Assembly: GCA_951406725.2 (NCBI GenBank)
Contig: OX597815.1
Coordinates: forward strand, 135,222,001 to 135,286,000
Length of the DNA stretch: 64,000 nucleotides
Source of the DNA: Octopus vulgaris
Taxonomy: Eukaryota
Direction of reading: 5' to 3'
A model generated the notes under the pieces. It made no database searches and was not told the origin of the DNA. It saw nothing but the letters and a program-made list of their open reading frames with translations. Made by a program: the position numbers and the translations under genes. Positions 1 through 64,000 of the stretch are shown here, piece after piece (the first letter of the stretch is position 1; the number at the start of each line of letters is the position of its first letter).

Positions 1-270
1 TAGTGGGTGCTTTTTATGTGTCACCGGCACGAGGGCTAGTCAGGCAGTACTGGCATTGGCCATGCTTGAATGGTGCTTTTTATGTGCCACTGGCAACAAC
101 CGTGCTCGAATGGCACTATTTACATGCCACCAGCATGGGACCAGTTAGGCGACACTGGCATTGACCATGCTCGAATGGTGCTTTTTATGTGCCAATCAGG
201 CAGTACTGTCATTGGCCAATGACTTCACTTGCCTCAACAGGTCTTTGCAAGCACAGTTTATTGCCCAATG
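1..270 (-). mobile_element. RTE LINE 3' UTR fragment (family A) with ~4 tandem structured modules; cut by the window edge
   Basis: Repeated GGTGCTTTTTATGTGCCAC..GGCA units; 221-270 matches the 3' UTR of the RTE copy at 36797-36848. Confidence 0.8.
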
Positions 271-963
271 ATAGATTATTATTATTTCTAGAAATAGTTT
301 TTGCGACTTTCTACTACAACACCACTATGCCTCTAGTAATTTTTGTAGTGTGTGTGCGTGTGTGTGTGAAATATAGACATGTTTTAGAATATTACATCAG
401 TTTTGCTTCATTATGGGGTTAGCTTGATGTTTCTGGCACTATTTGTCATGTAGGGGATATGTAATATGTGTTGCATTATTTTGTTGAGTAGAGACTGGGT
501 TTTGTAAGTGCTGCATTCTTGGAGTTATGTCTTATTGTTGGAGTATGTTGCAGGTGGTTTGCATATCAGAAATTGAAATTGTATAGCATTTATGTAGCAT
601 ATGTATTGTATTATTTTATGGGGTGGTTATTATATGGGGTCTGAGTACAAAACGTGTACTGTTTGAGATGTGCTATTGAAAGGGAAAATTTATTGTGTAT
701 GATGTAGGCTATTATTTTTATATAAGGCTTGTGTGCATTTGTTCACATTTTTTTTATTGATACTGCTTTATATTTTCATACCCTATTTTATTTCAATTTT
801 AAAACACTTGCTTTTAATAGACATGGTACTAGTATTACTTTCCCAAATGGTTAATAAATAAATTATCATGATCATCACAATCACTATTTGTGCTGCACTG
901 TGAACAATGTTACACGCTTAAATTTTCCTTTAGTGGTAAATATGCTAAGTACAGACAGCTCAC

Positions 964-1090
964 TCCCATATAAAAATCAGGTCACAAATACAAAAAAATG
1001 GCATGCCCCTTTTCTTCACAGGCATTGTTGAGATCAAAACTTCAAGTGAGAAATCTTTGTGAAGGGTGGGTTGTGTTGAGCTGATTTGCC
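964..1090 (-). other. Possible small exon of an unidentified minus-strand transcript
   Basis: Non-repetitive sequence; acceptor ...atatctag| and donor |GTGAGC; polypyrimidine tract weak; no recognisable protein. Confidence 0.15.
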
Positions 1091-1854
1091 CTAGATATAT
1101 TATATAGAGATAAAAGTTTTCAGTTCTGCTCAAGCGATACATGCTTGCACATTTAAATGTAAATAAATGTGCGTGTGTGTGTGTCTGGGTGAACACTGGG
1201 TTTACACATATGATATATACAGACAGTTACATACAAGCATTGTTATCATCATCATCAATTTAAATTTGCTTTTCCATGCCGTAATGAAATAGATGGATTG
1301 TTAGGGTCTGTGTTTTATGTTCAGGATTACTGCCCAGCCTCAACACAAATTAAAGACCATGATTCACTCATACCTTTCATTTTTGCTATGGTTTCTACAA
1401 TAGGAAAGATGCCTTTCTTATTACCAAGCATTTTATAGAAAGCACTAGATGAATTTTATTGTGATACCAGTTCTAGCAAGGTTGTCTTGTCCCTGGCAAG
1501 ACTACGGAGTCCATTTTATGTCAGGCTGTCCCCACTCAATCAATGACTGCATATTAATATATGCATGCCTATGTACACGTATGTGTAAACAAGAGATAAA
1601 AATGAAGTTGCAACAATAGAGTAATAATTTTTATTTTGGAAGCTGAAATTTCAGAAATCATTACTCCGAGTGGTTCATTGCTGATCTTTGGTTGACAAAT
1701 GGAAATTGGTATATATTAAACATAGCTGTAAAACATTTTCACAAATGTTCAATAATCAGTATACAGACTCAGAGTTTCTGTTTCTAATAATTAATTCATT
1801 CATTTATTCATACACACATACACACATCATCATCATCATTATTATTATTATCAT

Positions 1855-2255
1855 CATCATCATTTAACATCCACTTTTCTGCTTGCATGGATCAGACAGA
1901 ATTTGTTGAGGCAAATCTTCTATGACTGAATGCGATTTCTGTTGCTAACCCTTACCTGCTTCTAAGCAAGGTTATATTTTCCCATGGAAGGCCGGAAATG
2001 TATATCATTGCATGAAGGTGATGCTCATTTACAATATCATGAGATATCAAGACAAAGAGACAAATACACACACATACACACATGCATACAGACACACACA
2101 CCCATATGCACAATGAGCTTATTTCAGTTTCTATCTTCCAAATCCACTCACAGGACTTTGGTCAGCCTTAGGCTATAGTAGAAGACACTGCTGCACAGTG
2201 AGAGTGAACCTAAGATCACATGACAAGTAAACTTCTTAGGCACATAAGCAACCTC
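1855..2255 (-). mobile_element. Degenerate SINE: family-B tRNA head with an RTE-like (GAT)n 3' tail
   Basis: 2115-2255 matches the family-B head (caaatccactcaca..ctatagtagaagacac); 1855-1990 resembles the family-A tail; related pieces at ~32800-33052 and ~34890-35110. Confidence 0.6.
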
Positions 2256-2280
2256 ACTATGTGTTTGTGTGTGTGTGTAT

Positions 2281-2720
2281 TTAACTTTGATAGGTTTCGG
2301 CCAGTATAGGCCTAGGCCATGTCTAACTTAATAGCACCACCTGGTGAAGTCTTTTAGTCATATATGGGGCACCATATCCCACTATAGCAAAGAGTTATTA
2401 TTATTGGAGACATATCCGGGTGCAGGTGGTTGGTCTAGGAATTTTTGAAGAAATTTGTCCAGAGAACATTTGAATTTTATGGGATCCATTTCCGTTTTGA
2501 CATATTTTGGTATAGTATTAAAGAGAGCTAGATTGGTTGAAGTAAAGTAATTAATTGTGACATAATGTTGTTATGTCTACCAAGTTCAATTTTTGTAGTG
2601 GGAAGATAGCATGGGAGCCAAGTTTTTGGATGGATTTTGAAATTGATGCCAACATCATTTGTGCAATATTGATGGAATATTTTCCACATAGAACAAATAT
2701 ATATACAGATAAGTAGTACC
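2281..2720 (-). mobile_element. CR1-clade LINE 3' end fragment (ORF2 C-terminus plus 3' UTR)
   Basis: Minus strand translates LFNTIPKYVKTEMDPIKFKCSLDKFLQKFLDQPPAPGY, matching the CR1-type 'LFNxLP...FKxxLDxFL..PDxP..PGY' C-terminus; upstream frame has ..MWKIF.. Confidence 0.75.
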
Positions 2721-2934
2721 AATGGAAATTTCATGGCCCAGTTTTGTAATATCTGCAACCATAAACATCTCCCCTGCTAGTAATAATATCCACTTATTGT
2801 ACTACATCGATTTAGTAAACAAATGTGCTGCTGTTTAGTCATTATTGATAGGAAGAGGTTTCTGTCTTATACTGTATCTTTAGCAATTTTCCTTATAATG
2901 CATTATGAATCAAAGTATATAAATTTTTATTTTT

Positions 2935-3293
2935 ATTTTATTTGTTTCAGTCGTTTGACTGCAGCCATGCTGGAGCACCGCCTTTAGTCGAACAAATCGA
3001 CCCCAGTACTTATTCTCTGTAAGCCTAGTACTTATTCTATCGGTCTCTTTTGCCAAATCGCTAAGTTATGGGGGCGTGAACACACCAACATCGGTTGTCA
3101 AGCGATGGTGGGAATACAAACACACACACACATACAACAGGCTTCTTTCAGTTTCTGTCTACCAAATCCACTCACAAGGCTTTGGTCGGCCTGAGGCTAT
3201 AGCAGAAGACACTTGCCCAAGGTCCCACACAGTGGGATTGAACCAGGAACCATGTGGTTGGTAAGCAAGCTACTTACCACACAGCCACTCCTG
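2935..3293 (-). mobile_element. tRNA-derived SINE, family B, near full length
   Basis: Minus strand: A box TGGCTGTGTGG, B box GGTTCAATCCC, CORE-like ACCTTGGGCAAG, internal (TG)n, 3' stem-loop then GAAAC; many copies in window. Confidence 0.9.
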
Positions 3294-3930
3294 AACTTTA
3301 ATTTTACCAATAAGTGATATGCATGGTTTGCACAATATATATGAATACTGTGTTACAAATTAAGTTGAACCAACTAACAAACACCTTTTTCACAGGAAAT
3401 GATTTCAGAAAGACTTTGTGCATAAAGACATAACTAAATTATGTTTGTACACTAAAATTGCAGAAATTTTCACAAGATCATAATTTAGAAAGTGAGTGAA
3501 TATTCTATATTTCATGCAATGTAAAATAAATCTAATTTGCAACACAATTCAGCTCAAAACATTAGTAACTGTATTGATGATGACAGCTGGACTGAATAAA
3601 GATGATAAATGAAGTCACCATACCATGAGAATATGCAAGTTGTTTAAAACAGGCAAAATATATAAATGTCTTTAAGAAAATATCCAAGTAATGATATTTA
3701 CACATCAAAATATATCCATTTATTCTAAGCACATGAGTTTTGTGTATGTGCATGAGAGAGAGAGAGAGAGAGAGAGTGTGTGTGTGTGTGTGTGTGTCTG
3801 TCTGTGTGTGTGTGTGTGTGTGTGCCTTCTTGCATCATGTGATAGCTGTAAATGTGTGTGTCACTGACATATAAGTGGTATTATTTGTCTCCAACCATAG
3901 TTTTGAATTTACTGCAATATTCATTTTGAC

Positions 3931-4345
3931 TCATCATCGTTTAGCGTCCACTTTCCATGCTGGTATGGGTTGGACGGTTCAACCGGGGTTTGGGAAGCCA
4001 GAAGGCTGCACCAGGCCCAGTCTGATCTGGCAATGTTTCTACGGCTGGATGCCCTTCCTAACGCCAACCACTCCGTGAGTGTAGCGGATGCTTTTTACGT
4101 GCCACCAGCACAGGTGCCAGATGAGGCTGGCAAATGGCCACGATAGGATGGTGCTTTTTACGTGCCACCGGCACGGAGGCCAGGCAAGGCTGGCAACGGC
4201 CACGATCGGATGATGCTTTTTACATGCCATGGCACAGAGGCCAGTCGGGGCGGCGCTGGCAATGGCCACGTTCGTATGGTTCTCTTATGTGCCACCAGCA
4301 CTGGTATCACAGCTACGATTTCCATTGATGTTGATCGATTTTGAT
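3931..4345 (-). mobile_element. RTE LINE 3' UTR/tail copy (family A), 4 tandem modules
   Basis: (CAT)n tail, CCATGCTGGTATGG stem, GGATGCCCTTCCTAACGCCAACCAC core, ~60-bp units; inverse-similar to 12905-13343. Confidence 0.9.
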
Positions 4346-5225
4346 ATTGGATGATGATGTTGACTATGACTTTAAGTTTTGCCAAATGTCTTATTCAACC
4401 AATTTTCTTTCTGATATAGCAAAAAAAACATGGCTTCATTAAAAGAAAGATGTGTTAAGATAGTAGATTTCCTATGCATTTAAAATTTGTAACAGAAGTG
4501 AATACAATTTTATTGAGAATGAAAATCTGATGAGTTTTGTAATCAGATAATAAAGAATGTTAAAAAGTAAATAAGGAACAGTAAGTGGAGTCAGAAATGA
4601 AAGAGGGATGTGGGGTGGAAAATATTGTTAACATGCAAGATTTCCCAGTGGTTGTCACTGCACAAAAACACAGTCTCAAACAAGATAAGTGACCGACTGC
4701 AGAAGCTGTATCTGAGAACTTCAGAAGTTGCAGTAATTATACCAAACGTAAACAAAAAGAAAAACAGAACTACAATGATATATTATGATAAATAAAAAGT
4801 GTGTTCCAGGAGAACTTTCTCTTCAGGAGAACTTTCTACGTATCCAGATTATCACTTGCTACAGTTTTTATGGCTGTTATAATTCAGTTACGAAGTATGG
4901 AAACATGGTGTAGCATATGATGTCAAAGATAAAAATTACAAAATATCATAAATAGTTTGCTACAAATATAGGCTTATCCATGAACATGTTTTCCATCTCC
5001 CTTATTACTCAAAATTACTACAACAACATGTATATTACAAAACTGAAGCCGCAAATTTGCAGTGGGTCAAGTGTCATCAATAACAGATCAGACCTGATAT
5101 GTAACAAAATATTCAGGATTGCAAATCGTTACTGTATTTTAGTATCAGAGAAGTTTACAAACCAGAAGTCTGACAATAGCAACTTTTCAAATTCATAATG
5201 TCATAAATATCAGCAAGAATCTTAC

Positions 5226-5304
5226 CAGAAGATAGGAATCCAACCAACCATCTTTATTGGATCAGCAGAGTTGAATTTCAGAATATCAATTGTCATATTT
5301 GAAG
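5226..5304 (-). CDS. Candidate 79-bp exon of an unidentified gene
   Basis: Acceptor ttgtttcatgtgcttttag|, donor TG|GTAAGA; one open frame SNMTIDILKFNSADPIKMVGWIPIF; unique sequence; no homology recognised. Confidence 0.3.
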
Positions 5305-5499
5305 CTAAAAGCACATGAAACAAGCGCTGACTTTAATTCTCAAGTTTGTAACTCAATCATTAATGGCTCTAAAGGCAATAAATTTGAAGAAAATTATGCA
5401 AATCTCAAAATGAAAAAAAAAGATATTATAAGACGGTGATAATGATGACAACAACAAAATTTCTATATGAAGTAGTAGCAATAATGATAATGATGACAA

Positions 5500-5990
5500 T
5501 TTGTCACAAAGCTTTTTTTGAGGATTGCATTTGAAATTTTAGATTTAGAGATTTCAAAGATGTGATGACTGCTGGTTGATAACAATTTCATCAGATTAAG
5601 TTAAGAGTGATAAGATGAGGCAAAAAACAAAATCAGCAACCTGAGCAAAGACAAGCAGACAAGTGTGGCATTAATATGCTATCTGATAAGACAGTTGTAA
5701 TTCTGATGAGTACTGCATGGGCAATAGCCAGAGAAGGTGTGCATCAGAATACTTGATCTGGTTATATCATATAAATAGATGATGAAATCTGAATGAAGAA
5801 GATAAATATTGTAGTGGATGTTACTGGATAGTAGCAAATGGGGGTGTGACAGTTTTTCTTTCTTTCTTTTTTTTGACTCCGAAAAACTATGATTGAGCAG
5901 ATGCAGGCTATCTTTAAGCCGACTTTATCTAATATGCCAATGACTTTGATCATCATTTTGATTGAGCAGAATGATGATAAATAATGTCTC
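5500..5990 (-). mobile_element. Heavily decayed CR1-like LINE remnant (3' part)
   Basis: Faint motifs (..YSSEL..); same strand as and downstream of the RT remnant at 7140-7720. Confidence 0.3.
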
Positions 5991-7139
5991 AATCATAGCC
6001 ATTCAGTTTACTTATATTTTTTTTTTCCAGGCAATATCAAGGAAAATTTTATGCAAATGAGTCCTTTCTTTTGCAAGGTGGTATGGTTTGAGGGAGATTT
6101 GGTTGTTATTTCTAACAAGAAAGTGATCACAAAGAAGCTCTTTTATTAGCTGAATTGTAGTAAATTGTTGCAAACAGAGCAGGTAGATATATGATTGTAA
6201 ATTGGTGGCAGTTTTACTTAATCTCAGGTCTGCGCTAACGAAGCAGAAGTACGGTCATAGACATTTTAGTGTCTACTCCTATCATTGGGCGTAAATATGT
6301 AAAATGCAACCTGTGAATGTATGTAATTTAAAATTCAATGTTTGGATTTGATTTCATAGCAATAATTTTTAAGCATTAAGATATGATGCTTATCTTTGTA
6401 AAGTAACATTCTGAGACATGAGTATCTCTTCCAGATAGCTATCTAAAGTAATGCAGAATCAAGCATGAGTGTGTGTGTGAATATTGAGGTTCTATGTCTT
6501 TGCTGTCACTGCCTTAGTAAAGTAGTTAGGTGATATTTGCATTCCCTCTCGGCAATATGCCTCATTCTCCTGCACTTTCAAAGACCAGTGGAATAAAAAA
6601 AAATCCTTTACTTGTAAAACAAGTAAGGACATCTGGCTGTAAAAACACTACCTCAAGTAAGTCTTCATGCTAGCACAGAAAAAAAAAATAAATAAATAGC
6701 TGTAAAATGAATAACTGTACATGGCACTTTTGTTCTTTAAATTTTGGCGTTTTTGTCTTGTTTTTACATAGAATGCGTTTTGTTGAGGGAAATTGTGTTG
6801 TCTTAAACTTAGATGTTCTTACGGGTAATACCTCAAATACCAATAAGAAGTTAAAACTGCTTTTGAATGCCATAGAATTAAAAGTAGACAAAACTTTATG
6901 TGGAGTTGTTAGTCGATGGTGATATTCTGAGAATATAAGTTGCTAATAGAACCAGCAAGAGAGCCATATTTGGTCATTCATCGCACTAGAAATAACAGAT
7001 AAGTTGCATTGATACAGACCATCAATAGGCTTGTGGTTGTAATGTGCTTAGAGAGTAAAGTTTTGCTAATCAGATGAATATCAATTTTATTTAAATATTT
7101 TTTGTTTCTTTTTAATGTAATTTTGTGAATGACTATGTA

Positions 7140-7720
7140 TCATTTCTACAGTCCCATACATATTACAAATAATTCAACAGAGGATTCCTTGTTCCTTGTA
7201 AGGTAACTGATCACAGCCAAAGCATTTTATAGTTCTGAAAATGCTTAGCTTGTTGAGAAGCATTTTCAGCTGTATCATAGACATACTTATGTCACTATTT
7301 TTCGCAACAATATAAGGATGTTGTAACAGCTTGTGTGACTAAGTAGTATGAAGGTTATAGTTATGTTGCTTATGTATGAAAAGTAATCATTTTTTTCTTG
7401 CTGTGTAATTGGATCACCCTTGCTATTATTAAATGAGATTAGGTTATGTCCTAATTACAGGATGATTTTGAGGTCAGTTTCAAGAAGTAGTGCAAGTAAG
7501 GTGTCTAGTTTGTGTTGGATAATGACTGTGCATGGAAAGCTAATTAAGCCTGATGGGAGGTATCATCTGTGTGGAAGTGTGTTTGATGGTAAGTAACAGT
7601 AAGGACATTATTCATCCATGAAAATGTGGGTTGATAAAACATAGGTCAAAGAGAGGAAGAGATAATAACTGTAATATGCTGCCATGGGTTGACTGAATGA
7701 GAACATTTCAGTCCAAGAAG
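7140..7720 (-). mobile_element. Decayed CR1-like reverse transcriptase remnant
   Basis: PTFSWMNNVLTVTYHQTHFHTDDT resembles PTLFLLFINDL...HSYADDT; downstream PLLNYL..VW resembles PxLEYC..W; stops and frameshifts. Confidence 0.45.
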
Positions 7721-8439
7721 TGAGAAATGAATGCAAGTTTTTTTCTTGGGGTTTTTGTCAAAGACAGCAATACAGAATTTGCCAAAGTTGATGAAGTTGA
7801 GAATCGACTAGTGTGAGGTATGTCTCAAACCCAAAGTACAACTAGCTTTATGGAAATCATATACATACATGTATAATTGATATGGTGTAGGTATACTGCA
7901 TGTATATGTATATATGTGCATGTGGTGTGTGTATATAAACACACACAAACACACATTGCAATAATATTTGTACAATAAAGTACTATAAACAATTGTGGTT
8001 TATTTAGTGAGCTTGTGTTAAGATAGAAGAAATTTGTATTAAATTTTGATCACCCCAAATGCATGCATGCAATGTCAATAAGTTTGTTCATAATCATCAT
8101 CATGGTGTTTTTAGAGTTTACAATATAAATTGCATACAAATGATGTTATGATATAAGTTCAATTAATTATATCTCCTTTAAAAAGGAAATGTCAAGTACA
8201 ACCACAAGGTGCCTGAGAATAAAGACTTTGCTCATAACCACCATAAATTTTTCATAGCTTGCTACATTAGTTATCTTGAGTTTGACTCATTCAGATATAC
8301 CTTCTTTGTGACAAGACTGTAATAGAGACTAGTCAAAAGAGATCGATATTACATTTAGTTCTTCAATTGCACAATTTCAGTATAACCAACCACTACTTTA
8401 ATGTTTGTCAGTACAAAATTTAACTATTTAGACTAAGTG

Positions 8440-8620
8440 GGAGCAAACAGAGAGTCTGTACATGGTGACTTACTCTGCTAGAAACAGTAGGTATATCTGC
8501 ATCAAAACTCAAACAATTGCCTAGAGAGAACAGAAGAATGCAACAGATAATGTAGTCTTAAGATACACTATCTGAAAAGAAAAAGGTGAGACTGATACAG
8601 CTGGAACACATTGATCAGAG
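8440..8620. repeat. Old dispersed repeat 'family F' (ctgctagaaatagcagccaaatctccctcaaa core)
   Basis: Diverged copies also at ~6060-6150 (inverted), 21900-21990, 27000-27150 (inverted), 40440-40640, 58940-59110. Confidence 0.55.
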
Positions 8621-8974
8621 TTTAACAGAAGTTGAAAAATAAGTAGATTATTGGTACAATGGTTCATGGATTCATATGCAGCACAGTACAAGGAATGCAG
8701 TGAAAACAATTTACTTATCTATTATTTAACAGTCTCAGTTTACCAGCTGCTATCCCAATATGCATTTACTCAGAGTCAAACATCATTGGTTATTCTCATA
8801 ACTGCTGGATTACCAAAATTATTTATACTTAAAATGCAAGGTAGTGAAAACTGATTATTGTTTATAAAACTATATTTTTCAAGACATTTATTTTTACGAA
8901 TTTTAATCACTGGACTGCAGCTATGTTCAGGCATAGCCTTCAAGGATAAAGTTGATTATATCATTTCTTATTTC

Positions 8975-9203
8975 TTTCTTTATTGCCCACAAGGGGCTAA
9001 ACAGAGGGGACAAACAAGGACAGACAAAGGGATTAAGTTGATTACATGGAGCCCAGTGCATAACTGGTACTTAATTTATCGACCCCGAAAGGATGAAAGG
9101 CAAAGTTGACCTCAGCGGAATTTGAACTCAGAACGTAACGGCAGACGAAATACCACTAAGTATTTTGCCTGGTGTGCTAACATTTCTACCAACTCACCGC
9201 CTT
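8975..9203 (-). mobile_element. tRNA-derived SINE, family C (MetaSINE-like central domain)
   Basis: Minus strand AAGGCGGTGAGTTGGTAGAA.., B box GAGTTCAAATTC, then GCCTTTCATCCTTTCGGGGTCGATAAATTAAGTACCAG, resembling the Sauria/Meta SINE central domain. Confidence 0.85.
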
Positions 9204-12200
9204 ATATATATATCATTTCTAGTATTGCAGTTTGGTAGTTAATATATCAAAGATTACAAAGATGGAAGCAAAAGTAGATCAAGATAGGATTGGAAGTTAG
9301 AGTGTAAAAGATATCACCAAATGCCACAAGAGACATTTTTGTATGAAATACACTACCAATTCTGCCATCCATTGCCATTGTAGGTCAGTGTTTACACAAT
9401 ATATCATTCATTCAAAGAATCTATCTACAGTGAAGAGAAATGAGTCACCTGTTCAAAGTAGGAGATTATTTCATCTTGTAGTGAACTGAAAATTTCATTT
9501 TTAAACATCAATACAAGACAGAAAAAAAGATGATAAACAAATAAATTACATTTGCTTTAATGTGTTCTGTGTTAGCCTTTGTCACACAACCCCAATGCTA
9601 CTACAAACAACAACTGCACTGCCGCCCACTACTGCCAACAGAAGCACATCATTTTCCTTTTAAAACACAAAAGGAGGGCCCTTGTATTTGTTATCTTCTC
9701 CTTTGCATAAAAAAAAAAAGAGAAATACCCACTTCTCTTATTGTCATTTTCATTACATCTTTAGAAACTATTCTGCTTTCTTTAGATTCTGTTCTGTCAC
9801 TAGAAGGCAAATACATAAACACACACACACATATATATATATGGAGTGGGAGTCACATACATATATACCTCTATCACCTGCCCACTCTGACAATGTATAT
9901 GTGTTAAACAGTAACTTGCTTGAGATTTGTGCCAAGATGAATTCACCAAGCACAATTAGATAGGGATGGCGGTGTCCGACGTTTTACTATGTTGCTCTTA
10001 TCAAAGGTTTATTAGAACCAGGTTAGAAAATACAAAGATATTTTATGGATTGCTTATACTAATTGTCTATTTATAGATAGAATTAAAAAGAGTCCATATA
10101 CACATCCTCCTCCTCACCACCACCATCACCACTTAACATCCATTTTCCAAACTGACATGAGATGAACAGTCTGTCCTGGCATTGTTTCTGTGGCTGGATG
10201 CCCTTCCTGATACTAAACACTTTACAGAGTGTACTGGATGCTTTCTAAGTGGCACCAACATAGGTGCTTCATGCTTGTATGTCTCACATGCAGATATAAA
10301 CACACACACACACACAACAGAGTTTCATAGATATAGCTGCTCATGTAACAGCAATATTCATGAAACTCCACATAGGCCCAGGGAGTTTTCTCAGCATTAC
10401 AATGAACAATTTACACTCTATTCATTCTAAAACACAATATGCCACTCCTTCTTTCCAGACTATTTGTGATTGACAACCATCAATCCCTCTCACCAATGAC
10501 CATCTCTAACTGTCCATCACCCCACTCTCGTTCCCCCCATCATCCCAAACACTGTATCTGCTAACATTCTCTTGTTCTTCATCATCTCTCTGTCATCTGT
10601 TCACTCCACACACAATTTCAGCCTCTTGTTCAGTTTGTCAAGTCTATATCTGTTGCCTTCTCACACATCTTTGATAACTTCTCATTTCTACATTGCTCTC
10701 TTCTATTCACTGCTTTCTTTCGTATGGTGTGGGGTGGATGTATGACTTTTAATGAATGACCTCATAATACAACTGGCTTGTTTTATGAGATACAAGTCAG
10801 TCTCACAAGTGCCAACGCCATGATAATATACACATAATCTATTCTGTTATGTGGACAGTGAATGAATGGATATGTGGGGTCAAAAGGACCTTTTAGTTTG
10901 TGAAGGACATGAAAATCTCTCAAGTTTTGGTGCTATGATAAAATGCACCCAGTTCAGTCAAAAAGGTGGGTAGTGCTTGGAAGGGCACCCAACCATAGAA
11001 ACCAAGCTTAAAATGAAATGTTTAAGCAAGACATGGTCTTCTGATCCATCTAGGAGGGCAGTAACACCAAATGACTGACTTAAACTATGATGACCTGGCC
11101 TATTCTTACCAACATGGAAAGTGGCAATAAAACAATGATGATAATGAAGAATATGTGCACATGTGTGTGTGTGTGCATACATGTGTGTATAAACTGACTG
11201 GATGGTATTTATCTCTTGACCATGGAAAGAGATGGGACACAAACTTCATTTCAGCAGTATATTGGATGCAGGAAAGTTCTCGGTACACCTTCACATTAGA
11301 AGTGTACCAAATCTGAGATACATGCGTGTGTGTCAGTAATAAGGTAAACAAGTCTGTATATATCTAAACCAAGGTTTCATTCACTTATATTGAAAAGAAA
11401 TACATTTTCTCTTAATCTGTTGATGTTAACAATTGAGCAAAAGCCAACTGAGCAAACCCATGGCTGTAATCCGGTTTTGCTTACATATAATAAATGTGTA
11501 AGTTGATACAAAGTCAAGAATAATGCTCTGCCTTTGGAAGCAGTGATACATATCTAAACCCGTCACTGAATCCAAAACAATAATCAGTTCATCTTTACTC
11601 TTAGAAAGTGAGTTTATTAAGAATCATTTTTAATTTCTTCAAATTATCACTACTTCTCATTCAGAGGGCAAGCAATCACCACTAGGTTTTCTTTTACTTT
11701 CTCTTTACAAAGGAAATTTTCAAAAATTAGAGAACATATTGTATACAGGATTTGATACACCTACAACACCCCCCGCACTTATAAACTTTATTATAAATAT
11801 AAAGGCCACAAAGATATGAAGTTAATGTGCTGGTCTACTGATCTCATAGTCAACTAGTTCAAATTTTACAGATATTATGACATGCCTCTGAACAATACAA
11901 AGCTTGCCTGATGGATTGAAAATGGAATACACTCCTATTCCCCAGCTAATAGCTTTGAAATAAGGCATTCAGTTGTTCAAGCAAACCACCTTAACACAAA
12001 GACCATTCATGCATTGGAGAAAAAGGTGTTTGTGTGTGTGTATGTGTGTGGAGAGAGAGAGAGGGGGAGAGAGAGAGAGAAGCCACAGCTTATTTAATTA
12101 AAACAAAATTTTAATGAGTTTGTATTATGCAAATTATATATGCACATAAGTATACACATTAACATTTATATAGTGATGTATATATAAGTAGAACAGTGTA

Positions 12201-12449
12201 CAAGCGCGTTAACATACTCTTGTATATATTTACATAAACACTATTTATGCTGCACAACACACACACACACGCGTGCACAGCAGAACACATATCCAAGTAC
12301 CTGTGTGTATGCATGTCTTGTTTCCCTTGCTAACTATGATGGCAGTGGTAGAATATTGAGGAAATAGAATTTAAAATTATAATACATACAAAAACAGATC
12401 TCATACATGTTTATACAACACACACACACCCACATGTACACACACATAC

Positions 12450-12472
12450 CTTGTAGATGTAAATTGTCTTTG
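12450..12472 (-). CDS. Candidate 23-bp microexon
   Basis: aaatatttcttcag|CAAAGACAATTTACATCTACAAG|gtatgt; splices in frame to 5304-5226. Confidence 0.2.
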
Positions 12473-12873
12473 CTGAAGAAATATTTAATTAAAATAACCA
12501 AATGGAAATGAAGAGTTATACTTACAAACTAATAGATACATTCATAAATAGTCACAAAGAATAATATAAAACCATGAGATATAATAATCTTATTAATTAA
12601 TTATAATTAAATAAACAAAATTGTTAGTTTTGTTAATATTTGATACTTGTTTGCTTTCATTTCAAAGTGTACTTTTATCTTACTAGATATATGAATTTGG
12701 TAATGGTCAAAAACTAATTTATGCATTAGTATATGTGTGTGCGTGTATACGCACACACATTTAGCTACCATCATTAGACACACATATACAGCATATATAC
12801 ATAAAGCTACTATGAAGAGAGTAGATCATCATCATCATCATCCTTTAATGTCTATTTTCCATGATAGCATAGG

Positions 12874-12904
<31 letters not shown>

Positions 12905-13343
12905 AAATCAAAACAAATCAAAATAGATGAACATCAATGGAATTTGTATCTTTGTGGTACCAGTGCCGGTGGCACACAAGAAAACCATCCGAATGTGGCC
13001 GTAGCCAGTACCGCATCGACTGGCCTCCATGCTGTGGGCACGTAACAAACACCATCCGATCGTGGCCGTTTGCCAGCCTCATCTGGCACCTGTGTCGGTG
13101 GCACATAAAAACACCATCCGAGCGTGGCCATCTGCCAGCCTCGTCTGGCACCTGTGTCGGTGGCACATAAAATCACCCACTACACTCTCGGAGTGGTTGG
13201 CGTTAGGAAGGGCATCCAGCTGTAGAAACACTGCCAGATCTGACTGGACTGGTGCAGCCTTCGGGCTCCCCAGACCCCAGTTGAACCGTCCAACCCATGC
13301 TAGCATGGAAAGCGGACGTTAAATGATGATGATGATGATGATG
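12905..13343 (+). mobile_element. RTE LINE 3' UTR/tail copy (family A), young, 4 modules
   Basis: GTGYCGGTGGCAC..AAAA.CACC-type units at ~12963, 13033, 13092, 13154; ends CCATGCTAGCATGGAAAGCGGACGTTAAAT(GAT)n. Confidence 0.9.
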
Positions 13344-13359
13344 ATATATATATATATAT

Positions 13360-13590
13360 CTACCAAGGGTATGAATAAGTATTTCATTTATGTCTTACGT
13401 ATTTATCGCTGAAGAAGGGAAAATTCTTATGAATTAACCCTGAAATTGGGACCAATACAGTAATAACGGATTTTTTAGAAATATCTATCGGCTTGTTTCG
13501 AGACGCATAAATTATAATGGTTATTGACAAATTTGTCTTTTTTTCGGGATATTTGGCATTAGAATTTTTCTTTTGCCCTTATTTTATAAG

Positions 13591-13592
<2 letters not shown>
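13360..13592 (+). mobile_element. ~230-bp hammerhead-bearing element (Penelope-like pLTR or retrozyme-like), between (TA)n tracts
   Basis: Unique segment bounded by (TA)n on both sides; contains a hammerhead core. Confidence 0.55.
13403..13463 (+). ncRNA. Type I hammerhead ribozyme motif
   Basis: CTGAAGA 13409-15; stem II AGGG/CCCT plus AATTC/GAATT; GAAA 13442-45; stem III ATTGG/CCAAT; triplet AUA 13455-57; stem I TTATCG/CAGTAA with one mismatch and one G.U. Confidence 0.75.
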
Positions 13593-13625
<33 letters not shown>

Positions 13626-13629
<4 letters not shown>

Positions 13630-13740
13630 AAGGGCATCCAGCTGTAGAAGCTCTGCCAGACTAGACTGGGGCCTGGTGCAGCTGCCATCCGACCCATGCC
13701 AGCTTGACAAACGGATGTTAATCAATGATGATGATGATGA
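13626..13740 (+). mobile_element. Short, internally deleted family-A tail
   Basis: AGGAAGGGCATCCAGCTGTAGAA...CCCATGCCAGC...(GAT)n. Confidence 0.8.
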
Positions 13741-13744
13741 TATA

Positions 13745-14050
13745 CAACATCTGCTTTCCATGCTGGCATGGGTTAGACAGTTTAACTGGAACTGGTAAAC
13801 CGGAGAGCTGCACCAAGCTCCAGTCTTTTTTGGCTTGATTTCAACAGCTGGAAGCTCTGCCTAACATCAACCATTCTAGTGAGCTGGATGTCATTTACAT
13901 TTCACCAGTGCAGGGTACCATCTATATGTCACTGGTATGGATGCCTTTTACGTGTCACCAGCACAAGTGCCTTTCCCATGACCCAAGCACAGGTGCCTTT
14001 ACTGTGACACCAGTACGAGTGCCTTTTATATGTAACTGGCATGGGTACCT
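13745..14050 (-). mobile_element. Family-A tail with short (~26-bp) module array, tail-to-tail with the previous copy
   Basis: TTTCCATGCTGGCATGGGTT then repeated GTGCCTTTTA..GTG.CACCAG.AC units. Confidence 0.75.
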
Positions 14051-14467
14051 GTGTGTGTGTTCATAAAACAAGAAGGTAGGATTTGAGGGGGATTTCGTTG
14101 CTAGTTCTTTATCAGATTGAATACCATGTCGATGCTTTCTCATTGTCTTATGCATATGTAAAATGGACTGATTTCAGAAGTCAAAGAGAATGGAGAAAAA
14201 GGAGTGCATTAGAAGAAATGTTTAGACTATTTTGTCAGAATTACAAAAATTTTAAAGAACTGCTACTGTACATATCAAATTAAGTGTTATAAAAAATCTT
14301 CAACATCATTTGCTGAATAATAATATACATTTTTTTTTTTTATTATTTGTGTTCATTTAGTAGTATCATAATAAAATACACCCATGCATACAGAAAACTC
14401 ACGTTCTGGTTCAATGCAATGCATTAAGTTATTAAAATTAAGTCATTTTATCACCATCATCTCTCTC

Positions 14468-14500
<33 letters not shown>

Positions 14501-14501
14501 A

Positions 14502-14547
<46 letters not shown>

Positions 14548-14774
14548 TACATACATGTGTATGTATATGAAAGATTGATAATTTGCTGTGTTTGACAAAA
14601 TTTGTCCATCTGTGCAAAAATGAGGCCCTAAAAGCATATCACTTATGTCTATACTTGTGAACCCAATCTGTCCCTATATTAAGTCTTTCCCCTATTATTC
14701 ATCTTCTGAACATCCATTCCTGCTTCACTCTTCCGACTACAGCAATATTCACTTAGCTGCTGCAATTATCATTT

Positions 14775-14982
14775 CTACAATAGCCACAAGGCCTGAAATT
14801 TTGGTGGAGAGGGCTAGCTAATTACGTCATCCCCAATGCTTTACTGGTACCTAATTTATCAACCCCAAAATGATGAGAGGCAAAGTCAACTTTGTTGGTG
14901 TTTGGACTTAGACTATAATGATGGATGAAATGTGACTAGGCATTTTGTCCAGTGTGCTAACAATTCTGCCAGCTTGCCACCT
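14775..14982 (-). mobile_element. Degenerate family-C SINE
   Basis: actggtacctaatttatcaaccccaaaatgatgagaggcaaagtcaac matches 9063-9110. Confidence 0.7.
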
Positions 14983-15619
14983 TGACTCGGCTCTAGTTAT
15001 TATATGACAACAGAACTGCACATATTTTGTTGCCCCTTTGGTGTTACCATTTATTTCTCTCTCAGAAACCACTTCCTTCATCACCCACATTCCCAGTATC
15101 ATTCCTTACCCCATTTTTCCAACTGAATGCTTTTTTTTTACTCCACTTTCCCTTGTATACAATATCATTCTGCCAGAGAAAGCCCCCCATCACCACTCCT
15201 TTCATCCACCACTATTTCCATGTCTATGTACATCTAACCACATCCCAAACACTGTACACCTATCTCACACAAACCCCAAAACACACTTCACATCGTCTTT
15301 GTTGCTTCCTATTACCTCCCTGGCCCAATCCTATTTCCTCTATTTTCCTGGCAAACTGCTACCCACTGACCTTGTGTGATGCTCTGGTTCCACTTCTCTT
15401 ATATTCACCTTCCTGTAAATTGAGGATATACCATGACATAATCTCAAAGGTATGCTCATTACTATTATCATCTATCTTTTTCTAGCTGGAGTAGCCATGT
15501 ATCTGTTCCTCCCTTTATATCATACTTTAAACTCTCGTCACTGGCATAAAATCACATCCCCCTATACTTCACCCCAACTCAGTGAGGGTGTATTGTCTTG
15601 AGAGTTACTTGCTGACCTC

Positions 15620-15826
15620 ACTAGTGCAAGAGCCATGAATAAAATACTTACTATGTTCAGTAAAATAGTTAGCAATAAAAAGGACATCAAGGCGTTGAAA
15701 CCCTGCCAAAGCAGACATTGGAGTTCAGTGCAGTACACTGGCTTGTTGGTTCCTGTCATACCATCTAACGCATGCCAGCATGGAAAATGGACATTAAGCA
15801 ATGACAAAGATGATAATGATGATGAT
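15620..15826 (+). mobile_element. Degenerate family-A tail
   Basis: catgccagcatggaaaatggacattaag..(gat)n. Confidence 0.65.
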
Positions 15827-15846
15827 ACAATAGTTTGCCAGGTGGG

Positions 15847-15884
<38 letters not shown>

Positions 15885-15885
<1 letters not shown>

Positions 15886-16257
15886 TAGCAGTATCGCCCA
15901 GCGTTGCTGGGGTTTGTAAGGGAAATAACTATAAAGCATTATTAGAGAGTTATAGCCAAAAAATGGGGAAAAAATGATGGTAAATTTTTTTTTTTAGTTA
16001 AAAAGGTCGAGTTGCGTCCCCTAGACAGTCTGTGGTTTGTGTTTCTGATTCTCGACCCCATGTCGAATTTATCGATTTTTTTCAGAACTGGGGGAACTTT
16101 TCAAAATTGTCGCTGCGTTAGTTTTGAATTATGACATTGGGCTATGTGTGTGTCAAGTTTCATCAGAATCGGTTGAAAGCCGTGGTCAGGGTGAGGGTAC
16201 AACCTAACAGACACACAGAAACACACACAGACAAACTGCCGTTTATATACATAGAGA
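15885..16257 (-). mobile_element. Non-autonomous Helitron, 373 bp, intact ends
   Basis: Minus strand begins TC (A|TCTCTATG) and ends CTAG|T; perfect hairpin CCCAGC-gtt-GCTGGG at 15897-15911, 12 bp from the end; no TSD; inserted in (TA)n. Confidence 0.85.
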
Positions 16258-16267
16258 TATATATATA

Positions 16268-16403
16268 TCATCATCGTTTAACGTCCGCTTTCCATGCTAG
16301 CATGGGTTGGACGGTTCAACTGGGGTCTGGCAAGCCCGAAGGCTGCACCAGGCCAGTCAGATCTGGCAGTGTTTCTACAGCTGGATGCCCTTCCTAACGC
16401 CAA
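16268..16403 (-). mobile_element. Young 5'-truncated family-A tail
   Basis: Differs from 51694-51829 at about one position by eye. Confidence 0.9.
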
Positions 16404-17505
16404 AGACGTTATATATATAAACACCTGTCAAACTATCTTCCTACAAAAAGTCAAGAGAGTCACTTTCGGTGACTCATTTGACGCTGTGCAACTTTTACAT
16501 TACATTTCCAGATGAATATGGATTACAATCAATCATGTTGTGGTTTGATAAATGTCTTGACAGGATGCCTAAACAAGGAATAAAATTAACTACGTCAATA
16601 TTTACAAGGAAACAATAGTTGCCCAAACATATGTCAGTTTATTCATGGCATACTTGGAAGTCCAAATATACAAAAATGCCAGATTAACATACAGGAACAA
16701 CACTCATAAATATTTATGGCAGAACTAGGAGCAATACTGAGATGGTTACTTTTTTTGTTTTGATCAACTTAATGAGTTTAAAACTCTAATTTATATTATA
16801 ATCAACAATATTCATTTATCAATAAAATATATTCAAAAGTAATTACTATTTATGAATATTTTTATTGTTGAAAAAGTTGCAAATATCAAAAATAACATCC
16901 ACTTTCAATGAAAAGACACAAAATAATGTTTGTTTTGCATTTCACACCATCCAAAACATACAAGAACAAATATACCAATTTAACGTTGCAAGAAAAATCT
17001 GTGCAGTATGTTGAATTTTGAAACTCAGAATAAACATCTTTGAGAATTAAAGAGAATACTACTTGAAAGATAGTATATAAATAATATTAATTAGTAAAGA
17101 ACATGATAAAGCATGTTCTTTTATTCAAGAATTACAAAGAAGAAGAAAATACTTCTGACACACTTCATACTCTAACTTATATACCAACATACAATCCAGA
17201 AAAATACAGAAGCATATATCATCCATTTGAATATTTGAATTCTGAGGAAAGATCCAAGACATGTCATAGCTTGGATCTCAAAAGACATGGAATAATTAAA
17301 CCAAAATCCATAATAATATAAAAAATTACTTAGAAGAGCCAATTTACCCACCTTAGTAAAAATATAACTCCAACAGTTAAAAGTGTGGTCTTCTTAATTA
17401 TAGAATCTGTCATAATCTTATTGAATAGGTTATTAAATGTAATCCTTATAATACAATGGAGAAAGCAGTAAATGAGCAGTGAGATATAAATATATACAAA
17501 GGTTA

Positions 17506-18744
17506 TATGGGTTATACCAAAAGTAATGCCTGTGAGCATAACTTCTTTTTATTGATATAAGTCATTCAAATTGCATATGTTGGTAGAGCAACCCTTACCT
17601 ATATGAAGGTATTATTCAACGTCTCCATTACAATTGATGCACATGTGCCATCATTGAACCCAACTCTTGAATCATCTTTGAAAAAATTCCATTGTGCCCA
17701 CATCTTCATGACCACTTTCACTACATCTGTGACCTTAAATTGTTTTCTCCGAAAACAGCCCTTCATTGAACCAAACAAGTGGAAGTCAACAGGCAACAAT
17801 CATGAATAGAGGACCACTGACCAACTCAATTTTAGCAATTGCCTAATTTCTTGTAAACACAGATCCTTTGCCTAATTTCTTGCAAATACAGATCCTTTGT
17901 AAATTCTTGTTGGTCTGTTCCTCCTAATGGCATCCAAGCTTTTTGAATGTCTCAAAGTACTGTTCGCTGTTCACACTCCAGAAAATCAAGGAGAATGATG
18001 GCATTGTTATCCCAATAAACAGTAACAATATCTTTCTGTGACAGTTACTGGCTTTTGGACTTCTTAGGCTTTGGAGGAAAGGTGTGATATCATTCCATGT
18101 ATTGAGCTTCCATTTCTGCATCATAAAAACACAGCCACGTTTAATCCCCTGTGATCAGATCAGGAAAATGTTTCCATATTGACTTCAGCTGTTTCCAGCA
18201 GATATGAACAGACTTCTACTCATCTCTCCTCAAACTGGGAGTCAACTGCTAAGGTACTCATATTGTACACACTTTGCAATATCTAAAGTTTCCCACCATC
18301 CTTTTTAATGTATTGTGATCACAGTCTATCTGAACAGCAAGCTCAGACTACTGTGAGTTGTCTGCCCATGTAGATCAATACATCCACTCACTAACAAATC
18401 ATTTCAATAGTCACAGTTGATGTTATCCAACAGCAGGGATTTTCTTTAATGCTGATTTCATTTTTAAACTTCTTCATCCAACTGTGCACATTGCTCTTGT
18501 CAATGGTTTCGTCTCTGTTAATAATTTGTAGCCTTCTGTGGATGTCAGATAACAAGCAACCATCCTTCATCAAAAACTCAACGACAGCCTGTTACTTCAG
18601 CTCAGAACCCAGTATTTGTCTGCGACAAAGAACAAAAAGAAGAAGAGGAAGTGTTACTCTACCAACATGTGCAGTTTGAATGACCCATGTCAGTGACTAA
18701 AAGTGCTATGCCTACTTTCGCATTATTTCCAGTACAACTCTTGT
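17506..18744 (-). mobile_element. Decayed mariner (Tc1/mariner) transposon with transposase pseudogene
   Basis: N-terminal HTH IHRRLQ..DETIDKSNVHSWMKKFK (18391-18573); SVNSEQYFETFKKL; C-terminal PVDFHLFGSMKG..RRKQF (17599-17799); degenerate TIRs gggttataccaaaagtaatgc / gcattatttccagtacaactc; length typical of mariner. Confidence 0.85.
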
Positions 18745-19699
18745 CATTTTCACTTCAGCAATCTTCTTGCTTAGTCTAAAGTCAATAGAAAAATTTTAAT
18801 TGCAATTTAATATATTTTCATAAAAATGTAGTTTTATGGTCAATTTTCAAAGCTTCATCATAGTTATCATCTTTTCAGTCGGATTTTATGAATAAATCTT
18901 ATCTATTGTAATGTCTTCTTTCTGTCTCTATCTTTAAATCTTTTAAATATTTTTTTTTGTTTCTTCTGGACTTCAATTGTTTTGGTTGTTGTTGTTGTTG
19001 ATTTCATTTGCATTGTTGTTCATGTTATTTTTTCTGATTATAGGTGCTATTTTTGGTTGCAACAACAATTTTTTTTTGCTGTTGTTATTCCTGTTTGTGT
19101 AGTTTTGTTAAATTATCATTGTGTTGTTGCTCATTTTCGTATTGGTGTTTAATGTGAGCAGGCATGATTATCTCAGATATGTTATGATACTGTTATTGTT
19201 TAAGATAGGAGAGTGTGGTTACAGGGACATTTAGCAGGAATATACTAGTTGAAATTATTCAATCAATGAATGATATCAACTGTGTTTAATCTAGACACAA
19301 GGCGTCCAATTTAGAGGAGGGATGATAGAATTAGTCAATCACACCACTTCCTCTGAATATTTGACTGGCATTTTATTTTATTGATACTGGAAAAAAGAAA
19401 AGCAAAGCTGACCACAGCAGGGTTTGAACTTAGAACATAGAGTCAGAACAATTCCACAAGGTATAACACCAATCTCAATAATAATGTTTCTGTAATAATA
19501 ATTCTAAATAAATGAATACATTCTTGGAATTTGTCACATTATATTCAAAACTGCAATGTACATGAGTAATATGGTATATTATTTCTACTGTTTAATTATC
19601 CACACACTAATAGAGATAAGCAAAGTCAGTTATTTACTGTTTAAAATGACCAAATGCATCCACCAACTCATCAGCCTAGTTTTATTGGTGGATGAAATT

Positions 19700-19915
19700 T
19701 CTTTTGCTTGTTTCAGTCAATTGACCATGGCCTTGCTGGAGCACTGCCTTTAGTCGAGCAAATCGACCCCAGGACTTATTCTTTGTAAGCCTAGTACTTA
19801 TTCTATCGGTCTCTTTTGCCGAACCGCTAAGTTACGGGGACGTAAACACACCACCATTGATTGTCAAGCAATGTTGGTGGGGGTACAAACACAGTCACAC
19901 AAACATATACACACA

Positions 19916-19973
<58 letters not shown>

Positions 19974-20050
19974 TATATACGACGAGCTTCTTTCAGTTTC
20001 TGTGTACCAAATCCACTCACAAGGCTTTGGTCGGCCTGAAGCCTGAAGCT
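19700..20050 (-). mobile_element. Family-B SINE lacking the tRNA head, with expanded (CA)n
   Basis: Matches 2941-3200; directly abuts the next copy. Confidence 0.85.
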
Positions 20051-20441
20051 ATACTCTTTTATTTGTTCCAGTCATTTGACTGCAGCCATGCTGGAGCAAT
20101 GCCTTTAGTCGAGTAAATTGACCCCAGGACTTATTCTTTGTAAGCCTAGTACTTATTCTATCAGTCTCTTTTGCTGAACTGCTAAGTTACGGGGACGTAA
20201 ACACACCACCATTGGTTTTCAAGCAATGGTAGGGGGACAAACACAGACACACAAACATATACACACATACATATATACGACGGGCTTCTTCCTGTTTCCG
20301 TCTACCAAATCCACTCACAAGGCTGTGGTCGGCCTGAAGCTATAGCAGAAGACACTTGCCCTAGGTGCCACGAAGTGGGACTGAACCTGGAACCATGTGG
20401 TTGGTAAGCAAGCTACTTACCACACAGCCTCTCCTATGCCT
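20051..20441 (-). mobile_element. Family-B SINE, full length
   Basis: A-box and B-box (GGTTCAGTCCC) head, body and TACTCTTTTA-type tail. Confidence 0.9.
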
Positions 20442-22329
20442 ATAGTCCTATATTATTCAAGTTATTGAATAATTCAGGATTGCTAACAGTGATGGTCAAT
20501 GAATATGAGGATAATATTTTGTAAGTACTGGTCCTCATAAGTGAAGTTGAACTCAGTTATGCAAGTCAAGGAAGCTTTTGGTAACATTACTATGCTTCTA
20601 CAGCATTCAGCAGCAAGTCATTACTAATGGTGGTACCTATTTGCTGGCCATTGGACTGGGCTGTTTGGAAGTGATACATATGCTTTTACCAGATACACAG
20701 TAGCTTTTTAGAAAAAAGAAAGTAAATGAGTTTGTTATTTAATTCCAGGACAGCACTGATCAAACATACTTATAATCTAGCATACAAAGGTGTTCAAGCT
20801 ATGACATCCAATCTTTTAATAAAATATACTGCATCTAGGGCTACATTATCCAAAGAGTCTTTGTATTTCAGGAGGATACATTGTCTATATACCAACAGAC
20901 ATCAATGTGAGACTTGTAAAAATGTTTGTATATTATTAAGCTAGTTAATTTGCATGTTTAAAAATCACAATCAAAGAATGGAAAAATGTCTTTTTTTTCT
21001 CCCTTATTGCTTCTCTACTTTTATTCTTCCAAACAAGATTGGTTGAGATGTCTTTTTGTTCTTTTAAGAACAGCTGTTTTTTTTCACAGCTCTTTCTAAA
21101 CAATTGTCCACTTGAATTATAAATAGTGCTCATGTACAAAAATGTGTGGCATGGAAGTATTTTCTCAATGACAAAATAGTTGGGCAGACTCTGCTCTTAA
21201 ATATTTATAAATCCAAAAATATTTAGATGAATTTAGCATGTCACATAACAAATCATAAATTTGCATTTTTAAATTTTAAATCTTGAATATTCATTGCTGT
21301 AAATATAACTGTAAAATTAACTAAAGGAGATAACACAAGTGGGCCAATGTAAAATCTATTATAAGTTGATAAATGCATGTATGAGCAGACTAGTCCATGG
21401 TGATCAATCTCAGCTAACACCAAAACATGTTTAAAGCTAATCCCTTGCTTGCAAACAAAGATCAAATTTTCTTGTATGCAAATAAATTTTGTGAAATTGA
21501 TTCTTAATTTTTTTGAAATTATCTCTCCTTTTCTTTGAGAGTTGTTAACGATTGCAACTATGTTTCTTCTTTTTCTCTCTAACTAGGAGGGGAAAATGCA
21601 ATTAATTCAAAATTATTTTCATATGCCATTCAGTACATTACCCCTTAACATATTTAATATCAAATTAGGATATTTATTACATGAATTATACATAAAGCAT
21701 TGTTTAAAAAATGCATTTAAAAAGCTTAATTTGGTACATTCATAGATTAAATATGATACATATGTAGGCATATGTAGGTATATATAATACACTGCTAAAG
21801 GAAATAAGTTTAGAACTCTTTTTTTTTCTTCCTTTTTGTCAAATAAAGCAAACAGCAGCAATCAGGCAGAGATTTTCTTTCTTCTTCAGGAGTAAACAAA
21901 ATAGCTCCTGAGCCAACAATATAGATTCTACATGCTAGAAACAGCAACTACATCTCACTCAAATCATGCATACAGTTTTACATAAGACAAGGTAATACTG
22001 AGTTACGCAAAAACAAAAATACAATAATAGCAAGGACTAATATTTGAACTTGCAACCATATTGTAGTGGTCTAGCACTTTAAACCAAGATATTTTTAAAG
22101 GAATCAAGTCATGGAATGTAGAATAGTCTCAAAGAAACACATCAGAAGATCAAAAAGAGACATTTCTGATAATTTGAAATTATGATTTTTATTTTACCTC
22201 GTAGTTTTGTAAGGAAAGCTGAGCTCATAATCTTTGCATGGCCTCTAAGTCTAATGGGTCATGTGGCCTAGTTGTATGACATAGCAGCTTAAATTTACTT
22301 CCACTCTTCAAGAAATAGCTGGCCGGCTT

Positions 22330-22600
22330 CAGCTTCATGAGGCTGGGGATAATTCCAAGTTACTGGCCCCAGAAGTGTCATCATGTGTAGAGCTGACCAG
22401 GTTCACTAGTGCTCTCCATTGATGGTGGTATCGTGCCAGCCCCTCAGTATCCTCCAAGGTGACATTAAACTTTTGGAGGTCTTTGCTAATCACGTCCAGC
22501 CATCTGGTGTGGAGCTTGCTGCAAGGCCTCTTCCCACCCAAAGCTGTTGCACTGAATGAGAATAAAGACCCGATAGGATGATCTAGTGGGAGGCATTTTG
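22330..22600 (-). mobile_element. 3' end of a second RTE-clade LINE family
   Basis: GGKRPCSKLHTRWLDVISKDL..EGLARYHHQWRALV fits the RTE C-terminal 'GKRPRGRPRxRWxD...A.DR..WR..V'; second copy at ~49815-49950. Confidence 0.75.
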
Positions 22601-24819
22601 TAATAATAATTAAACTTCAAGTAACTGTAGTTTCCTTTAAATGCACCCTTCTCAAAGTCATAGCTATAGTAGAAGTTGAAACTAAGCCTTCATAATTTTA
22701 CAGCATTCAGTTATTCTCTTGTAGAGATGAGATAGCCACAAAATAAAGTATCAGTCTACCAACTGATGGTAGAAGGGTTCAAATGCAATGCTGATGTTTT
22801 ATAGTATATTCATGACGGAAAACATTGTAGTAATTCATACAATATTTTAGGCATAAATATAGATCTCATATCAGACCAACCAGAGTTCACCAGCTATCTG
22901 GGCATAAGTTGCCACTGAAACTTAGAATCTCATTGTAAATGTAAAAGCTGTAGACAATGCCTTATGTGTGTATGAATGTGCAATAACAATGTGAGCAGGC
23001 ATAGCCAAATGATGTTCTTTTTGATACAGGTGTGGTCAGTTAAGTTTGCTTTTCAATCAAGAGAATTCAGGTTCAATCTTACTCAGTGGCAATTTGTAAA
23101 AGTGACTTCTAATAGCCTTAGATTGAACTAAATCTTATGAATGAAACTAAGTAGATAAAAAGTGTGGAAGCTTATTGGACAAACTCTAGCTGAAATTCAA
23201 AAGAGGATTTTGTTACATACCATATCATACTGTCTGAGGATTGTATTAAGTGAACCTGTAGTGGTTAAATACTTATCCATGTTCACAACAAATTTAACGA
23301 GTATGTAATTCCATCAAGACGGATAACAAGAATGCTCATTTATCAAAACCAACAAGGCATCCTTGATGCAAAAACAGGCAAGACTTTATTCTATGCTCAG
23401 ATTACACCATACATGGAGAATCCACCATAAGATGTAAATTTTCTGAAGCTACGATTTAAAACACTTTATATGGTTATGTCATGAAAAAACCCATTGCAGT
23501 ATAACTGACTTGGATCTTAATGATACAAGGAAACAAAATACCATCTGTATTACCATCAGCAACATAAAAATGATATCCTTATCACCAGCTGCATAAACAT
23601 AACACTTTGCAATATTCACTTATTTATCAATTTATTTTGAATATGTCAACTTCAAAAGTATTATTATGTTAAATACCTTTTATGATCCCTTATTTTTATT
23701 TGAATTCAAGAAGTAACTTAACTATTGCCAATAAATAGCAACAACATTTTGATGTTGAGTAACTTTATATATAAGTTTATCATAAACATGGTTGTATTCC
23801 TAAAACACGTTAATAAAAATGGTGTACCAGCCAACGCTGATACGAAGAACAAGTAATTATGGTGATGCTACACCAGAAGTTTTATTAACAATAAATTCCT
23901 TAGGAGAGCACTCTGAAGATATTTGTCACTCTCTTTCTAAGACAGTTATTTCTTAGTGATATATAAAGTAACAATTTCTTTCCTCAGTCTGTTCTAGACA
24001 ATTTATGTACCTATCACTCATGATGTCCTTGTGTCTAAACAAATAACTGTTCTTAGTTTAAGAGTAGTCAACAAGGTAAAAATTACTGAAACATCTGAAT
24101 TTCTTACGAGGTAATTTGAAGTAAATATTCTATATTTTCTAAATGCAGTGTATTTGGGACTAAGTATAAAGTATGAATTTATGGTATGACTGTTGAATAA
24201 TTGTCTAGTCTTAGTAATTAAATATCTTGCTTAGATTAAATAAACTTTCTACAGCCTAGGTTCAGTTCTCTCTCTCTCACACTCTCATATATGTATCTTA
24301 AAATTGTTACTATTATCATTATTATTTGGATTGTCTTTTGTAACTCAGCCAAATAATCTATAGTCTTTGGTTTCGACAGAAAATCAGACAAACAGAAAAA
24401 AATTAATGAATAAAGAACAAAAACATAATGAATAATGATCTATACGAAGATGCATGTGGGTGAAGAGCGATAGATTGACAGACAGATATCAAAATGTAGG
24501 CCATTTCATAGAGAGAGAAGCAAGATGAGTGAAAAAATCAAAAGGCACAGACAGAAGTCAGATTGTCAGAAAGAGGTCAACACATAAAAAGAGATGCAGA
24601 TGTAGACAGACACACAAACATACACAGAAACAAACATGCAAATACTGTATTATGTACAATCTGACAGACACACACACACGTTTACATAATGGTTATTGGT
24701 TTACTTTGCACACCTGTTGCTAGTATTCAGGTCAATGGATATCATTATCATCACCATCATTCTCTTTAGAGCCATATCATTATCGACAACAGTAGAAGCA
24801 AAACAAGAATGCTATAACA

Positions 24820-25240
24820 GTGAGTTATATTTTAGAGTTGGATAATCACCAGGGATATGTATTATCATCTGGCTGAATCCACTATAGCAACTCATTCAGT
24901 GGCCACCACTAGATCCAACAAGTGTACAGGAACAGATTACAGAGTTGTGGAAATGCAACATATCCAGATGATCAGATTGCATTCTGTAATGATGACCAGC
25001 ATGAAAGGCAGAACAAGTGACCTGGTTGTTAAAGGTGACTGAACTCATATGGACATAGAATAGATACAAGACAATGAGTATTCAGAGACAGAAATGTAAA
25101 ATCTTCTTCAAGGAAACTGCTGTGAATGTTTCAGAATGAGGAATAACTAAGAAGAAATAGAGAGGTCAAATCTCAGCTCACTGGACATTAAAAAAGTGAT
25201 TGCAAAAAGCTGATACGATTGGTCATAAGCTGAATGTATG
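24820..25240 (+). mobile_element. Old RTE reverse transcriptase remnant
   Basis: Degenerate HQGYVLS (HQGSVLS) and YPDDQI (YADDxx) motifs in the expected order. Confidence 0.4.
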
Positions 25241-25268
25241 ACTTAAACAATCACATCATTAAAATACT

Positions 25269-25313
<45 letters not shown>

Positions 25314-25317
25314 CAAA

Positions 25318-25562
25318 ATCATCATTTAATGTCCACTCTCCATTCTGACATGGGTTGGACGGTTTGACTGAAGACTGGCAAGCCAGGAGGCTGCATCAGC
25401 CTCCAATCTGATCTGGCATGGTTTCTACAGCTAGATGCCCTTCCTAACGCCAACCACTTCGAGAATGTAGTGGGTGCTCTTTCTGTGCCAGTGGCATGGG
25501 AGCTGATTAAGCAGCACTAGCATCGCTCACACTTGAATGGTGCTTTTTACATGTCACTGGCA
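25318..25562 (-). mobile_element. Family-A tail (left arm of an inverted pair)
   Basis: Family-A core plus 2 modules. Confidence 0.85.
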
Positions 25563-25806
25563 TGTATGTATATATGGATATATGTATATATATGGATATG
25601 GATATATGTATATATATGCGGGTATACGTATATATGTGTATATATATGCATATGTATATATATATATGCATATACATATATATATGTATATATATATGTA
25701 TATATATATATGTATGCATGTATATATATACATATGCATGTATATATATACATATGCATGTATATATATACATATGCATGTATATATATATATATATATA
25801 TACACA
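25563..25806. repeat. Complex (TA)n/(CATATGCATGTATATATATA)n microsatellite-minisatellite
   Basis: Direct reading; three ~20-bp units at ~25715-25790. Confidence 0.9.
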
Positions 25807-25811
25807 CATGT

Positions 25812-25976
25812 GGTACACTCACGGAGTGGTTGGCGTTAGGAAGGGCATCCAGCTGTAGAAACATTGCCAGATAAGACTAGAGCCTGGTGCAGCCTTCTGG
25901 CTTCCCAGATCCCCGGTCGAACCGTCCAAACCACGCTAGCATGGAGAATGGACGTTAAACGATGATGATGATGATG
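25812..25976 (+). mobile_element. Family-A tail (right arm of an inverted pair)
   Basis: GTGGTTGGCGTTAGGAAGGGCATCC...GGACGTTAAAC(GAT)n. Confidence 0.9.
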
Positions 25977-26217
25977 TATATGGTGGCTGCCCCCTTGTTA
26001 TCGAGTATGGCCATTGCATGAAACTTAATCAATGTTGTTATCGTGCAATGCCTGTGCATTCTCTCTGTATATATATATATACATACATACATATATATAT
26101 ATTTACACACATATCTATACACACACACACATATATACATACATATCTATATACGCACACAAATATATAAACACATATCTATATACACACATTATCTATC
26201 TACCTATATATACATAC

Positions 26218-26268
<51 letters not shown>

Positions 26269-27721
26269 CATATATATAAATAAGGAGCTTCTACAGTTTC
26301 TGTCTACCAAATACACTAACAAGGCATCGATTGGTTGAACATGGTGGCATGTGGCTGCTAAGAGAACCTCTGAACCCCACATCTATGCCTATAATATACA
26401 TCTACACACACATACATATATAAAGAGATATGCATGTGTATGTAAATACATAAACATTTTCGTGCATTAACAATATTAAATAAGATGCTCAAAGCAGCCT
26501 GAACTATAGCAAACAAGAAAATATAAAGAAAATGAAAACAAAACAGATTCTATTAAAGAAAGAAAGAAAGAAACAAACAAACAAAGAGAGAGAGAGAGAG
26601 AGAGAAAAGGGGGGGGGGGGATCACAAGCATTCCTAGAGAGAAAGTGAGAATGAAAGAGGGAGAGCTATAGGGGAAATAAATAAATCTGTTTAATTAACA
26701 CAATATATTTATCAGACATTAAAATCACGTTTTTGTGGCTGATTACCACAACTTAGTAAAATGTTAGCAACACCAATAATTTAAATTAAATAATTTCTTT
26801 TAAAGACTTCTTAAAACCTTTCAGTCTGAGATTGGCCTGTGAACCAACATATATTACCAGCTAATCTATATTCCCAAGGAGGAAAAAAAAAAAAAAAAGA
26901 ATAAAAGTTGGGTGGGGAAGCAACAAAATGAATATTTAATTAGTGCTAATTGTTGTTGTTGTTGTTGTTGTTCATCCCCAGGTCATTTCTGAAGCAGACC
27001 TACCTAAGTTCAAAGTCATTGCGGCTAAGATTATATTTCGTTCTTTTTTGTTTTCTTTGTCAGGGACTATATTGTGCAATGCATTCATTAATTTTTAAGA
27101 CTCTTATCTTTTAAGATTTAATGACTTGGTTGAATTTCTAGCAAGTCAAGCAACCACAAAGTAGCTCAGATTTTTGTTCCAAATTTTAGCGATGTAGAAA
27201 TACATAAATATATTTATAACTTTACTTATACACTCATTCGTAAAGGACATTGTCTTGTTTGTTTATCTGTTTTCTATTTATATCTGATTATGGTTACATA
27301 GCCTCAATATCAATACTTATTGACTGAAATGATAGTATTAGCATTTGTGGGTTTAAGCTATGTATTACTAACTAAATCAAGGATAAATTCATGTCACTAG
27401 AGTTCAGAAAAGCATGATTTAACAACACAAAATATGCGAAGTGACGAAATGGGAAAAGCAGTCGCAAGATATGATATACAGATAAGAAAAGAAAATGCAA
27501 TATCATTTTGCTTGTCCATTACTTATGTCCTCCAAGTATTCCTTAGTTCTGTAATTTTACTGACTTCAGTTTCTAAACAGCAATAATTCTGGGGCACAAC
27601 CTTTAGGTAGTTGTGATTTTTCATTTTTGTTACTTTTAGATTAAAGAAAGTTAAAAAAAAGTATTGAGATATAAAATACAATAGCAGGTAAATCTCCCTC
27701 AAGTAATACCCTAAAAAAAAA

Positions 27722-28000
27722 AACTGGCATTCTGTTGGTTATGATAAGGGTTCTATTTGATCTGATCTGTGAAATTAATGTGCAAGTGGCTGAATCATAT
27801 GCTTAACATAGTTTTCCGGGAGATTCAGTATTACACAGAATGTAACAAGGCCGACCCTTTGAAAAAGAGGTACTACTCATTTTTGCCAGCTGAGTGGAGT
27901 GGAGCAATGTGGAATAAAGTGTCTTGCTCAAAGACATAATACACCAGTGGGAATTGATCTCGTGACCTTACAATCTAATCACTATGTCATGCATCTTCAC
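27722..28000 (-). mobile_element. Old tRNA-SINE with Nin/Deu-like central domain
   Basis: Minus strand GTCTTTGAGCAAGACACTTTATT...CTCCACTCAGCTGGCAAAAATGAGTAGTACC, resembling GTCCACCCAGCTG..AATGGGTACC. Confidence 0.6.
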
Positions 28001-29010
28001 TTTTAGATTAAAGAAATTTAAGAAAAGTATTGAGATATGAAATATGATTGTAGGTAAATCTCCCTCAATTTCTGCCCTTACAGTCTTTAATAAACAAGGG
28101 CACAATTAACGAAATAATAACCAAGTGAAACATAATGAAAATATATACAGAGTGACATAAAAGGTCAATGAATTCTATGATATATAAAAAGACAAAATAG
28201 TTGTAGTTGGAACAAACACCTCTGATCATAAGTCTGCTCCATCAAAAGTGACCTTAGGCTAAAAAGTAATAACAAGCAGACATTATGCAGGCAGACTGAG
28301 ATGAAACTAAATAGCTAGACTGATAGTTGAATGCATTACTAAAATGCATAAACTTATAGGTAACATGATAGAGGAAAAGATAAATAAAACAAACACAAAT
28401 AGAAAAATAAAGACAGATAAACAGAAAGGATAGAGACATAGAGATAAATTCATACCAAAAGGTGTGCCAGCTAAAAACGTAAATATCTGACAAGTATACT
28501 TACTTACACACATGCATCACATACATACAGACTTAGACACGGAATACATACAGCCTAACACAAAAATATGCACACCCATACATAGTCAAATGAGTGTGGA
28601 TGTGTGTGTGTGTGTGTGTGCGATTACAGAGATAAAGAAAAGTATTAGGTTAAGTATTTGAAAGAGTAAGTAAACAAAGTTAAACATTTCAATGGTTGAA
28701 AGGGTGGGGGGTATCAACAACAGCTGATTGCATAAAAGCATCCCATTATACAAATACATATTTCTATATATGCAAATGTGAGTGTGGGTGGGTGGGTGCA
28801 CACTCACACACATATTCCCACCTATGTGTATACATACATGTGTGCATAAGTGTTTCTGTATGTGCATGTATCTAAACATACATATGTTTGTATACACATA
28901 CATGTGCGTGTGAGTATATGTGTTTACACATACAAACATGCATACATGTGTGTGTGTGTGTGTTAGTGTGTATACAAGCATATACACACACATACATATA
29001 GATATATATA

Positions 29011-29396
29011 CATCATCATCATCATCATTTAACGTTCGATATCCATGCTAACATGCGTTGAACGATTTGACTGAGGACTGGCGAACCAGATGGCTGCACC
29101 AGGTTCCAACCTGATCTGGCAGAGTTTCTACAGCTGGATGCCGTTCCAAACACCAACCACTTCGAGAGTATAGTGGGTGCTTTTACATGCCACCGGCACG
29201 AGGGTCAGTATGGCAGTACTGGCAACAGCCACGCTCAAATGGTGTTTTTTACTTGCCACCTGCACAGGAGTCAGTTCAGCAGCACTGGCAACGACCTCGC
29301 TCGAACGTTTTGTTCACGTGCGACCTGCACAAGTGCCGGTAAGGCGTCGCTGGTAATGATCACGCTCAAATGGTGCTTTTTACGTGCCACTGGCAC
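29011..29396 (-). mobile_element. Family-A copy, 4 modules (left arm of a fold-back)
   Basis: Shares GATTTGACTGAGG.CTGG.GAACCAGATGGCTGCACC with the right arm. Confidence 0.9.
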
Positions 29397-29456
29397 ATAA
29401 AATGCATATATATGCCTGTATGCATTCACACACACACACACACACATATATATATT

Positions 29457-29910
29457 CTGTGCCAGTGGCACATAAAAGGCACCATTCGAGTGTGATCGTT
29501 ACCAGTGTCGCACTACTGGCACTCGAGCTCCGTGCTAGTAGAGTGTTAAGAGTACCATCTGAACATGATTGTTGCCAGAGCGGTGATCTGGCCTCTGCGC
29601 CGGTGGCACATAAAAGACACCATTCGAGCATGATCATTACCAGCATCGCCTTATTGGCACCTGTGCTGGCGGCACGTGTAAAAGATTTGAGCGAGGTCAT
29701 TGTCAGTACCGCCTGACTGGCCCTGTGCCAGTGACACATAAAAGCACCCACTAAACTCTCGGAGTGGTTGGCATTAGGAAGGGCAGCCAGCTGTAGAAAC
29801 TCTGCCAGATCAAGATTGAAGCCTGGTGCAGCCATCTGGTTCACCAGCCCTCAGTCAAATCGTCCAACCCATGCTAGCATAGAAAGCAGATGATAAACGA
29901 TGATGATGAT
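29457..29910 (+). mobile_element. Family-A copy, ~5 modules (right arm of a fold-back)
   Basis: Inverse of 29011-29396; (GAT)n tail. Confidence 0.9.
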
Positions 29911-30955
29911 ACATGTGCACACATGCACACACAGAGTTTATTGAAACTGAAGTTCTAGCTTGAGTTTCACATCTAAAGATTACAGTGGCATGAAACTCAC
30001 GTCATGTGATAAACATTCAGTATCATAAAACCACATACTCCGCATATGTTTTTAGTACCTCCTTTCATTGGTTCAACACAATTTGATACCAACTCAAAGC
30101 TAGTGTGTGTGTGTGTGTGTGTGCATACATTTGATACATCCTACCTTACTCTATTTGTATTGTTACCCATCACTCTCATTTGGATTCCATCAATTTGTTT
30201 TCAATCATTCACATTTGCTTTGACCACCTTTGGAGTCATCACTCTTCTCCTGTCACCACTCCAGTAAATTTGTGTCTACCACCTTACTCATGTTATTTTA
30301 ACACAAGCACACACTCTTTCTGGACTTCCCTCATTCTTCTCTTCGATCATATAACCAGAGTGAAAGTATATATCTTGGGTTATAGAACATCCTTCACACT
30401 TACAGTGTACAAGGCACAACCCTGATATGTTGATGCCATGATGGAAAACACCTACACTGTGCAACACTGGACAGCTTGGTGAGCAAGCAGAACTAAAATA
30501 AAGTTCAGCTGTCCCTTAGTCCTATTTCTCTGATGACCTGGCAACCTCTCTAGTGCTGGCATCACAATAAACTGAATGGCAAACAAGGAAAGAAAGGACA
30601 GAGTGATGAGCCATTAGTTCTGTCTCATGGTGGATATGACTTCTCCAATAATATGAAAAAAATCATCAAATACACTTTTATATGGTTGATGAGAAGCATC
30701 CAGATCCTACTTGAGCATTACTCCTTCTCTCTCTCTCTCTCATACATATGTAGGTACAAGTATGGTTGCGTGGCAAAAAATTTCCTTTGTGACAATGTAG
30801 TTTTAGGTTCAGTTCCATTTAATGGCATCTTGGGCAAATATCTTCTGATATAGACCACAGACTTTGTGAGTGTTATATATCAGTTCTAGTCAAACTGTCT
30901 AAACCATGCCAGCATGAAAACCAGATGCTAAATGATGACGATATATATGTATATA

Positions 30956-31584
30956 TTAGCCAAATAGCTGGTCGTTGCCAGACAATTTTTACAATAGAAT
31001 ATCTTATATCAATTTTTGATTATTCCATGTCAAATCATGCCTTCCCCAACAGATCAGGACAGATTTGTGCAACTTTCTGCAAAAAAACTTAGTTGAGAAT
31101 TTTTTCCATTTTAAATTATTTACATGTCTGTTTGACCATTTCACATGACTTTATTTATTAAAACTTACTAAAACTTCAGAAGTTCTTACAACTTTGGTTG
31201 TTGTAATGCTTTACTTTCATTTGTTTAATAAAATTTCTCCTTGTAATGATTTTGCTTTCATTTTGTGATAGACAGCTATCATGCAGAAAATACCAGCTTC
31301 CAAATCCTGTTTTCTGATTAGGTAAAATTGATTAAACTTTAAACTTCAGTAACATTTATTGGCAATTTTTCTGGAACAAATAAATAACAAAATCGGATTT
31401 AATGTGGAAAATTATTTCAATATACCAAATTTTAAAATTTTGACATAATTTTAAAATTTCACAATATGTGACAGCAACAGGGAAGACCCTACAAAAGTAG
31501 AGAGACAGACAGTTATAGGACATCATACACACACAAATGTAGACACAGGTAATCACAAGTTTAAAATGGTGAGTAGTAGACATA

Positions 31585-31650
<66 letters not shown>

Positions 31651-32120
31651 AATGTTTCTTTGTGATGAACAGCAGAAAAGTCACCTACCCACTCTCTCCT
31701 TAAAGCTATGTATTCTTCACACCCACCTTTCTTTCCCTTCCTCATCATTTTAAAATTTAGTTGAGTATGTGTGTGTGTGTGTGCATGTATCTACGCATTT
31801 ATGAAAGTATGTATGCAGCATCGCGTGTATATCTGTGAATGACAGCTGTATTAACATTATCATCCCACTGCCACTCCATAGTTGTCGCTTACAGAATGCT
31901 GTTCTCACCTGCTCTGATATCAACCACACTCTTGCAAATAATAGCCTAATGCTCTAGGGGGAAGCCATTATAGATTTTTATTGAAATTCAATTAGCCTAT
32001 AATTGAACTGGATGTTAGTTTAGCATGTATGCAAAGTTTCATCAAGATTGGTTCACTGGTGTAGGCAGCAATATGGTAACAGACAGATCAACAAACAGAA
32101 ATTGCCATTTATGTATAAGA
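30956..32120 (-). mobile_element. Older non-autonomous Helitron, ~1.16 kb, with internal microsatellites
   Basis: 5' A|TCTTATACATAAATGGCA; subterminal AAGTTTCATCA.GA.T.GGTT..ACAGAC shared with 15885-16257; 3' end CTAA|T (decayed CTAG) with imperfect CTGG..CCAG hairpin; pairing of the two ends is inferred. Confidence 0.55.
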
Positions 32121-32254
32121 TATATATATATATATATATCATGATCATCCTTGTTTAACGTCCGCCTTTCATGCTAGCATGGGTGGGACAGTTTCACAAG
32201 AGCCAGCTAACACCAACTACTCATATATATATATATATATATAAAATACACACA

Positions 32255-32485
32255 TGTGATCAACCAGACTATCATATATTACTACACATCACTGGTCACA
32301 ATGCATTTTTCACTAAAAAGCTTCCGAATGATGCCACCTCACTGGCTAGGCAAGCAGGCCAACATCCTCCCCCTATCAATTGAAAGTGGAGACTGGAGTA
32401 ATATGAAATGAAGTGTTTTGCTAAAGAACACAAAGTGCCACCAGGTCCAGGAAATGAACCCATGATCTGGTGATCGCAAGTGCAA
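32255..32485 (-). mobile_element. SINE sharing its 3' half with the SINE at 46397 but with a different head and body
   Basis: Reverse complement contains TGTTGGCCTGCTTGCCTAGCCAG..GGTGGCATCATT..GCATTGTGACCAGTGATGTGTAG; head resembles 27722-28000. Confidence 0.7.
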
Positions 32486-32519
32486 AGGCTGCTCCTCCTG
32501 GTGAAGAGCACTGATCTAC

Positions 32520-32762
32520 AAGCATCCTGTGCTGGTGCCACATAAAAAGCATTCATACTGGTACTACATCAGAGTACTTGTACAGTGCTACGTTAAAAGC
32601 ACCCAGCACACACTGTAAAATGGTTGGCATTAGGAAGGGCATCCAGCTGTAGAAACCAAGCTAAATAAGACTGGAATCTAGTGTAGTACTCTGGCTTGTC
32701 AGTTCTGGTCATGCCATCCAACCCATGCCAGCATAGAAAACAGACATTAAAGGATGATGATG
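32520..32762 (+). mobile_element. Family-A tail with short modules
   Basis: GTGCTGGTGCCACATAAAAAGCA units then core and tail. Confidence 0.8.
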
Positions 32763-33060
32763 ACATACATGCATATGTGTGTGCGTGTGTGTGTGTGTGT
32801 GTGTTCCCTTGACATCATATATTAATTGTGAATAAACGTCACAGTCATACAAGCAGTGTCATTCATTTACAATCTTCTTTGAAAATATATTTGGCTGTTG
32901 TGCTATTTATGTTCAAAAGTTTAGAGGAAATATTACCTTGCGTGCAAACAAGGGAAGATTGGCAACAGGAAAGGTCATAAAAAACCTGCATCAACAAATT
33001 TTGTATGACCCATGCAAGCATGGAAAAGTGGGTATTAAAAGGAAGATGATGAAATGAGTT

Positions 33061-33440
33061 GCCAGCATGGCTGTGTGCTAAGAAGCTTGCTTCCCAACCA
33101 CATGGCTCTGGGTTCAGTCCTACTGCATGGCACCTTGGGCAAGAGCCTTCTACTATTGCCTCAGGTCAACCAAAGAGTGGATTTGGTAGATGGAAACTGA
33201 AAGAAGCCCGTCGTGTATATATTTATGTATATGTCAGTGTGTGTTTATCCCTCCACCATTGCTTGACAACCAATGTTGGTGGGTTTATGTCCCTGTAACT
33301 TAGCAGTTTGACAAAAGAAAATGATAGGATAAGTACTAGGCTTACAAAGAATAAGTTCTGGGGTCAATTTAATCGACTAATGGCAGTGCTCCAGCATGGC
33401 TGCAACCAAATGACTGAAATGAGTTAAAGAATAAAAGAAT
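33061..33440 (+). mobile_element. Family-B SINE
   Basis: TGGCTGTGTG..GGGTTCAGTCC..CACCTTGGGCAAG..CCAGCATGGCTGCA..AATGACTGAAA. Confidence 0.85.
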
Positions 33441-34639
33441 ATATATATATACATATATATTATCATTTAATATCTGTTTTCCATGTTAGCATAGATTGGG
33501 TCCTTTGGCAGAAACTGGTAAGACCAGGGTCCACAGTTGATTGAAGGGTAAGTTTTACTGCAGGTCTTTCCTTTAGAATGCAAATCACTGCAACAAATAC
33601 TGCAAAGCATCCCATCAAATGCTCTACCAATTCCACCAACCCAACATTTTGGACTAATACTTTATCAGCCCAAAAGAATGGCAAAAATTAATAAAATAAC
33701 CTTAGTGGAATTTGAACTCAGAACACATAGATAAATAATTTGTGTATGTATACATATGTACATAGACAATAGCTATCACGTGTTTTATTGCATGTAACTC
33801 TAATGCAATACACCTGAGCAAGATACATGGCTTTCTTTGCATTACAAAAGCAAAAACTAAAAATGCTGTTCTCCATAGCTAATTTGAAATTTGCCACAAC
33901 TGTGTGTGTGTGTGTATGTATGTGTATTGACTCATATACATAGTGTTAAAAAGCTGTAGACGAGGTATAGACTCAATCCAAAGTAAGGTAACAAAAGAGG
34001 AATTAAAAAAATTTATAAATATTTTACATAATGGGAAAAGCAATGTTGTGTAAGACATCTATTGTGTGTGTGTATGTATATGTGTGTGTGTGTATGTATA
34101 TGTGTCTGTGTGCATGTGTGTATATATTCATGAACACACATACACATATGTGTGTGTACATATATGCGCCTGCGTGTATTTACATACACACTCACACAAA
34201 TATATACATGTGTGTGAAATCTGATCAAGAGAAGTGAACCAGTAAGTTAATATGCTAGAAGATCAAAATAGTTGCTGCTTGGTTCTTAGTTCCTTCTGCA
34301 GCAGTCAATGACCTGCATTTCTAGTGGCTGGTTGTTAGTTCATTCAACAGATGTCAATGACCTAAGTGTCTCTACTGATGAATCAAAACCTGTTGTCTGC
34401 ATCGAATAATATTTTCATAAATCAGAAAGCAACATTTAGACTGTGCCTAATATACCAAACATAGCTCTGTTGAAGCAAAATTAAGAAATCAAATACAGCC
34501 ACTGCAATAAAATCACAAGAATAACATTGCATACTCTCACAAAGATGCATGCACTTTTAGTGTTTTGTTATTGTTGCAATCATTTATGCATTTATATTTT
34601 GATCAAACCAGCAACATGGAATTAGCTGCTATGATACAG

Positions 34640-34865
34640 GGATGTAAACACACCAACACCAGTTGTCAAGCAATGATGGGAGAGGGACAAACATCAACAC
34701 ACACATGATGGGCTTCTTTCAGTTTCCATCTACCAAATCCACTCACAAGGCTTTGGTCAGCCTGAGGCTATAGTAGAAGACGTTTGCCCATTTGCCAAGC
34801 AGTGGGACTGAACCCAGAACCACGTGGTTGGGAAGCAAACTTCTTACCACACAGCCACACCTGTA
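34640..34865 (-). mobile_element. Partial family-B SINE
   Basis: Matches the family-B head and body. Confidence 0.8.
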
Positions 34866-35208
34866 CCTACATATATATATGTGTGTGTGTATCATCATTT
34901 AACGTCTACTTTTCCATTCTTGCATGGGTTGGACAGAGTTTCTGCAGTCCAATGCTCTTTCAGTTACCAACTCTCAGCTGTTTCCAAGTAAGATAACATT
35001 TCTCCATAACCAAACCAGTTTTCACAGAAGACTGTAAACAAAGAACACCATTCCTTTGACTATGATGTTTGTTTACAGCTATCACAAAAAGTCATGGTAA
35101 CAGACAGTGAGACACACACATACACAAACACACACACAGTTTACTGTTTCATTATTGGGAAAATTAAAAAAAAAAAAAGAAAAACAATTATCTATGAGAG
35201 ATAAATAC

Positions 35209-35346
35209 CATTTAATAGACATGGTAACTTGAATACGAGCTACTATTAGTTTCATGCTGAGAAAACAATAAATTTGCCTGTTTATTGGGTTTTCACAGCA
35301 TTAAACTAATAGAAGCTTGTACTTAAGTTACTGTGTATATTAAATG
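35209..35346. mobile_element. Palindromic (hairpin) MITE-like element
   Basis: ~65-bp arms (35209-35272 / 35281-35346), roughly 85% complementary by eye, 8-nt spacer. Confidence 0.75.
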
Positions 35347-35839
35347 ATGCATAAACACGCATGCACGCACACACACACATGTATCGATATAATATATCTT
35401 ATTATTTCACTTAGGCATAATAATCTGGTGTTAGAAATCTACATACAGCTATAAGCTAATGAAGTTCATGAGATAATTTCTTATTCCCTTGTCATTTATT
35501 TAATTTCTTCTATACATAATATATAAACATACAAGATAATTCAAAAGGAAATCATAGGAAAGGAAAAACACATGTGAATGTTGTAAGTAATACATTGTGC
35601 TCATTGTTATATCTCAACTTACTGACAGCACCTCTGTACATGCTCATATGGCTCTCACAAGACATTCATCAATCCCTAGATTTCTCTGTGACCATCAGAT
35701 TACAGTATGAGGTATTCTGTCATACCTAAAGATATATGCCTATATATACAGATATGTATGCACAAAGTTAAAATCTCCCTATTCCAGTTTTTGTTTTCAT
35801 ATCTGAAATTTCTTTTATAATTCTCCTACAGAATCCACT

Positions 35840-36190
35840 ATAGAAACTCAGTGATCAGCGTATAGGAGTTCTCATGGCAATGAGTCCTTAAAGTCCTATG
35901 CCATAGCCTGGATGATTATAACGAACAACAGGAGGCTGAGGCATAAATCCTGATGCACCTCAACTTCACACTCATTTATCGTTATACTAATTACTACCTT
36001 TCATTTTTCTGCAACATGTCCTGTACAGCCCTCATAAGACATTTGTTTACTCTTAGCTTCCTCAGCAACCATCACCTTACAGAGCATGGAACCCAGTCAA
36101 ACAACTTCTCTAGGTTGACAAATGTCTAGTATAGAGGCTTTCACCTGGCTAGATACTTCCCCTGGAGTTTTCTCATTCAGAAGATGGCCT
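35840..36190 (-). mobile_element. Older RTE reverse transcriptase remnant
   Basis: AIF..RKLQGKYLAR.KPLY.TFVNLEKLFDWVP.. and ELLYADH; parallels 37785-38072. Confidence 0.7.
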
Positions 36191-36439
36191 CAGCAGAAGC
36201 TCCAGTACTTCTTGTGGTACAAAACAAAACTCCATTGCATTGGTTTTAATAGTTTTCTTAATCAGATGCAATATTATCCTTTCAGTCTATTATACATTCA
36301 TTATAAGCACCAATTGAAGAAAGCAAAGAAACAGGCATGTATCACATAGCAGGTGATTATGTTACCACTTGCCCAATGGAGCTCCTGCCCAATCCCCACA
36401 ATCTCAAATTGGGCAGTAAATATATTTTTTGTACTTCAA

Positions 36440-38400
36440 CATCATCATCGTTGCTTAACATCTGCTTTCCATGCTGGCATGGGTTGAACAGTTTGACTGG
36501 GGACTGGCAAGCCAGATGGCTATACCAGGCACCAATCTGATCTGGCAAGATTTCTACAGCTGAATGCCTTTCCTAATGCCAACCACTTTGAGAGTGTAGT
36601 GGGTGTTTTTTATGTACCATTGGCACAAGGGCCAGTCAAGTGGTACTGGCATCGACCACAACAGAATGGTGCTTTTTACATGCCACCAGCACAAGAGCAG
36701 TCAAGTGGCACTGGCATCAACCATGCTCAAATGGTACTTTTTATGCGTCACAGGCATGGGTACCAGTTATGTGGTACTGGCACTGGCCACAACAATGACT
36801 TCACTTGACTCAGCAGATCTTTGCAAGCACAGTTTATTGCCCAATGATTGAAGGATACTCTTAAATGGGCCAGTTATGCTGCACTGGCATAGGCCATGGT
36901 TATGGTCTCACTTGGCTTGCCAGGTCTTCTCAAGTACAGCATATTTCCAAAGGTCTCGGTCACTTGTCATCGCCTCCGTGGGGCCCAGCATTAGAAGGTT
37001 GTGCTTCACCACCTCATCCCAGGTCTTCTTGGATCTACTTCTTCCACAGGTTCCCTCTACTGCTAGTGTGTGACACTTTTTCACACAGCTCTCCTCATCC
37101 ATACGCAACACATGACCATACCAGCCCAGTCGCCTCTCTTACATACCATATCTGATGCTTCTTAGGCCCAACTTTTCTCTCAGGGTGCTTATACTCTGTC
37201 GTGTATGCACACTGACATTACACATCCAGCGGAGCATACTAGCTTCATTCTTTGCAAGCTTACACATGTCCTCAACAGTCATGACCCATGTTTCACTACC
37301 ATGTAGCATGGCTGTTTGCATACATGTGTCATACAGTTTACCTTTTACACTGAGCGATGGGCCCTTTGTCACCAGCAGAGGAAGGAGCTCACTGAACTTT
37401 GCTCTGGCTATTTTTATTCTAACAGATACTCTCTCAGAGCTTCTACCTTGATATTGCTGCACCTTTTATGTGTCCATAGCTTAAACTGAGCGCATCTTAT
37501 GGAGTTTCTACCTATGCTTTTTCTAAAGATCGAGCAGAGCCATCTACCTGAAGGGATGTGTGATTTGTCTGCCTTCCTACTTATTAAGACTTTGGTTTTT
37601 GCTAGATTAAGCCCTTTGATTCTAGACCTTGCTTCCACACCTAAAACTTCTCTAGTTCTGATAGTAACAGAGCTATTAGAGCAAGGTCATCAGCATGGAG
37701 GAGCTCCCAGGAACATCCTGTCTTGAATTCCTCTGTTACTGCCTGGAGGACTATGATGAATAAGAGGGGGCTGAGGACTGATCCTTAGTAGACCCCTACA
37801 TGGAATTCTTCACTATACTCATTGCCAACCCACACCTTAATGATAGCATCCCTGTACATGGCTTGTACAGCTCTCACTAACCACTCATCTATCCCTGATT
37901 TTCGCATTAACCACCAGATAAAGGATCGGGGGACTCTGTCAAAGGTTTTCTCCATGTCAACAAAAGTCAGATATAGCGGTTTATCTTTGGCTAGGTATTT
38001 CTCCTGCAACTGTCTTATCAGAAATATAGCATGTGGTGCTTTTCCTTGGTACAAACCCAAACTGCATCTCATCTAAACTATGTCTCTCCCTAATTAGTTG
38101 GGCTATGACCCTCTTTGTGACTTTCATTACCTGATCCAACAACTTGATACCTCTCTAATTATTCGAATCTAATTCATCACTTTTACCTTTGTAGCAGCTG
38201 ACTAATGGTGCTGCTACACCAGTCAGTAGGAATGACTCCATGTATCACCTGACTGACTATCCGTGTGACTAGACTATAGCCAATACCACCAAATATTTTA
38301 AGCATCTCTGCAGTGATTCCTGATGGGCCAGGGGCTTTCCCTGTCTTCATACCCTTAATTGCTTTATCTACCAAGGTACTGTCAATTCAGATAGCTTGTC
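36440..38400 (-). mobile_element. 5'-truncated RTE-clade LINE: RT pseudogene plus complete 3' UTR (source of family A)
   Basis: KAIKGMKTGKAPGPSGI; AIFLIRQLQEKYLAKDKPLYLTFVDMEKTFDRVPR; WELLHADDL; RIKIARAKF..KGKLY..MLHGSETW; VEGTCGRSRSKKTWDEVV; stop at ~36908, then 3' UTR with modules and (GAT)n; frameshifts and an internal deletion. Confidence 0.95.
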
Positions 38401-38424
38401 TACAGAATACCAGCATAGGCATGG

Positions 38425-38473
<49 letters not shown>

Positions 38474-38761
38474 CTGAGTTGTGAGCTATTAAGACTTAAG
38501 AAATGTTATAGATATATCAATTATTTACTATTTATTTTTTTTTGTTACTAATGAGTATTTATTCATTAGAAAAGGTTCTGTAAAATTATTATTAATATGG
38601 AAGTGACAGGCTTCAGTAAGTTCAGACATATCCCTGGCTGGTACAAATGCAGATCCACCCTACACATCTCCCATGACAAACTATAACCTCTCATTATAAC
38701 ATCCATCATCTCATGGCAACTTCCTCCACACCACTAAACAATCACCTCTTTTCTTGAGCCC

Positions 38762-38921
38762 ACTAACATAGCTAGAGAGGGGCAGAGGGGTGGTCCACCT
38801 AGGACAGCCCTCTTTTATTGGGGTGGCACCACTTTTGGGTCAGCTGTAGGCAAGATGTATTTGGGTGGAAGATAACAAACTGAAGGACTGCTCTGGGCAG
38901 CTCACACTCTTGCTACACTGG
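38762..38921. mobile_element. Degenerate GC-rich MITE-like element (hAT-like ends)
   Basis: catagctagagagggg.. and ..cacactcttgctacactg are loosely inverted; no TSD seen. Confidence 0.3.
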
Positions 38922-39135
38922 AGCTTGAGCCCTCTCCTAGGGCTCCAGAAATTCTTTAGCTGATAATCTCCACCCATCACGGTGACTCACAACAGTTCCT
39001 CCACCTCTAATGACAACATCCATAACCTTTTACACCAAATTTCCCCACTCTACTCATTACAATCAAGGTGTAAAAAAAAGAATAAAGGTAAGACATCAGC
39101 AAATGAGACATGGAACTTATAATCCTTAATACTTA

Positions 39136-39342
39136 TTTCTTTACTACACACAAGGGGCTAAACATAGAGGGGACAAACAAGGACAGACAAACGTATTAAG
39201 TCAATTATATCTACCCCAGTGCATAACTGGTACTTATTTAATTGACCCCGAAAGGATGAAAGGCAAAGTCGACCTCGGCGGAATTTGAACTCAGAACATA
39301 GCAGCAGACGAAATACGGCTACACATTTCGCCCGGCGTGCTA
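39136..39342 (-). mobile_element. Family-C SINE, 5' end clipped
   Basis: Closely matches 8975-9180. Confidence 0.85.
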
Positions 39343-41330
39343 TACTGGTACCCTAAGTGAGCAATTACTCTGAATAAAAACTGATACACTTTTATATTTG
39401 CATGTTTGTGTGTGTATGCACATACAGAAAATAATGAGAGAGTATTAGAAACTAAACTGATTTTTTGCTGGGAAGGAAAAAATTCTGGAAATGAAGATAA
39501 GTGCTCCCAAACTGTAGAGCTAAACAGGGTTCACACTGCACAAGAACATACAGAGTCAGCAAAGTGCTATCAGTAGAGTCAACTCTTATGCAGAAACCAG
39601 TGAGAGAAATCATGACAGCCAGCTTTGGAATCCTACTTCTCAACTGCATTTGGGCAGGAAAGAGACCCTCATTACAAAAAAACTGAATAGGATTGGGATA
39701 TGATAAACAAATTTGTTAGGTGTATGAACTACAATTAGCCAAACTATGCTTTATCTTCATACTTCAACAAAACAAAATAACAAACTTCCTCTATTGTCCT
39801 ATTTCATAAGCAGATGTCAATGACCTCAACTGTCTACTGATGAATCTAAACTTGTTGTGTAAATGAACTTTTTACATGCTAGAAAACAACACTTAGGCTG
39901 TATCTAATGCAGCAGTTTAATACATAAATTAATCAATATCTTTTTATTTCTATTTTCAAGTAAAACATAGAAACAGATATACATCCACTCTCATTTTACT
40001 CTAAAAGACAAAATAAAAAGGCAGGAAGAAACTACAATGGCGAAGACAAATGAAAAATGTTGCATTGACATGATATTTTTTTATAAAACTGCAGCATTAA
40101 AGTCAGCGGACATCAAACTGACAGGATTTATCGAGTACAGAACAAGCTGCAACCAAAATACCTGACTGACAATGTATTGTCACAGCAGCGAAAAGTGCAG
40201 GTAACATCTAGCAGACAAAGATCTTATCAGTGCAGTGGAAGTGCATGGGATACTAGATAGATTTTCTCAAAGCAAGCAAAGTGCAAGCTGAAATTCATAT
40301 TAAGCACATTTTCTCACCATACGGAGAAATATAGGTCATACTTATCAAGCAACATTTTGTTACTATTTTTTGTTTGTTTATTTGTCAAGTGCACCCACTA
40401 GACAAACACACATAATATGTGCCAATGAAGGAACCACTAAATGGTAACTTGACCTGCTAAAAATAGCAGCCAAATCTCTGAAAACCCACATCTGCTTTTT
40501 TTTAGTTTTTTTTAAAGGAAGGAAACGTTGAATGAAGTAGCCTTAGATATATAAAAACATGTGGATGGGTATAACTTTTTTATAATCAATGCCTTTGATC
40601 ATTTCCTTGCTTAGTTCTTGTCTGGGGATAAACAACAACATTTCTATATTTAAAATAAAAGGTGATCACATGGATAGGTAAGCTACAAGACCATACCTAA
40701 TAAAATTTATAGTCACATCCATTTGAACCAGTTCCTTTCTTTCTCTCATAAGTACTATTTCTGCAACAACAATAGCAGTCTGTGTAATTGTTGTAGCAAT
40801 ACAAATACATAAGACACCTACACAACTCGTGCACACCAAGTCACTTCCACAGCTCCATAAAGAACACTACGCACCCAATAATACTTACTCACAAATACAA
40901 TCCTACCTGAATTACATTCTTCACACGACTTTTCTCCCACTTCATTGAATTTCGTACTGATTAAGCTGGTCGTTGACAATATTAAAACTATTCAAATGTA
41001 CTCACTAACCCCGCCAACAATTTATGTGACATTATAGAAAATAAAAACAAAAAAGGCTAGGGACACATACCTCTTTCTTCAATTAATTACTCAAAGAAAG
41101 ATTGGTACTGCAGTATAACAAGTGCGAAACAGTAATGCAGAGCGAATGATAAAGCAGCAGATAATCAATACAAGGGTTCAAATTCACCAATAGCAACATG
41201 GTGCATTCTCAATTGGTGCGGTTCATAAAGCTGTTTATTTAACAGCTATTAGGTCTTCCAAGGAAACTTCCCTTTGTATGTATATATAACTCATGCCAGC
41301 ATGGAAAATAAATGTAAATGATGATGAGGT

Positions 41331-41364
<34 letters not shown>

Positions 41365-41366
<2 letters not shown>

Positions 41367-41700
41367 CAGTGTGGTTAGGAAACTCACTTTGTAACCATGT
41401 GCTTTGGGTGGTATCTTTGACAAGTGCTTCTATAGTCCCAAGTAGATTAATGCTTTCTGAGTGAATTTAGTAGACAGAAACTGTGTGAAAGCTCATCATG
41501 TATACATGTGTGTGTGTGTTGTCTCCCCACACTTACCAACCAGAGTTGGTTACTTTACATTCCTATAACTTAGAGGTTCAGCAAAAGACTACAATAGAAG
41601 GACCAGACTTTAAAATAATTACTGGGGTTGAACAATTTGACCCTTTAAAGTGGAGCCAACATAACTGAAGTTCAGTGACTAAAACAAGTAAAAGAAAAGA
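41365..41700 (+). mobile_element. Degenerate family-B SINE
   Basis: gtgaatttagtagacagaaactg..cagcaaaagact..actaaaacaagtaaaag. Confidence 0.65.
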
Positions 41701-41747
41701 TATATAAATATAATTATAAATGTGTGTGTGTGTGTATATATATATAC

Positions 41748-41785
<38 letters not shown>

Positions 41786-41804
41786 ATAATATAAATATGT
41801 AATA

Positions 41805-41990
41805 TCATCATCATCGTTTAATGTCCATTTTCCATGCTGGCATGGGTTGGATGGTTTGACAGGAACTGGTAAGGCCAGGAGCGATACCTGCTCCATTATC
41901 TGTTTGGCATGGTTTGTATGACTGGATGCCATTCCTAATGCCAACCACTTTATAGAGTGTACAGGTTACTATTCACATGACACCAGCACC
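41805..41990 (-). mobile_element. Family-A tail
   Basis: (CAT)n..TTTCCATGCTGGCATGGGTTGG..TCCTAATGCCAACCAC. Confidence 0.8.
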
Positions 41991-42081
41991 ATAAATCTTC
42001 TAATATAATAATGAGCATGGAGTGCCTTTGGATTTAATTATCCCTTAGAGATTTTAAACTCCTCTAACTGATACCTACACC

Positions 42082-42113
<32 letters not shown>

Positions 42114-42492
42114 CAGGAATCACGGATGAGGAGGAGAGGAAATAGTAATTCAGTGAAGGAGAAGTAGTATGAGTAATATCTCTGACTGAGAGGGAGTGAG
42201 AGAAAGTAATAGCAATGAGAAAGGAAGGGCTTATAGATGAATAAGGAGGGAAGGGGTGAAAAAAAATCAGTATTTCAACTCTGTGTGAGTATATGTATGT
42301 ATGTGTGTGCATGTACAAGGGAAGTATACGAATGTTTGTATGTGTGATTATTATGTACCTTATTTATATATAAAATACTACAATTAACTGTAATTATTGA
42401 CGGCACATGGTCAGCTAGTATATATATATATAAAATATAAATGTAATATATACATATAAATAAATACAAAATATATAATCTAAATAAATACA

Positions 42493-42548
<56 letters not shown>

Positions 42549-42594
42549 TATATATATGTATGTATGTGGTACAATAACTGTCATAGGGGGAAAA

Positions 42595-43695
42595 ACTACA
42601 AGTAGTTGATAGCTTCCGTTACCTAAGTGACCAAGTCAGTAGCGGGGATGGATGCTCTGAGAGTGTAGCTACTAGAATAAGAATAGCCTGGGCAAAGTTC
42701 AGAGAGCTACTACCTCTGCTGGTGACGTAGGGCCTTTTGCTCAGTGTAAAAGGTAGACTGTATGACGCATGTGTGTGAACAGCCATGCTACATGGTAGTG
42801 AAACATGGGCCATGACTGCTGAGAACATGTGTAAGCTTTCAAGAAATTAAGCCAGTATGTTCTGCTGGATGTGTAATGTTAGAATGCATACGCAACAGAG
42901 TGCATGTGACTTGAAAGAAAAGTTGGACTTAATAAGCATCAGATGTGGTATGTAAGAGAGACGACTGGGCTGGTATGGTCGAGTGTTATGTATGGATGAG
43001 GACAGCTGTGTGAAAAAGTGTCACACCCTAGCAGTAGAGGGAGCCTGTGGAAGAGATAGACCCAGGAAGACCTGAGATGAGGTAGTGAAACATGACCTCA
43101 CCGACCAAGGGGATGACAAGTGACTGAGACCTGTGGAGATATGCTGTGCTTGAGAAAACCTGGCAAGCCAAGTGAGACCGTAACCGTAGCCTATGCCAGT
43201 GCAGCATAACTAGCCCATTTAAAAGTACCCTTCAATCATTGTGCAATAAACTGCACTTGTGAAGATGTGCTGAGTCAATGAAATTGTTGTCGTGGCCGAT
43301 GACAGTACTGCCTGCTTGGCACTTGTGCTGGTGGTACGTAAAAAGCAAGATTCGAGCATGGTTGATGTCAGTGCTGCCTGACTGGTCCTATGCCAGTGGC
43401 ACATTAAATGTACCATTTGAGTGTGATCATTGCCAGTGCCACCTAACTGGCTCCTGTGCCGGTGGCATGTAAAAAGCACCATTCAGGCGTGATCATTGCC
43501 AGTGCCGCCTGACTGGCCCTCATGCTGGTGGCATGTAAAAAGCACACACTACACACTTAAAAATTCTACAAAGCATTTTGCCTGGCATGTAGAAACTTTG
43601 TCAGATCAGATCGGAGCCTGGCACAGCCTTCTGGCTTGCCAGCCCTCAGTCAAACCGTCCAACCCATGCCAGCATGGAAAGTTGATGTTGATGAT
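42595..43695 (+). mobile_element. 5'-truncated RTE LINE (ORF C-terminus plus 3' UTR), inverted relative to 36440-38400
   Basis: VVDSFRYLSDQVSSGDGCSESVATRIRIAWAKFRELLPLL..KGRLYDAC..MLHGSETW; in-frame stops; 4 modules; tail at ~43670-43695. Confidence 0.95.
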
Positions 43696-44126
43696 ATATA
43701 TACACACAAATGCCCACACAAACAGGTACATATATACACGTACACATATGGGCGTATAGAAATGTGCGTGTGTATCTGTAGTTCTGAAATTGGTTGGAAT
43801 TGGTCACATTCGGTAAGCTACTTCTATTATAGCCCTGAGTGAAATTAAATACAAAGAAACTCTATGGCAATCTATTGCATGCATACAAATAAATGACAAA
43901 TTACAATAAATACAAGTTTATCATAATTTCTCCGACATTTGTTCTGTATATCATAACAAGTAATACAAAAAAAGTGTAGTAGTTGTTTAACCACTATACA
44001 AGAAGCAAACTGGACAATGATAATCTATGTGGAGCACTAAACTTAACAGTAACAGCTGTACGTCTATTTACACACAGAAGATAACACTATCTCGGTCAAT
44101 CAGTTGATGTATATATGCTTGCATGC

Positions 44127-44200
<74 letters not shown>

Positions 44201-44205
<5 letters not shown>

Positions 44206-44398
44206 TAATCCAAACATGAAAACACAAAGAGAAAACATAACAACGCGAGGATGTGGAACAAATATAGTATTATTGGACGCTCAGGAAGGAAGGAAAGAAG
44301 GAGGGTTTTAAGTTTCGAGCGGAGCTCTTCGTCAGAAACATAGGAAAAGGAAAGATCCAGAGAAGGGAAGACGGAGGAAAAAATCGCCAACGGTACAC

Positions 44399-44400
<2 letters not shown>
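44201..44400 (-). mobile_element. ~200-bp Penelope-like pLTR fragment between (TA)n and (TG)n
   Basis: Pyrimidine-rich minus strand with a minimal hammerhead core and downstream AATAAT; CpGs retained. Confidence 0.6.
44305..44339 (-). ncRNA. Minimal hammerhead ribozyme motif (no helix III)
   Basis: GTTT-CTGACGA-A-GAGC-tcc-GCTC-GAAAC-TTA-AAAC; stems I and II pair. Confidence 0.65.
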
Positions 44401-44437
<37 letters not shown>

Positions 44438-44895
44438 GTCTGACCCATGCAAACACGGGAAAATGAATGTCAAATAGTGATGATGATGATAAAGTTCTAC
44501 ATGTTTACATTTAAGCTACTTAAGCAGGTGATGTTGTTTGTTTATTGTAACACAGCAGTATGGAGAAATACACAATGGTAGAATAAATAGCAAAGTTTAA
44601 AATAAGTACTCCGATTTATATGCTTGATTAAACCCCGAGAAGCAGTGCTCTAGCATGGCTGCAATCAAATAACCAGTAATAACTACAATAACAAAAGAAT
44701 ATTCACAGGTAATTAAAAATATGTATATATCAATATATTGTGTTATAAATAATATAAATTTATATCTAATGGATTGCATCAGATTTTCTTTCATAGTTTA
44801 TTAGTCAACTGTCTTGTAAAAAAGAAAAAAAACTTGTTATATGTCTTCAATTTCATTGCATTGTCAAAGCATTACAGAAGTAAGAGAATAATATT

Positions 44896-45110
44896 GACTT
44901 CAAATTTTTGGCACATGGCCAGCAAGTTAAGCGGTGGGGATAAGTCAATTACATTGACCCCAGTACTCAACTGGTACTTATTTCATTGATCCTGAAAGGA
45001 CAAGAAGCGAAGTCGACCTCAGCAGCATTTGAACTCAGAACGTGAAGGCGGACAAAATTCCGCGAAGCATTTTGCCTGGTCTGCTAACGATTCAGCCAGC
45101 ACGCCACTTT
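44896..45110 (-). mobile_element. Family-C SINE (alternative 3' tail)
   Basis: Central domain and B box as in 8975-9203; tail like 59390-59440. Confidence 0.8.
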
Positions 45111-46396
45111 CAGAAAGAGAGAAATATTATAGATATACATGTGTGAAAGATTTGATTTAGCCAACGACACCTAATTGCATTAAATTATAAGCATTAAGTG
45201 GCTGATGATTTGGAAAAGAACTTCTTTCAATAAAAGAAACTACAGCCTTCGCTGTCCCCACCCTCATTAGCAAGTATGCACACCAATGCTACTACCACTA
45301 CCGTAATAGCTACTACAATTTTCAGTATACGCTTGTTAAAAGCATTCTCTCTCTTCTCCCAACAACCTTTTCTTTACAACTAACCATCTAGCTACACAAC
45401 ATACAGAGGTACATTAACAAAGTAACAACAACAACAATAACAACAACAACAACATATAAGCCAGCTGCCAACACAGGCATTAAGTAATGATGATTTATAT
45501 GTAAAACAACTAGAGTGCAGCTGACAACAAACCAAAAAAGCGCTCCCTTCATTACAAAAATACAAACTATAAAACGCTGAAACCATCTGCATCCATAGTC
45601 GAAAATTCTGACAAACTGCAATTAACAACTAAAAGAATCAGTTTATAAAACCTAATTAGAAAACTAGAACACATAACATTATAAAGTAACAGTTGTAGTA
45701 AGCATATTTCACTGCAGTGATAAATGAAAAGGTTAAACACAGCCAACACAACTCAATCTTGCAATAATAGCATGACTGTTGGGTGTCTGTCACATGAAAA
45801 GTGCATAAACTATTAAAAATTTATCATACAATGTTCATAGAGGACATGTGTCTCGATATCAAAGAGTATGTGGATGAATAAGTGTTAATGTGTGTGTCTG
45901 TGCTTTCATGTATAAAATTATGAACAAATTTACATGTACCTCTCTATATGTATGTTAGTAGGTACATAAGCACATATATATGCATTGGGAGATATAGGTC
46001 ATACATGTATTCAAAATACACATACACACACACAAATACATGAATATCAAATACTACACGACAAACATTCTTGAATTATCAAAATTAACTCCACCACTAG
46101 ATGGCAAATCAAACTAGTTCCATATGAGACAGGAAGATAATTTCAAGAATCAAGAATTCCCTAATGTCATTAAAGAAAGGGTCAGACATTGTCTGGAAAA
46201 AAAAAAAAAAAAAAAAAGAAGTCCAAGGCATGTGTTTCTACCTCAATAGGCATCATCAGCAACAACATTTGCGTTATGATACAACCTCTAGAGGTGATAT
46301 TTTATATACCTATATTGATCTATGTGGGTCAAATACATGCCACTTGTCACTCTGAGTTCTCTTAGCACATATTTGTCAATACATACATACATATAT

Positions 46397-46706
46397 GAGG
46401 TGCAATGGCCCAGTGGTTAGGGCAGCAGACTCGCGGTTGTAGGATCGCAATTTCGATTCCCAGACCAGGCGCTGTGAGTGTTTAAAGAGCGAAAACACCT
46501 AAAAGCTCCACGAGGCTCTGGCAGTGGGTGGTAGCGATTCCTGCTGTACTCTTTCGCCACAACTTTCTCTCACTCTTTCTTCTGTTGGCCTGCTCGCTTA
46601 GCCAGCGGGTGGCATCATTTGAAGGCTAAAGCAATGTGAAGCGCATTGTGACCAGCGATGTGTAGCAACATCTGATAGCCTGGTCGCTCACGGTGATCAC
46701 AGTGAT
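46397..46706 (+). mobile_element. tRNA-derived SINE, family D (tRNA-Arg-like head)
   Basis: A box TGGCCCAGTGG, anticodon-like GACTCGCGGTT, B box TTCGATTCCC; tail CACGGTGAT/CACAGTGAT. Confidence 0.8.
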
Positions 46707-46707
46707 A

Positions 46708-46800
46708 TCATCATCATCGTCGTTTAGCATCCGTTTTCCATGCTAGCATGGGTTGGACGGTTCTACTGGGGTCTGTGAAGCCAGAAGGCTTCATCAGGCA
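46708..46800 (-). mobile_element. Very short family-A tail
   Basis: (CAT)n CGTTTAGCATCCGTTTTCCATGCTAGCATGGGTTGGACGG. Confidence 0.85.
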
Positions 46801-46956
46801 CATATATATATATGAAGGCTTCATCACACACATATATATATATGTGTGTGTATGTATAATTATTACATTAAGGGTTGTTACTATAAGTAAAGCCACACAC
46901 TGGAAGGGATGCTAAACTCAAACTACTTTAACAAAATATACTACTTGGTAAAATTG

Positions 46957-47490
46957 TATATAGATTTTATCCTTATATTCAATTGATAAAAATTAAACCG
47001 GAAATATATTCAGTGCTGAATTATTTTGGTTATACACATGTGGCTGAGATGGACAAGATAAAAATACTTTCATGGCTGTATAAGTGTGAAAATTTGTATA
47101 TGCTCTGTTGTGTTTGTATGGTATGTATAAGTGTTTATATTTATATATTTCTGGCTATGTTTGCATTGACAAATGGAGAGTGTGTTACAGCACTGATCAT
47201 GAAATCATTTCACACCTATAATGGTGGTGGGAGAAACGACAACCGGTATAGTTGGAGCAAAATAGAGATATCCGGTATTGGTGGTGGGGGTGGGTAGGGC
47301 GGGCGCGCCGCGAAGAATCGGCAGCCAATTTCTATCAGCCCTGTAAGGGAGATAGATCTTAAATATCTATAATGATAACTAGTGAATTATACAGAATATG
47401 CAAAAATGAGGCGAGGCTGAAATAGTAAACAGAGTGGCGACTAGGGGGATCAGAATAATATATAGATTTTATCCTTATATTTAATTGATA
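46957..47490. repeat. Segment bounded by a 32-bp direct repeat
   Basis: TATATAGATTTTATCCTTATATT(C/T)AATTGATA at 46957-46988 and 47459-47490. Confidence 0.8.
47286..47329 (+). promoter_or_regulatory. G-quadruplex motif / GC box / CCAAT cluster
   Basis: GGGGG-T-GGG-TA-GGG-C-GGG (47286-47303), GGGCGG, GGCGCGCCGCG, CCAAT at 47325; function unproven. Confidence 0.35.
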
Positions 47491-47507
47491 TATATATATA
47501 TATATAC

Positions 47508-47553
<46 letters not shown>

Positions 47554-48149
47554 GCACGTACATCACACACACACATAGGGAGAGAAAGAGTGCAAAAGAA
47601 TGGCATGGATCTAGGAAATGCAAATTGTGCATTGGCAAAGGATTGCACATTCACATTAGATCTATGAATTTTACCACACTACTCAACACCAGATCTGGTA
47701 TTTTCAGAAAATGCAAGCATATGTGCAAATTTCTGTGGGCAAACTGGAGGACACCACCCTCTTTGGATTGAACAGCTGTCTTGCAGACTTTGAACCCTTT
47801 TCCATTAAATTATTCTACAACTAGTTTTATTATGATTTTTTTCAATCAAAGAGGATGTAACTCTAATTTTTTTCTTTTCTTTTTCTGTTTATATTCACTC
47901 TTCCACTTTTTGAATTAACCTTCTTCTCATTTTTTCTCATGATTTCCCATGTACCAGTGACCTGGTTTTCAAATAGAACAGACTGTGTGCTCAGAGCCCA
48001 AAGATTGCTTGGAGACACAAGGCATGTTTTAAAAACCTGCCTAGACACAAGTTTCTGCAGCAAGAAACTGTTAGTAACTCATGCTTGAGGAGATATGTCG
48101 GACTAAGTAAAATCAAGAGCATCCATTCATACAGGCATTGCAGACCTAT

Positions 48150-48432
48150 AGGTGCTGGGGCCATGTAAAAGTACTGATGCTGGTGACATGTAAAAGCATC
48201 TATACCAGTGCCACATAAAAGCATCTGTGCTGGTGCTATGTACAAGCACTTGTACCAGTGCCACAAAAGCACCTGGTACACTCTGCAAAGTGGTTGGCAT
48301 GAGGAAGGGTGTCCATCCATAGAAACCATGCCAAAATAGACAAATGGAACTCAGGCAGCTCTCCAATTGGCCAACTCTTGTTGAACCATTCAACTCATGC
48401 TAGCATTGAGAATGGATGTTAAATGAAGATGA
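48150..48432 (+). mobile_element. Family-A tail with ~5 short (~26-bp) modules
   Basis: Repeated (G)TGCTGGTG.CA..TAAAAGCA units before the core. Confidence 0.8.
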
Positions 48433-49491
48433 CAAGAGATATATGTGTGTGTGTGAAATAACTCATTTTTGGAATTGAATATAAATAGTAACTGTAAATA
48501 TTGGGTTGAAAAGAATATATATATATATACATGCAAAAACAGTTAGTCACTTTATCTTTTTATATGTCTCTTCACTTCACATTTGTCACAGAAAAATTCC
48601 TCACAAATCCAAATTGCTCTCCCTTTGACATTTACTAACACCCACTCAAGCACAAACGTAAAAATGTACATATTTCAGTTCCAACAACTAATATCCTTCG
48701 ACAAATTTCAAGTGGTTACTCTTTCCACATAAAGGATCATGCTGCTTCTACAGATTCTGGACCACACCCAACAAGAAAAAGCCACATCAATCTTTGTCAG
48801 TCTATCTCACACTCACTCACTTTTCCTCTTTCAACTGGGATAAATCTTGATCTTTAGCAAGATGCTACAATCTATCCCATTCTCTAAAAGAGCAGTACCT
48901 CTGATTCAGATTCAGCCACAAATTGTCTGATGAGATTCACTTTGAAATTCAATTAGCTGGAATTTCCTCCCTTCACATATGTTTCTTGTAGCAGCTACTT
49001 CATAATAGCTGAAGAACAGTAACCATATTCATTTCACTGGTTTCAAAAAGCCTGCAAAAGTCATAGACTAAGCCCTTTCTTTTGGACCAAACCAAAAGGA
49101 AGATTCACAAAAAATCGTATATGCACAAAATACGCAGATGCACATGCAAGAGAAACAAATGCTAACAAAAATAACAAAATCCATCCAAACAAACATACAC
49201 ATTCACACCACACATAGACACAAAGTAAAACCATGTACTGACACATACACATGCACACACTGTAGACAGACAAACAAGTGCACACCACACAGATTACCAT
49301 AATCAGATTAATATAAACAAAACAGGATTACATAACACACTGTTAAGAAAATACAAGCATCTGGCCTTGTACATATTCAAACTGAATTATGATGCAATTA
49401 GGTCAAACATATAATAGCCTGATTTTTCAGAACTTCACATCATCCCCTGGGATATATATATATGTATATATATGTGTGTGTGTGTGTGTGA

Positions 49492-49547
<56 letters not shown>

Positions 49548-49814
49548 TGTCTGATGTAGCTTTTTAAACCAGACACTGTATTGAAAAGACACCTATGTCG
49601 ATTGCATATATGATTTGGACCACCAAGAGCTGTAATTAATTTCTGATCTTTGTGGACCTTAAAATGTCCTTTGAGGCCTCCATAGATTTTCGGACCTTAT
49701 GGCATACACGGCATTGAAAGATGTGCGCAGATAGGTAGAGGTTCAATTTCCATGGGTCTGCAAATGAGACTTGAGCCCAGCAAAAGAAAGGCATGGTCTG
49801 TCACAAACTGTGCT

Positions 49815-49950
49815 CCTTGCTTGCTTCATGCTCCTGCTTGATGAGGCTGGGGTCATCCCTGGTTAGTGGTCCTAGAGACATCATCATGCATAGAGCCAAC
49901 CAGGTCCTCTAGTGCTTTCAGTTGCTAGTGGTTCGAGGCTAGCCACTCTG
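49815..49950 (-). mobile_element. 3' end of the second RTE family (as at 22330)
   Basis: atgaggctgggg..tcatcatg..tagagc..accagg..ctagtgct matches 22337-22450; (TTGC)n tail. Confidence 0.65.
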
Positions 49951-50689
49951 CATACATACAGTAATTAGAATATTGGACAGGATGCCTAACAGTTTTGTAC
50001 TGATTCTCTGAGCTCTGAGTTAAAATCCCATCAACTTCAACATTGCCTTTCATTGTTTCACAATAAAGAAGTACCAATCCAGAGCAGTGGATTGCCAGAA
50101 CTAAGAGTTGGACGAGATGTCTCGTGGTATCTGTTATGGTTAGTTGTGTTCTGACAAAGGGCGACAAGCTGGCACTCTGGGTGAAATGCTTAGCAGTATT
50201 TCATCTGCTGAAAAATAAAAATACTTCTTCAAAAGTATCTTTATTTTTCCCAGGCCTGTAAATATATGTGCAGATACAAGGTCAACCTTAACCAATGAAG
50301 GCCCATCAACATGCCCATCAATCCATCCATTCATAGGTGTGTATGTGTATATATATATACATATATATATACATATACACACATACATATATATACGTCT
50401 GTGTGTGTGTGTGTATGAATGTGTATATATGTGTGTATATGTATATGTATGAATGTGTGTGTGTGTATGTATGTATATATGTATATATATAATCTTTTTC
50501 TCATTTCAGTCAATGGATGGCAGCCATGCTGGGGCACCACCTCAAAGGGTTTTAGTTGGACAAATCAACCTTAATACTTTCTTGTACTTAGTCTGTCACT
50601 TATGCCAAACTGCTAAGTTACAGAGTTGTAAACAAACAGTTGTAGGGCAGTAACAGGGTACAAATGCCAACACTAACACACACACACAC

Positions 50690-51121
50690 ACGTGGCCAAT
50701 ACCAGTGTCGCATACCTGGCACCTGAGTCAGTGACACGTAAAAAGTACCCTTCAAACTTTGGGCCTCATGGAAGCTGTGACAAGTGACTGAGATCTTTGG
50801 CAATACACTGTGCTTGTGAAGACCTGTCAAGTCAAGTGAGATTGTAGTCATGACTGATGCTGGTGTTTCGTAACTAGTACCCATGCTGGTGGCACGTAAA
50901 AAGCACTCACTATCATCATCATCATTGTTCGACCGTGGTCGAGACAATGGAATTTACTATGCTACTATACTCTTGGAGTGGTTTGCTTCACAGCATCCAG
51001 ATGTAGAAATCATGCCAAATCAGACTGAAACCTGATGCAGCTCCCCTGCTTACTAGTTTTCAGTCAAACCATCCAACCCATGACAGCATGGAAAACAAAC
51101 ATCAAATGATGATGATGATGA
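50690..51121 (+). mobile_element. RTE 3' UTR/family-A copy, interrupted
   Basis: aaaagtacccttcaa..gtgaagacctgtcaagtcaagtga..gctggtggcacgtaaaaagcac..tail. Confidence 0.75.
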
Positions 51122-51477
51122 TATATATATATATATATATGATGAGCTTCTTGCAGTTTCTGTGAACCAAATCTACTCATAAAGCTATAAACAAAACAAC
51201 CAAGGTACAGTCATATATATTTGCAAAAATGAATAAGAATAGTTTTCCTGAAAATATTTTCCACTTTCATATGAGAGAGTGAGAGAGGGTATGCATGTTT
51301 GTGCTTGTTAGTGCCTACAAAACAATGCTAAGCTTACAGTTACAAGCAGAGCTGTTCCTGTTTGTAGCGATATCATTATTTATAGCTGGGCTGCAACCAG
51401 TAAAGTTTGTTGACATTATTTATCAACAAAATCAGCTATTGTCTCAGTGCATTCCAATTCTTCTGAACAAACATAAT

Positions 51478-51635
51478 GGGCTTCTTTCTGTTTTTGTCTA
51501 CTAAATCCATTCACAAGGATTTGGTCAACCCGCGACTACAGTAGAAAACACTTGCCCAAGGTGGCAAGCAGCCAGACTGAACTCAGAACCATATGGTTGG
51601 GAAGCAAGCTTCTTACCACACAGCCATGTCTGCAC
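51478..51635 (-). mobile_element. Family-B SINE head
   Basis: cacttgcccaaggtg..agcaagcttcttaccacacagcca. Confidence 0.8.
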
Positions 51636-51655
51636 CCATATGTGCACCACATATA

Positions 51656-51686
<31 letters not shown>

Positions 51687-51687
51687 G

Positions 51688-51919
51688 TCATCATCATCAT
51701 CGTTTAACATCCGCTTTCCATGCTAGCATGGGTTGGACGGTTCAACTGGGGTCTGGCAAGCCCGAAGGCTGCACCAGGCCAGTCAGATCTGGCAGTGTTT
51801 CTACAGCTGGATGCCCTTCCTAACGCCAACCACTCTGAGAGTGTAGTGGGTGATTTTATGTGCCACCGACACAGGTGCCAGACGAGGCTGGCAGACGGTC
51901 ATGCTCGAATGGTGTTTTT

Positions 51920-51922
<3 letters not shown>
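51688..51922 (-). mobile_element. Young family-A tail
   Basis: Near-identical to 16268-16403 and to the inverse of 13110-13340. Confidence 0.9.
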
Positions 51923-52645
<723 letters not shown>

Positions 52646-53559
52646 AAGATGATAGACAGATATATACATACATAAACTAAAAGGAAAAACTAAGCATTTC
52701 AACTAATCTCTGCAAATTCTGCTGGTATCTCACCTTAGCTAATAATAACAGAAATGGAGAACAAAAATATAAAGTAAAAATAAAAATAGAACAACCTACT
52801 ATGTTGTAACTATTGTTTCTGAATTGGGCAGCAAATACATACCCACTACAATTCAAATCACAATCTACAGGGAATTGTTGAAAATAAAACTAGTTCACTT
52901 GACATAGGAAATATCCTATCTAATAAGCAGACACTTCATTTCAATAAAGTGTGTACATAGGTTGATTGTCCACTCAGTAGCAGTAACAAATGCTTCCAAC
53001 CTTGCATGGCGTATCACAATGTAACAAGGATAGCAAATATACATATATTTAAAGTAGTAACCATACACTACAAATTTGTGTCAATGAACATCAATTTGGC
53101 TACATTCAGTTAAATAAAAAAAAATTAACTAAATAAATAAAATAAAAACATGGATAAAATGCTGGAAAAATAAAAAAAAAGTCGTAGCTATGATCAGAGT
53201 ATTTTATATCTTAATCAGCAACTTTCAGCAACAGAGGAAACACCCTCCAGCAGAGCTGAACAGCTATTTTGAGCTGCTGTTTAACTTAGGTTGACTTTCA
53301 TTGTTTGATCTGAACTTAGTGTTTACAACTCAGTGTATTACTATAAAGCTTTTTCACTTGTCCAATATTACAAATTGTTTCCTGTGATATTTTATTCATG
53401 ATTACAATCTTTTGTGTAGAAATTTTTTTTTTCTTCTTTTGCTATCACTGTGTTACCATAATTTAACTAGCTCTTTATGCTTCAACAGAGGCATAACTTA
53501 CAGATGTGTGCCTCCCCGACTGATTCTTCCTAACTTTCTGAAAAATGCCTATTCTTTTA

Positions 53560-53723
53560 TTCTTTTACTTACTTGTTTCAGTCATTTGACTGTGGCCAAG
53601 CTGGAGACAGCCTTTAGTCGAGCACATCGACTCCAGGACTTATTCTATCGGTCTCTTTTGCCAAACTGCTAAGTTGCGGAGATGTAAACACACCAGCATC
53701 AGTTGTCAAGCAATTTTGCGGGG

Positions 53724-53766
<43 letters not shown>

Positions 53767-53930
53767 CAACGGGCTTCTTTCAGTTTCCGTCTTCCAAATC
53801 CACTCACAAGGCTTTGGTCAGTCCAAGGCTATAGTAGAAGACACTTACCCAAAGTGCTAGGCAGTGGGACCGAACTTGGAACCATTTGGTTAGTAAGCAA
53901 GCTACTTACCACACAGCCACTCCTGCACCT
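53560..53930 (-). mobile_element. Family-B SINE
   Basis: Head and tail as in 20051-20441, small internal deletion. Confidence 0.9.
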
Positions 53931-53933
53931 ATA

Positions 53934-54502
53934 TGCATACTATTTTCATGAAATTTTGTTCAAATGTTTCAGAGAATGTAGATTATGATTATGTTGAAAT
54001 TTGTTTGCGGAGAAGATTTTTTTCTTTTTGTGTGGATGGCGGATGTGAGGAGTCAAATAAATTCACATGCCTCAACTTTGTTTCCTCATGACTTCTAGAG
54101 AAATGGATATCATTTATGAATTTTTCCATAAAATACACTCCTGAGGATGTAAATAACAATTATGTTTGAATTTGATGTGAAAAAATAATTAAGTGAGAAG
54201 ATAATTCCTACACCTATGAGGAATCAAAGTCAAGGTGTGTGAATTATCTGAAACTTACCCTGTCCCCCCAAAAAAAAATTCTTCACATCAAATTCCAACA
54301 AACATAATTAACACCAATCTGAAATGATCTTGTAGAAAATTTTATTAAAAACATGCATTTATCAGGAACAAAGTTGAGGTGAATGAACTCTCTCAAATGG
54401 TTCTCCTCCCCTCCAAAAAAAGTTCTCAAAACAAATTCTGAGAGAATTGTAATTTATCCCAACTGAAAGGCATCTCTGGAAAATTTCATTATAAAATATG
54501 CA
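53934..54502. repeat. Fold-back array of diverged ~145-bp units (two forward, two reverse)
   Basis: aattcacatgcctcaactttgtttcctcat (~54060-89) is inverted at ~54217 and ~54361; atgtttgaatttgatgtgaa (~54162) is inverted at ~54283. Confidence 0.65.
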
Positions 54503-55396
54503 TTTTTCAGAAAGGTCATTAAGAAACAAAATTGGTGGTGGGAACACATCTGTAGTTACGCCTACACATATAGGCAAACACATTATGTAAAAGGTGCCGT
54601 GGTAGCCCTCCATTGTTAAAAAAACTCAAGTGATTTAAATTACAATTGAATATTTGATCACAGTAGTAAAATTATAGAAGCAAAACAATGAAATTATTTA
54701 AACAAAGATAGTTATTTCTAGGCCCCACTCTACCATGTGCTAAGATATAAATATATTGCTATATATTCCTTCTTTTCCTCCAACTACTTCTACAGCAGTT
54801 TCTCATCTACTGAATTAGTAGTAAGCTATGTACTAGTATGACTCAGTCTCACACATACATCAGATCAAAAGCAACATGATTAGTACAGACTATCTGGATA
54901 GTTTGGATAAGATAATGTTTCTATAGGCCAAGAATCGTTTGGAATGGTGAGGATTTTTCAATACGACAATGAACTAAAAGCAAACCGCTGCAATAATCAA
55001 ACAATTCATCAAAAACAAAAAAAGTATTTAAAGTGCTGCCAATTCAAATCTGATAGAAATCTCAAGAAAACAGATTGACAGGAGTTTCAACAAAGAAAAT
55101 GCAGGAAATTGAGAGAAATGTATCACACACACACAGAGTTAATGTGATCATCAAATTTATAGATTCACTGTCACATAGATGTGATTTTTTTTTTCTTAGA
55201 AATTTTGGGCAACTAAGCACCATAACAATAAGCACCATATTATTTTAGTTTTTTTTTTTTTATCTTCAATGCAGACATTCCAATTTGCTTGAAAAAAATT
55301 ATACTTTGAATTTTCTTAAATTAAATGACATTCATATTTGTGGCATTTAGATTAATCACTAATTGCATTAGGCTAGTTTTAAATTTTTGTGTTTAA

Positions 55397-55616
55397 CCCT
55401 TTTGTTACTGTATTTATTTTGAGATGTTCTGTGTTTCTTTCAATTAATTTAAATATAACAAAGAATTTAGTAAAATAACTTTATTGTCATTAAGCTAGTG
55501 TTAGGAACATAAATTGTGACTAAGGTTTGGTGGAAGATTTTAATTCAGAACTTATGAAAACAAGACATTTGTACTCAGAGCCAGAGGCCGTTTCCAGCCG
55601 GTTGGTAACGAAAGGG
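55397..55616 (+). mobile_element. piggyBac-type MITE
   Basis: TTAA|CCCTTTTGTTAC...GTAACGAAAGGG|TTAA; strand arbitrary. Confidence 0.9.
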
Positions 55617-57126
55617 TTAAATTCAAATCGTTTAAAAGAGTGAAATATTAACTTTCTAAGCATATATATAATATCTATTATACGTAATAATTTAAAAGTA
55701 AGACATGACTGATTCAATCTCAAGGAAAAATAAATGCTTAGAGAGATAAGTCTTTATAAATATATGTGGTATAAAGTAAGCATGTGTAGAATGAGAAATT
55801 ACAGAGAAAATGATGGTGAGAACAGAACAAGAGTTGAAGTTAAAGACTATTGTTTTAGATGTTACCTGCTATTCCTACACAAGTGGTCACTGACATCCAA
55901 ATGGGACCAAGCATGGAAATGGCAATTTCAAAGTAATACAGGAGAGAGATCGGCTGTACTTCCTTAATTTACATGTGTATAAAATGAGCCAACAACTCTT
56001 GAGTAAATAGCTTTGCTATACTCACAGTGCAATGTTTATAATTAGCCTCAAAGGAAGTTTGATTCTAATGATGTATATCACCATCACTATCGTTTAATGT
56101 CCATCTACCATGTTGACATGGAGTGGACAGTTTGATCGGAGCTGGCAAGCCAGAGGACTGCATCAAACACTGCTGTATGTTTTGGCATGGTTTTCATGGC
56201 TGGGTACATTCCTAATGTCAACCAGTTTACAGAATGGATTGGGTGCTTTGCATGTGACACCAAAGTTTAGTCAGGGAGGGAAGGGTAGTGTCCATGACCT
56301 TTTGTTTCTTCAGAGTTACAATGACTGATAAGAAGAATGGGGAAGTTTATCTTCAAAATCAGGGATCTAGCTTAACTATTTCTTCCTTTAACAGGGTAAA
56401 CTCTGTTAATGGAGGGAATTCAAGATCTAGGAACTATTGTTAAACAGGTAACAGATTAGTCCGGCGTTAAACAGGGCAACAAATTAGACCAACTATGGAA
56501 GAATTTAGAATGTAAAGAGCTGGAACATTTAACACAAAGCACCTCATCCACAATTCACTATCCTGGTATTTTATCATCTCCAAAAGGTTGTAACACTGAG
56601 TTAACCTTGATGAGATTTGAACACCCAAGTGCAGGGAGCTGGAATAAATACAAGGAATTTTGTCCAACATTCTAGAGGAACTGTGTCAATGTATGTAAAT
56701 ATGTATGTTTGCATCCATGTATGCATGGAACAGATATAGACAAATAGTTAAGAATTTAAGAATTTAGTTTTGCAATCATGAGGTTCCAGATTCAATTCCA
56801 TTGTGCAGCAACTCTGACAAATGTTTCTAGATAGATTTGAGTTAACTCAAACTTTGTAAGTGAATTTGGGTGGACAGAAACTCTATGGAAGGCAATTGGA
56901 TAGCCTGTATGAGTGAAGTGGAAAAGGTAAGCCTTATCATACAGTCACACTGAAACTGCTTGAAGCTTACATTAAGGGTATAGCTTCATGCTGAATGCAC
57001 AGTCAATTACACAATAAATGAATATGTGTAGGATTTTGACAATTGAAAATCTGCAATTCACCTCATCAACACTGAAACAAGATTCATTTCTGTATCATAT
57101 GTGTGTGTGTGTGTGTTTAAAGTGGA

Positions 57127-57130
<4 letters not shown>

Positions 57131-57182
<52 letters not shown>
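57131..57182. repeat. (GA)n microsatellite
   Basis: Direct reading. Confidence 0.95.
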
Positions 57183-57185
<3 letters not shown>

Positions 57186-59225
57186 AGGGAAAGGAAAGGA
57201 GAAGGAGATTAGCAAGTTACAGATCATTTGTTGAAAGTCAAAAATATATTCAGATATTAGTCAACATGGTTGTGTAACTAACTATATTATCCATGAAGTG
57301 ATAAAAGAGAGGAATGAACTTGGGAAGGAATAGATGTATGGAAATAACAGAAAATTACATCATGGAAACTACATGAGAAAGGTAAATGACGACTTTACTG
57401 AAGTCAAATGGGAAATATTTGCCAAACAACTTATGTTAAGAGAATATACATTGGTGGACACTTTCACACAAGAGCATGTGACTATGCCATAAAATAGTTA
57501 GGTTACTCTTAACATAATATTAAGATTGAAAAAAGCTAACTAGAAATTGTTATGTAGTTGGTAAAGTTCATTAACATTAAGATAGGAAAAAGCTAACTGG
57601 AAATAGTTATGTAGTTGGTAAAGTTCAATATTAGTTAATGACTAGTAATTCTTATTATTATCATTTCAACTTTTCTGGTAAGTATATAAGACAACTCTGG
57701 ATATGTTTGCTTTTGACTTATTCTGACCGTATCAATGAAGCAGCTAGCCTTCACTAATAAGTGAAACAAGCAAAAGACTAAAAGCATATGCTGCTATCAA
57801 TTTTCTCAACTTACACCCTTTGTCTAACAAAGAAAAAGTAAAGGAAAATAAGAAAGAAAACAGAAAATGGTTTCTATGTACAAAGTTAATGCAAATAATT
57901 TAATTAATTTCATTGTTCCAAGAGAATAAGATGAAGATATGGAATTTGTTTTGAACAGAAACATCACAAAGTATTACAGAACATAGCAAAATGTGAATGG
58001 GTTAAAATGTGAAGGAAATGACAGTGAAATGCTTACAATCAATGAAGACCAACTGAAAACATTGCTGTGACAGGTTGCTTAATGAAGAGTGCAAATGGCA
58101 TGAATTGCAGAATGGTGAGCAGCTTCAAAAGAAGTTTGGAATTTGAAAGAGACCTGAAGGTGACACATTCATTCATAAAAAAAGAATAGAGAAAATAGAT
58201 TGAAGATAGTAAATAATGTGTGAGTGTGTGCGTGCATTAATGCACATACACAAACATTTAGATATATAGATATGTACGCTTAAACATTTTTAGAGAGATA
58301 CACACACACAACGCATATACATACATGCATACATATATATACATACATACATATATACACACACATATGTTGTTGACCATAGGCAGACACTTCAGATGTC
58401 ATATAAAGGGAAGCAGTGGACTGTTAGTTTATGTCGGCTAAAAACTGATGGGATAGTTTTAACAGTTAGTGGTTAAAATTTAGCCAGTAAGGAAGCTTGC
58501 TTTTGGCAATAGAACAAGAGCTCAGTTTTCACCTCACTGCTATAATGTGGTGTAAGTTCTTGTTGAAACAAAGACAATTGGTATGTCTTTGGCTATGTAG
58601 GAGGATGCTTTGTTGAGAAAGCTCCAGGCTATAACCAACAAAAGTGATTTCTTGTTTCTGAATTCTCCAAATGAAACAAGAAAAGGAAGTAGATTTTTCT
58701 TGTGGGCTAGAGGGTGTTCATCTGCTGGATAGACATTCTTGAACTTTCAAGGCAAAGTTTATTTATCACTAATATTTCTTTGATCTTTTACTGTCTTCAA
58801 GAAATTATGAAAATGTGAAAACAAATCATAACACTCATGAGTGAAACAACTGCAATACTATTAACAACACCAACACCTATACTGCCAAAATACAAGCAGT
58901 GCTAACACTAATACTGCTACTAAGAAAAAAACAAATTTTACTCACTTGACCCTATAGAAATAGATAAATCTCCCTGAAGTCATATCCTATCATCTTAAAA
59001 AGGAAAAGAACACATTGGATAATGTGGTTCTATAGGTTCTTGATGCAGTATGTTTGAATAAAATATAGGAAGGTCTAGCAGGAATATCTTTGATCACAAA
59101 CCTGTTCAATAAGACTACTAGTAGCAGCACTATTATCAAGACTTATAACACTGCTAAAGCATCACCAATGCTACTCTTATCAACAACAACAACAGCATTA
59201 AGAGTACTGCAATAATACCACCAAC

Positions 59226-59441
59226 AAGGCAGCAAGGTGGTAGAATCATTAGCACTCTGGGCGAAAATCTTAGCGGTATTTTGTCTGTCTTTACGTTCTG
59301 AGTTCAAATTCTGTAGACATCAACTTTGCTTTTCATCCTTTCAGGGTCGATAAATTAAATACCAGTTGAGTACTAGGGTCGATTTAATTGACTGGCCCCC
59401 TCCCACAAAATTTCGGGCCTTGTACCTTGAGTAGAAAAGAA
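59226..59441 (+). mobile_element. Family-C SINE
   Basis: AAGGCAGCAAGGTGGTAGAATC..GAGTTCAAATTC..TTTTCATCCTTTCAGGGTCGATAAATTAAATACCAG. Confidence 0.85.
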
Positions 59442-59456
59442 TAATACAACCAACAA

Positions 59457-59910
59457 TCATCATCATCGTTTAACATCTGTTTTCCATACTAGCATGGGTT
59501 GGACAGTTCGACCAGGGTCTGGGAAACCAGGAGGCTGCACCAGGCTCCATTCTAATCAGGCAATGTTTCTACAGCTGGATGCCCTTCCTAACGCCAACCA
59601 CTCCGTGAGTGAAGTGGGTGCTTTTTATGTGCCACTGGCACAGGTGCCAGGCGAGGAGGCTGGCAACGGCCATGATCGGTTGGTGCTTTTTATGTGCCAA
59701 TGTCCATTTTCTATATTGGCATGGGTTGGATGGTTTGATATGGAACTGACCAACCATAGAACTGTCCAGATTCCAATTGTCTGTTGTGGCATGGTTTCTA
59801 CAGCTGGATGCTCTTCCTAATGCCAGCCACTTTACAGAGTGTGCTAGGTGCTTTCCACATGACACAGTATGGGTGCATTTACACAGCACAAGTGCATTTT
59901 ATGTGCTACT
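59457..59910 (-). mobile_element. Two abutting family-A tails (younger 59457-59700, older 59700-59910)
   Basis: Core TTTCTACAGCTGGATG..CTTCCTAA.GCCA occurs twice. Confidence 0.85.
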
Positions 59911-60216
59911 GGAACTGGCAAAGGACAAGCCTGTATGTATGGATGATAGCACCACAAATTTGCACAATAAACATTTGGATTTCTAACTATCACCAAATCA
60001 ACAACACTGCTGGGAAAATTAACATTACTGCTACCACCAGCGATAAAATTTATACAAGCAACAAAGAAATCTCTACATAGTTGCTTTACTTCCAAAATTA
60101 GTAGCCACATATACCTCAAAAGGTTCACAAGCAGAGGACCTGCCCAAGGGCAGATCACTCCAAGACACTAGATGTATATACTAAGACACATAGACACATT
60201 TACATGCACATGCGTG

Positions 60217-60255
<39 letters not shown>

Positions 60256-60293
60256 CAGAGATACTTGAGGTTATTCCAAAGTGTACTTATTAA

Positions 60294-60495
60294 CCCTTTT
60301 GATACCAGCCTGCCTGAAACCGCCTCTGGCTCTGAAGGACAAATGTCTTGTGTTCATAAGTTTTGAATTAAAATCTTCCACCAAACCTTAGTCACAATTT
60401 ATGTTCCTAACACCAGCTTAATGATAAAATGAGTTATTTTACTAAATTCTTTGTTACATCTAAAATTAATTGAAATAAATATGGTAACAAAAGGG
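60294..60495 (-). mobile_element. piggyBac-type MITE, second copy, inverted relative to 55397
   Basis: TTAA|CCCTTTTGATACC...GGTAACAAAAGGG|TTAA; interior is the reverse complement of 55397-55616. Confidence 0.9.
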
Positions 60496-61066
60496 TTAAA
60501 GGCAAAGCTACTTCAGGCCTTTGTGCAGTAAGAGTATTAACACAATCTGACATTGGAAAATGTAGTTTCAGATACCACTAAAAAAAAAAGGTAGTCACTG
60601 CTGGAATCACTTTAATCATACATCCACTTGATTTCTGGTTTGACCCAGTGCTAACAACATTCATTCAATACTATCAGTGCCGACATCACCACTACCAACT
60701 TCAACTATCCTAAACAACAATACAACCAACTTTATCACTATCATCACAGACAGTGTCAACAAACAATAACAACACAATTATCATCATTCTTTTAATCATA
60801 GTCTCTCTTTTTCTCTCACACTCGCTCCCCTATCCCCGCCTCTCTCTCTCTCTGCTACCAATCCCCAATCTATACAAACTAAAAACACTGGCACACACAC
60901 ACACACACATACGCATATAGTTTATTTTGTTAATTAGGACATGGAAATAGTAGAGGAAGGCAAGCGGAGGAGGGGGATAAATAATAAAAAAAAAAAGAAA
61001 ATCAAAGCTGTGTGATTACACCCACACAAATATAAAAATATTTATATACACGTATTCTAATATACA

Positions 61067-61108
<42 letters not shown>

Positions 61109-61595
61109 CACAGCGCATACATCAGTTACTTATATAATTCCAAAAATACTCTTATTACAAAGCAGAGCAACACCCAACTCTTGCGTAGCAGCAGTAGGAT
61201 GGAGATACCAGGCATTTATGGTATTCCTGTAAATTTCAGGACAGCTAATTTTATCCAAGGGTTAAATTATTTATACATACAGAAAACACACACACACACA
61301 CACATTCACATACACGCCTGTGTATATATATATATATACATATATTTATGTAGGTCAACATAAGAGTGGGCCACGTTTTCTTGTCCCAATATTCATATAT
61401 TCATTTCAAGTGGTTTATAATCAGTGATGGAAAATATGTGTACACACGCACATATTATTCAAAACATACGCTTCAGTATATACTGTTATACATTAGTAGC
61501 AAGTGCTCAATGCAAAAGCAGAGCGCAATTAGTATAATTTAGTAACCAAAAAAATATACTTAGAAAAGTAGATATGTAGAATAAAAAAATTTCAA

Positions 61596-61732
61596 ATCCC
61601 TATTGATTTTGGATATATGTTTTAAGTATATTTCTATGTTACTAGATTATACTAATATATATATTTATATATAGTATAATCCAGTAACATAAAATATACT
61701 TACAAAAATATATATCCAAAATCAATACGGAT
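61596..61732. mobile_element. AT-rich palindromic MITE-like element
   Basis: atccctattgattttggatatat..gttactagattatacta / tagtataatccagtaac..atatatccaaaatcaatacggat. Confidence 0.75.
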
Positions 61733-62864
61733 ATTATTTTTCATATATGTGTGAGTGTGTGTATGTGTACATACATAAACATATGTTCTTTATGTCATTA
61801 GACTATACCAATTACAATCTGCTTCTGTATTGAGCATTTACTCCTAACATATGAAAGTATATGTTGAAGTGTATATTTCAAAGCTGATTGTGTATGTCTG
61901 ATTACATTTTACATATCTTTGTAGATGCACATATAACCAGGTGTGTGCATGTATTCATTTAAAGAATCTCGAATGGAAGTATCTTTGGCATGTCTTGCAA
62001 ATTTTTACTGTGCTGCTAATAGATTGGAAATGGAGGTTGCATGCTAGTAGTTTTGTTTACTCTTTCTTAGAAAATACAAGCGTTTCAAGGTTTTTGTGCA
62101 AATCTGTAATTACCCAGTCTATCACATCTATCATGATAGATGAATGAAAATCATCTATCATAAATGAAAATCTATAGCCAAAGTACAGAAGCAAAAGGAA
62201 AGAGAAAGAATTCCCCCAAATTAAAAACTGAAGTAGATTGCTAATGACCTCATCATTAAATGGAAACTGAAATTCTATAGAGCAAAAACTGTTTTATTAT
62301 TATTACTAATAAAATAGGAGTACAATATGACTTTATATTAAAATATAAGCGAATACAAATATGATATTATATTAAAATATAAGTGAATACTACATTTTTT
62401 ACTACTTTGACTAGCACCATACAATTGTATGTAGGTAAATATACATAACACAGCCTATTAAAACTGGCCAACATTTGACTTTAAGTTTCAATGACAAGGT
62501 CCTACAAAAATGTACATAGAAAAATTTTAATAAATATATATATCAAATACTAGTTGTTATCACAAAATTATAATAAAGTTCAAGTAACTACTGCAATGTA
62601 TGTGTTGGTAACAGTAACAATATCTATACCAAAACAAAAACAGATTGATGTCTCTGTTGCTTTGCAGTGATGAACTCGGGGGAAATCAACATGAAACTAT
62701 TCCAGTATATTACAATCTTATATCAATAATGAATATACCTTAACAACTTAAACAGGGCTCAAGACTTATTTATTTTATTAAATCCAAGAAAATAAATGCT
62801 GAGTGAATGCCAGAGAAACAAGACTAAAGACTGTAAAGTACTTAATATGTTGTGATTGAGGAGA

Positions 62865-63398
62865 TCTGGCAAGTAAAGTAAGATTATAGCTGTAGCCTAT
62901 ACCAGTGTCACATAACCAGCCCATTTAAAAGTACCCCCTTGAATCATCGGGCAATATGCTGCACTTAAGAAGACCTATTGAGTCAAGTAAAATCAAAATC
63001 AAATTGAGATCGAAATTGAAATCAAAATGGAAATTGTTGCTGTGGCCAATGCCAGTGCTGCCTGACTGGCACCTGTGCTGGTGGCATGTAAGAAGCACCA
63101 TCTATGCATGGGTCGATGCCAGTGCCACCTGATTAGCTTCTTGTGCTGGTGGCACATAAAAAGCAACATCTGAACATGGTCAATGCCAGTGCCGCTTGTC
63201 TGGTTCACATGCTGGTGGCATTTAAAAAGCATCCACTAACTCTCAGAGTGGCTGGCATTAGGAAGGGCATCCAGCTGTAGAAACCTTGCCAGGTCAGATT
63301 GGAGCCTGGTGCAGCCTACCGGCTTGCCAGTCCTCAGTCAAACCGTTCAACCCATGCCAGTATGGAAAACAGACATTAAACGATAATGATGATAATGA
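62865..63398 (+). mobile_element. RTE LINE complete 3' UTR, 3 modules
   Basis: Starts near the ORF stop (ctggcaagt..), collinear with 43160-43695; (AAATC)-like tract at ~62990-63030. Confidence 0.9.
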
Positions 63399-64000
63399 CA
63401 TCCACTATTCTAGTCAACTCACTGTCAAATATATAACTGCACCAAAGAAATACATTTAACTACATCAAAACAAAAAACAAAGCCCAAAAGCTACCTTATT
63501 GTTTCTGCAGCCACATCATTCAACCATATCCAATTAGAAGGCCATTTACCTTGATTGGCAAAGTTTCCATGGTGACAACCCACAATGCTTACTCATTGTT
63601 AAGCCATAACTTTCCATAGTAGCTGCAGCTGCCACTGCCTATCTAAGTACTACAAAATCCTTTCTTCATCTAAAGTTACAGTGTATACCAACTTTATCCA
63701 GTTACCCAACACCCATTTCTTTTCTTCATTCTCTTCCCTTTTGTACACTTATTATCTGTCTCCTGCCTTACTCTATGCTCATAACATCATCTCTCGGAAA
63801 TTCACTATATATCGTTCAAAGATATTTGGTCTATGAACAGAGAGCAGCACCAACCAGTCAGAGGATATGGACCATTGACTTTTCTGGATTGATCTTTCAG
63901 ACTCAGTGACACAGCCATATACATACAACAATATCAAAAACTTATTGTAGCACAACTTTTTTACATTCTTACATAATTATTAAATGGGTAAGAAGAAATG

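What the first reader, a model, noticed from the sequence alone, without database searches (positions are those of the whole stretch)
13360..13592. Fully base-paired type I hammerhead ribozyme in a small element sitting between (TA)n tracts
Seen: all catalytic-core nucleotides (CUGAAGA, GAAA, UH) are present and all three helices pair. Helix II is AGGG/CCCU extended by AAUUC/GAAUU; helix III is AUUGG/CCAAU with a 2-nt loop; helix I has 5 of 6 pairs. Predicted cleavage is after A13457. Known: type I hammerheads occur in Penelope-like element pseudo-LTRs and in retrozymes, and tight or palindromic helix III points to dimeric cleavage. Inference: this may be a monomer of a cephalopod retrozyme or PLE family that favours TA microsatellites, and it could cut any + strand transcript passing through it.
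Basis: partly seen in the sequence, partly recalled or inferred. Interest (0 to 1): 0.72.

Follow-up and report, generated by a model that had tools for sequence, protein, structure and literature searches.

The report
Penelope-spread hammerhead retrozyme, decayed copy
This is a shortened, slightly damaged copy of a 464-base non-coding repeat that carries a predicted self-cutting RNA motif and has hundreds of copies in the genome, and the shape of those copies indicates that a Penelope-type retrotransposon enzyme likely pasted them into TA repeats from a probably circular RNA.

Summary
The hammerhead motif is real: the only match in 64 kb, 0 of 200 shuffles. 'Fully base-paired' is overstated. 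This copy has a C·A mismatch next to the cut site and a rare A-U at the base of helix II, and helix III cannot close a 2-nt loop. The 230 bp are half of a 464-nt non-coding unit, with 472 core-intact motifs genome-wide. In 110 motifs the core is nearly fixed (16 of 1210 letters differ), the free N7 position takes all four bases, and one helix II pair covaries. Copies form partial tandems and end in TA repeats at two fixed internal sites 88 nt apart. In head-to-head insertions one arm ends at each site (39 of 41), which is the Penelope 'tail' footprint. Copies run through the cut site with no pile-up there, so the template was likely a circle, or else uncut RNA. Verdict: a new family of metazoan non-LTR retrozyme, likely Penelope-mobilised; this copy is probably inert. 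Cleavage, circular RNA and the partner element were not shown. This scan reported the same anatomy before for other families (360, 485-495 nt) in this genome.

The parts
13363..13592 (+). 5'-truncated single-arm copy of the 464-nt retrozyme unit (unit positions 370-464 then 1-135, counted from the predicted cut)
   Evidence: 2.8% from the family majority against a median of 3.0%
13403..13463 (+). Type I hammerhead motif; predicted cut between 13457 and 13458 (A-U-A triplet)
   Evidence: only descriptor match, 0 of 200 shuffles; 472 genome copies keep core and helix III
13409..13415 (+). Core CUGANGA, N7 = A
   Evidence: sequence; N7 is A58/G29/C20/T3 in 110 motifs, other core letters differ in 16 of 1210
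13416..13441 (+). Helix II: 4 bp, 2x2 A/A loop, 5 bp, 4-nt loop; this copy has A-U at 10.1-11.1
   Evidence: third pair is G-C in 78 and A-U in 19 of 110
13445..13456 (+). Helix III, quasi-palindrome: weak as a hairpin, stable as a two-strand duplex with tandem G·A
   Evidence: +0.5 against -12.3 kcal/mol
13458..13463 (+). Helix I 3' strand with the copy-specific G-to-A change at 13459 (CpG site) that breaks pair 1.2/2.2
13587..13592 (+). 3' end site A (unit position about 135), inferred internal start of reverse transcription; site B (about 223) is absent from this copy
13345..13359 (.). TA tract on the 5' side, following the (GAT)n tail of a common short repeat
   Evidence: flank repeat has 22 hits in the window
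13593..13627 (.). TA tract on the 3' side (insertion target)

Best explanation
The window holds a 5'-truncated, partly decayed copy of a 464-nt non-coding hammerhead repeat (a non-LTR retrozyme) whose copies were likely written into TA microsatellites by a Penelope-like retrotransposon enzyme, probably from a circular RNA. Shown: the unit, its copy number, partial tandems, two fixed 3' ends 88 nt apart, head-to-head arms with one end of each kind, TA targets, and a core that is fixed while N7 varies. Inferred: read-through of a copy with two hammerheads would self-cleave (as a dimer or as monomers) into a 464-nt monomer, which a host ligase would circularise. A Penelope GIY-YIG endonuclease would nick both strands of a TA tract, and reverse transcription would start inside the RNA, at site A from one DNA end and at site B from the other. 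The two cDNAs stop at variable points and are joined head to head; sometimes only one arm is kept, as here. This copy has one hammerhead with a mismatch beside the cut, so it cannot yield a monomer and is probably inert.
For: Unit: L006 holds two hammerheads 464 nt apart, longest frame 64 aa, GC 31.5%, circular fold z = -5.9. Copy number: 579 exact helix III/cut-site 16-mers (control 2), 844 exact downstream 24-mers (control 0), 472 core-intact motifs (control 0). Constraint. Ends: of 169 distinct pieces, 76 end at A, 61 at B, 32 elsewhere; TA follows within 20 nt in 66 of 76 and 49 of 61, against 187 of 3199 window tiles. Of 59 head-to-head pairs, 41 have both ends at A or B: 39 A+B, 2 A+A, 0 B+B (p = 3.6e-10). 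In pattern-picked loci 33 of 45 are two-armed. This matches the PLE anatomy in PMC8557442 (passages: partial tandems, inverted 5'-truncated copy, tail at one end) and the two internal RT start sites in PMC11167929 (main text read). One template: tandem units agree at 172 of 195 subfamily markers (116.5 expected) and opposite arms at 213 of 237 (141.5 expected); rare letters sit in both tandem units 20 times (control mean 1.5, max 7). Template was not cut linear RNA: 0 of 30 pattern-picked pieces start at the cut and 16 of 30 run through it; one true junction genome-wide. Intact 781-aa RT plus GIY-YIG elements that end in TA repeats exist in the genome.
Against: No cleavage, circular RNA or strand was observed. 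No partner element with sequence similarity was found among 25 + 20 GIY-YIG loci. The tail is about 88 nt, against 30-40 nt in described PLEs and about 36 nt in the local 781-aa family. Some insertions are mosaics of different hammerhead haplotypes (L039, L043, L052 in tandem; L034 between arms), which one circle cannot give without template switching or later conversion. The longest piece is only 2.03 units. Sharing of letters between units also fits a homogeneous linear source or gene conversion. Marker counts reflect a few subfamily events, not independent changes. Rfam models do not score the motif. Only 1 of 9 predicted Xenopus retrozymes cleaved in vitro (bioRxiv 10.64898/2026.07.22.740005, results read).
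Confidence: 0.65

Rival explanations
1. Same element and same Penelope enzyme, but the template is an uncut linear transcript of a genomic partial tandem; the hammerhead cleaves rarely or late, and circles are not the intermediate.
For: All junctions are intact; the longest piece is 2.03 units; some insertions carry different haplotypes in their two units. In PAc, uncut RNA was the main substrate in vitro and ribozyme mutants still inserted (PMC11167929, main text read).
Against: The core is fixed while N7 and a helix II pair vary between subfamilies, so cleavage mattered to source lineages. Rare letters are shared by both units in 10 loci. Mussel, coral and axolotl retrozymes accumulate as circles (PMC7229834, results read).
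Confidence: 0.22
2. The copies are pseudo-LTR fragments of an autonomous Penelope-like element that I did not sample.
For: All insertion hallmarks are PLE hallmarks. Similarity searches score only the best 40 candidates. Xenopus retrozymes resemble pLTRs (bioRxiv 10.64898/2026.07.22.740005).
Against: Long copies continue upstream into the previous unit and close on a 464-nt period, with no frame over 64 aa. No similarity to 45 GIY-YIG loci beyond one nested insertion. Metazoan PLE hammerheads are mostly minimal forms (PMC4209133, results read), whereas this one has full helices.
Confidence: 0.07
3. A SINE-like element mobilised by a LINE (for example RTE or CR1) through ordinary 3'-end priming.
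For: The window copy sits between two copies of a common short repeat with (GAT)n tails. LINEs were left open as partners in PMC7229834.
Against: Two fixed internal ends, permuted tandems and inverted arms that each end at a priming site; the 3' ends do not lie at the cut or at a shared tail.
Confidence: 0.03
4. This particular copy is a working host regulatory ribozyme that cuts + strand transcripts.
For: The core is intact, and 10.1-11.1 is still a pair.
Against: It has ordinary divergence (2.8%), a mismatch beside the cut, and an active fold 8.2 kcal/mol above the ensemble, against 5.8 and 6.7 for two intact copies. The A-U pair is explained by two common independent changes (Fisher p = 1.0 for linkage). 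No host transcript was examined.
Confidence: 0.03

Closest known systems
Metazoan non-LTR retrozymes (Cervera and de la Pena 2020, PMC7229834: coral 220-240 bp, mussel 350-390 bp, axolotl 330/350 bp; results and discussion read)
   Same: Non-coding, GC-poor repeat unit with one type I hammerhead per unit, head-to-tail copies, strongly self-paired predicted circle.
   Different: Unit of 464 nt, just above their 150-450 bp range. Dispersed, mostly under two units, and usually two-armed rather than in long arrays. Long helix II with an internal loop and a 4-bp palindromic helix III. That paper leaves the mobilising element open (LINE or PLE). Circles and cleavage were shown there, not here.
Vertebrate non-LTR retrozymes as non-autonomous PLE derivatives (Li, Clavereau and Pollet 2026, bioRxiv 10.64898/2026.07.22.740005; abstract to discussion read, supplements closed)
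   Same: Proposed PLE dependence; unit length within their 51-972 bp; many monomeric dispersed copies.
   Different: Their evidence is co-occurrence and pLTR similarity. Here no pLTR similarity was found, and the link rests on insertion anatomy. No mollusc is among the groups their text lists.
EN+ Penelope-like elements (Craig et al. 2021, PMC8557442, passages; Frangieh et al. 2024, PMC11167929, main text)
   Same: 5' truncation, partial tandems, inverted 5'-truncated copy, tail at one end only, microsatellite targets, two internal RT start sites downstream of the hammerhead.
   Different: No RT or endonuclease; tail about 88 nt instead of 30-40; full-helix hammerhead. PAc in vitro showed no difference in start site between the two strands, whereas here arms pair A with B in 39 of 41.
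Dimeric type I hammerheads of amphibian satellite repeats and PLEs (PMC4209133 results read; PMC7229834)
   Same: Palindromic helix III that pairs far better between two motifs.
   Different: Helix III has 4 bp rather than 1-2, so monomeric cleavage is not excluded.

Membership tests
Type I hammerhead ribozyme | Core CUGANGA, GAAA, UH in type I order | tested here: met
   472 genome copies
Type I hammerhead ribozyme | Helices I, II and III around the core | tested here: inconclusive
   Family: each helix I and II pair is kept in most of 110 motifs; 39 of 76 motifs have core and all helices intact. Window copy: 5 of 6 in helix I with the mismatch next to the cut; helix III marginal as a hairpin
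Type I hammerhead ribozyme | Match to an Rfam hammerhead model | tested here: not met
   no hammerhead family even at E<=10. The long helix II may be the cause (inference)
Type I hammerhead ribozyme | Sequence constraint as function predicts (core fixed, N7 free, covariation) | tested here: met
   16 of 1210 core letters differ against 52 of 110 at N7; helix II G-C to A-U in 19 of 110, probably one subfamily event
Type I hammerhead ribozyme | Loop I-loop II tertiary contacts | not tested
   no analysis run
Type I hammerhead ribozyme | Self-cleavage | not testable with these tools
   needs in vitro transcription
Metazoan non-LTR retrozyme | Repeat unit of a few hundred bp with one type I hammerhead, head to tail | tested here: met
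   464-nt period; up to 2.03 units. The window copy itself is half a unit
Metazoan non-LTR retrozyme | Non-coding, GC below 50% | tested here: met
   longest frame 64 aa in the closed unit; GC 31.5%
Metazoan non-LTR retrozyme | Highly self-paired predicted circle | tested here: met
   -119.1 kcal/mol, 63% paired, z = -5.9 on + and -3.8 on - (100 shuffles each)
Metazoan non-LTR retrozyme | At least two consecutive complete hammerheads in source-competent copies | tested here: met
   4 of 14 tandem loci examined keep both exact motifs; not met by the window copy
Metazoan non-LTR retrozyme | No LTR, primer-binding site or polypurine tract | not tested
   no LTR-type layout seen, but no PBS or PPT search was run
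Metazoan non-LTR retrozyme | Expressed as circular RNA | not testable with these tools
   only assembled contigs were available
Autonomous Penelope-like element | ORF with RT and GIY-YIG endonuclease | tested here: not met
PLE-type insertion | Partial tandems and inverted 5'-truncated copy at the 5' end | tested here: met
   59 head-to-head pairs; 33 of 45 pattern-picked loci
PLE-type insertion | Tail at one end only, from two internal RT start sites | tested here: met
   39 of 41 A+B; length 88 nt, longer than the described 30-40
PLE-type insertion | Microsatellite or AT-rich target | tested here: met
   115 of 137 A/B ends followed by TA, against 187 of 3199 background tiles
PLE-type insertion | Identified partner element sharing terminal sequence | tested here: inconclusive
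   none among 45 of 148 GIY-YIG matches fetched; N-terminal-endonuclease clades were not targeted

The most novel reading that the evidence does not exclude
Two-armed insertions record a Penelope enzyme engaging one circular ribozyme RNA at two fixed internal sites 88 nt apart, one site per cut DNA strand. The PLE tail would then be the footprint of asymmetric two-ended priming on a single RNA, and the roughly 100-nt A-B segment would be a portable signal that lets a protein-free circular RNA be written into the genome by a Penelope element it does not resemble in sequence.
Probability: 0.4. Interest if true: 0.65.

Novelty: new member of a known kind. Interest (0 to 1): 0.45.

Why it matters
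Which element mobilises animal retrozymes was left open in PMC7229834 and was supported only by co-occurrence and pLTR similarity in the 2026 preprint. This family gives a countable footprint, one arm ending at each of two fixed sites in 39 of 41 insertions, that points to Penelope machinery and defines the RNA segment to test in an existing in vitro PLE assay. It also predicts strand-asymmetric priming, which was not seen for PAc in vitro. The single copy in the window is of little importance by itself.

Tried and rejected
Rfam: no hammerhead match. Window frames of 100 aa or more: 37, none recognised by eye as linked to the element (no family scan run on them). Partner search: the first Pfam accession I tried (recalled) is not in the library; PF01541 gave 148 matches, 45 were fetched, and none resembles the unit except L073, where a copy sits inserted just after a PLE. 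A diverged variant seen in run contigs has one genomic match, 83% identical and without the hammerhead. Expression: no RNA holder listed. Contigs of four runs guessed to be RNA hold family pieces, but they cannot show strand, ends or circles, so they were not used as evidence. Whether a host transcript crosses the locus remains unexamined. Pile-up of 5' ends at the cut: 2 matches, one of them only point changes, against 12 at a control position. The control region is itself a TA-rich hotspot (11 of 118 arm starts) and includes at least one small deletion, so this shows absence of excess, not depletion. 'Circle is locked against cleavage': rejected, since the active fold costs only 1.6-3.4 kcal/mol in 4 circles. 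'The A-U at 10.1-11.1 is compensatory': rejected. Chimeras at the cut site: markers stay linked across it in most of the motifs listed; L039 and L043 have breakpoints compatible with it but not resolved. Equal 5' starts of both arms: 4 of 59, shuffled mean 1.2, 168 of 5000 shuffles as high; weak. Pol III promoter: a B-box-like 9-mer is conserved, but 12 T-runs lie on the sense strand, so it was not adopted. Literature searches listed no paper describing this family or two-site footprints in retrozymes; the library lacks most subscription journals, Repbase/Dfam were not searched, and no supplements were read.

Full report
1. Observation. A full type I descriptor matches once in the 64-kb window on both strands and in 0 of 200 dinucleotide shuffles. 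The 81-nt region folds with z = -2.5, but its lowest-energy fold is not the active one. Rfam does not score it. The title overstates the pairing. Helix I has a C·A mismatch at the second pair from the cut. Helix III cannot close with a 2-nt loop; as 4 bp plus a GGAC loop it scores +0.5 kcal/mol, while two copies pair at -12.3.

2. What it is. The 231 bases hit 52 places at 91-100% identity among 40 scored of 2263 candidates. One locus (L006) has two hammerheads 464 nt apart, which defines the unit. It has no frame over 64 aa, and as a circle it folds at z = -5.9. Counting from the predicted cut, the window copy is positions 370-464 plus 1-135. Exact patterns give whole-genome counts: 579 for helix III plus the cut site, 844 for a downstream 24-mer, and 472 for core plus helix III (controls 2, 0, 0). 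Copies differ from the majority by a median 3.0%, and the window copy by 2.8%.

3. Is the ribozyme under constraint? Among 110 complete motifs from 100 loci, the 11 fixed core positions differ in 16 of 1210 letters, while N7 is A58, G29, C20, T3. The third pair of helix II is G-C in 78 and A-U in 19, and a G·U in helix I becomes U-A in 6. In the first 76 motifs the helix II change is linked (p = 5e-8), but it is probably one subfamily event. That N7 is the one free core position is established knowledge (recalled). The pattern suggests that source lineages needed a working ribozyme (inference). The window copy carries two rare states: C·A in helix I (5 of 110) and A-U at 10.1-11.1 (2 of 110). 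Its active fold lies 8.2 kcal/mol above the ensemble, against 5.8 and 6.7 for two intact copies.

4. Insertion anatomy. I analysed 122 locus records, with duplicates collapsed. Of 169 distinct pieces, 76 end near position 135 (site A), 61 near 223 (site B) and 32 elsewhere; the two classes cover 49 of 464 positions. TA repeats follow within 20 nt in 66 of 76, 49 of 61 and 11 of 32, against 187 of 3199 window tiles. 5' ends are scattered. There are 59 head-to-head pairs; 18 have an end outside A and B and were left out of the test. Of the other 41, 39 are A+B, 2 A+A and 0 B+B (p = 3.6e-10). The first 60 loci were picked by similarity. In loci picked by pattern in genome order, 33 of 45 are two-armed, and the pairs first met there are 19 A+B, 0 A+A or B+B, and 11 other. 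PMC8557442 (passages) describes partial tandems, an inverted 5'-truncated copy and a 30-40-bp tail at one end as PLE features. PMC11167929 (main text) shows that the tail lies between two internal RT start sites. The window copy is a single arm ending at A.

5. Template. Tandem units within an insertion agree at 172 of 195 subfamily markers (116.5 expected), and opposite arms at 213 of 237 (141.5 expected). Rare letters occur in both tandem units 20 times in 10 loci (control mean 1.5, maximum 7 of 200), while 176 rare letters are in one unit only, as post-insertion decay would give. So most insertions come from one sequence variant. A cut linear monomer would end every cDNA at position 1. Instead 0 of 30 pattern-picked pieces start there and 16 of 30 cross it, and a targeted search found one true junction genome-wide (control 12, itself a hotspot). 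That one locus, L167, has both arms starting exactly at the predicted cut, as a cleaved RNA would give, but one case is within chance. The template was thus a circle or an uncut multimer. I favour the circle because the core is constrained and related retrozymes accumulate as circles (PMC7229834, results and discussion read). Against it: the longest piece is 2.03 units, and L039, L043, L052 and L034 mix haplotypes.

6. Monomer or dimer. In 4 tandem copies with both motifs exact (of 14 loci tried), the dimer fold costs 2.6-4.7 kcal/mol over the minimum, and one monomer fold costs 7.8-10.7. In the circles the monomer fold costs 1.6-3.4. Dimer cleavage is plausible in precursors, but dependence on it is not shown.

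7. Partner. GIY-YIG matches number 148 among 150 scored of 6136 candidates. They include intact 781-aa frames with RT and C-terminal GIY-YIG and a CxxxxCxxC motif before the endonuclease, which PMC8557442 (passage) ascribes to the Neptune and Nematis clades. That family ends in TA repeats, with a tail of about 36 nt in 3 of 12 copies. None of 45 fetched loci resembles the unit. The enzyme class is present; the partner is unidentified.

8. Comparison and verdict. It works like a non-autonomous PLE passenger and meets the sequence-level features of metazoan non-LTR retrozymes; cleavage and circles are untested. It is not an autonomous PLE. Six literature searches listed no description of this family or of this footprint in retrozymes. 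I read no supplements; those of PMC7229834 and the closed ones of the 2026 preprint may list related repeats. Earlier AI notes of this scan describe the same anatomy for 360-nt and 485-495-nt families in this genome. I had reached my reading before that look-up, and I did not check their families. A look-up by sequence and by place found no note on this family. New member of a known kind; interest 0.45.

Noticed in passing
window 44201-44400 (- strand; motif starts at 44335): Minimal hammerhead-like motif (core, one bulged base, 4-bp helix II, GAAA) in a different repeat of about 200 bp ending at a TA tract; 15 hits in flanks of fetched loci. Likely a PLE terminal fragment.
   Followed up: partly
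L167 (G000:C1:175404125-175407147): Two-armed insertion in which both arms begin exactly at the predicted cut, separated by 8 bases; the single best hint of cleavage in vivo, but not above chance.
   Followed up: partly
L039, L043, L052, L034: Mosaic insertions carrying different hammerhead haplotypes in their units or arms, suggesting template switching, trans-ligation or gene conversion.
   Followed up: partly
L164, L165, L163; many near-identical GIY-YIG matches: Young PLE family with intact 781-aa RT plus GIY-YIG frames, a variant hammerhead-like core with U3 and A8 (a covariation reported in PMC4209133), TA targets and a tail of about 36 nt.
   Followed up: partly
L073:2825-3264: A two-armed retrozyme insertion sits directly in the TA tract at the 3' end of a 781-aa PLE copy.
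   Followed up: partly
unit positions 274-282 (L006): Conserved B-box-like 9-mer; the promoter of the element is unknown and T-runs argue against full Pol III transcription.
   Followed up: partly
unit positions 49-56 and 345-375: 5' ends cluster at 49-56 (11 of 118 arm starts), and several single arms, including the window copy, start at about 370 inside a long hairpin; the latter is partly a query bias.
   Followed up: no
L061 (G000:C11:86404321-86407350): Diverged copy (83%) of unit positions 49-229, pointing to an older subfamily.
   Followed up: partly
window 37116-37465: Frame fragment resembling the end of a LINE-type RT protein, similar to text in L150; identification by eye only.
   Followed up: no
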